Positions 1-32,000 of a stretch of DNA of 32,000 nucleotides are shown here, in pieces. The notes beneath the pieces were generated by a model. That model did not search any database and was not told the origin of the DNA. It was given only the letters and a program-made list of their open reading frames with translations. The DNA is from Patescibacteria group bacterium (lineage in GTDB: Bacteria > Patescibacteriota > Patescibacteriia > 2-01-FULL-39-33). Position numbers and translations under genes: made by a program. How positions within the stretch are numbered: position 1 is the stretch's first letter; every line of letters begins with the position of its first letter. Where the stretch lies: positions 90,001-122,000 of the forward strand of contig JBAZMW010000002.1 of the NCBI GenBank assembly GCA_041649575.1, in the 5' to 3' direction.

Positions 1-96
1 CGGCGAGTTATACAATACTGGAGAATTATTAATAAGAAGAATTTCCTCATTTCGCAATCAATTAAAATTATAAACCATAAGCTATAAGCCATCCTT

Positions 97-351
97 ATGC
101 ACGATTTCCACTTAGCCGACATAATCTATAAAACAATTTTAGATTACGCCCAAAAAAATAATTTGAAAAAAATCACCAAAGCGGTGATTGATTTGGGACA
201 GATTATTGAGCATGGTGAGGAGGTGTTGGCGGAAAATTTGGATTTTAATATCAAAATGTTGGCCCAAGGTGGCCTGGCCGAAGGCTTAGAGCTGGTTATT
301 AACAAAACAGCCGGTGATAGCTGGGTGCTAAAGGAAATAGAAGGAGTATAA
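97..351 (+). CDS. HypA-like protein: nickel-metallochaperone N-terminal domain only, zinc-finger module absent (84 aa)
   Basis: ATG ORF. MHDFHLADIIYKTILDYAQ follows the HypA/HybF N-terminal pattern (MHE-x2-LA-x2-I ... LDYAQ). C-terminal GDSWVLKEIEGV resembles the last HypA strand. The protein has no Cys, so both CxxC pairs of canonical HypA are missing. Confidence 0.5.
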   Translation: MHDFHLADIIYKTILDYAQKNNLKKITKAVIDLGQIIEHGEEVLAENLDFNIKMLAQGGLAEGLELVINKTAGDSWVLKEIEGV

Positions 352-360
352 TTTATTTTT

Positions 361-1542
361 ATGAAAGTAAAATCAATCAGGCAATTAAAAAAATTTCAGG
401 GCAAAAAAGTTTTGCTAAGAGTTGATTTTAATGTTTCCTTGGGAGCCAATCATAGGGTTGATAAAGCGGAAGATTACCGGATTGTCAAAACCTTGCCGAC
501 CATAAAATTTTTGACCAGTCGCGGTGCCAGAGTGATCATTATGGCCCATTTGGGCCGACCACATGGCAAAATAGTGGAAAACTTGCGTTTAAAACCGGTA
601 GCCGAAAAATTGTCAGAACTATTGAAGAAAAAAGTTTTGTATAGCAAAACCGTTTTAGGCGCCGAAACCAAACAATTAATCAAACAGATGAAGGCTGGCG
701 ATGTTTTAATGCTGGAAAATTTGCGTTTTGACATTCGGGAAGAGCGGGGAGACAAAAATTTTGCTCGGCAGCTGGCGGAATTAGGCGATATCTACATCAA
801 TGAAGCTTTTGCCGACAATCACCGCCATCACGCTTCGACCGCCATCATTCAAGATTATTTGCCGGCTTACGCTGGCCTGCTGCTGGAGCAAGAAATTCTG
901 AATTTGACCAAAGTTCTAAAAAAACCCAAACAACCGCTGGTGGTGATAATCGGCGGTACCAAGATGGAAACAAAAATAAGAGTTATTAAAAATTTTTCTA
1001 AAGTTGCCAAGAAAATTCTTTTGGGCGGCGCTTTGGCCAATACGGTTTTGCACGTGATGGGCGTTAGCGTCGGCAGATCACCGGTGGAAAAATCAATGTT
1101 TTCCGAAGTCAAAAAATTTAAATTGACGGCCAATCAGATCGTGGTGCCTCTCGACGGCGTCATGGCCGCCAAAATCGACAGCCAAAAGGGCCGGATGGAC
1201 GCTTTGGCAGACGTCAGAGATAATGAATTGATTTTGGATGTCGGTCCTGATACCATAAAACTCTATGAAAAAATCATCAAATCCGCTAAAATGGTAATGT
1301 GGAACGGGCCAATGGGGCTGATAGAAAATCCGGTTTTTGCCAAAGGCACCCAGGCGCTGATAAAAATTTTGGCCAATTCTTGCGCCGAAACCATCGTCGG
1401 TGGCGGCGAGACCGTGCAAATGATTCGGCAAATGAAATTAGAAAACAAATTTAATTTTGTTTCTACCGGCGGGGGAGCGATGCTGGAGTTTTTGGAGGGA
1501 AAAAAATTACCTGGGCTAAAAAAGTTGATTAAGAATTTATAA
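361..1542 (+). CDS. pgk: phosphoglycerate kinase
   Basis: 393 aa. N-terminal KKVLLRVDFNV motif, C-terminal STGGGAMLEFLEGKKLPG, and full-length Pgk-like layout. Confidence 0.95.
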   Translation: MKVKSIRQLKKFQGKKVLLRVDFNVSLGANHRVDKAEDYRIVKTLPTIKFLTSRGARVIIMAHLGRPHGKIVENLRLKPVAEKLSELLKKKVLYSKTVLGAETKQLIKQMKAGDVLMLENLRFDIREERGDKNFARQLAELGDIYINEAFADNHRHHASTAIIQDYLPAYAGLLLEQEILNLTKVLKKPKQPLVVIIGGTKMETKIRVIKNFSKVAKKILLGGALANTVLHVMGVSVGRSPVEKSMFSEVKKFKLTANQIVVPLDGVMAAKIDSQKGRMDALADVRDNELILDVGPDTIKLYEKIIKSAKMVMWNGPMGLIENPVFAKGTQALIKILANSCAETIVGGGETVQMIRQMKLENKFNFVSTGGGAMLEFLEGKKLPGLKKLIKNL

Positions 1543-1545
1543 CTT

Positions 1546-1590
1546 TTTTGTCATTGCGAGCGGAGTGAAACGCAGCGAAGCAATCTTTTA
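1546..1590. repeat. left inverted repeat flanking the GIY-YIG gene
   Basis: TTTTGTCATTGCGAGC[GGAGTGAAACGC]AGCGAAGCAATCT. The reverse complement of 1891-1926 is TTTTGTCATTGCGAGC[AA]AGCGAAGCAATCT, giving 16 + 13 identical nt around an indel. Confidence 0.85.
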
Positions 1591-1602
1591 GATAAGACAG
1601 AT

Positions 1603-1893
1603 ATGGCCAAATATTATTACGTTTATGTTTTGACTAATGCCAACAATTATGTTTTATACACAGGAGTCACAAATAATTTGCAGAGAAGGTTATGGGAACA
1701 CAAAAGCGGTAAGGCGGACGGTTTTACTAAAAAATATAAGTGTAAAAAATTGGTTTATTATGAATATTCGGAGTCAATAGGCGCAGCCATAAATAGAGAA
1801 AAACAAATTAAGGCCGGCTCAAGAAAAAAGAAATTGGAATTGATAAACAATTTTAATCCGCAGTGGTTGGATTTGGGGCTGGAGATGTTTTAA
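1603..1893 (+). CDS. GIY-YIG nuclease superfamily protein (UPF0213-like, 96 aa)
   Basis: YYVYVLTN...VLYTGVTNNLQRRLWEHKSG...EKQIK matches the GIY / YIG / Arg / Glu core of small GIY-YIG proteins. Confidence 0.9.
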   Translation: MAKYYYVYVLTNANNYVLYTGVTNNLQRRLWEHKSGKADGFTKKYKCKKLVYYEYSESIGAAINREKQIKAGSRKKKLELINNFNPQWLDLGLEMF

Positions 1894-1926
1894 GAGATTG
1901 CTTCGCTTTGCTCGCAATGACAAAAT
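1891..1926. repeat. right inverted repeat flanking the GIY-YIG gene
   Basis: TAAGAGATTGCTTCGCTTTGCTCGCAATGACAAAAT is the reverse complement partner of 1546-1590. Confidence 0.85.
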
Positions 1927-1985
1927 AAAACAGCCTACAATCAATGAATTAACTAAGAAAAATTAATAAATAACCAGAAATTTTT

Positions 1986-2774
1986 ATGGACGAACAAAAA
2001 CTAGACTGCTGCCATAGCAGTAAATGCCATTGTGCCAAGTACGTAATTCTTGGCATCTTGGCCTTGGCCCTGATTGTTTACGTGGGCGTTTTAACCAGGA
2101 ACGCCTGGCGGACTTACGATTATATCGGTAAGTCGCCCGATATTCAGGATAGGATTACTGTCACCGGTACCGCCAAAGTCAGCGCCACGCCGGATGTGGC
2201 TGTGCTATACTTGGGAATTGTCAGCGAAGGCGCTACGGTTAATGCGGCGCAAAAAGGCGTCACCGAAAAAATGAATTCCATCATCGATTCTTTGAAAAAA
2301 GAATTTAAGATTGAGGCCAAGGATATTCAGACTCAAAATTTTAGTGTTAATCCCAAGTACGACTGGAGCGACGGCAAGCAAAGAATTATCGGTTACAGCG
2401 CCAATCAAAGTGTTCAGGTAAAAGTCAGAGACTTTGACAAGACCGGTGATATTTTGGCCAAAGCGACCGATTTGGGCGCTAACACCGTTTCTGGTCCGAA
2501 TTTTATAATCGACGATCCGGAAAAGGCCAAGGCCGAGGCCAGGGATAAAGCCATTGCCCAGGCCAAGGAAAAAGCCAGTTTGCTTGCCGATCAGGTTGGC
2601 ATTAAGCTGGGCAGAATTGTTAATTTTTATGAAGGCGGCAATGAAATGCCTAATGCAGTTTACAGCCGTGATATGGCCATCGGTCTGGGTGAGACAAAGT
2701 CCGTTGCCCCGGTCATTGAACCAGGCAGCCAGGACGTGCAACTCACCGTCAGTATTAGTTATGAAATAAGATAA
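1986..2774 (+). CDS. SIMPL/DUF541 (BP26/OMP28-like) domain protein with N-terminal membrane anchor
   Basis: 262 aa. TM helix YVILGILALALIVYVGVL, then ITVTGTAKVSATPDVAVLYLGI...IQTQNFSVNPKY...GYSANQSVQVKVRDF...GAN, typical of the SIMPL family. Confidence 0.8.
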   Translation: MDEQKLDCCHSSKCHCAKYVILGILALALIVYVGVLTRNAWRTYDYIGKSPDIQDRITVTGTAKVSATPDVAVLYLGIVSEGATVNAAQKGVTEKMNSIIDSLKKEFKIEAKDIQTQNFSVNPKYDWSDGKQRIIGYSANQSVQVKVRDFDKTGDILAKATDLGANTVSGPNFIIDDPEKAKAEARDKAIAQAKEKASLLADQVGIKLGRIVNFYEGGNEMPNAVYSRDMAIGLGETKSVAPVIEPGSQDVQLTVSISYEIR

Positions 2775-2781
2775 CTTGTCA

Positions 2782-2808
2782 CTTTTCTTTCTCTAGGAGA
2801 AAGAAAAG
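2782..2808. other. 12-bp perfect hairpin just after the SIMPL stop
   Basis: CTTTTCTTTCTC-TAG-GAGAAAGAAAAG. There is no T-run after it on the + strand. Confidence 0.6.
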
Positions 2809-2813
2809 CTGAT

Positions 2814-2881
2814 GCAAAAGAAACCCGCCCGTGCCGAACGCCAGCCCGACAGATCATTCTGGCGGGGTACGTTCGGGCGGG
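2814..2881 (-). terminator. GC-rich interrupted hairpin plus U-tract, functional only on the - strand (orphan terminator)
   Basis: Pairings are 2824-2828/2877-2881 (CCCGC/GCGGG), 2834-2840/2870-2876 (CCGAACG/CGTTCGG) and 2841-2844/2859-2862 (CCAG/CTGG). On the - strand the stem is followed directly by TTTCTTTT (complement of 2816-2823). Confidence 0.5.
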
Positions 2882-2886
2882 GAGTC

Positions 2887-2912
2887 GCGAGCTAAATTTT
2901 CATTTAGCTCGC
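2887..2912. other. 11-bp perfect hairpin in the eno upstream spacer
   Basis: GCGAGCTAAAT-TTTC-ATTTAGCTCGC, followed on + by an A-rich tract. Confidence 0.6.
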
Positions 2913-2954
2913 AGGAAAAAAAATCAAAATCAAAAAAAATACTAAAACTTAATT

Positions 2955-4244
2955 ATGGCAAAAATCAAGTCAATTGCAGTGCGCGAAATTTTGGCTTCTG
3001 GCGGGGCGCCGAGTTTGGAAGCAAAAGTAATTTTAGAATCAGGGGCGACAGGAGTAGCCTCGGTCTCCTATGGAGCATCGGCCGGCAGTAAGGAAGCTTT
3101 TGTGATGCTTGACGGCGACAAAAATCGTTATAACGGCAAAGGCATGCTTAAGGCCAAAGAAAAAATCGATTTGATAATTGCTCCGGCTTTGATCGGCAAG
3201 GAGGCCAATGACCAAAGGGAGATCGACGAGCTGATGCTGCAACTGGATGGAACAATAAACAAAGCCAATTTGGGCGGCAATTCTATTTTGGCGGTTTCGC
3301 TGGCGGTGGCCAGAGCCGCTGCCGCTGATAATGATTTACCGTTATATAAATATCTAAGAAAAGTTTTCGCTATCAGTCCAGCTTCTTTGACAAGCAACAG
3401 TTCGGAGTATTGGAAAATGCCCAAGCCGATGGTGGTAATGATCGAGGGCGGCAAACACGCCGATGAAACCACCGACTTGCAAGAGTATTTAATTTCTTCC
3501 CTAGGCAACAGGAGCGCGGCAGAAAACGTGAGAATACAGATGGAGATTTATGAGGCCCTGAAAAAGATTCTAAAAAGAGAAGGATTGTCCACTAATGTCG
3601 GCAATGAGGGAGCTTTTGCGCCGGGCGGTATTGTTGGTAATGAAAAACCGATGGAATATTTTGTCGAGGCCATAAAAAATGCTGGTTATACGCCCGGTGT
3701 TGATGCTGGTATTTCCATTGATGCCGCGGCCAGCGAGCTCTACAGCGAAGAAACAAAAAAGTATACCTTGGCGCTGGAGAAAAAAGAAATGACCTCGGAA
3801 GAATTAGTCGCTTATTATTTATCTTGGATAGATAAATACCCTTTCGTGTCCTGGGAAGACATGCTCTCGGAGTTTGACTGGGAACATTGGCCAAAACTGG
3901 TGGAGGCGGTAAACAGTAAAATAATAATTATCGCCGACGATTTGACAGTGACCAATCTCAAGTTGTGGCAAAAAGCCATTGATGAAAAAGCAGCCACCGG
4001 GATTTTAATTAAGCTAAATCAGGCCGGTTCGGTGACCGAGACGGTGGATTGCTGTGTTTTGGCTCAAAAGCATGGTTTTTGGAAAGTGCCCTCTCATCGT
4101 GGCGGCGGAGAAACCAACGATACCTTTATGGTTGATTTGGCCGTAGCGGTTGGTGGTGAGTATATTAAAGTAGGCCCCACCAGAGGAGAAAGGGTTTGTA
4201 AATATAATCGGCTGATGGAGATAGAGGAGGAGATTAACGGCTAG
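2955..4244 (+). CDS. eno: enolase (phosphopyruvate hydratase), divergent
   Basis: 429 aa. Contains YGASAGSKEA, DDLTVTN, the enolase signature ILIKLNQAGSVTET, and SHRGGGETNDTF (canonical SHRSGETEDTF with one extra Gly). Confidence 0.92.
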   Translation: MAKIKSIAVREILASGGAPSLEAKVILESGATGVASVSYGASAGSKEAFVMLDGDKNRYNGKGMLKAKEKIDLIIAPALIGKEANDQREIDELMLQLDGTINKANLGGNSILAVSLAVARAAAADNDLPLYKYLRKVFAISPASLTSNSSEYWKMPKPMVVMIEGGKHADETTDLQEYLISSLGNRSAAENVRIQMEIYEALKKILKREGLSTNVGNEGAFAPGGIVGNEKPMEYFVEAIKNAGYTPGVDAGISIDAAASELYSEETKKYTLALEKKEMTSEELVAYYLSWIDKYPFVSWEDMLSEFDWEHWPKLVEAVNSKIIIIADDLTVTNLKLWQKAIDEKAATGILIKLNQAGSVTETVDCCVLAQKHGFWKVPSHRGGGETNDTFMVDLAVAVGGEYIKVGPTRGERVCKYNRLMEIEEEING

Positions 4245-4274
4245 TATTAAAATATTTTTGCCTCAGTGGGTTAA

Positions 4275-4327
4275 GAGTTTTTTAAAAAAGAAAACTGCCT
4301 CATCCTGCGCGTGCGTAGGTGAGGCAG
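4275..4327 (-). terminator. rho-independent terminator of the - strand orphan gene
   Basis: Stem CTGCCTCA/TGAGGCAG (4295-4302/4320-4327). On the - strand it is followed by TTTTCTTTTTT. Confidence 0.75.
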
Positions 4328-4348
4328 TCGTGAAGAACGGGTCGGCCA

Positions 4349-4789
4349 CTACTTTACGAAGTTGAAGTGGCCATAGCGCATGCCGCTGTGAAGCCACCCG
4401 ACGATTGCTTCGCCCTTGTACTCGCCGTCAAGGACATGGGCCGTGAATAGCCAGGAGGCTTCCCTACGCTCTCCCAAAAAGTCCAACAGGAGACCGGTGA
4501 TGCGAATCGTTACTGTTTTCAGGTTGAATTCGTCGCTGGTCGCCGTACGGATTTGCTCGTCGGTAGCGCTCAGGTTGGTCGTGGCATACTGCAGGAGGCA
4601 GTAAATCATCTGTCTACCATTGTATATCCTGAGCGAGTCTATTAGCGTCGCCTGGCCCGGACAGCTTGTCACGTGGTTTTCGAAGTGCTCCCGCTTTCTG
4701 TACTTTGAGTCGGTAAGCAGCTTTGTTAGGGCCAGCCGGACAGCCTCGTCAAGCTCCACAAAGCAGCCATTTCGTTCATTTGTTGCCAT
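4349..4789 (-). CDS. hypothetical protein, 146 aa, no recognisable family; atypical composition
   Basis: ATG at 4789-4787 is preceded by GGAGG 6 nt upstream. The ORF-track start at 4828 is a GTG without an SD. The ORF ends in a TAG stop and has its own promoter and terminator. Codon bias (GAC 7:0 GAT, AAG 5:1 AAA) is unlike the neighbours. Confidence 0.6.
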   Translation of the reverse strand: MATNERNGCFVELDEAVRLALTKLLTDSKYRKREHFENHVTSCPGQATLIDSLRIYNGRQMIYCLLQYATTNLSATDEQIRTATSDEFNLKTVTIRITGLLLDFLGERREASWLFTAHVLDGEYKGEAIVGWLHSGMRYGHFNFVK

Positions 4790-4894
4790 AAGGCACCTCC
4801 ATTTCTTGCTAACGTACACCAGTCTCACTCACAGAGGCGGAGACTTGCCTCCATATTCCGCTAGGCGGAACGACCCATCCATAAGAATGGGAAT
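4790..4894 (-). promoter_or_regulatory. predicted about 105-nt structured 5' leader of the orphan gene
   Basis: Lies between the predicted -10 box and the ATG. Contains several GC hairpins and a duplicated AUGGAGG string. Confidence 0.35.
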
Positions 4895-4900
4895 TAATAT

Positions 4901-4929
4901 ATTTTACTAAATAGAATAGTTTTTGTCAA
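4901..4929 (-). promoter_or_regulatory. sigma70-type promoter TTGACA-N17-TAAAAT
   Basis: Reverse complement of 4924-4929 is TTGACA and of 4901-4906 is TAAAAT, with a 17-nt spacer. The -35 box abuts the gpmI start codon at 4931. Confidence 0.5.
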
Positions 4930-4930
4930 G

Positions 4931-6499
4931 ATGGCAGTTAATAAACCAAAACAATCTAAAAAAGTGATTTTATTAATTTTAGACGGCTGGGGGATTGGCA
5001 AAAATGACGCCTCCAATCCGATTTTTTTGGTCCGGCCGAAATTCATCAATTCGCTTTATAAGAAATACCCTCACACCCAGATTTGCGCCTCTGGCCGTTG
5101 TGCCGGGCTGCCGCCGGATCAAGTAGGTAATTCCGAGGCTGGGCACATGAACTTGGGTGCCGGACGAGTGGTCGACCAGGATGCTGTCAAAATTTCCAAA
5201 CAAATAAATACCGGTGAATTTTTCAAAAACCCGGCTTTTTTGGCGGCGTTTAGCCACGTCAGAAAAAATAATTCCGCCCTGCACTTGATAGGCATGCTTT
5301 CTAACGGGCAGAGTCCGCACAGCGATCCCGATCATCTTTTGGCCCTGTTGACCATGACGCGGAAATATAAGGTCAAAAGGATTTATCTGCATTTATTCAC
5401 CGACGGACGCGATAGCCCGCAACATTCCAGTCTGAAGTCAATAATGGCCTTGGAGCGATCTTTGAAACCTAATGAAATAATCGCCACTGTCATTGGCCGT
5501 TTTTATGCCATGGACCGCAAAAAATCATGGGACCGCACGGTGCGCTCTTATAACGCCATGACCGCCGATCACAGCGAACATCGCGCCAATAGCCCGCAGG
5601 CCGGAATCATGCGCGCCTATAACGCCAACATTACCGATGAGTTCATAGAGCCGATTGTTATTTATCGAAAAGGAAAAATAATCAGAAGAATAAGTGACGA
5701 TGACGCGATTATTTTTTTTAATTTGCGCAGCGACCGCGCCCGTCAGCTGGCCAAGCCTTTTGTCCAGCATGATTTCGAAGCAGCCAATCCCGGCTCGGAA
5801 AAATTTCCCCGCAAAGAAATCCTAAAAAATATAGTTTTTGTCGCCATGACCGATTTTGGCCCCGATTTAGATAATATCTTGACCGCCTACCCCTCCGAAG
5901 ATTTAAAAAATACTTTGCCTTTTGTTTTAAAAAACAAGAAGCAGGTTTATATTGCCGAGAGCGAGAAATACGCCCACGTCACTTTCTTTTTTAATGGCGG
6001 TTATGCCGATCCGGTTGCCGGGGAAAAAAGGATAAACGTTCCTTCGCCCCGAGTCAGGTCTTATGATGCGGCTCCGGCGATGTCGACCGCGGCCATTACC
6101 AAAAAAGTTATCTCCAGCCTCAAGAGTTACGATTTTATTTGCGCCAATTTTGCGTGTCCGGATATGATTGGCCATACCGGCAATCTGCTGGCGGCCAAGC
6201 AAACAGTCAAAGCGGTTGACGGCTATCTAAAAAAGGTGGTTTCCGCTTGCCTGAAACAGCAGGCAACCTTGATCATTACAGCCGATCATGGTAATATAGA
6301 GTACATGCGCAATCTTGATACCGACGAAGTTGTTACCGAGCATACCACCAATCCGGTGCCCTTTATTGTTATCAATAAAAATTTTAACAGAAACAGTCAT
6401 TTGAAAAAGGGCGGATTTTTGGGTAATGTGGCGCCTACGATTCTAAAATTACTTGGCATCAAAAAGCCAAAAGAAATGACCAAAGACAGCCTGATTTAA
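4931..6499 (+). CDS. gpmI: 2,3-bisphosphoglycerate-independent phosphoglycerate mutase, paralog 1 (more divergent)
   Basis: 522 aa. Contains LILDGWG, GNSEAGHMNLGAGR, FTDGRDS, EKYAHVTFFFNGG, PDMIGHTG and TADHGN. Confidence 0.88.
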   Translation: MAVNKPKQSKKVILLILDGWGIGKNDASNPIFLVRPKFINSLYKKYPHTQICASGRCAGLPPDQVGNSEAGHMNLGAGRVVDQDAVKISKQINTGEFFKNPAFLAAFSHVRKNNSALHLIGMLSNGQSPHSDPDHLLALLTMTRKYKVKRIYLHLFTDGRDSPQHSSLKSIMALERSLKPNEIIATVIGRFYAMDRKKSWDRTVRSYNAMTADHSEHRANSPQAGIMRAYNANITDEFIEPIVIYRKGKIIRRISDDDAIIFFNLRSDRARQLAKPFVQHDFEAANPGSEKFPRKEILKNIVFVAMTDFGPDLDNILTAYPSEDLKNTLPFVLKNKKQVYIAESEKYAHVTFFFNGGYADPVAGEKRINVPSPRVRSYDAAPAMSTAAITKKVISSLKSYDFICANFACPDMIGHTGNLLAAKQTVKAVDGYLKKVVSACLKQQATLIITADHGNIEYMRNLDTDEVVTEHTTNPVPFIVINKNFNRNSHLKKGGFLGNVAPTILKLLGIKKPKEMTKDSLI

Positions 6500-6511
6500 A
6501 ATTTATTTTTT

Positions 6512-8107
6512 ATGTCTGACATAAATAACAATACTCGCCCCAAGCCGGTGGTTTTGATAATTCTCGACGGTTGGGGAGTGGCGCCGGCCTCGCGAGCCAA
6601 TGCCATTTCTCTGGCCAAAACGCCAGCCATTAACAATCTAATCAAGACTTATCCGGCCATGACGCTTCAGGCTTCTGGCGAGGCAGTGGGCTTGTCGTGG
6701 GGAGAAATAGGAAATTCCGAGGTTGGCCATCTTAATCTCGGTTCCGGGAAATTAATTTATCAAAATTTGCCGCGAATCAACAAGGCTATTACCGATGGCT
6801 CCTTTTTCAAAAATGACAAATTTTTGGCAGCAGTAAAATCCGCCAAAGACAAAGGCGCCGCTCTTCATTTGATGGGCTTGGCTTCTTCCGGCGGCGTCCA
6901 TAGCTCCATCGACCATCTGTTTGCTTTAATGGAACTTTGTGCCAAGGAAAAACTCAAAGAGGTTTTTATTCATGTTTTTCTGGATGGTCGCGACATGCCT
7001 TACAATTCCGGCATTGATTTTATTAATAAGATTCAACAGAAAATCGCCGAGTATAAAATTGGCCAGATTGCTTCTATTTCCGGCCGTTTTTATGCCATGG
7101 ATCGCGATAATCACTGGGAGCGCATAATTTTGGCCTATAACGCCATGGTGAAGGGAGAGGCGGAAAATAAATTTACTGATCCGCTAAAGGCCGTTCAATC
7201 ATCTTATGACAAAAAAATTTATGATGAAGAGTTTGTCCCGACGGTTATCATCAAGAATAATTCTCCGGTGGGCACCATTAAGGCCGGTGATTCAGTAATT
7301 TTTTTCAATTTTAGAAGCGACCGCGCTCGAGAAATCACCAAAGCTTTTGTTCTGCCAGGTTTTGAGAAGTTTCCTCGCCAGTATCTCAAAGATTTGTATT
7401 TTGTATCTATGACCGAGTATGAAAAAGAGTTGCCGGTAGAAGTCGCTTTCCCACCGGAAAATATCACCGAGCCGCTAGCCAAAGTGATTGCCGCCGCCGG
7501 TCTGAAACAGCTTCATATTGCCGAAACCGAAAAATACGCCCACGTCACTTTCTTTTTTAATGGCGGCCTGGAGGAGCAATTTACCGGCGAAGAACGCATC
7601 TTGGTCCCTTCGCCGCGCGTGGCTTCTTATGCTCAGAAGCCAGAGATGTCTGCCAAGGAGGTGACCAAAAAAATAGTTAAGGAAATCATGGATGATAAAT
7701 ACGATTTTATAGTGATTAATTTTGCCAACGGCGATATGGTTAGCCACACCGGTGACCTGAAGGCCACCATTAAAGCCTGCGAGGTGATTGATGGTTGTGT
7801 TAAGCAAATAGTCGAAGTAGTTTTAGCCAAAAATGGAGCGGCTTTTATTACAGCCGACCATGGCAATGCCGAGGAGCTGGTTAATTTGCAATCGGGCGAA
7901 ATCGACAAAGAGCACAGCACTTATCCGGTGCCTTTTATTATTATCGGCAAGCAGTGGGAAGGCAAAACTGCCGGTTTGTCCGAGGTGCCTAATTCCGATT
8001 TAAGCTTGGTTCAGCCGTCGGGCATCCTTTCCGATGTCGCTCCGACGATTCTTAAGGTGATGAATTTGGAGAAACCAGAGGCAATGACCGGTCGCAGCCT
8101 GCTTTAA
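6512..8107 (+). CDS. gpmI: 2,3-bisphosphoglycerate-independent phosphoglycerate mutase, paralog 2 (canonical-looking)
   Basis: 531 aa. Contains LIILDGWG, GNSEVGHLNLGSG, FLDGRD, EKYAHVTFFFNGG, GDMVSHTG and TADHGNAE. Confidence 0.93.
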   Translation: MSDINNNTRPKPVVLIILDGWGVAPASRANAISLAKTPAINNLIKTYPAMTLQASGEAVGLSWGEIGNSEVGHLNLGSGKLIYQNLPRINKAITDGSFFKNDKFLAAVKSAKDKGAALHLMGLASSGGVHSSIDHLFALMELCAKEKLKEVFIHVFLDGRDMPYNSGIDFINKIQQKIAEYKIGQIASISGRFYAMDRDNHWERIILAYNAMVKGEAENKFTDPLKAVQSSYDKKIYDEEFVPTVIIKNNSPVGTIKAGDSVIFFNFRSDRAREITKAFVLPGFEKFPRQYLKDLYFVSMTEYEKELPVEVAFPPENITEPLAKVIAAAGLKQLHIAETEKYAHVTFFFNGGLEEQFTGEERILVPSPRVASYAQKPEMSAKEVTKKIVKEIMDDKYDFIVINFANGDMVSHTGDLKATIKACEVIDGCVKQIVEVVLAKNGAAFITADHGNAEELVNLQSGEIDKEHSTYPVPFIIIGKQWEGKTAGLSEVPNSDLSLVQPSGILSDVAPTILKVMNLEKPEAMTGRSLL

Positions 8108-8130
8108 TCAATAACGCGCCAGTTCCAGTT

Positions 8131-8165
8131 CCCGCTATCATGGCGGGCTTTATATTTGATTTTTT
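8131..8165 (+). terminator. weak intrinsic terminator after gpmI
   Basis: CCCGC-TATCATG-GCGGG followed by the T-rich CTTTATATTTGATTTTTT. Confidence 0.45.
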
Positions 8166-8184
8166 ACCTGAAAAGTGGTATTTT
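8156..8184 (+). promoter_or_regulatory. candidate promoter TTGATT-N17-TATTTT
   Basis: The -10 box ends 9 nt before the ATG at 8194. No SD lies in between. Confidence 0.35.
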
Positions 8185-8193
8185 TTATCTATT

Positions 8194-9693
8194 ATGAAAA
8201 GCAAAACTTCTCAAAGAATTGCTGAAGTATTTCCGGCTGCCCTAGTTTGGGCGACCTTTTTTTTGGCTTTTCTAATTTCTTTTATCCGGCCGCTGTGGGC
8301 CATTTATTTTATTCTCATTTTTGTCGTTTATTGGATTGTCCGCTTGTTTTATATGATGATTTGGCTGGTGATTTCCTGGCTTTGCTATCGTCGCGATATT
8401 AAAATCGATTGGCTTGGCAGGGTCAAACAGCTGCCCAAAAATTATTTGGACTATTATCATGTCATAACCTACCCCACCTATAAAGAGCCTTTTGAGGTCA
8501 TTGAGCGATCACTTGATAAATTATTAGAGACTGATTATCCCAAAGATAAATTTATTGTTTGCCTTGGCGGGGAAGACAGAGACCAGGATAATTTTTTGCA
8601 AATTGCCGAAAAAATAAAAAATAAATTTGCCGAAAAGTTTTTTAAATTATTAATCACCGTTCATCCCAGATCTCCCGACGAATTGCCCGGCAAGGGCTCT
8701 AACGTCCATTACATGGAGCAAAATTTAAAAAAGGTGATCGATGAGCTACAGATACCTTATGAGAGAGTCATAGTTTCTTGTTTTGATGTGGAAACCCTGC
8801 CTCATCCCCAATACTTCGCTTGCCTAACTTATAAATATCTCACTCACCCCAATCCCACTCATGCCAGCTATCAGCCGTTGATTCTTTATAATAATAATAT
8901 TTGGGAATCGAACCCGATCATTCGCGTCGTTGCTTCCGCCACCACTTTCTGGCTTCTGACCGACCTGTCTCGCCCCGAACGATTATTGACTTTTTCTTCC
9001 CACAGTATGAGCTTTAAAATGCTCGTTGATGTCGGTTTTCACGATAAGACGATTGTTACCGAGGACTCCCGCATTTGTCTGCAAGCCATGGTTCGTTATG
9101 ACGGTGATTATGAGGTGGTGCCGATGTTTGTCACTTTATCGATGGACACAGTGCAAATTGGTTCATTGAGAAAAAGTTTTATTAATCAGTACAAGCAAAT
9201 GAGGCGCTGGGCTTGGGGGGTGGAGCATTTTCCTTGGCTTTGGGCTAATTTTTTTGGCGCCAGTGCTAATCATAAAATTCCTCTCAAAAAACGTTGGCAA
9301 TATTTATGGAATCAGACCGAAGGAATGTATTCTTGGTCCACCGCGCCACTGCTGATATTTGTCGTTGGCCGGCTGCCGTTGTTAATGGCCTCCGACGCCG
9401 TTAAGGCCACCGCTTTTTTTCAGAAGGCCCCTTACACGCTGGAGCATTTGATGTTAATCGGCATGGTTGGTTTGATAGTCAACTCAATTATGTATACTTT
9501 GATGCTCCCGGCCCGGCCCAGAGGTTATGGTCTCTGGAATTATCTGATTATGATAGCGCAATGGGTTATTTTTCCCGCCACCATGATCATTTTTGGTTCT
9601 ATACCCGCTACCGAGGCCCAAACCAGGCTGATGCTGGGCGGCAAGTATCGTTTAGGTTTCTGGGTGACAGAAAAACAAGTTAAAAATCAATAA
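8194..9693 (+). CDS. membrane-embedded processive family-2 glycosyltransferase (cellulose/chitin-synthase-like)
   Basis: Carries the D,D,D,QxxRW set: YPKDKFIVCLGGEDRD, CFDVET, VTEDSR and QYKQMRRWAWG. TM segments flank both ends. The ORF-track start at 8140 lies inside the terminator loop, so ATG 8194 (MKSKTSQ) is preferred. Confidence 0.8.
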   Translation: MKSKTSQRIAEVFPAALVWATFFLAFLISFIRPLWAIYFILIFVVYWIVRLFYMMIWLVISWLCYRRDIKIDWLGRVKQLPKNYLDYYHVITYPTYKEPFEVIERSLDKLLETDYPKDKFIVCLGGEDRDQDNFLQIAEKIKNKFAEKFFKLLITVHPRSPDELPGKGSNVHYMEQNLKKVIDELQIPYERVIVSCFDVETLPHPQYFACLTYKYLTHPNPTHASYQPLILYNNNIWESNPIIRVVASATTFWLLTDLSRPERLLTFSSHSMSFKMLVDVGFHDKTIVTEDSRICLQAMVRYDGDYEVVPMFVTLSMDTVQIGSLRKSFINQYKQMRRWAWGVEHFPWLWANFFGASANHKIPLKKRWQYLWNQTEGMYSWSTAPLLIFVVGRLPLLMASDAVKATAFFQKAPYTLEHLMLIGMVGLIVNSIMYTLMLPARPRGYGLWNYLIMIAQWVIFPATMIIFGSIPATEAQTRLMLGGKYRLGFWVTEKQVKNQ

Positions 9694-9701
9694 TTTTGGT
9701 T

Positions 9702-10739
9702 ATGAAATTTCCCAAGGTCACCATTCAGCTAGTCACCTGGAACAGTCTGCGTTATTTGCCAGAGTGCTTGAAGTCTATTTTTGATCAGTCTTACCGCGAT
9801 TTTCAAGTTTTGATTATTGACAATAACTCTCAAGATGCTACCATTGATTGGTTGAAGCTAAACTATCCTCAAGTAGCGATTTTTCAAAACAAAAAAAATG
9901 TCGGTTTTTCCAGGGCCAATAACCAGGGAATAAAGTTATTAAATTCGCCTTATGTGGTGCTTTGTAATCCCGATATAATTTTGAGTACTGACTGGCTAGG
10001 CAAAATAATGGCTAGCGTCGAGAGTGACAGCGACAAACAATATGGTGTTTTTGGCGGCAAGTTATTGAAGCTCAAAATCGTCAACTGGGAAATCAGTGAG
10101 CTGGAAAAAACCAAGATCATAGATTCTTGCGGTTTGCGAGTGCTAAAAAATCACCGGGTATTGGAACTGGGCGCTGGAGAGGCCGAGGAAGGCTGGAACA
10201 AGCAACAGGAAGTTTTTGGCTTTTCTGGGGCTTTGGCGCTTTATCGCCGGGAGGCGCTGGAAACTTGTCTGATAAAAACCAAAAGCAACCCGCAGGGCGA
10301 GTACTTCGATGAAGATTTTTTCTGCTACAAAGAAGATGTGGATTTGTCTTGGCGGTTGCAACTTCTCGGTTGGCGAGCCTGGCTTAATCCTCAGGCTGTG
10401 GCCTATCATTTGCGCTCGCTCGGCGGTTCAGAAAAAATTGGTTTTAGACAAATTTTTGGCAATCGCCGCCGACAATCAACTTTTTCTCGCTATTATTCTT
10501 ATCGCAATCATCTTTTAGTTTTATTGAAGAATGAATTTTTAATTAATCTTATCAAATACGGACCAAGAATTTTTTGGTACGAGTTTAAAAAGTTTTGTTA
10601 TCTCTTACTCTTTGAATGGAGCAGTTTGTCTGCAGCAGGGGAAGCGATCAGATTGTTACCGAAAATTTTTAGCAAGAGAAAATTAATTTTTAAAAAAACT
10701 AGGGTCGAAGCCGGTTATTTGCGAAAATGGTTTAATTAA
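9702..10739 (+). CDS. family-2 glycosyltransferase (WbbL/rhamnosyltransferase-like)
   Basis: Contains VTWNS..LIIDNNSQDAT...CNPDIIL...FSGALALYRREAL...KEDVDLSWR. The ORF-track start at 9696 is TTG, so ATG 9702 is used. Confidence 0.8.
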   Translation: MKFPKVTIQLVTWNSLRYLPECLKSIFDQSYRDFQVLIIDNNSQDATIDWLKLNYPQVAIFQNKKNVGFSRANNQGIKLLNSPYVVLCNPDIILSTDWLGKIMASVESDSDKQYGVFGGKLLKLKIVNWEISELEKTKIIDSCGLRVLKNHRVLELGAGEAEEGWNKQQEVFGFSGALALYRREALETCLIKTKSNPQGEYFDEDFFCYKEDVDLSWRLQLLGWRAWLNPQAVAYHLRSLGGSEKIGFRQIFGNRRRQSTFSRYYSYRNHLLVLLKNEFLINLIKYGPRIFWYEFKKFCYLLLFEWSSLSAAGEAIRLLPKIFSKRKLIFKKTRVEAGYLRKWFN

Positions 10740-10748
10740 AAACAAAAA

Positions 10749-11549
10749 ATGGAAATCTCCATAATCATCAATAATTACAAAACCAGCGGCCTGTTGAAAC
10801 AGTGCCTCAAAGGAATCTTTTTATATCCGCCAAGCGTGGCCTACGAGATAATAGTCGTCGATAATAATTCCCAAGACGGTAGCGTCGAGGTGGTAAAAAA
10901 CAACTTCCCTCAAGTCAAACTGATTGAGGCCGGTGGCAATTTGGGTCATCATAAGGGCAATAATTTGGGCATTAAGAACTCTAGTGGTAAATATTTACTG
11001 CTGCTTAATACGGATATAGCGTTTTTGGATAATTCCATAGACAAGATGTATCAATTTATGGAGGCACAGCCGCAGATTGGCCTGGTTGGTCCAAAATTAA
11101 AGAATCCCGATGGCTCAATCCAATTGTCTTGCCTGCGTTTTCCTGGCAAAATGGTGCCTATTTATCGCCGGACTTTTTTGGGCAAGTTGCCTTTTGCTCG
11201 CCGGAAGATCAATCGTTATTTGATGACCGATTTTAGCCATCAGGAAACCAGGCCAGTAAATTGGATTTTAGGCGCTTGCGTTATGGTCAGGCGTTCGGCG
11301 GTCGAGAAGGTAGGCTTAATGGATGAAGACCTTTTTTTGTATTTTGGCGATGTGGCTTGGTGCCAGAAATTGTGGCAAGCCGGCTACCAAGTTTATTATT
11401 TTATTGATGCCAATATCGTTCACTATCACAAGCGAGAATCAGCGCAAAGCGGAATTTGGTCTAAAATTTTTTGGATTCATATTTTTGATTGGTTTAAATA
11501 TTTAAAAAAATACTCTCAAATCAATGTGGCTGAAGAAAAAAACAGTTAA
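10749..11549 (+). CDS. family-2 glycosyltransferase (WbbL-like)
   Basis: Contains SIIINNYK..VVDNNSQDGS...LNTDIAF...ILGACVMVRRSAVEKVGLMDEDLFLYFGDV. Confidence 0.8.
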   Translation: MEISIIINNYKTSGLLKQCLKGIFLYPPSVAYEIIVVDNNSQDGSVEVVKNNFPQVKLIEAGGNLGHHKGNNLGIKNSSGKYLLLLNTDIAFLDNSIDKMYQFMEAQPQIGLVGPKLKNPDGSIQLSCLRFPGKMVPIYRRTFLGKLPFARRKINRYLMTDFSHQETRPVNWILGACVMVRRSAVEKVGLMDEDLFLYFGDVAWCQKLWQAGYQVYYFIDANIVHYHKRESAQSGIWSKIFWIHIFDWFKYLKKYSQINVAEEKNS

Positions 11550-13500
11550 ATACAAAATCGACGATTTTTTAATGGAGCATGGTCTCAAGAAAAAAAAATC
11601 CAAGACTTGGATTTGGCTGATTCTGGTCGGAGCAGCTGTGATTTTTTTGTTGGTCATTCTGGTGCCTCTGGCGACGAGTAGCCAGAAATTATTAAACGGT
11701 TTGAAAGCTGCCGAGCAAAAAGCTAACCTAGCTTTTGGTTATGCCAGTAGCGGCAACTGGAGTCAGACCGCCCGGACTTTGGAGGAATTAAATAAAGAAT
11801 TGTCAATTGTCAAGGCCAGTTCCCAGCAATTAGGCCTGATTTCTTATTTGCCTCCAATTAAAAAAATTAATTTATCTTTCGGTCAATTGGTTGATTCGGC
11901 CAATGATTTGACCTTTGCCTACGGTATGATTTTTTCTGTTTTAGATAAAATGGAACAGGAGTTAGACGTAGAAAAATTGGCGAGCGGTCTTAGTGATCGA
12001 GATAATTTTAAGGGATTGTTAAAATCAATAGCTGACAATCGCCAGGATTTGTTGTTGGCTGAAAAAAAGATTGATTCGGCTGGCCAAAAGTTATTGCAGA
12101 TTAATACTAATAATTTTTCCGGGCCGCTTAAAGACAAATTATTACAAGTTAATAAGTTGCTTCAGACCGGAGTTGACAATACCAAGACGGCTTTGCCTTT
12201 AATAACTAATCTGCCTGAAATTTTGGGCTACAACCAGGAAAAAACCTATCTTTTTGTTTTTCAAAACAATATGGAGCTCCGGCCAACTGGAGGGTTTATT
12301 GGTTCTTATGGATTAATTAAAATTAAGGACGGAAAGATAATAAACGTTTTTACCGACGACATTTATAATCTTGATAAGTTGTCGGAAGGTAAGTTGTTGG
12401 CTTTGGCGCCGGTGCCGATGCTAAAATACAACGCCCAAAAATATTGGTACCTGCGCGATGCCAATTGGTCGCCGGATTGGCCGACCTCGGCTCAAAAGAT
12501 AATTTGGTTTTTTGACCAGGAAAGGGCGGTTGCCAACCTACCGCCACTAAAACTCGATGGCGTGATTGCCATCAACCCCGATTTTATTAGTAATCTTTTG
12601 GCTGTCATCGGACCGATCACGGCTCAAGGTTTGACTTTTAAGTCTGACAATTTTGCCAGTGATTTGGAAAAATTCGTCGAATTCGATTATGTTCACAATC
12701 AAATAGCTAAGACGCAACGCAAGGATATTATTGGTGTTTTGACCGGCATAATAATAAACAAGGTTTATGATTTGCCGCCCGCCGAGCTATTGAAAATCTG
12801 GCTGGCTTTTAAGAAGAGTATTGATGAAAAAAATATTTTAGTTTTTCTGACCGATGGCAATTTACAGCAGGAATTCAGTCGAAACAATTGGTCCGGAGAA
12901 GTCAAGACGGCCGACGCCGATTATTTAATGGTAATTGATAGCAATTTTGCCGCCTTAAAAACCGACCAGGTAATGAAACGGTCCTTAAGCTATAATTTGA
13001 CCGTTGATGACAGGGGAGATTTATTCGGACACCTTGAGGTGACCTATCAGCATCAAGGTAAATATGTTAAAGATTTGATTACCAAATATCGCGATTACGT
13101 CCGGGTTTATGTGCCAGAAAATAGTTGGTTTAACAGGATAGCCGTTAAACACAACAACGAGATTAAGGATTTGAATCTAAAAGATGAAGTGGTTTTTAAC
13201 AAAGAGCTAGGCAAATCAACGGCCGCAACTTTTTTCACCGTTGAGCCGGGGGAGACCAAGACTTTGATTTTTGAATATAAACTGCCGGAGTCGGTCAAAA
13301 AACAGTACCAGTCGGGGCTGTACAAATTTAGTGTTCAGAAGCAGCCAGGGACGGTTGGACATAATCTTAAAATTTATCTAGACTTTAATCAACCGATTAT
13401 TGCCTATCACGCTGATGCTTTGCCGCATAAAATGGACAGCGAAACGGTTAGTTGGCAGACCGACCTGTCTTTGGATCGTAATTTCACCATTAAGTTTTGA
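11524..13500 (+). CDS. DUF4012 domain protein with N-terminal membrane anchor
   Basis: Contains YLFVFQNNMELRPTGGFIGSYG, the hallmark DUF4012 motif, and the TM helix WIWLILVGAAVIFLLVILVPL. An alternative start at ATG 11572 would remove the 26-nt overlap with the upstream gene. Confidence 0.72.
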   Translation: MWLKKKTVKYKIDDFLMEHGLKKKKSKTWIWLILVGAAVIFLLVILVPLATSSQKLLNGLKAAEQKANLAFGYASSGNWSQTARTLEELNKELSIVKASSQQLGLISYLPPIKKINLSFGQLVDSANDLTFAYGMIFSVLDKMEQELDVEKLASGLSDRDNFKGLLKSIADNRQDLLLAEKKIDSAGQKLLQINTNNFSGPLKDKLLQVNKLLQTGVDNTKTALPLITNLPEILGYNQEKTYLFVFQNNMELRPTGGFIGSYGLIKIKDGKIINVFTDDIYNLDKLSEGKLLALAPVPMLKYNAQKYWYLRDANWSPDWPTSAQKIIWFFDQERAVANLPPLKLDGVIAINPDFISNLLAVIGPITAQGLTFKSDNFASDLEKFVEFDYVHNQIAKTQRKDIIGVLTGIIINKVYDLPPAELLKIWLAFKKSIDEKNILVFLTDGNLQQEFSRNNWSGEVKTADADYLMVIDSNFAALKTDQVMKRSLSYNLTVDDRGDLFGHLEVTYQHQGKYVKDLITKYRDYVRVYVPENSWFNRIAVKHNNEIKDLNLKDEVVFNKELGKSTAATFFTVEPGETKTLIFEYKLPESVKKQYQSGLYKFSVQKQPGTVGHNLKIYLDFNQPIIAYHADALPHKMDSETVSWQTDLSLDRNFTIKF

Positions 13501-13514
13501 ATTAAAATATTTTT

Positions 13515-14522
13515 ATGTTTTTAAGAAGGATTGGCATCGATTTGGGCACCACCAATGTTTTAGTGCATGTGCCCAAAAAGGGAGTGGTTATTAATGAGCC
13601 TTCGGTAGTGGCTATTTCTACTATTGATAAAAAAATTATTGCGGTTGGGGTTGAGGCCAAAGAAATGTTAGGCCGGACTCCCGATACCATTATTGCTCAA
13701 AAACCCCTTAAAGACGGGGTTATCGCCGATTATAAAACTACCGAGGCCATGCTTAGATATTTTATTAATAAAGCCCTGGGTGGTGTGAGGTTGTTTCGGC
13801 CAGAAGTGATGGTGGCAGTGCCGGCCGGTATTACTTCCACCGAACGTCGCGCGGTTATTGACGCTACTATTGCCGCCGGCGCTAAAGCCGCTTACATTAT
13901 AAAAGAACCGATCGTCGCTGCCATTGGGGCCAATATTCCAATCGGCTCGGCCTCTGGCCACATGATTATCGATATCGGTGGCGGTACTTCCGAAATCGCC
14001 GTGATTTCTCTGGGCGGGATTGTTTCTTCCACCTCGGTTCGTGTTGGCGGCAACAAATTTGACGTTGCCATCGCCGAGCACGTACGTCGCAAGTATGGAT
14101 TGGCTATTGGTGAACGTACGGCCGAGGAAATTAAAATCGGCATCGGTTCGGCCCTGTATCTAGAAGAAAAGATGGCCATGGACATCAAGGGGCGGGATAT
14201 TATTACCGGTTTGCCAAAAACTATCACTGTTTCTTCAGATGATGTCACCGAGGCCATTCAAAACGAGCTGGACGGCATTATTTTGGCCGTTAAAAGTGTT
14301 TTGCATAATACGCCGCCAGAACTCTCCGCCGATGTTATTGACAAGGGAGTGGTGATGTCCGGCGGCTCTAGTTTGCTGCGCAACATTGATAAATTAATAA
14401 CCCAGGCTACCGGTGTTTCCGCCTACATTGCCGATGACGCTCTGTTTTGTGTGGCCAAAGGCACAGGTATCGCCCTGGACAATTTGGAGAGCTATAAAAG
14501 ATCGATTTTAGCCACAAAATAA
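13515..14522 (+). CDS. mreB: rod-shape-determining actin homolog MreB (paralog 1, canonical motifs)
   Basis: Contains IGIDLGTTNVLV, PLKDGVIADY, MIIDIGGGTSEIAVISLGG and VMSGGSSLLRNID. Confidence 0.9.
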   Translation: MFLRRIGIDLGTTNVLVHVPKKGVVINEPSVVAISTIDKKIIAVGVEAKEMLGRTPDTIIAQKPLKDGVIADYKTTEAMLRYFINKALGGVRLFRPEVMVAVPAGITSTERRAVIDATIAAGAKAAYIIKEPIVAAIGANIPIGSASGHMIIDIGGGTSEIAVISLGGIVSSTSVRVGGNKFDVAIAEHVRRKYGLAIGERTAEEIKIGIGSALYLEEKMAMDIKGRDIITGLPKTITVSSDDVTEAIQNELDGIILAVKSVLHNTPPELSADVIDKGVVMSGGSSLLRNIDKLITQATGVSAYIADDALFCVAKGTGIALDNLESYKRSILATK

Positions 14523-14526
14523 ACTT

Positions 14527-15663
14527 ATGACCATCGCCATCGACGCCTCACGGGCCAACCGCGACCATAAGACTGGCACCGAATGGTACTCCTGGCACCT
14601 GATTCAAGAACTGAAAAAAATAATGCCTGAAAATATTCAGGTTCTTTTATATACTAACGAAAAATTAAAGGGGGAGTTAGGCAGTTGTCCCCAAAATTTT
14701 CAAGAAAAAATCATTTCTTGGCCACCCCGATATCTATGGACGCAGATCCGTTTGTGGTGGCAGTTATTGGTTTGTCCGCCGGAAATTTTATTTGTTCCCG
14801 CTCACACCATTCCTTTTTTGCCGTTGAGAAAAAAAATCAAGGTGGTGGTGACGGTTCATGATGTCGGCTTTAAGCGTTTTCCCGAGCTATATAAAAAGAT
14901 TCAAGTTTATTATCACGATTTGACCATGAAAAAAATAAAAAGCCGGGCCGATGTTATCATTACCGATTCCGATTTTTCCAAAAGAGAAATAACAAATTTT
15001 TATGGTATCGAGCCGGAAAAAATAAAAATCGTTTATCTGGGCTATGATCAAAGCAAATACAATTTACAGGCCGGAGCGCTTTTGAAAGACCAGGGAAAAG
15101 AAGTTTTAACCAAATATAAAATCGTCAGCCCTTACCTATTATATATTGGACGCCTGGAAAAGAAGAAAAATATTGGCAATATCATCAAGGCGTTTGCTCT
15201 GGCTAAATTGGAGCAAGAAGACTTAAAGCTGGTTTTGGTTGGTAATGCCGGCAACCAATATGAAGAAATAAAAAAAATAATTACCGATTTAAGATTGGAG
15301 CAAGAAATCATCATGCCTGGCTACTTGGCAGCGGAAGATTTGCCCTTGGTAATTGCCGGGGCAAAAATGTTTTTATTTCCCACGCTTTACGAAGGTTTTG
15401 GTTTGCCGATTTTAGAAGCCATGGCTTGTGGCACGCCGGTTATTACTTCTGATTTAGAACCGCATCGAGAGGTGGCTGGCGCGGCGGCGATTTTTGTCGA
15501 CCCTTCGAGCCCGGAGGATTTGGCCAACAAAATTTTAAAGGTTTTAGCCGATAGCAATCTGCGGTTGGAGTTGATCTCCGGCGGCTTAAAAAGGATAACA
15601 GAATTCTCCTGGAGAAAAACAGCTCAGCAAACGTTGGCCTGGCTCTTGCCCAAGACCCCCTAG
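14527..15663 (+). CDS. GT-B glycosyltransferase (Glycos_transf_1 / GT4)
   Basis: Contains FPTLYEGFGLPILEAMACGTPVITS, the typical E-x7-E region. Confidence 0.85.
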   Translation: MTIAIDASRANRDHKTGTEWYSWHLIQELKKIMPENIQVLLYTNEKLKGELGSCPQNFQEKIISWPPRYLWTQIRLWWQLLVCPPEILFVPAHTIPFLPLRKKIKVVVTVHDVGFKRFPELYKKIQVYYHDLTMKKIKSRADVIITDSDFSKREITNFYGIEPEKIKIVYLGYDQSKYNLQAGALLKDQGKEVLTKYKIVSPYLLYIGRLEKKKNIGNIIKAFALAKLEQEDLKLVLVGNAGNQYEEIKKIITDLRLEQEIIMPGYLAAEDLPLVIAGAKMFLFPTLYEGFGLPILEAMACGTPVITSDLEPHREVAGAAAIFVDPSSPEDLANKILKVLADSNLRLELISGGLKRITEFSWRKTAQQTLAWLLPKTP

Positions 15664-15684
15664 TTGTGTTAAAATAAAAAATGT

Positions 15685-16713
15685 ATGGCGGAGAAAAACG
15701 ACAAAAAATTCGACTGGGATATCTGCGGTCATAAAAAAATAATTGAATTTTTACAATTATCTATTACCAACCGGAAAATCGCTCAAGCCTATTTATTTTC
15801 TGGTCCCGCCCAGCTTGGCAAATACTCGGTAGCTAAAAAATTCATTGCCTCAATTTTCTGTCAGGGCCAATCAAAAATTATTCCTTGCAATGATTGTTTG
15901 CATTGTCGACAGCTATTAAACAATATTCATCCCGATGTTTTTTTTATCAAACGTGAAACAGATGAGAAAACCGGCAAGCTCAGAAAGGATATCAGCGTCG
16001 ATCAGATTCGTAAGCTAAAGGGCAGCTTGCAACAGGCCAGCCTGCTGGATAGTTATAAGGTCGCGATCATACCAGAAGCCCAATACATCAACGGCAACTC
16101 CGCCAACGCTTTACTGAAAGCCCTGGAGGAGCCAACCGCCAAGACAGTCATCATTTTAATTACCAATGATATTAATAAAATACCGCCGACCATCGTTTCC
16201 CGTTGCCAAAGATTGAAATTTTTACCAGTGGCCAGCGAACAAATCAGAGATTATTTAAAAATTAAGAACATCAAAGAACCTGATAAATTAGCTCGGTTGG
16301 CGGCCAATCGTCCGGGCTTGGCGCTAACTTTTTGGGAGTCAGAAGAGTTGAGAGAGAATCATTCGTTTAATGTCGGTAAGTTTTTAGAAATCATTGATGC
16401 TTCTACCGACCGTCGCTTCGCTTTGGCTGAAGAGCTGACTGGTTGGACCAGCGACGAAACGCTAAACGCCAATCAGGTTAATAAGCTGGTGGCCGATTGG
16501 CAGCTGGTTGTTCGGGATTTTTTGCTCCTTAACTGTGACAAGGAATCGCTGGTTTCCAACCTCGACTTTTTAGCCAGCTTCAAAAAGTATTTAGCCGCCT
16601 TTCCTAGTAAAAAAATTGGCCAGCTTTTAAAGTCACTGGCGCAGGTCAAATTTCAACTTAATCAGAACGTTAACTCGAAATTAGTTTTAGAAAATCTAAT
16701 TATAAATCTATGA
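15685..16713 (+). CDS. holB: DNA polymerase III delta-prime subunit
   Basis: Contains AYLFSGPAQLGK (no GKT Walker A), the Cys module CNDCLHC, NALLKALEEP and VSRCQ. Confidence 0.8.
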   Translation: MAEKNDKKFDWDICGHKKIIEFLQLSITNRKIAQAYLFSGPAQLGKYSVAKKFIASIFCQGQSKIIPCNDCLHCRQLLNNIHPDVFFIKRETDEKTGKLRKDISVDQIRKLKGSLQQASLLDSYKVAIIPEAQYINGNSANALLKALEEPTAKTVIILITNDINKIPPTIVSRCQRLKFLPVASEQIRDYLKIKNIKEPDKLARLAANRPGLALTFWESEELRENHSFNVGKFLEIIDASTDRRFALAEELTGWTSDETLNANQVNKLVADWQLVVRDFLLLNCDKESLVSNLDFLASFKKYLAAFPSKKIGQLLKSLAQVKFQLNQNVNSKLVLENLIINL

Positions 16714-17789
16714 GGCAAATAAAAAAAGTTTTTTTTCTGGCAATTTTGACTCTGGTGGTGGTGGCGACCAGCGGTTGCACCATTAGCTTGGGTTCCTCAA
16801 AAAGCAAAGGCGCCGATGGTGGTGTTTGGAAATCGCTCGACGGCGGCAAAAAATGGGTCCAAAGCGTTTCCGTTCCCACCATTACCGGCAAGCCAGCCAG
16901 TATCGCCAACGTGGATGTCAGAAGAATGATTTTTGACCCTCAAGACTCTAATACTATTTATCTGGCCACTGAGGCCAATGGCGTCATCTACACCTACGAC
17001 GGTGGCAATAACTGGCGGCAGTTTAAGGATTTCCGCAGTGGACAAATCAGATCGATAGCGGTTGATACAAAATATAAATGCACTCTTTATCTACTGACGG
17101 AAAATAAGCTTTATAAATCCAATGATTGCGGACGTTTTTGGAAAAACATTTATTTTCACCAAAATCAGCAGGTGACTTTAAATGATATTTCAGTCAGCTT
17201 TGATGACAATAATGTTTTATACCTGGCCACCAGCGCCGGCGAGGTGATCAAAAGTGCTGACGGCGGTCAGACCTGGGCTACGGTTTTTCGGCCAGAAAAG
17301 GGCACGGCGGTTTTTGTAGATCTCTTAATAGATCCAGGTGACAGCAATAAAATATATGCGGCTTCCACCAAGAAAGGAATTTTCAAAACCAGTGACGGGG
17401 GTTCAAATTGGGAATCCTTGGGCGAGGGGCTGAAATCTTACACCGGTAGTCACGATTATAAAGCCTTGATTAGTGACCCAGTCACTCCGGAGAGCCTGAT
17501 TCTAATTTCCAAGTATGGCATGCTGCGGAGCCGCGATGGTGGCCAGAGCTGGGAAATAATAAACTTACTGCCCTCATCAAAAGCCACCACTATTTATTCC
17601 GTGGCGGTTAATCCAAAAAACAGCAATGAGATTTACTATAGCACCCGCACCTCCCTGGTTAAATCAATAGATGGCGGTCAGACTTGGTCGTCGCAAAAAC
17701 TGCCTTTTTCTCGCGTTGCCAATCAAATTATTATTGATTGGGAAAATCCGCAAGTGGTTTATCTGGGCGCTTTATTAGTCAAAGATTAA
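16710..17789 (+). CDS. BNR/Asp-box repeat beta-propeller lipoprotein (Ycf48/sialidase-like fold)
   Basis: Signal peptide with lipobox VVATSGC. Seven S/T-x-D-G-G-x-x-W repeats are present (SLDGGKKW, TYDGGNNW, SNDCGRFW, SADGGQTW, TSDGGSNW, SRDGGQSW, SIDGGQTW). ATGA overlap with holB. Confidence 0.75.
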   Translation: MRQIKKVFFLAILTLVVVATSGCTISLGSSKSKGADGGVWKSLDGGKKWVQSVSVPTITGKPASIANVDVRRMIFDPQDSNTIYLATEANGVIYTYDGGNNWRQFKDFRSGQIRSIAVDTKYKCTLYLLTENKLYKSNDCGRFWKNIYFHQNQQVTLNDISVSFDDNNVLYLATSAGEVIKSADGGQTWATVFRPEKGTAVFVDLLIDPGDSNKIYAASTKKGIFKTSDGGSNWESLGEGLKSYTGSHDYKALISDPVTPESLILISKYGMLRSRDGGQSWEIINLLPSSKATTIYSVAVNPKNSNEIYYSTRTSLVKSIDGGQTWSSQKLPFSRVANQIIIDWENPQVVYLGALLVKD

Positions 17790-17807
17790 TAATAACAATA
17801 AAATTAT

Positions 17808-18359
17808 ATGAACCTCATTGATAATTATTCTCAGGATTTTATCAAAGCTGTTGAGCATTTTAGGCAAGACATCGCCACTCTAAAAACCGGCCGGGCTAAT
17901 CCGGCCCTTTTGGACGCAGTGACTATCGAGGCTTACGGTGCCAAAACGCCGCTTAATCAATTAGCCTCCGTCTCCGTGCCCGAAGCGCGGGTGATTATAG
18001 TTCAGCCCTGGGACAAGAATCTTATAAAAGACGTGGAAAAGGGGATAATCGACGCCAATTTAGGCCTGGCGCCAGTCAACGAGGGAGAAAGAATTAGAAT
18101 TTTTTTGCCCCAAATGACCGAAGAAATGCGGAAAGAAATCGTCAAGCATTTGCACCAAAAAGCGGAACAAGCGCGCGTGGCTATTCGTACCTTGCGTGAC
18201 CAGGTCAAAGAAGCTGTTTTGACTGCCGAAAAAAACAAAGAGTTTGGCGAAGATGAAAAATATAATTTATTAGAACAGTTGGACAAAAAAGTCGGAGACT
18301 ATAACAACAAACTCAAAGCGATCAGTGAAGAAAAAGAAAAAGAAATAATGACTATTTAA
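17808..18359 (+). CDS. frr: ribosome recycling factor
   Basis: 183 aa. Contains LKTGRANPALLD...VQPWDKNLIKDVEKGI...LGLAPVNEG..IRI.LPQMTEE.RKE. Confidence 0.93.
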   Translation: MNLIDNYSQDFIKAVEHFRQDIATLKTGRANPALLDAVTIEAYGAKTPLNQLASVSVPEARVIIVQPWDKNLIKDVEKGIIDANLGLAPVNEGERIRIFLPQMTEEMRKEIVKHLHQKAEQARVAIRTLRDQVKEAVLTAEKNKEFGEDEKYNLLEQLDKKVGDYNNKLKAISEEKEKEIMTI

Positions 18360-18364
18360 ATTGT

Positions 18365-19543
18365 ATGTTTTTGACGATAGTAATTTTTGTCGCCATTTTA
18401 TCGCTTTTGGTTTTTGCTCACGAGATAGGCCATTTTTTTACAGCCAGGAAATTTGGTATTAGGGTGGATGAGTTTGGTTTTGGCTTGCCGCCGCGAGTCA
18501 TCGGCCTGGTTTTTTTGTCAGCCAAGAAAAAAATTCGTTTTTTATTCGGGAACCGGGAATTAAAAGCTGAAAATGAGACCGAACAGACTGGGACTATTTA
18601 CTCTCTCAACTTAATACCGGTCGGCGGTTTCGTTAAAATTAAAGGTGAAAACGGCGAAGCCGCCGGTGATCGTGATAGTTTTGCCAGTAAAGCCATTTGG
18701 CGTCGGGTTTCGGTTTTGGCCGCCGGAGTAATCATGAATTTATTTTTATGCGCCTTAATATTGATCATTGGCTTTATTATTGGTTTGCCCTCGGCGGTTA
18801 GCGGCCAAATGTCCGGAGCCATTGTTTCCGACAACAATATTCAGGTGGTGGAGGTTTTAAAAGGCACGGCGGCGGAACAAGCTGGCCTCAAGCCTGGCGA
18901 TATCATCAACGGAGTTGATGGCAAAACTTTTGGCAGTATCGAAGAATTACAAAAATATTTGTCAGGCCGAGCCGATCAGCTAATTAGCTTGAAACTGACA
19001 AGAAACACCGAGAGTTTGACCAAGGAACTGCTGGTGCAAAAATACCAGGCAGTGACCGGTATCGGCGTGGCTTTGGTGGAAACGGCCATCGTTCGCTATC
19101 CCTGGTACTTGGCGATTTGGCAAGGGATCAAGGCTACCTTTTTTTGGCTGGTGGCAATTATTTTAGCTTTTGCCTCCATAATCAAAAATTTAGTTTTGGG
19201 CCAGCCGATTGGCATAGAAGTTGCTGGACCGGTGGGTATTGCCGTGATGACCGGCCAGGCGGCTCGGTTGGGCTTGGTTTATGTTTTGCAGTTTACCGCC
19301 CTGCTCTCGCTTAATTTGGCGATTATTAATATTTTACCCTTTCCGGCCTTAGACGGCGGCCGCATTCTCTTTTTGGTGATTGAGAAAATCAGAGGCCGAG
19401 CGGTTAAACAACAATTAGAGAATTTAATCCATAACATCGGTTTTGCCCTGCTCATGCTCTTGATAGTTTTTGTCACCTACAGAGACATCATCAGGTATGG
19501 TGGCAAAATTTTCGGTGTCTTTAAAAATTTAGTGGGGATATAA
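18365..19543 (+). CDS. rseP: site-2 (M50) intramembrane zinc metalloprotease RseP
   Basis: Contains HEIGHFFTARKFG (HExxH), a PDZ region (GLKPGDIINGVDG) and NILPFPALDGG. Confidence 0.88.
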   Translation: MFLTIVIFVAILSLLVFAHEIGHFFTARKFGIRVDEFGFGLPPRVIGLVFLSAKKKIRFLFGNRELKAENETEQTGTIYSLNLIPVGGFVKIKGENGEAAGDRDSFASKAIWRRVSVLAAGVIMNLFLCALILIIGFIIGLPSAVSGQMSGAIVSDNNIQVVEVLKGTAAEQAGLKPGDIINGVDGKTFGSIEELQKYLSGRADQLISLKLTRNTESLTKELLVQKYQAVTGIGVALVETAIVRYPWYLAIWQGIKATFFWLVAIILAFASIIKNLVLGQPIGIEVAGPVGIAVMTGQAARLGLVYVLQFTALLSLNLAIINILPFPALDGGRILFLVIEKIRGRAVKQQLENLIHNIGFALLMLLIVFVTYRDIIRYGGKIFGVFKNLVGI

Positions 19544-19544
19544 T

Positions 19545-19591
19545 TTTTTAAAAAAAGAGATGCCAGTCCATTCTCGTGACGGACTGGCATC
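19545..19591 (-). terminator. strong rho-independent terminator readable only on the - strand
   Basis: 11-bp perfect stem GATGCCAGTCC/GGACTGGCATC (19559-19569/19581-19591). On the - strand it is followed by TCTTTTTTT. On the + strand no T-run follows. Confidence 0.75.
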
Positions 19592-19985
19592 AGGCATTAC
19601 TATAGAGCAAGAGAGATTAACCGGCAGACAGGGCGAGAGGGGATCGTCTCTTTTCCCATCTTAATAACTTGTCATCCTCCCCCAGTGTTGCAGTAGTGAG
19701 CTCCTCCGGAGTGGTTAACTCCAGTTTAGTTCTAGCGCCCGGAAGGAGAAAGGGGGGCTCCTGCAAACACATCCGGAAGGATTAGGCTGATATAGCTTTG
19801 GCTTTCGGTGCTGTTCTGGTCCAGCCCCGAAATAATCCCAGCCCCGCAATGACGAAGGAATCAGCCATACTCTGAAAACAAGTTAACTGTCGGGACTAGT
19901 CCTTGCCCGGCGCTGGACTAGTCGTTGCGCTGGTGGCAGCTTAACCTCTCTTAGAAAAGATCTAAAGGGCACTGAAGTAGCTAGT
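19592..19985 (-). ncRNA. candidate structured ncRNA of unknown class (core 19609-19952); 5' end undefined
   Basis: No ORF of 60 aa or more in any frame. G+C is 31-34 per 60 nt in a genome with AT-rich spacers. A 12-bp closing helix (19609-19620 / 19941-19952) has one G-U pair on - that is an A-C mismatch on +. At least four internal arms are present, and the - strand terminator lies just downstream. Confidence 0.4.
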
Positions 19986-20020
19986 TTCCATCCTAATATA
20001 AAATTAATTATTTGGCAAAT

Positions 20021-20383
20021 ATGAAAATAACCGTCTTCAATAATTTTGATCCGGTCCTGGTGCTACGTCGTAGCGGTTATGGCTTAATGACCAACAGAAA
20101 AACTGGCGAACAAAGCTTTGTTCGCCGCCTGGGCAACAATTCTTATCCGCGTTTTCACGCCTATCTTAAAGATGGTTTTATTAATCTGCATTTAGACCAG
20201 AAGCAACCCAGCTACAGCGGCGTTAAGGCGCATAGTGGTGAATATGAGGGAGAGGTGATAACCAAAGAAGCAAACAGAATCAAAGAAGTAATAAATTTTT
20301 TAAAAACCGAAGACAGACCGACATCAGAGCGTGAAATTGCCGCACCAGCCAAGGGTTTTTGGTCTAAATTTTTTGGGGATTAG
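20021..20383 (+). CDS. hypothetical protein (120 aa) with C-terminal amphipathic tail
   Basis: ATG at 20021 (the ORF-track start at 20012 is TTG). I recognise no family. The C-terminus KGFWSKFFGD resembles the MinD membrane-targeting helix KGFLKRLFGG. Confidence 0.6.
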   Translation: MKITVFNNFDPVLVLRRSGYGLMTNRKTGEQSFVRRLGNNSYPRFHAYLKDGFINLHLDQKQPSYSGVKAHSGEYEGEVITKEANRIKEVINFLKTEDRPTSEREIAAPAKGFWSKFFGD

Positions 20384-20436
20384 TCTCTAAAATTATAAGA
20401 ATTAATTTTTGACAAAACAATAAAAAAATGAAAGAA

Positions 20437-20445
20437 TGATATAAT
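20437..20445 (+). promoter_or_regulatory. extended -10 element TGATATAAT upstream of proS
   Basis: Matches TGnTATAAT and ends 15 nt before ATG 20461. TTGACA at 20409-20414 pairs better with AAGAAT (20432-20437, N17). Confidence 0.4.
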
Positions 20446-20460
20446 TATAACCATAATTTT

Positions 20461-21966
20461 ATGAGGGAAAATAAGAGCAAAAAAGACAATAACGAAACAA
20501 GCGAATTCTCTATTACCAAGCGGAGTGAAGATTATTCGCAGTGGTATTTAGACGTCATTAGCGCTGGTAAATTGGCCGATAATTCCCCCGTTCGCGGTTG
20601 CATGGTAATCAGACCGAATGGTTATGCTGTTTGGGAAAAAATGCAGAAAATTCTAGACGAGATGTTCAAAGAAACGGGAGTGGCTAATGCTTATTTTCCC
20701 TTGTTCATCCCGATCAGTTTTCTTAATAAAGAGGCAAAACACGTGGCAGGGTTTGCCAAGGAGTGTGCCGTAGTGACTCATCATCGTTTAGAATTAGATA
20801 CCAAAGGCAGATTACAACCGACAGCCGAGCTAGAAGAGCCGCTGATTGTTAGACCTACTTCGGAGACCATAATGTATGACACCTTTTCCAAGTGGATTAA
20901 CTCACATAGAGACTTGCCGTTGCTTATTAACCAATGGGCCAATATTGTAAGATGGGAAATGAGAACGCGACCCTTTTTGAGGACCATGGAATTTTTGTGG
21001 CAAGAGGGACACACGGCCCATGCCACCAAGGAAGAAGCTGACACGAGAACCGAACAAATGATCGCTGTCTACAAAAAGTTTTGTGAAGAATATTTGGCGA
21101 TCCCAGTGATTGCCGGGCTAAAAACCGAGTCAGAAAAGTTTGCCGGAGCAGTTTATACCACCTGCATCGAGGCCATGATGCAGGACGGTAAATCGCTCCA
21201 GACCGGTACCTCCCACATGCTTGGCCAGAATTTTGCCAAAGCCTTTGAGGTAAAATATCTCGATCAGAAAGGTGAGAGTCAATATGTTTGGCAAACCAGC
21301 TGGGGACTAAGCACCAGGCTGATCGGAGCTTTGATTATGGTTCATAGTGACGATAAAGGGCTAGTATTGCCTCCGAGATTAGCGCCCACCCCGGTGGTTA
21401 TAGTACCCATCTGGTCTTCACTGGAGGAAAAAGAAAAGGTACTAGTGGCAGCCCACAAAATATCAAATTTGGTTTCAAGTAAACTCGGGCTAAATGTTAA
21501 AGTTGATGACCGTGACTTAAGGCCGGGACCAAAATTTTATGAGTGGGAAAAAATGGGCATCCCTTTGCGGTTGGAGCTGGGTCCGAAGGATTTGGCCAAT
21601 AATTCCTTAATGGCTGTCAGGCGTGACAACGAGGTCAAAGAAGAAGTAAACCAGACAAATATTATAGACTATGTTTCCCGAGCCCTCGAAGATATCCAAG
21701 ATAGCTTATTCAAGAAAGCTTTAAAATTTCAAAAGAATAATACCAAGAAGACAGATTCTTGGGATGAATTTAAGAAGCTAGTGACCGATGATGGTGGTTT
21801 TATTTTGGCTCATTGGTGTGGCTCGGCCAAGTGCGAGCAGCAAATAAAAGAAGCAACCAAAGCCACTATAGCTTGCATTCCCTTTGATCAGAAAAAGGAG
21901 ACGGGTAAGTGCATTCTTTGTGGTAAAAAATCTGAAGGAAGAGTTATTTTTGCAAAAGCTTATTAA
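20461..21966 (+). CDS. proS: prolyl-tRNA synthetase, archaeal/eukaryotic-like type
   Basis: 501 aa. Contains SQWYLDVI, RGCMVIRPNGYAVWE and TSHMLGQNFAKAF, a C-terminal Cys cluster (HWCGSAKCEQ...CILCG) and a terminal Tyr. Confidence 0.92.
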   Translation: MRENKSKKDNNETSEFSITKRSEDYSQWYLDVISAGKLADNSPVRGCMVIRPNGYAVWEKMQKILDEMFKETGVANAYFPLFIPISFLNKEAKHVAGFAKECAVVTHHRLELDTKGRLQPTAELEEPLIVRPTSETIMYDTFSKWINSHRDLPLLINQWANIVRWEMRTRPFLRTMEFLWQEGHTAHATKEEADTRTEQMIAVYKKFCEEYLAIPVIAGLKTESEKFAGAVYTTCIEAMMQDGKSLQTGTSHMLGQNFAKAFEVKYLDQKGESQYVWQTSWGLSTRLIGALIMVHSDDKGLVLPPRLAPTPVVIVPIWSSLEEKEKVLVAAHKISNLVSSKLGLNVKVDDRDLRPGPKFYEWEKMGIPLRLELGPKDLANNSLMAVRRDNEVKEEVNQTNIIDYVSRALEDIQDSLFKKALKFQKNNTKKTDSWDEFKKLVTDDGGFILAHWCGSAKCEQQIKEATKATIACIPFDQKKETGKCILCGKKSEGRVIFAKAY

Positions 21967-21975
21967 AATTACGGC

Positions 21976-23013
21976 ATGTTTAAAAAAATTTTTAGTAAAT
22001 TTAATAAAGGCCTAGGAGTCGATCTGGGTAGCACCAAGACCATGATTTATCTTCAGGATCGCGGTATTGTTGTTAATGAGTCATCGGTAGTGGCGGTTAA
22101 TAATCGTACCGATCAGATTTTGGCCGTTGGTGACACCGCCCGGCGCATGCTCGGCAAAACACCGCCTCATATCATCGCCACCCAGCCGATAGAAAACGGC
22201 ATTATTTCTGATTTTGAAATAACCGAAAAAATGTTGAAGTATTTTTTTAATAAAATCCAGGCCGGTAAATTTTTCTTTTCAGTCAAGCCCAGGGTAGTTG
22301 TTGGCATACCGCTGGATGTAACCGAAGTCGAAAAGAAAGCGGCCGAAGATGCCATGCTCTCTGCCGGGGCCGGTGAGGTTTTTTTGGTGGAAAACATTAT
22401 GGCGGCGGCCATTGGCGCCAGAGTTCCCATTCAGGATCCAACCGGTAATATGGTTGTCAATTTGGGCGGTGGCTTGACAGAGGTGGCGGTTATCTCTTTG
22501 GATGGCATTGTTAATTGGCGAGTCTCCCGGGTAGCCGGGCTGACTTTGGGCAATGATATTATTAGATTTGCTAAAGATGAATTTAATTTAGTTTTGGGCG
22601 AGATGGTAGCCGAAGATATTAAGAAAAAAATCGGTTCAGCCGTGGAATTAAAGGACCCCCTGGAAATGCAAATGCGGGGCAGGGATGTGGTTTCCGGTTT
22701 GCCCAGAGAAGTGACAATTAATAATATTCAGATTCAGAATGCCATTGGCCGCTCCACTCAAAATATTCTCGACACTATCAAGGCTACCTTAGAGACCACT
22801 CCACCGGAATTGGTGGCCGATATTTACCAGAAAGGTATAATTTTGACCGGTGGTACCGCCCAGCTTAGGGGATTGGATAAATTTATTTCTCAAGGCATTC
22901 GGGTGCCTGTTCATATTGCCGATGACCCCCAGACCTGTGTTGTCAGGGGCATGGGAGCAATTTTAGACGATGAGCATCTTTTAAAAGATATCGCCATCCC
23001 TTCTTCTCAATAG
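21976..23013 (+). CDS. mreB: MreB paralog 2 (in the mreBCD-mrdA operon; divergent nucleotide-binding motifs)
   Basis: Contains LGVDLGSTKTMIY, PIENGIISDF, MVVNLGGGLTEVAVISLDG and ILTGGTAQLRGLD. Confidence 0.88.
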   Translation: MFKKIFSKFNKGLGVDLGSTKTMIYLQDRGIVVNESSVVAVNNRTDQILAVGDTARRMLGKTPPHIIATQPIENGIISDFEITEKMLKYFFNKIQAGKFFFSVKPRVVVGIPLDVTEVEKKAAEDAMLSAGAGEVFLVENIMAAAIGARVPIQDPTGNMVVNLGGGLTEVAVISLDGIVNWRVSRVAGLTLGNDIIRFAKDEFNLVLGEMVAEDIKKKIGSAVELKDPLEMQMRGRDVVSGLPREVTINNIQIQNAIGRSTQNILDTIKATLETTPPELVADIYQKGIILTGGTAQLRGLDKFISQGIRVPVHIADDPQTCVVRGMGAILDDEHLLKDIAIPSSQ

Positions 23014-23049
23014 CTTTAAAGCATAATTTTAAAAGTCAACCGAAAGTCT

Positions 23050-23844
23050 ATGGGCAAATTGACCAAGTCTATAATTTTAACTTTCCTTATTCTGGTTTTG
23101 TTAGTTTTTTTTCATTACCTGGGCTGGTTAAGGCCGGTGGAAAATCTGACTTTCAAGGCCCTCGGTCCGGTCCAGGGGCAAGTTTATAATTTTGCTTCTC
23201 AGTTGAAAACCCTGCAACAAAACTGGTTTTCTAAAAGAAATCTGCTTAAAGAAAATAGTGACTTAAAAGAAAATTTAAAGCTGTTTCAGTTGGACCGGGT
23301 GGAATTTAATAGATTGCAACAAGAAAACGACCTATTGAAAAAAGAACTTGGTTTTGTCAGCCAAAACCAAGTTAAATATCTTTCGGCCAGAATTATTACA
23401 GGTATTTCCGATCCACTGTCGCAATCGGTAATAATTAATCGTGGCCGTAGCGATGGCATTGTCAAGGGTTTGCCGGTGGTGGTCGACAAGGGGGTTCTGG
23501 TTGGTAAAATCAGTGAGGTAGGCGACGGCTATAGTAAAGTCTTGTTGCTAAACGACAGCAAGAGTCGAGTGGCGGCTGCCATCCAAAATTCTAGTCAAAC
23601 CGTTGGTTTGGTCGAGGGTAGTTTTGGCTTGGGCTTTACTATGACCAACATCCCTCGTGATCAACAGATCAAAGATGGCGATTTGGTAGTGACTTCCGGA
23701 CTGGAGGGACAAATCCCAAGAAATTTACTGATTGCCGAGGTTGACAGTGTTAATCAGGTGGAAAGCGAGATTTTTAAAACAGCGGTTTTAAAGCCGATCA
23801 TTCCTTTGAATAATTTGAGTTATGTTTTAGTAATTATTCCTTAA
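23050..23844 (+). CDS. mreC: rod shape-determining protein MreC
   Basis: N-terminal TM helix, a coiled-coil (LKENSDLKENLKLFQ...LQQENDLLKKEL), then GRSDGIVKGLPVV...LVGKISEV...GDLVVTSGLEGQIP. Confidence 0.85.
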   Translation: MGKLTKSIILTFLILVLLVFFHYLGWLRPVENLTFKALGPVQGQVYNFASQLKTLQQNWFSKRNLLKENSDLKENLKLFQLDRVEFNRLQQENDLLKKELGFVSQNQVKYLSARIITGISDPLSQSVIINRGRSDGIVKGLPVVVDKGVLVGKISEVGDGYSKVLLLNDSKSRVAAAIQNSSQTVGLVEGSFGLGFTMTNIPRDQQIKDGDLVVTSGLEGQIPRNLLIAEVDSVNQVESEIFKTAVLKPIIPLNNLSYVLVIIP

Positions 23845-23848
23845 TTTA

Positions 23849-24370
23849 ATGAATTACAAGATTATCATTTTTATTTTAATAATTTTATTAGTTTTTATTG
23901 TTCAAAATGCTTTCCTAGACAATTTGAGCTTTTTTTTCTTTAGTTTTAACTTATTGCTAATAACCCTGGTTTTATTGGTCGATTTGGCCGATTTTAAACT
24001 GGCTTTGTGGTTTTCCTTGGTTGGTGGTTTTTTGCTTGATACCTATTCTAGCTTGCCTTTCGGTATTTTTTTGCTGACGTTATTTTTAACGGCTATTGTT
24101 TTGAAATTTCTATTTTTTAATTTTTTTACCAATCGTTCTCTTTATTCCCTGATTATTTTGGGCTTAGTGGCGGTTTTGGTTTATCAGGGCGGTTTTTTGC
24201 TCCTAAGCAGTCTGTTTTATCTTCTCGGTTTTAGTGATTTCCTGGCCGGCTGGTCTTTCATCTGGTTGATTTCGGCGCAACTGGTCAATATGACCATTGT
24301 CTTAACTGTCTCTTTCTGGCTGATTAACAAGCTCTCGAAATTTTTTAAACCCATTTTTCTTAAATCATAA
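23849..24370 (+). CDS. mreD: rod shape-determining protein MreD (polytopic membrane protein)
   Basis: 173 aa and highly hydrophobic with about 5 TM segments. It sits directly after mreC and before mrdA. Confidence 0.65.
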   Translation: MNYKIIIFILIILLVFIVQNAFLDNLSFFFFSFNLLLITLVLLVDLADFKLALWFSLVGGFLLDTYSSLPFGIFLLTLFLTAIVLKFLFFNFFTNRSLYSLIILGLVAVLVYQGGFLLLSSLFYLLGFSDFLAGWSFIWLISAQLVNMTIVLTVSFWLINKLSKFFKPIFLKS

Positions 24371-24373
24371 ATC

Positions 24374-26293
24374 ATGAGAAAAAATAATCCCTTTTTCATT
24401 ACTGAAGGCATCGATACGGGTCGTAAAAATTTTTCTGACTGGGTGGAAGAAAGTTTTAATCCGGGAGCTAGCTTTAGTTCTGACTCAACTCATAGTTTTT
24501 TAACGCCCTCCCTGCCGATTAAAAAGATCAGAATCCTTTTTTTTGTAATTATTTTTGGTTTGGCATTATTGTTGGGCCGAAGTTTTTACTTGCAGGTTTT
24601 AAACGGCAGTTATTATTTTTCTTTGGCAGAAAATAATCGTATCAGAATAAAAAACATCCAGGCTCAACGCGGCATTATTTATGATCGTAACGGCAAAATC
24701 TTGGTTAAAAATATTTCTGGTTTTTCTCTGTTAATCACCCAGGCGGATTTGTCCAAGGACCAATTTCAAAAAACGGAAGTTCTAAGAAAGACCAGCGAAC
24801 TGGCAGGCATACCTTTAGCAGAGATTGAAGAAAGGTTAAACAAGGCTGATAAATATTTTTGGCAGCCAATAGTGGTAAAAACCGGTATTGATTATGAAAA
24901 AGCCATGGCTCTAAAAATTGCCAGCATTGACTTGCCGGGCATTAGTCTGGAGGATGATAGTTGGCGGCAATATCTTTTTAGTAATAGCTTGTCTCATCTG
25001 ATGGGTTATGTTGGTAAAATCAGCACCGAGGAATACGAAGACAATAAAAGTGGTTACTTGTTAAGCGACAATATTGGCAAGACCGGCCTGGAGAAATATT
25101 ATGAGAATTTACTTCGTGGTAAAAACGGTATCAAGAAGATAGAGGTGGATTCCCTGGGTCGGGAAAAAAAGATTATTGCCCAGGAAGAACCGGTTAATGG
25201 CAGTAATTTGGTTCTGACTATTGATGCCGATTTGGAAGAAAAAATTTATCAGACGTTTAAGGAAGCTTTGGGCAAAAAGTATAACGCGGTGGCAGTTGTT
25301 TCCAACCCGCAAACCGGCGAAATCTTGGCCTTAGTCGATTATCCCAGTTATGACAACAATCTGTTTGCCACCGGGATTAGTCAACAAGATTATAATAATT
25401 TACTCAATGACGAGAAAAAGCCGCTGTTTTTTAGAGCCATCTCGGGCGAATATCCATCCGGTTCAACCATTAAGCCGGTCATCGCTTTGGCCGCTTTGCA
25501 GGAAAAAGTTGTTGATAAAAACACCAGTTTTAATAGTGTTGGCGGCATTTGGGTCGGTAGTAAATGGTTTTTTCCCGACTGGAATCCCGGTGGCCACGGC
25601 ATAACCAATGTAATTAAGGCGCTTGCTTTATCGGTTAATACCTATTTTTATTATGTTGGGGGTGGTTATGGTAATTTTAACGGTTTGGGGGTTGATTTGA
25701 TTGACAAGTATCTCAATCTCTTTAATCTTGGTCAAAAAACAGGCATTGATTTACCGGCCGAAAAATCAGGTTTAGTGCCTACGCCTGCTTGGAAGGAAGA
25801 GAATAAAAAAGAACAATGGTATATCGGCGATACTTATCATTTGGCCATTGGTCAAGGAGATTTACTGGTGACGCCGCTGCAGGTTAATAGCTGGACCGCC
25901 ACCATTAGCGCCGGTGGCGCCATTTACCGGCCGCATCTGGTCAAAGAAATTGTAAATCCCGATGGTCGCAAAGAATTGATCGCGCCGATAGTAGTGAAAA
26001 GCGGGATTGCCGATCGAAAAAATATTGATATTGTTAGGGAGGGAATGAGACAGGCAGTGTTGGCTGGTTCGGCCCGAGGAATCTCGGGATTACCGGTTAC
26101 TGCTGGCGGTAAAACCGGTACCGCTCAATGGAATGAAAAAAAGAATAATCATGCTTGGTTTACCGCCTTCGCTCCCTTTGATCAGCCATCTTTTTGCATC
26201 ACCATCTTAGTCGAAGAAGGGGGGGAAGGATCCAGCATCGCCGTCCCGATTGCTCGGGAGGTAATGAATTATTGGTTTACCAGGCAGAATTAG
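24374..26293 (+). CDS. mrdA: penicillin-binding protein 2 (elongation-specific transpeptidase)
   Basis: 639 aa with an N-terminal TM helix. Contains SGSTIKP (SxxK), LSVNTY (SxN) and GKTGTAQ (KTG). Confidence 0.9.
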   Translation: MRKNNPFFITEGIDTGRKNFSDWVEESFNPGASFSSDSTHSFLTPSLPIKKIRILFFVIIFGLALLLGRSFYLQVLNGSYYFSLAENNRIRIKNIQAQRGIIYDRNGKILVKNISGFSLLITQADLSKDQFQKTEVLRKTSELAGIPLAEIEERLNKADKYFWQPIVVKTGIDYEKAMALKIASIDLPGISLEDDSWRQYLFSNSLSHLMGYVGKISTEEYEDNKSGYLLSDNIGKTGLEKYYENLLRGKNGIKKIEVDSLGREKKIIAQEEPVNGSNLVLTIDADLEEKIYQTFKEALGKKYNAVAVVSNPQTGEILALVDYPSYDNNLFATGISQQDYNNLLNDEKKPLFFRAISGEYPSGSTIKPVIALAALQEKVVDKNTSFNSVGGIWVGSKWFFPDWNPGGHGITNVIKALALSVNTYFYYVGGGYGNFNGLGVDLIDKYLNLFNLGQKTGIDLPAEKSGLVPTPAWKEENKKEQWYIGDTYHLAIGQGDLLVTPLQVNSWTATISAGGAIYRPHLVKEIVNPDGRKELIAPIVVKSGIADRKNIDIVREGMRQAVLAGSARGISGLPVTAGGKTGTAQWNEKKNNHAWFTAFAPFDQPSFCITILVEEGGEGSSIAVPIAREVMNYWFTRQN

Positions 26294-26322
26294 CAAAAAC
26301 TCAAATAATGTGGATAAAGGTC

Positions 26323-26351
26323 TTGACACCTTTTTAAAAAAGTACTATTCT
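26323..26351 (+). promoter_or_regulatory. candidate promoter TTGACA-N17-TATTCT for greA
   Basis: TTGACA at 26323-26328, a 17-nt spacer, and TATTCT at 26346-26351. The leader would be about 75 nt. Confidence 0.45.
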
Positions 26352-26432
26352 CCTATCTATATTAATTAGTCGAATTAAGTTGAATTTCTACACCCTTTCT
26401 CGGTGGTTTTTATTTAAACTAAAAGTATCAAG

Positions 26433-26894
26433 ATGGCAGAAAATTATATCTCAGCGGCGGGCCTGGAAAAGGTCAAGGAGGAATTAGAAAAATTAAAAAA
26501 TATCGATCGTCCCGAGGTCATAGAGCGTATTGCCAGATCCAGGGAGCTGGGCGATTTATCAGAGAATGCCGAATATCATGAAGCTCGGGAGAAGCAGAGT
26601 TTTATTGAAGGCAGAATTCAGGAATTAGAGGCCTTGATTAAAAACGCGGTCATTATTAAGAATGATAAAAAGCCAAGTTTGGTTGGATTGGGATCGACTG
26701 TTTTGGCCACTTGTGATAACGGCGCTAAGATAAAATATATGATCGTGGGCCACCAAGAGGCCGACCCCTCTAGTGGCCGGATTTCTCATGAGTCGCCACT
26801 GGGGCGCGCTTTTATCGGCAGGAAAATAGGAGATGAATTTGAGCTTCAAGTCCCGGCCGGCAAACTCAAGTGTAAAATTAACAAGATTGAATAA
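26433..26894 (+). CDS. greA: transcription elongation factor GreA
   Basis: 153 aa. Contains GDLSENAEYHEAREKQSFIEGRI and a C-terminal ISHESPLGRAFIGRKIGDEF. Confidence 0.93.
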   Translation: MAENYISAAGLEKVKEELEKLKNIDRPEVIERIARSRELGDLSENAEYHEAREKQSFIEGRIQELEALIKNAVIIKNDKKPSLVGLGSTVLATCDNGAKIKYMIVGHQEADPSSGRISHESPLGRAFIGRKIGDEFELQVPAGKLKCKINKIE

Positions 26895-26898
26895 CTTT

Positions 26899-26926
26899 AA
26901 AATGACCGCCAGCTGGCGGTCATTTT
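26899..26926. terminator. bidirectional terminator between convergent greA and gyrB
   Basis: AAAATGACCGCC-AGCT-GGCGGTCATTTT, a 12-bp stem with A-tract and T-tract arms. Confidence 0.7.
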
Positions 26927-26950
26927 AAAATCTTCACTATTTTTGCTTGT

Positions 26951-29023
<2,073 letters not shown>

Positions 29024-29152
29024 TTAATGGAGATGAATTTTACTAAATTATTTTATCATATTTTAAACTTTTTGACAATAAAAATCTGGGTCTATTTTTG
29101 GCCATTTTTCTTTTTTAATTTGGTATTCTTATATACACAGATGAATTTTTTG

Positions 29153-29161
29153 TGTTATAAT
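29153..29161 (+). promoter_or_regulatory. perfect extended -10 element TGTTATAAT
   Basis: Matches TGnTATAAT. The A of ATG 29168 lies 7 nt after the -10 box, which predicts a leaderless mRNA. Confidence 0.45.
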
Positions 29162-29167
29162 TTAATC

Positions 29168-30001
29168 ATGATTAAATCGGCAGACAACTTGACTGATCGC
29201 CAGCTGAAATTAAGTTATTGGTATATCACCAACAAGCTGCTTTTAAGAAAATGGCTTAAAATTTTTCTGATTGTTTTATCGGTCATTTTCTGGCTTTTTG
29301 TCCTGTGGCAGTTGATTTTTTTGGCCATCAATTATAGCCAGGAAGATTATCAAACCAGGCGGTTGATTTTTGGTGGTAATCCCAATTTATTGCCACTGGA
29401 CAGCTTAAAGCCGGCTCCACTTCAGACGTCAGTCGTTCAAGCGCTAGGCAATGAGAGTAATGGCTATGACTTTTTTGTTCAGGTGGCCAACAACAACAAG
29501 GACTGGCTGTCAACTTTCGACTACCAATTTGTCGCTCCGGATGGTGGTGGCCAGCTCAAATCGGGCTTTGTTTTACCGGGAGAAACCAAGTACTTAATGG
29601 CTTTGGGCGTCAAAAGTTCGGCGGTTCAGTTTCAGCTAGCTAACCAAAAATGGAGACGGGTCAGCGATATCAGCGGTCTCTATGGTGATCGTTATAATTT
29701 TTTAATTGAGAACGATAAATTTGTCGCCGGTCAAGCGGTTGGTGATCCCGGCAAACTGACCTTTGAGCTAACCAATAAATCAGCCTTTAGTTATTGGGAG
29801 GTGGGCATAACTGCTGTTTTATCCAACGGCGGCAATATCGTTTCGGTCAATTATCTCACTTTAAATCAGGTTAAATCCGGAGAGAAGAGGTTGGTTGAGC
29901 TTTTATGGAACAATCCCTTGCCTCGAGTCGACAGCTTTGAAATTGTTCCCGAAGTGAATATCTTTGACGACAACAATATTATGCCGGTTGACAGTCTTTA
30001 A
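29168..30001 (+). CDS. hypothetical membrane-anchored protein (277 aa) with beta-rich ectodomain
   Basis: The ORF-track start at 28949 is TTG and overlaps gyrB and the promoter DNA, so ATG 29168 is preferred. One TM helix (IFLIVLSVIFWLFVLWQLIFLAI). I recognise no family. Confidence 0.55.
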   Translation: MIKSADNLTDRQLKLSYWYITNKLLLRKWLKIFLIVLSVIFWLFVLWQLIFLAINYSQEDYQTRRLIFGGNPNLLPLDSLKPAPLQTSVVQALGNESNGYDFFVQVANNNKDWLSTFDYQFVAPDGGGQLKSGFVLPGETKYLMALGVKSSAVQFQLANQKWRRVSDISGLYGDRYNFLIENDKFVAGQAVGDPGKLTFELTNKSAFSYWEVGITAVLSNGGNIVSVNYLTLNQVKSGEKRLVELLWNNPLPRVDSFEIVPEVNIFDDNNIMPVDSL

Positions 30002-30065
30002 AAAAGCCGGTTTTTTATCTTTGACTCAACAAGAAGGTTTTATTTACCTTTATTTTTTTGCCCTC

Positions 30066-30094
30066 TTGACAAGCTTTTTTGTTTGCCTTATTAT
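30066..30094 (+). promoter_or_regulatory. promoter TTGACA-N17-TATTAT of the hrcA operon
   Basis: TTGACA at 30066-30071 and TATTAT at 30089-30094. The predicted TSS falls at the first base of CIRCE. Confidence 0.6.
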
Positions 30095-30099
30095 TAAAA

Positions 30100-30126
30100 T
30101 TAGCACTCTAATATTGAGAGTGCTAA
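30100..30126. promoter_or_regulatory. CIRCE operator (HrcA binding site)
   Basis: TTAGCACTC-TAATATTGA-GAGTGCTAA is a perfect match to the CIRCE consensus TTAGCACTC-N9-GAGTGCTAA. Confidence 0.92.
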
Positions 30127-30138
30127 TTAAACCAAACC

Positions 30139-30837
30139 ATGGCCGACAGAAAAGACAATCTATTTAAAATTATTGTCGAAGAGTATTTAAATTCGGCCAA
30201 TCCCGTTGGCTCTTCTTTGGTGGTAGAAAAATATTTTCCGGATTTAAGCTCCGCCACCATCAGAAACGAAATGGCCGAATTGGAAGAAGCCGACTTAATT
30301 TATCAGCCACACACTTCGGCTGGCCGCATTCCCACCATCAAGGGTTATCAATATTATTTGGACAAGTTTGTCGGCGCTGGAGAGCTAAACGCCAAACAGC
30401 GAAAGAATTTAGATAAGCTTAGGTCTGAGCTCAAGGCCGATCAAGAGAGTATAAAAGTTTTGGCTAAGAATTTAGCCGAGTTGTCCCGGGAAGCTGTCTT
30501 GATTGGTTTTGGTCCGCAGGATGTTTATTACACCGGTATCGCCAATCTCTTCCGTCAGCCGGAATTTTATCAACAGGCCCTGGTCTATTCCATGTCGGAA
30601 ATAATCGACCATCTCGATGAAGTGATGTTTAAAATTTTTACCAAGATAGATGCCCGAGCCAAAATTTTACTGGGAGCCGACAATCCTTTTGGTGAAGCGT
30701 CGGCCGTCATTTTAGGGCAATACCGCCTGAAAGGACAGCCGGGACTGGTTGGCATTTTGGGGCCGAGTCGCATGAATTATGCTAATAATTTAGGACTAAT
30801 AGACTATACCCAACAAATTATTGGATCCTTAAAATAA
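30139..30837 (+). CDS. hrcA: heat-inducible transcription repressor HrcA, short form (232 aa)
   Basis: The N-terminal winged-helix IVEEYLNSANPVGSSLVVEKY...SSATIRNEMAELEEADLIYQPHTSAGRIPTIKGYQYY is typical HrcA. It lies directly downstream of CIRCE and upstream of grpE. Confidence 0.85.
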   Translation: MADRKDNLFKIIVEEYLNSANPVGSSLVVEKYFPDLSSATIRNEMAELEEADLIYQPHTSAGRIPTIKGYQYYLDKFVGAGELNAKQRKNLDKLRSELKADQESIKVLAKNLAELSREAVLIGFGPQDVYYTGIANLFRQPEFYQQALVYSMSEIIDHLDEVMFKIFTKIDARAKILLGADNPFGEASAVILGQYRLKGQPGLVGILGPSRMNYANNLGLIDYTQQIIGSLK

Positions 30838-30843
30838 TTAATT

Positions 30844-31344
30844 ATGAGTGAAAACCAAAAAATAGCCGAACTTCAAGAGGAAGTGGCCAAGCTAAAAGAA
30901 GCCTTAACCCTGGCCGAAGGGCAATCGCAGGAACATTTGGCTGGTTGGCAAAGAGCTCGGGCCGATTATTCAAATTTTAAAAGAGAACAGGAAAAGCGTC
31001 AGCAAGAAGTGGTTGAGTTTGCCAACGCCGTTACCTTGGCTGAGATTTTGCCGGTTTATAGCCATTTTAAGTTGGCCTTAAAACACATTCCTCAGGAACA
31101 AAAAAAAGAAGCCTGGGTAGAAGGTATAATCCAAATTGGCAAACAATTTATTGATTTTTTGAAAAAATTCAAAATAGAAGAGATTAAAACCATAGGGGAA
31201 AAGTTTAATCATGAATTTCATGAAGCTGTAGTTCACGAAGAAAAAAATGGCTTTGAGTCGGACGTGATTTTTGAAGAGGTGAGTCCGGGCTATTTGTTGG
31301 CCGGCAAAGTCTTGCAGCCGGCTAAAGTCAAAGTAGCAAAATAA
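30844..31344 (+). CDS. grpE: nucleotide exchange factor GrpE
   Basis: 166 aa. Coiled-coil N-terminus, WQRARADYSNFKREQEK, and C-terminal FNHEFHEAV...GYLLAGKVLQPAKVKV. Confidence 0.9.
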   Translation: MSENQKIAELQEEVAKLKEALTLAEGQSQEHLAGWQRARADYSNFKREQEKRQQEVVEFANAVTLAEILPVYSHFKLALKHIPQEQKKEAWVEGIIQIGKQFIDFLKKFKIEEIKTIGEKFNHEFHEAVVHEEKNGFESDVIFEEVSPGYLLAGKVLQPAKVKVAK

Positions 31345-31350
31345 TTTTAA

Positions 31351-31370
31351 AATTTTAGAATTCTAAAATT
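31351..31370. repeat. 20-bp perfect AT-rich palindrome
   Basis: AATTTTAGAA|TTCTAAAATT, 7 nt after the grpE stop and about 110 nt upstream of hsp20. Confidence 0.8.
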
Positions 31371-31480
31371 ACTGCCGTGCTGGTCTGCCGGCAGCAGGAA
31401 GATTTTATAAATATTAATTCGCTTATTCGCTTTGTCTGTAAATTTTTATAGGCAAGCATAGGCGGCAAGGAGACAAAGAT

Positions 31481-31903
31481 ATGGCCTTAATAAAATGGAC
31501 ACCATTTCCTTTTGCCGAACCATACGACGAAATGGACAAGTTTTTTGAATCTTGGCCGGCTTTAGCCAATAACTTCACCCCGGCTATTGATGTCTATCAG
31601 GATAAGGAGGCGGTGATCGTCGAAGCGCCCTTGGCTGGCATCGATCCGGAAAAAATAGACATTGCTATCGAAAACGATGTTTTGACCATCAAAGGCGAAA
31701 ATGAGAAAAAATCAGAGGTGGATGAAAAAAATTATTATCGCAAAGAGGTGCGTCATGGCAGTTTTTATCGAGCGGTGCAATTGCCAACCCGTGTTGCTGG
31801 CGATGCGGCTCAAGCCACTTATAATAAGGGCATCCTAACTATCCGGATTCCCAAAAGCCCGGAAGCCAAGCCCAAGAGCATCAAAGTTCAAATTAAAGAT
31901 TAA
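31481..31903 (+). CDS. Hsp20/alpha-crystallin family small heat-shock protein
   Basis: 140 aa. Contains PAIDVYQDKEAVIVEAPLAGIDPEKIDIAIENDVLTIKGE...RHGSFYRAVQLP...YNKGILTIRIPK. AAGGAG lies 8 nt upstream of the ATG. Confidence 0.9.
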   Translation: MALIKWTPFPFAEPYDEMDKFFESWPALANNFTPAIDVYQDKEAVIVEAPLAGIDPEKIDIAIENDVLTIKGENEKKSEVDEKNYYRKEVRHGSFYRAVQLPTRVAGDAAQATYNKGILTIRIPKSPEAKPKSIKVQIKD

Positions 31904-31918
31904 TATTTTCTTTTTGAG

Positions 31919-31938
31919 GCGAGAAAGGCCTTTCTCGC
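31919..31938 (+). terminator. possible weak terminator/hairpin after hsp20
   Basis: GCGAGAAAGG|CCTTTCTCGC palindrome followed by TTCT. The U-tract is poor. Confidence 0.3.
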
Positions 31939-31977
31939 TTCTGATGGATAAGTATTAAATTAAAAATAACCAAAAAT

Positions 31978-32000
31978 ATGCCAAAAATTTTAGGAATCGA
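31978..32000 (+). CDS. dnaK: 5' end of chaperone DnaK (truncated by window edge)
   Basis: MPKILGI(D) matches the DnaK N-terminus M-x-K-I-I/L-G-I-D. Its position after hrcA-grpE fits. Confidence 0.6.

Follow-up and report, generated by a model that had tools for sequence, protein, structure and literature searches.

A moron-like antisense cassette with a new leader RNA, probably of foreign origin, between glycolytic genes of a Patescibacteria genome

Why should a single gene with what looks like its own promoter and terminator sit on the opposite strand inside a glycolytic gene cluster, and where might it have come from? The question arises in a group whose genomes are small and streamlined, and in which the gain and control of accessory genes are little understood. 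The locus lies in a 32,000-nt stretch of a Patescibacteria contig (the window), in a neighbourhood made up of hypA, pgk, a small GIY-YIG gene, a SIMPL/DUF541 gene, eno, two tandem gpmI paralogues and glycosyltransferase genes. The initial annotation held that all other supported genes between 97 and 26894 are on the plus strand, and every long open reading frame (ORF) there that does not shadow a plus-strand gene does run in that direction. In the source metagenome-assembled genome, which is related to Buchananbacteria, the annotation lists the product of the ORF as a hypothetical protein. We class the cassette as a moron-like chromosomal unit whose leader RNA and protein family are both new, and its parts, together with the adjacent enolase gene, are as follows.

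4924..4929, minus strand: predicted −35 hexamer TTGACA, 1 nt from the start codon (4931) of the opposite-strand gpmI
4901..4906, minus strand: predicted −10 hexamer TAAAAT, after a 17-nt spacer following TTGACA
4790..4894, minus strand: conserved structured 5′ leader RNA of about 105 nt, a new motif defined by a covariance model and covariation
4800-4796, minus strand: ribosome-binding site GGAGG, 6 nt 5′ of ATG 4789
4349..4789, minus strand: coding sequence (CDS) of 146 aa plus stop (TAG, 4351-4349), a member of an undescribed family of 137–161 aa
4284..4329, minus strand: predicted intrinsic terminator, with hairpin 4329-4293 and then U-run 4294-4284
2955..4244, plus strand: enolase, a xenologue in place of the clade's own version, by identity comparison with eight relatives

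The promoter boxes, the GGAGG, the 146-aa ORF, the TAG at 4349 and the GC stem had all been reported before, and each was recovered at the same position. TTGACA-17-TAAAAT matches the sigma-70 promoter consensus at 11 of 12 positions and is, by sequence prediction, the top promoter-like site within the first 20 kb; transcription would start near position 4894. At the other end of the cassette, hairpin 4329-4293 has a predicted energy of −21.6 kcal/mol (z = −2.8), which 1 of 200 shuffles equalled, and is followed by UUUUCUUUUUU. The 8-bp stem noted originally (4327-4320/4302-4295) is the core of this longer hairpin, which a consensus scanner overlooked for the sole reason that its apical loop exceeds 8 nt. 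Promoter, terminator and autonomous expression are thus predictions from sequence signals. An alternative GTG start at 4828, which would give a protein of 159 aa, was rejected; it falls inside leader hairpin P3 (below), and the homologues all begin with MA at the conserved ATG.

The composition of the ORF departs from that of its surroundings by every measure used. Its third-position GC content (GC3) is 0.687 compared with 0.395–0.529 in 26 neighbours, its index of codon adaptation (CAI-like) is 0.54 compared with 0.68–0.78 in the same genes, and its tetranucleotide distance corresponds to z = 3.4. The codon counts given earlier proved exact (Asp 7 GAC/0 GAT, Lys 5 AAG/1 AAA, Phe 5 TTC/2 TTT), and this bias is opposite to that of 28 neighbouring genes, where GAC/GAT, AAG/AAA and TTC/TTT stand at 194/299, 249/584 and 63/386. 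A recount of the six 60-nt blocks likewise returned 30–37 G+C in each. When the 32-kb window was divided into 789 sliding segments of 441 nt, the five most GC-rich were all located within the ORF, and GC content is 0.537 here vs 0.427 in the flanks. Among the six homologous copies described below (L062 to L067), GC content of the CDS exceeds that of the flanks by 0.11–0.18 in L063 and L065, as it does in the window copy, and equals it in L062, L064, L066 and L067. Since four of the seven copies match their flanks, the GC excess seen here points to recent arrival rather than to a constraint on the family.

Comparison with related genomes argues that the cassette is an addition to the cluster. 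A scan for gpmI, using one genome per species, yielded 59 loci, and eno and gpmI are adjacent in 25 of them. A relative of the ORF was sought at the eno-gpmI junction of these 25 loci and was found in none. The two genes are separated by 0–210 nt in 20 of the 25, vs 686 nt here. In the remaining five relatives the junction holds something else: an aminotransferase-like gene in L006, an FAD oxidoreductase of ~530 aa in L013 and L015, an AT-rich gap without an ORF in L011 and, in L014, an unrelated opposite-strand ORF of 121 aa, equipped with a GGAG site, a terminator and a promoter, TTGACA-17-TATAAT, that fits the consensus perfectly. These other inserts identify the eno-gpmI junction as an insertion hot spot. 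Two direct repeats that connect the 3′ end of eno with the promoter/gpmI start were considered as a possible duplication and discarded, being gapped, AT-rich sequence of ~60% identity.

The enolase gene that borders the cassette has a history of its own. Its product shares 47–51% identity with the enolases of eight relatives, whereas those eight share 69–80% among themselves, and the identities of pgk and both gpmI genes fall within the range of the clade. The initial annotation had pictured one clean insertion; the insertion itself stands, but with a xenologous enolase next to it the history of the junction must be more complex than that. We therefore considered whether the cassette and the foreign enolase came in together, as one segment of roughly 2775-4930 acquired by recombination with another Patescibacteria lineage. 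The two foreign pieces adjoin, and the SIMPL-eno spacer is unusual as well, measuring 180 nt here vs about 15–50 nt in most relatives and carrying a GC-rich structured element that is absent from every other locus. Against a joint arrival, the enolase gene is host-like in composition (GC3 0.495, CAI-like index 0.68, vs 0.687 and 0.54 for the ORF), none of the six other cassette copies has an enolase gene beside it, and the unrelated inserts in five relatives give the junction the look of a hot spot. Because of the host-like enolase and the lack of enolase genes beside the other copies we do not favour a joint arrival, and we put it at roughly one chance in four. Together, the unrelated antisense cassette of L014 and the replaced enolase of the window mark this part of a core metabolic cluster as a recombination hot spot.

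The gene had also been labelled an orphan, and this label has to be dropped. A word-indexed search of 5.8 billion proteins returned the query protein as its sole match, but an exhaustive phmmer search brought up four real relatives among 1.8 billion representatives: P0002 (143 aa, E = 7e-15), P0003 (137 aa, E = 2e-9), P0005 (146 aa, E = 1.5e-6) and P0006 (149 aa, E = 1.7e-4). A profile search contributed P0007, and scanning metagenome contigs for a DNA pattern contributed the 144-aa protein of L067; a third homologue search, with a seven-sequence profile, produced no further members. One additional hit, the 755-aa repeat protein P0004 (E = 7.5e-9), was set aside as spurious, with matches of 22–39 residues per repeat and an hhalign probability of 0.8%. 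The gene is thus one of seven known members of a very rare family, all from uncultured organisms. The six homologues are 24–38% identical to the window protein, and the seven sequences can be aligned over their whole length, with 17 invariant positions, at which the polar residues include Q46, D51, S52, Y56, Q60, E110, W113 and R138. For the closest pair of homologues, L066 and L067, dN/dS is 0.18, and in these homologues the reading frame is under purifying selection.

A usable structure prediction required the homologues. AlphaFold gave a pLDDT of 36.6 for the window protein as a single sequence, which is unusable, and 79.1 after five homologues were added (six sequences; pTM 0.74), with an alpha+beta fold. 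No member of the family matched Pfam, NCBIfam, PHROGs or PADLOC, and the family profile found no match among PDB sequences. Foldseek returned nothing better than E = 0.3 against PDB, including no ToxN-, AbiQ- or CptN-like fold, and was negative against BFVD. The family is undescribed and without detectable relatives in the sequence and structure collections tested, and neither a housekeeping family nor any other known family accounts for it. Synteny, composition, family searches and purifying selection thus all support the original reading, in which a self-contained single gene was recently acquired and inserted into a housekeeping cluster.

Although rare, the cassette is not confined to this locus. 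The same package, from promoter to terminator, is found at different sites in six other metagenomic genomes, where the flanking genes vary from copy to copy (eno/gpmI in the window; Ddl, M23 peptidase, GAPDH, PrmC-like or Hsp20/tRNA-Val/tRNA-Ile/NrnA-like elsewhere), and this points to a rare travelling unit rather than a one-off. The −35 box, the leader, the SD-start block (the Shine-Dalgarno, or SD, sequence and start codon) and the terminator are common to the copies. A perfect TTGACA is present 128–140 nt 5′ of the ATG in all four members with known upstream DNA; a −10-like box lies 8–9 nt 5′ of leader hairpin P1 in the window copy, L063, L064, L065, L066 and L067; and in the same six of seven members the stop codon is followed by a hairpin and T-run. 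Similarity between L066 and L067, which reaches 88% in the leader and 72.5% in the CDS, stops directly 3′ of the terminator. These borders suggest that the unit moves whole between genomes. In five of six loci the cassette is antisense to its neighbours, which is a trend only (binomial probability about 0.1).

How the unit might travel was sought at its borders and in its surroundings. Terminal inverted repeats, a target duplication and attC sites were not found, and the borders carry only short, weak repeats. No motif outside the −35 box and terminator is shared among the copies, no transposase or integrase is present among the neighbours, and viral, phage and plasmid collections, IMG/VR, INPHARED and PHROGs included, hold no relative of the unit. 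The seven copies, one per genome, make a complete expression unit traceable over seven sites, and would mean that in Patescibacteria promoter-to-terminator packages travel intact.

The closest parallel is with phage morons, which are transcription units of their own that have inserted between genes conserved among phages (PMC3594210). Of the five traits by which that source defines morons, the cassette has four: a promoter and a terminator, both as predicted from sequence, divergent GC content and extra DNA between otherwise adjacent genes, here for a single extra gene. The fifth, location in a phage or prophage, is not, as the flanks hold pgk, SIMPL, eno, gpmI and glycosyltransferase genes; the cassette occupies a cellular housekeeping cluster, and the search for viral relatives was negative. 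It also differs from morons in having a conserved structured leader, which lies outside the moron definition. We consider the anatomy and origin described here to be likely correct. That positions 4284-4929 form a foreign, moron-like, self-contained unit in which a new leader RNA gates translation is a larger claim, and we regard it as probable.

The leader had been described simply as about 105 nt long. That length holds, and the description needs amending in that no part of the unit is better conserved than the leader, which forms a structured RNA supported by covariation, with the elements listed here.

4874..4891, minus strand: P1, a 7-bp hairpin CCCAUUC-UUAU-GGAUGGG, with conserved C-UUAU-GG and two compensatory pairs
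4855..4871, minus strand: P2, a 7-bp hairpin GUUCCGC-CUA-GCGGAAU, variable in sequence and fixed in position
4844-4840/4826-4822 (region 4822..4851), minus strand: P3 stem GUCUC/GAGAC, 100% paired in seven sequences, with one double change
4851-4847/4838-4834, minus strand: tentative pseudoknot stem GAGGC/GCCUC, 89% paired, with one clear compensatory change (L066)
4784..4800, minus strand: SD-start block GGAGGUGCCUUAUGGCA, made up of an extended SD, GGAGGUG (4800-4794), and hairpin P4
4795-4784, minus strand: P4, UGCC-UUAU-GGCA, with AUG 4789-4787 in loop and stem

Trained on two leaders, a covariance model retrieved the remaining five at 14–60 bits. Hits of 45–148 bits were obtained in all members, and the background, taken from 724 kb of DNA of related loci, stayed at 21 bits or less; with the model made from all seven leaders, members scored 46–109 bits against this background. 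In the alignment fitted to the model 97.5% of cells are paired, compared with 34–48% in slid controls, and double-sided changes occur in 12 of 28 pairs vs 3.7 in shuffles (none of 500 shuffles equalled the observed value), a count made on an alignment of only seven sequences that was fitted to the structure under test. RNAalifold, run on an unfitted MAFFT alignment, recovered P1 and P4. When the full-length leaders were folded singly, P1 formed in 6 of 6 and P2 and P4 each in 5 of 6, with z values of −1.8 to −6.8. Within P2, five of seven pairs have changed on both sides in the four sequences that align there; the P2 of L067 was seen by manual inspection only. Nothing in the window reached gathering scores in Rfam 15, and a comparison of the cassette and four homologous loci with Rfam returned only chance-level matches of miRNA type (E up to 5). 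The leader is a previously undescribed RNA motif without an Rfam match.

The two ends of the leader resemble each other. In the GGAGGUGCCUUAUGGC block the start codon is placed in a hairpin with a UUAU loop, and this arrangement is mirrored by P1, which begins about 3 nt from the predicted 5′ end. The sequence GGAGGTGCCTTATGGC is identical in six of seven members despite protein identities of 24–38%, and the P4 of the remaining copy, L062, reads GGUC-UUAU-GGCC, a compensatory change. CTTATGG occurs only five times in the 64 kb that make up both strands of the window, whereas each full-length leader contains two copies no more than 94 nt apart. Matches to the 16-mer GGAGGTGCCTTATGGC in 68 viral contigs were rejected as chance SD-start matches, scoring at most 25 bits with the leader model vs at least 45 for true members. 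An upstream ORF that would start from the AUG of the P1 loop is unlikely; it lacks an SD, its start is held within a stable tetraloop at 14 nt from the 5′ end, and the peptides it would encode are not conserved.

Between these hairpins the leaders fall into two classes. In class A (the window copy, L064, L066 and L067), P3 and the second stem may form an H-type pseudoknot. The bases of these stems can alternatively pair with the SD region. This SD-sequestering helix is confined to class A, costs 0–4.3 kcal/mol to open and shows no covariation; it is absent from class B (L063 and L065), in which the SD is largely unpaired. As the helix lacks covariation, is cheap to open and has no class B counterpart, we treat both helix and pseudoknot as tentative.

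From these elements we propose the following working. The cassette promoter would fire independently of the host operon, and the mRNA would open with P1 as a protective hairpin, followed by P2, P3 and the possible pseudoknot. Translation would be set at the GGAGGUGCCUUAUGGC block, with the start codon inside the small P4 hairpin that copies the P1 loop, and a trans-acting factor would bind the twin C-UUAU-GG hairpins and shut the start site. Such a factor is favoured because the twin loops, one of which contains the start codon, are the only single-stranded elements whose sequence is conserved in all leaders. The simplest candidate is the cassette's own protein, which would then exert feedback on a dosage-sensitive product; this last step, in which the protein binds its own leader, is a tentative proposal to which we give somewhat less than one chance in three. 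The proteins of the family have pI values of 5.8–9.4, near-neutral and not clearly basic, and this weakens the idea of RNA binding and feedback.

Translational operators, to which the product of the gene itself or a partner protein binds, offer a precedent for this arrangement. They include the hairpin at the replicase start that is bound by MS2 coat protein, the leader pseudoknot of T4 gene 32 and the leaders of the ribosomal proteins L20 and S15. As in these operators, the start codon and SD of the cassette lie in or beside a small hairpin, a similar second hairpin or a pseudoknot is located upstream, and the RNA is conserved above the protein. The cassette differs in that its protein, a candidate binder, has neither a known RNA-binding fold nor a strongly basic charge, and comparison of its leader with those of MS2, gene 32, L20 and S15 showed no relation in sequence or through Rfam. 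A bolder version would make leader and protein a previously undescribed, self-regulating RNA-protein module specific to Patescibacteria, with the twin hairpins or pseudoknot as partner or sensor, a new fold, spread without a recombinase and SD-led translation carried into hosts that do without it; we think this improbable, at about one chance in five. The leader is a candidate for a new cis-regulatory RNA and the protein belongs to a family without detectable relatives; at their size, each is amenable to direct biochemistry.

A trans-acting factor is dispensable if the RNA itself is the sensor. The leader could be a small-molecule riboswitch, in which a ligand fixes P1, P2 and the P3-pseudoknot or joins the UUAU loops and so opens or closes the SD and AUG, and the protein would be a small enzyme or ligand-binding protein. 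A covarying multi-hairpin leader with a possible H-type pseudoknot would be in keeping with this, and in class A the SD, an SD mimic (GGAGGC) and anti-SD strings (UCUCC and GCCUC) offer pairings that exclude one another. The invariant polar residues of the protein cluster in sequence, suggesting a pocket, and the near-neutral pI is in keeping with such a role. A parallel exists in the guanidine-II (mini-ykkC) riboswitch, which consists of two hairpins with identical conserved ACGR tetraloops. The cassette likewise has two hairpins with the same conserved, C-G-closed tetraloop, the second at the translation start, but the loops are UUAU rather than ACGR, the hairpins are ~85 nt apart with two helices between them, Rfam gives no match, and the gene encodes neither a transporter nor a guanidine-related enzyme. 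More generally, the leader matches no known riboswitch class, the largely unpaired SD of class B speaks against a common expression platform, conserved unpaired bases are few beyond the two UUAU loops, and the alternative SD helix is without covariation. We judge a riboswitch improbable, with a little under one chance in five.

Slightly less probable again is a leader with no regulatory role, in which P1 stabilises the 5′ end, the other hairpins protect the mRNA and a strong SD ensures high constitutive translation. The position of P1 so close to the predicted 5′ end is what such a stabiliser would need, and a near-consensus promoter and an SD extended to 7 nt, in hosts whose genes lack SDs, both fit a unit built for output. 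Stabiliser hairpins have no need of a conserved loop sequence, however, and C-UUAU-GG is kept in both P1 and P4, just as the 16-nt SD-start block has stayed invariant among proteins that share 24–38% of their residues. The neighbouring genes had been said mostly to lack an SD, and indeed only 2 of 28 have any GGAG upstream; a cassette with a strong SD in such hosts provides a natural test of SD pairing by the ribosome.

The regulatory reading was also weighed against a toxin-antitoxin or anti-phage module in which the leader RNA neutralises a toxic protein in the manner of type III systems (ToxIN, CptIN and TenpIN). The cassette shares with these a structured RNA, perhaps with a pseudoknot, immediately 5′ of a small gene, one promoter and a patchy distribution; its foreign composition would be in keeping, and a start site built so tightly would make sense for a toxic product. 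It lacks their tandem RNA repeats and the internal terminator (hairpin and U-run) between RNA and ORF, PADLOC was negative for all seven members, structural comparison gave no match to the toxins ToxN, AbiQ, CptN or TenpN, and the phage, plasmid and viral collections held no matches. We consider this explanation very unlikely, and the cassette is outside every Rfam, Pfam, PADLOC and type III toxin-antitoxin family tested. Least credible of all is an artefact, either a chance ORF or an assembly chimera of foreign DNA with the contig, for which foreign composition and scarce homologues are the sole support: the homologues align over their full length under purifying selection, the alignment yields a confident structure model, and two separately assembled contigs share an identical cassette sequence, including both host flanks.

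The content of the eno-gpmI junction, which holds the cassette in the window, varies from relative to relative across the clade. In five related genomes the junction contains the following:

L014 (CAYGKC010000006.1), 4337-4805, opposite strand: a cassette at the same junction as in the window, unrelated to the window cassette
L006, 5073-5897, same strand: an aminotransferase-like gene
L013, 3225-4871, and L015, 4281-5861, same strand: a FAD oxidoreductase of ~530 aa
L011, 5510-6001: a 490-nt gap of 21% GC in place of a gene

The L014 cassette comprises a promoter of perfect sequence (TTGACA-17-TATAAT), an ORF of 121 aa with a GGAG site, and a terminator; the ORF has no match in Pfam, and its protein cluster has three members. 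Both antisense cassettes (window and L014) carry a GGAG(G) site, unlike host genes, at which a Shine-Dalgarno sequence is almost never present. This holds for all gene starts of the window and for L067 (the locus of another cassette copy), L003 (a further relative) and L014, where T/A-rich strings, for example TTTTATG, stand before the host starts. The anti-SD motif has been reported missing in about half of Parcubacteria (PMC9297842).

Three further features of the glycolytic cluster in the window were compared with the related loci:

Window 1603-1893: a GIY-YIG gene of 96 aa (Pfam E = 7e-15) between pgk and the SIMPL/DUF541 gene
Window 2823-2915: within the SIMPL-eno spacer, an element rich in GC and containing two strong hairpins (-52.9 kcal/mol, z = -4.2)
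Window 4931-6499 and 6512-8107: two gpmI paralogues in tandem, about 42% identical to each other

The GIY-YIG gene is present in none of the related loci, which makes it the second insertion in this cluster that is specific to the lineage. The SIMPL-eno spacer measures 180 nt in the window versus about 15–50 nt in most relatives; its GC-rich element has no match in Rfam and was not found in any other fetched locus. Judged by sequence identity, the adjacent enolase (2955-4244) is a xenologous replacement. The enolases of eight close relatives share 69–80% identity among themselves but 47–51% with this one, whereas pgk and both gpmI genes of the window fall within the clade's identity range. The composition of this enolase is host-like.

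The tandem gpmI pair is kept in Parcubacteria-type loci. Because neither a promoter-like site nor a convincing terminator was found on the + strand between eno and gpmI (4245-4930), gpmI transcription may need to cross the cassette in antisense, opposing its strong predicted promoter. In L003 a terminator comes after eno.

Lower-glycolysis genes adjoin two of the seven cassette copies, GAPDH in L064 (737-1201) and eno/gpmI in the window (2955-6499), which may be chance or a hint of a functional link. Just upstream of the L067 copy, between tRNA-Val(GAC) and tRNA-Ile(UAU), lies a stretch resembling a third tRNA (9500-9600), in which ARAGORN called no tRNA. Four of the seven cassettes (window, 4330-4348; L063, L065 and L067) have a short motif, (C/T)GTTCT(T/G), just 3′ of the stop codon, and a similar string, CGTTCA, follows P3, the third helix of the leader RNA, in several leaders.

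What the first reader, a model, noticed from the sequence alone, without database searches (positions are those of the whole stretch)
19545..20011. ORF-free GC-rich region with nested helices and its own - strand terminator: candidate novel structured ncRNA (or MITE-like insert)
The gap between the rseP stop (19543) and the next ATG (20021) has no ORF of 60 aa or more in any frame. Even so, the five 60-nt blocks I counted (19621-19920) hold 31-34 G+C, while ordinary spacers here (for example 20384-20460) are extremely AT-rich. On the - strand the region ends in an 11-bp perfect stem (19559-19569/19581-19591) followed by TCTTTTTTT. This terminator works only for - strand transcription, and nothing annotated lies upstream of it on that strand. 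I found these complementarities by hand. (a) A closing helix pairs 19609-19620 (AAGAGAGATTAA) with 19941-19952 (TTAACCTCTCTT). Its single odd position is A-C on + but G-U on -, which favours a - strand RNA. (b) GGGGA/TCCCC at 19639-19643/19678-19682. (c) A long interrupted arm pairs 19685-19693 with 19761-19770 and continues inward to the hairpin at 19708-19722. (d) GGCTGAT/ATCAGCC at 19785-19791/19860-19866. (e) A hairpin is made from two copies of the palindrome GGACTAGTC(C), at 19893-19902 and 19915-19923. Short direct repeats are also present: CCAGCCCCG x2 (19821-19829, 19838-19846) and CCGGAAGGA x2 (19739-19747, 19773-19781). Together this gives a multi-arm RNA of about 344 nt closed by a terminal helix. 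I could not match it to RNase P, tmRNA, SRP, 6S, T-box or any riboswitch I know. The alternative reading is a MITE-like foreign insert, since the closing helix extends to imperfect terminal inverted repeats of about 19 bp.
Basis: partly seen in the sequence, partly recalled or inferred. Interest (0 to 1): 0.7.

Follow-up and report, generated by a model that had tools for sequence, protein, structure and literature searches.

The report
Orphan antisense non-coding unit after rseP
A 477-base gene-free insert in an uncultured Patescibacteria genome looks like a small, separately transcribed non-coding RNA gene on the opposite strand, found in only two related lineages, but nothing shows that it folds into a conserved structure or belongs to any known RNA family.

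Summary
The window is a Patescibacteria (CPR) MAG contig. The gap 19544-20020 lies between rseP and a conserved 120-aa ORF. It has no ORF above 51 aa, and its core is 53% G+C against 43% for the window. On the - strand it has a sigma-70-like promoter (20018..19990), a 12-bp closing helix (19609-19620/19941-19952) and a strong intrinsic terminator (19591..19559 plus a T-run).

About 20 of the related lineages read at this junction have rseP and the small ORF 0-20 nt apart, so the region is an insert. Only one other lineage (L003/L008) has a comparable ORF-free unit at this junction. It has the same layout, and its ends resemble the window's while its core does not.

The claim of a multi-arm structured RNA is not supported. 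The folding z-score is about -2, which 12-14% of window segments reach. The two strands fold equally well. No internal helix is shared between the two lineages. There is no Rfam, ARAGORN or RNase P motif match.

The MITE reading is also unsupported, with no second copy and no target-site duplication, but the rest of the genome could not be searched.

Best reading: a lineage-restricted orphan antisense-oriented ncRNA unit. Close rival: a relic insert. Interest is modest.

The parts
19990..20018 (-). Sigma-70-like promoter of the - strand unit: -35 TTGCCA (20018..20013), 17-nt spacer, -10 TAGGAT (19995..19990). The -35 hexamer lies 2 nt from the ATG of the + strand small ORF. The inferred transcription start is about 19983.
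   Evidence: 9 of 12 matches. The L003 element has TTGACT-17-TATCAT (10 of 12) at the equivalent position, 1 nt from its small-ORF ATG. This is a consensus match only. Transcription has not been shown.
19953..19983 (-). 5' leader between the inferred start and the closing helix. It contains the motif UGCCCUUUAGAUCUUUUCU, shared with L003 (UGCUCUUUUAGCUCUUUAAAA). It can also form a weak local hairpin with the 5' arm.
   Evidence: the regex motif is found only in the window and the L003 lineage among about 520 kb of loci; leader plus 5' arm aligns with z=3.1, reached by 2 of 1000 shuffles; local hairpins of -9.8 and -8.4 kcal/mol, not significant against shuffles.
19941..19952 (-). 5' arm of the closing helix on the - strand RNA (AAGAGAGGUUAA). 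The imperfect inverted repeat extends to 19927-19952.
   Evidence: 12 of 12 pairs on -, including one G-U; pair probability 0.89; 5 of 300 shuffles. L003 has AAGAGGGAUCAG / CUGAUCCCCUCUU at the same place, so the distal half differs on both arms.
19621..19940 (-). G+C-rich core (53%) with local helices: hairpin 19894-19902/19915-19923, helix 19785-19791/19860-19866, hairpin 19708-19722. Short direct repeats (19821-19833/19838-19850; 19739-19747/19773-19781). No ORF, and no similarity to anything searched.
   Evidence: The core shows no similarity to the L003 core (z=-1.25).
19609..19620 (-). 3' arm of the closing helix on the - strand RNA (UUAAUCUCUCUU). It is preceded by GUCUGCCGG, which resembles GUCUGGCUGGG in L003.
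   Evidence: (3' end alignment z=1.8, reached by 44 of 1000 shuffles).
19549..19591 (-). Intrinsic terminator of the - strand unit: 13-pair stem (7 G-C), 7-nt loop, then UCUUUUUUUA. It ends 6 nt from the rseP stop codon. There is no U-run on the + strand.
   Evidence: The L003 equivalent is GAAGCUUCUUAAAUUUAAGAAGCUUC followed by UUUUUUU.

Best explanation
The gap holds a lineage-restricted, independently transcribed non-coding RNA gene of about 430 nt on the - strand, antisense to the frr-rseP-smallORF-proS gene array.

Transcription would start at a sigma-70-type promoter that abuts the start codon of the small ORF. It would run through a short conserved leader. It would then form a terminal stem between 19941-19952 and 19609-19620 enclosing a roughly 320-nt fast-evolving core. 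It would stop at a strong intrinsic terminator 6 nt from the rseP stop.

Only the promoter, leader, terminal stem, terminator and approximate length are kept in the one other lineage that has it. I therefore infer that the function lies in expression and end architecture, not in a conserved tertiary fold.

The mechanism I consider most likely is cis action. The unit splits an otherwise contiguous rseP-smallORF transcription unit. No + strand promoter is predicted for the small ORF, so its mRNA must read through the insert. The - strand RNA is fully complementary to that read-through spacer. Its promoter would also collide with or occlude read-through polymerases. Together these would decouple or down-tune the small ORF relative to rseP.

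Shown here: the sequence anatomy, the absence of coding signal, insert status, the second instance with similar ends, and the absence of any known family. Inferred: transcription itself, its ends, and the cis-antisense or insulator role.
For: - Promoter-like and terminator sites on the - strand, in both the window and L003, at equivalent positions.
- No ORF above 51 aa. L003 has no ATG ORF of 20 aa or more on the - strand.
- Six-frame peptides have no Pfam hit even at E<=10.
- The 54-aa - strand frame searched against 1.84 billion proteins gave only low-complexity multi-stretch hits.
- A stretch of 92 codons with one stop is ordinary (70% of shuffles reach it).
- About 20 related lineages have rseP and the small ORF (on the same strand) 20 nt apart or less or overlapping, for example L006, L007, L012, L013, L014, L019, L021, L024, L036, L088, L089, L090, L097, L099. 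The region is therefore an acquired unit.
- The ends resemble L003: 5' leader plus arm at 2 of 1000 shuffles, 3' arm at 44 of 1000.
- The closing helix is present in both elements with different sequence on both arms.
- The two-sequence consensus fold energy is -26.1 kcal/mol, against -13.7 +/- 4.9 for shuffled partners and -10.6 +/- 2.3 for unrelated segments.
- The closing inverted repeat is unlikely by chance (5 of 300 shuffles).
- No + strand promoter-like site lies between rseP and the small ORF.
- CPR genomes are compact. Most other gaps in this window are short and AT-rich.
Against: - No transcription data.
- The promoter is a 9 of 12 consensus match in AT-rich DNA, where such matches are common (6 found against 2.4 expected).
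- The fold z-score is ordinary. The + strand folds as well or better, in the window and especially in L003 (-3.3 against -2.0).
- The core has no detectable conservation. blastn and nhmmer find no homologue at all.
- Distribution is patchy. The closest RseP relative (L097, 64%) lacks the insert. Window and L003 are sisters in only 33% of bootstraps.
- The same junction holds unrelated inserts in other lineages: - strand orphan protein genes and REP/MITE-like repeats. It may simply be a permissive dumping site.
- G+C enrichment is not shared by L003, whose element matches its genome at 36%.
Confidence: 0.45

Rival explanations
1. Relic insert. This would be a piece of foreign or decayed DNA that landed at a permissive junction, for example a degraded - strand orphan gene or a fragment of a mobile element. 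It would have no present function. The promoter-like and terminator sites would be leftovers.
For: - Patchy presence, with the nearest relatives lacking it.
- The junction is a hot spot. L016, L026, L030 and L048 carry - strand orphan protein genes there, each with its own promoter and terminator. L020, L022, L029 and L050 carry repeat elements there.
- The same window has another - strand orphan unit with the same layout that is still coding (4245-4930).
- The core is 10 points above genome G+C, which suggests foreign origin.
- No core conservation and ordinary folding energy.
Against: - No trace of a decayed ORF: no Pfam hit, no protein homologues, open-frame length ordinary.
- No similarity to the orphan proteins of L016, L026, L030 or L048, to the small ORF, or to the 146-aa orphan.
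- Two lineages as far apart as 62% RseP identity both keep promoter, leader motif, closing helix, terminator and a similar length. Neutral DNA in a streamlined genome should have lost these.
Confidence: 0.3
2. MITE-like non-autonomous mobile element bounded by imperfect terminal inverted repeats (19609-19634 / 19927-19952).
For: - A 26-nt inverted repeat, 73% complementary.
- Conserved ends with a variable core between the window and L003.
- The genome does host a TIR-bounded element: a GIY-YIG ORF at 1546-1925.
- Relatives carry TIR-type repeats at this same junction.
- Equal folding on both strands fits DNA-level symmetry.
Against: - A single copy in 32 kb, and none in 98 loci.
- The degenerate TIR pattern gave 0 hits in IMG/VR and only 5 unrelated single-end hits in JGI metagenome contigs.
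- No blastn hit in phages or plasmids.
- No target-site duplication flanks the repeat (direct reading).
- The conserved leader, promoter and terminator lie outside the repeat, and the whole 477 nt is the insert.
- Caveat: the window's own genome is not in the scanned collections, so the remaining roughly 200 kb of the contig and the rest of the MAG are untested.
Confidence: 0.1
3. mRNA of a very small protein, for example a type I toxin-like transcript. The 5'-3' long-distance pairing would keep it inert, as in hok-type mRNAs. The candidate ORF is the 28-aa MADSFVIAGLGLFRGWTRTAPKAKAISA (19868..19782).
For: - Own promoter and terminator, 5'-3' closing helix, a length of 350-430 nt, fast evolution and lineage restriction are all typical of type I toxin mRNAs (general knowledge).
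- A possible alternative leader hairpin involves the 5' arm in both lineages.
- A short ORF with a hydrophobic N-terminal half and a basic tail exists.
Against: - The hydrophobic stretch is only about 10-13 residues, too short for a membrane helix.
- There is no Shine-Dalgarno sequence in front of it (sequence).
- L003 has no ATG ORF of 20 aa or more on the - strand, and its TTG ORFs are hydrophilic.
- No antitoxin RNA promoter is evident.
- The leader hairpins are not significant.
Confidence: 0.07
4. A known housekeeping RNA that is too diverged for Rfam. Candidates are RNase P RNA (known to be diverged in CPR), tmRNA, SRP RNA and 6S RNA. Alternatively, a + strand cis-regulatory leader such as a T-box for proS.
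For: - The size fits RNase P RNA or tmRNA.
- CPR RNase P RNAs often fall below Rfam cut-offs (PMC8172020, read).
- AGUCC motifs and a ...GCCGGUUAA... sequence before the 3' arm look vaguely like RNase P P4 and P1.
Against: - No Rfam match even at E<=10 on a 396-nt query, on either strand, in the window or in L008.
- ARAGORN finds no tmRNA.
- RNase P CR-I and CR-V consensus sequences with up to 3 mismatches do not occur in the region.
- A housekeeping RNA would keep a conserved core between lineages, and this one does not.
- There is no + strand terminator or antiterminator before the small ORF, and proS has its own promoter-like site at 20409-20437.
Confidence: 0.03

Closest known systems
Chromosomal cis-antisense / operon-splitting long antisense RNAs (for example IsrR against isiA in Synechocystis, and excludon-type antisense RNAs in Listeria)
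   Same: An independent promoter and terminator on the strand opposite a co-directional gene array. The RNA is fully complementary to a transcript that must cross it. Sequence conservation is not needed beyond the expression signals.
   Different: It is antisense to an inserted non-coding spacer rather than to a coding region or UTR of an old gene. It has a terminal 5'-3' stem. Nothing has been shown experimentally.
MITEs and other TIR-bounded small repeats (Correia, RUP, ERIC-like), and the GTCATTGCGAGC-type repeats seen in this clade
   Same: A size of 300-350 bp, imperfect terminal inverted repeats, an intergenic position, and presence or absence among relatives.
   Different: A single copy in everything searched. 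No target-site duplication. The conserved leader, promoter and terminator lie outside the repeat. The TIR sequence is unrelated to the repeat family present in this genome (1546-1925).
hok/Ldr/AapA-type type I toxin mRNAs
   Same: A structured transcript of roughly 350-430 nt with its own promoter and terminator, closed by 5'-3' long-distance pairing. Rapidly evolving and lineage-restricted.
   Different: No credible conserved toxin ORF, no ribosome-binding site, and no antitoxin RNA.
Diverged CPR RNase P RNA (Lui et al. 2021, PMC8172020)
   Same: Similar length, a closing P1-like helix, and a CPR host in which Rfam models under-perform.
   Different: No P4 / CR-I / CR-V sequences. No sub-threshold Rfam hit. 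No conserved core between the two lineages. Absent from most relatives at this locus.

Membership tests
MITE / TIR-bounded non-autonomous element | Terminal inverted repeats | tested here: met
   A 26-nt inverted repeat, 73% complementary, with a 12-nt core carrying one mismatch. Reached by 5 of 300 shuffles.
MITE / TIR-bounded non-autonomous element | Multiple dispersed copies in the genome or related genomes | tested here: not met
   One copy in the 32-kb window, none in 98 loci, none in IMG/VR. JGI metagenome contigs gave only 5 unrelated single-end matches. No hit in phages or plasmids. Limitation: the rest of the MAG was not available.
MITE / TIR-bounded non-autonomous element | Target-site duplication flanking the TIRs | tested here: not met
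   The flanks are ...CTATAGAGC|AAGAGAG... and ...CTCTCTT|AGAAAAGATC..., which share no direct repeat.
Bacterial RNase P RNA | Conserved regions CR-I (GAGGAAAGUCCGGGC) and CR-V (ACAGAAnnCGGCUUA) forming P4 | tested here: not met
   No match with up to 3 mismatches inside 19545-20020 on either strand.
Bacterial RNase P RNA | Covariance-model match (RF00010/RF00011), even sub-threshold | tested here: not met
   No RNase P hit at E<=10 on the 396-nt and 751-nt queries, nor in L008.
tmRNA | tRNA-like domain with a tag-peptide reading frame | tested here: not met
   ARAGORN found 0 genes in the window. No Rfam tmRNA hit.
SRP RNA / 6S RNA / T-box / riboswitches (all Rfam 15 families) | Match to the family covariance model | tested here: not met
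   0 matches at the gathering score in the window and in 20 related loci. Only chance-level hits at E<=10, namely terminator look-alikes and Xist_exon1.
Structured ncRNA in the strict sense (conserved secondary structure) | Covariation-supported helices across homologues | tested here: inconclusive
   Only one homologous-looking sequence exists. The closing helix is kept with changes on both arms. Internal pairs in the two-sequence alifold are short and rest on a near-random alignment. Consensus energy is -26.1 against -13.7 +/- 4.9 for shuffles.
Structured ncRNA in the strict sense (conserved secondary structure) | Thermodynamic stability clearly above genomic background, with strand asymmetry | tested here: not met
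   z is -2.0 (-) and -2.2 (+). 12-14% of window segments reach this value. For L003, z is -2.0 (-) and -3.3 (+).
Type I toxin mRNA | A small hydrophobic ORF conserved among homologues, with a ribosome-binding site | tested here: not met
   The window's 28-aa ORF has a hydrophobic stretch of about 10-13 residues and no Shine-Dalgarno sequence. L003 has no equivalent ORF.
Independent transcription unit (ncRNA gene) | Promoter and intrinsic terminator on the same strand bracketing an ORF-free stretch | tested here: met
   (consensus scans only), and for the absence of ORFs.
Independent transcription unit (ncRNA gene) | A detectable transcript with defined ends | not testable with these tools
   No transcriptome data are available here.

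The most novel reading that the evidence does not exclude
The unit is a genuinely new, functional CPR-specific RNA of about 400 nt. Its selected features would be a 5' leader, a long-range terminal stem and a freely evolving core. It could act, for example, as a trans-acting decoy or sponge, or as a co-transcriptionally switching RNA. It would have been retained since the split of two lineages with only 62% RseP identity, and further scattered members would exist that sequence searches cannot see.
Probability: 0.15. Interest if true: 0.55.

Novelty: new member of a known kind. Interest (0 to 1): 0.33.

Why it matters
Patescibacteria have tiny, densely packed genomes and almost no described regulatory RNAs. 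If this is real, a 430-nt orphan antisense RNA inserted into a conserved housekeeping gene array (frr-rseP-ORF-proS-mreBCD) would be a rare example of lineage-specific RNA-level regulation in this group. It would also show how such genes arise at a recurrent insertion junction. If it is a relic, the value is smaller but still useful. It would mark the rseP|small-ORF junction as a hot spot that collects orphan genes and repeats. It would also warn that elevated G+C plus hand-found helices is not sufficient evidence for a structured RNA in a genome of about 43% G+C.

Tried and rejected
- Known RNA families: Rfam at gathering score on the whole window and on 20 related loci, and at E<=10 on three sub-regions. 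Only terminator look-alikes and noise.
- tRNA and tmRNA: ARAGORN found none.
- RNase P: raised because CPR RNase P RNAs are diverged (PMC8172020). Rejected on CR-I/CR-V motif scans and the absence of any sub-threshold hit.
- Coding or pseudogene:
  - Six-frame peptides against Pfam at E<=10.
  - The 54-aa frame against 1.84 billion proteins, low-complexity hits only.
  - tblastn with the - strand orphan proteins found at the same junction in L016/L026/L030/L048, with small-ORF proteins and with the window's 146-aa orphan. All negative.
  - Open-frame length is ordinary.
- Extra copies or homologues:
  - blastn and nhmmer against the window and all loci.
  - Regex for the leader and inverted-repeat motifs.
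  - Phage and plasmid blastn.
  - TIR pattern in IMG/VR and JGI metagenome contigs (five chance hits).
- More orthologues: 12 contig look-ups and one GTDB scan of RseP neighbours. Only the P0002 lineage has a comparable element, and its four contigs are identical, so there is no population variation to use.
- Phylogeny, to decide one gain against two: unresolved (33% against 30% bootstrap).
- Two-sequence consensus folding: only the closing helix is credible.
- Covariance model: not built. The alignment exceeds the size and time limits, and two sequences with a random-like core would give an uninformative model.
- Literature: searches for CPR or Patescibacteria ncRNAs found nothing relevant beyond the RNase P paper.

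Full report
**Context**

The window is part of a 235-kb metagenome-assembled contig (ena:ERZ27247363:k141_2894300) of a Patescibacteria (CPR) bacterium. The finding sits in a co-directional housekeeping array: holB, a BNR protein, frr, rseP, a conserved 120-aa ORF without a Pfam match, proS, mreB, mreC. This gene order is conserved in the whole clade.

**Observation check**

- The longest ORF in 19544-20020 is 51 aa.
- G+C in the five 60-nt blocks is 32, 33, 31, 34, 31. The core is 0.53, the window 0.43, and the spacer 20384-20460 is 0.14.
- The - strand terminator (19591..19559, 13 pairs, then UCUUUUUUUA) is picked up by the scan. There is no U-run on the + strand.
- The closing inverted repeat and all three short direct-repeat pairs are found.
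- A 12-mer inverted repeat with at most 1 mismatch and arms at least 200 nt apart occurs in only 5 of 300 dinucleotide shuffles.
- In the partition function, helices (a), (d), (e) and the (c) hairpin are well populated. The outer arm of (c) is only half complementary. Helix (b) has probability zero.
Its -35 hexamer abuts the ATG of the small ORF.

**Is it exceptionally structured? No.**

- The 344-nt core has an MFE z-score of -2.0 (-) and -2.2 (+).
- I scored 106 same-length segments across the window. Their mean is -0.8 with sd 1.3, and 12-14% are at least as negative.
- The two strands fold equally well. A structure selected at the RNA level usually shows asymmetry through G-U pairs.
- Mismatches in the extended inverted repeat give one wobble to each strand (direct reading).
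- For comparison, another spacer in the same window (2775-2954) reaches z=-7.3.

**Known families**

- Rfam 15 gives nothing at gathering score for the window or for 20 related loci.
- At E<=10 on short queries it gives only terminator look-alikes and noise.
- ARAGORN finds no tRNA or tmRNA.
- A paper reports that CPR RNase P RNAs are diverged and often fall below Rfam cut-offs (PMC8172020). I therefore tested RNase P separately.
  - The CR-I and CR-V consensus sequences, with up to 3 mismatches, do not occur in the region.
  - No sub-threshold RNase P hit appeared.

**Coding potential**

- Six-frame peptides have no Pfam match at E<=10.
- The 54-aa - strand frame searched against 1.84 billion representative proteins returned four multi-stretch, low-complexity hits in long proteins.
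- The 92-codon frame with a single stop is shorter than the shuffle average.
- There is no similarity to the small ORF, to the window's other orphan protein, or to - strand orphan proteins found at this junction in other lineages.

**Comparative picture**

RseP homologues reach at most about 60-64% identity, so there are no close relatives. I read the rseP-downstream junction in about 90 loci.

- In about 20 of the loci, including most of the close relatives examined, rseP and the small ORF lie on the same strand and are 20 nt apart or less or overlap. The 477 nt is therefore an insert.
- The junction is variable.
  - One clade (L016, L026, L030), and separately L048, carry - strand orphan protein genes there.
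  - L020, L022, L029 and L050 carry AT-rich or GTCATTGCGAG/GTCATCCTGAGG-type inverted-repeat elements.
  - In L010, L011, L060 and L100 the small ORF itself is inverted.
- Only the P0002 lineage (L003, L004, L005, L008; identical to each other) has a comparable ORF-free unit of about 418 nt.
  - It has a - strand TTGACT-17-TATCAT promoter 1 nt from the small-ORF ATG.
  - It has a - strand terminator right after rseP.
  - It has a long closing stem AAAAAAGAGGGAUCAG / CUGAUCCCCUCUUUUUU.
  - It has no ATG ORF of 20 aa or more on the - strand.

**Are the two units homologous?**

- blastn and nhmmer see nothing, and the cores are unrelated (z=-1.25).
- The 5' leader plus 5' arm aligns better than 998 of 1000 shuffles. 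The 3' arm region aligns better than 956 of 1000.
- The leader-plus-arm motif CTTT(N)AGNTCTTT...AAGAGRG occurs nowhere else in about 520 kb of loci.
- The closing helix is kept with different sequence on both arms (GUUAA/UUAAU against AUCAG/CUGAU).
- A two-sequence RNAalifold gives -26.1 kcal/mol, against -13.7 +/- 4.9 for shuffled partners. The only credible shared helix is the closing one.
- RseP phylogeny places the window and L003 as sisters in the best NJ tree, but in only 33% of bootstraps. L097, which lacks the insert, is the sister in 30%.
- One gain in a common ancestor is therefore possible but unproven.

**Mobile-element reading**

- There is no second copy in the window or the loci.
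- A degenerate pattern covering both TIR arms gives zero hits in IMG/VR. It gives five unrelated single-end hits in JGI metagenome contigs.
- There is no phage or plasmid similarity and no target-site duplication.
- The conserved leader, promoter and terminator lie outside the repeat.
- The caveat is important. The window's genome is absent from the scanned collections, so most of the MAG remains unsearched.
- The genome does contain a TIR-bounded GIY-YIG element (1546-1925).

**Interpretation**

The best-supported reading (0.45) is an orphan, lineage-restricted, independently transcribed - strand non-coding unit. What is kept between the two instances is the promoter position, leader, terminal stem, terminator and rough length. 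The core is not kept.

That pattern argues against a conserved tertiary fold. It fits a function that depends on being transcribed and on the end architecture.

No + strand promoter-like site lies between rseP and the small ORF in either lineage. The small ORF must therefore be reached by read-through across the insert. The - strand RNA is perfectly complementary to that spacer, and its promoter sits on the small ORF's start.

I therefore favour a cis antisense or transcriptional-interference (insulator) role. This is inference. Transcription itself has not been shown.

The main rival (0.30) is a functionless relic at a permissive insertion junction. The patchy distribution, foreign-looking G+C, ordinary folding and the neighbouring coding orphan unit of the same layout at 4245-4930 support it. 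Against it is the joint preservation of all expression signals and the closing stem in two deeply diverged, streamlined genomes.

The remaining rivals are a MITE (0.10), a small-protein or type I toxin-like mRNA (0.07) and a diverged housekeeping or + strand regulatory RNA (0.03).

**Verdict**

The region is a real, discrete, non-coding insert with the hallmarks of a - strand transcription unit. The evidence for a novel structured RNA is weak, with no covariation beyond the closing stem, no unusual stability and no family.

Interest is about 0.33. It is a candidate worth one metatranscriptome mapping and a whole-MAG copy search, not a discovery.

Noticed in passing
window 1546-1925: A 96-aa GIY-YIG nuclease ORF (1603-1893; PF01541, E=7e-15). 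It is bracketed by composite inverted repeats TTTTGTCATTGCGAGC...AGCGAAGCAATC / GATTGCTTCG...GCTCGCAATGACAAAA. This is a small TIR-bounded selfish element between pgk and the SIMPL/DUF541 gene. ORF-less inserts with the same type of ends sit at the rseP|small-ORF junction in relatives L029, L022 and L050.
   Followed up: partly
window 2775-2954: The spacer between the SIMPL/DUF541 gene and enolase folds into three consecutive strong hairpins (MFE -66.9 kcal/mol, z=-7.3, 0 of 200 shuffles as stable). That is far more structured than the finding itself. There is no Rfam match at E<=1, and none of the three hairpins is followed by a T-run, so none looks like a terminator.
   Followed up: partly
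window 4245-4930: A - strand orphan unit lies between enolase and iPGM. It has a near-consensus promoter TTGACA-17-TAAAAT (4929..4901) whose -35 abuts the start codon of the next + gene. It also has a GGAGG ribosome-binding site, a 146-aa ORF (4789..4349) with no Pfam match, about 50% G+C, and a hairpin plus T-run near 4330-4290. The layout matches the finding, but this unit is coding.
   Followed up: partly
window 20021-20383 and loci L003, L006, L019, L097 and others: The 115-120-aa ORF after rseP belongs to a conserved family without a Pfam domain (motifs GYGL, YPRFH.Y, INLHLDQKQ.SY.G, HSGEY.GE). It is syntenic between rseP and proS across the clade. In L010, L011, L060 and L100 it is inverted relative to rseP.
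   Followed up: no
window 20105-20126: A perfect 22-nt palindrome, GGCGAACAAAGCTTTGTTCGCC, lies inside the small ORF. The scan flags it as a - strand terminator-like site, followed by AGTTTTTCTG on the - strand.
   Followed up: no
loci L016 3715-4091, L026 1290-1919, L030 3658-4897, L048 3658-4034: The rseP|small-ORF junction carries - strand orphan protein genes with their own promoters and terminators. L016 (69 aa) and L026 (150 aa) are homologous to each other (E about 4e-9, MxxCKxF...FLxDGKxVIH motif). L030 has three small ORFs. The junction behaves as a recurrent insertion hot spot.
   Followed up: partly
window 2001-2344 and 12201-12544: In the background scan, two other 344-nt segments inside coding regions had unusually negative folding z-scores on the + strand (-3.9 and -4.3).
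   Followed up: no
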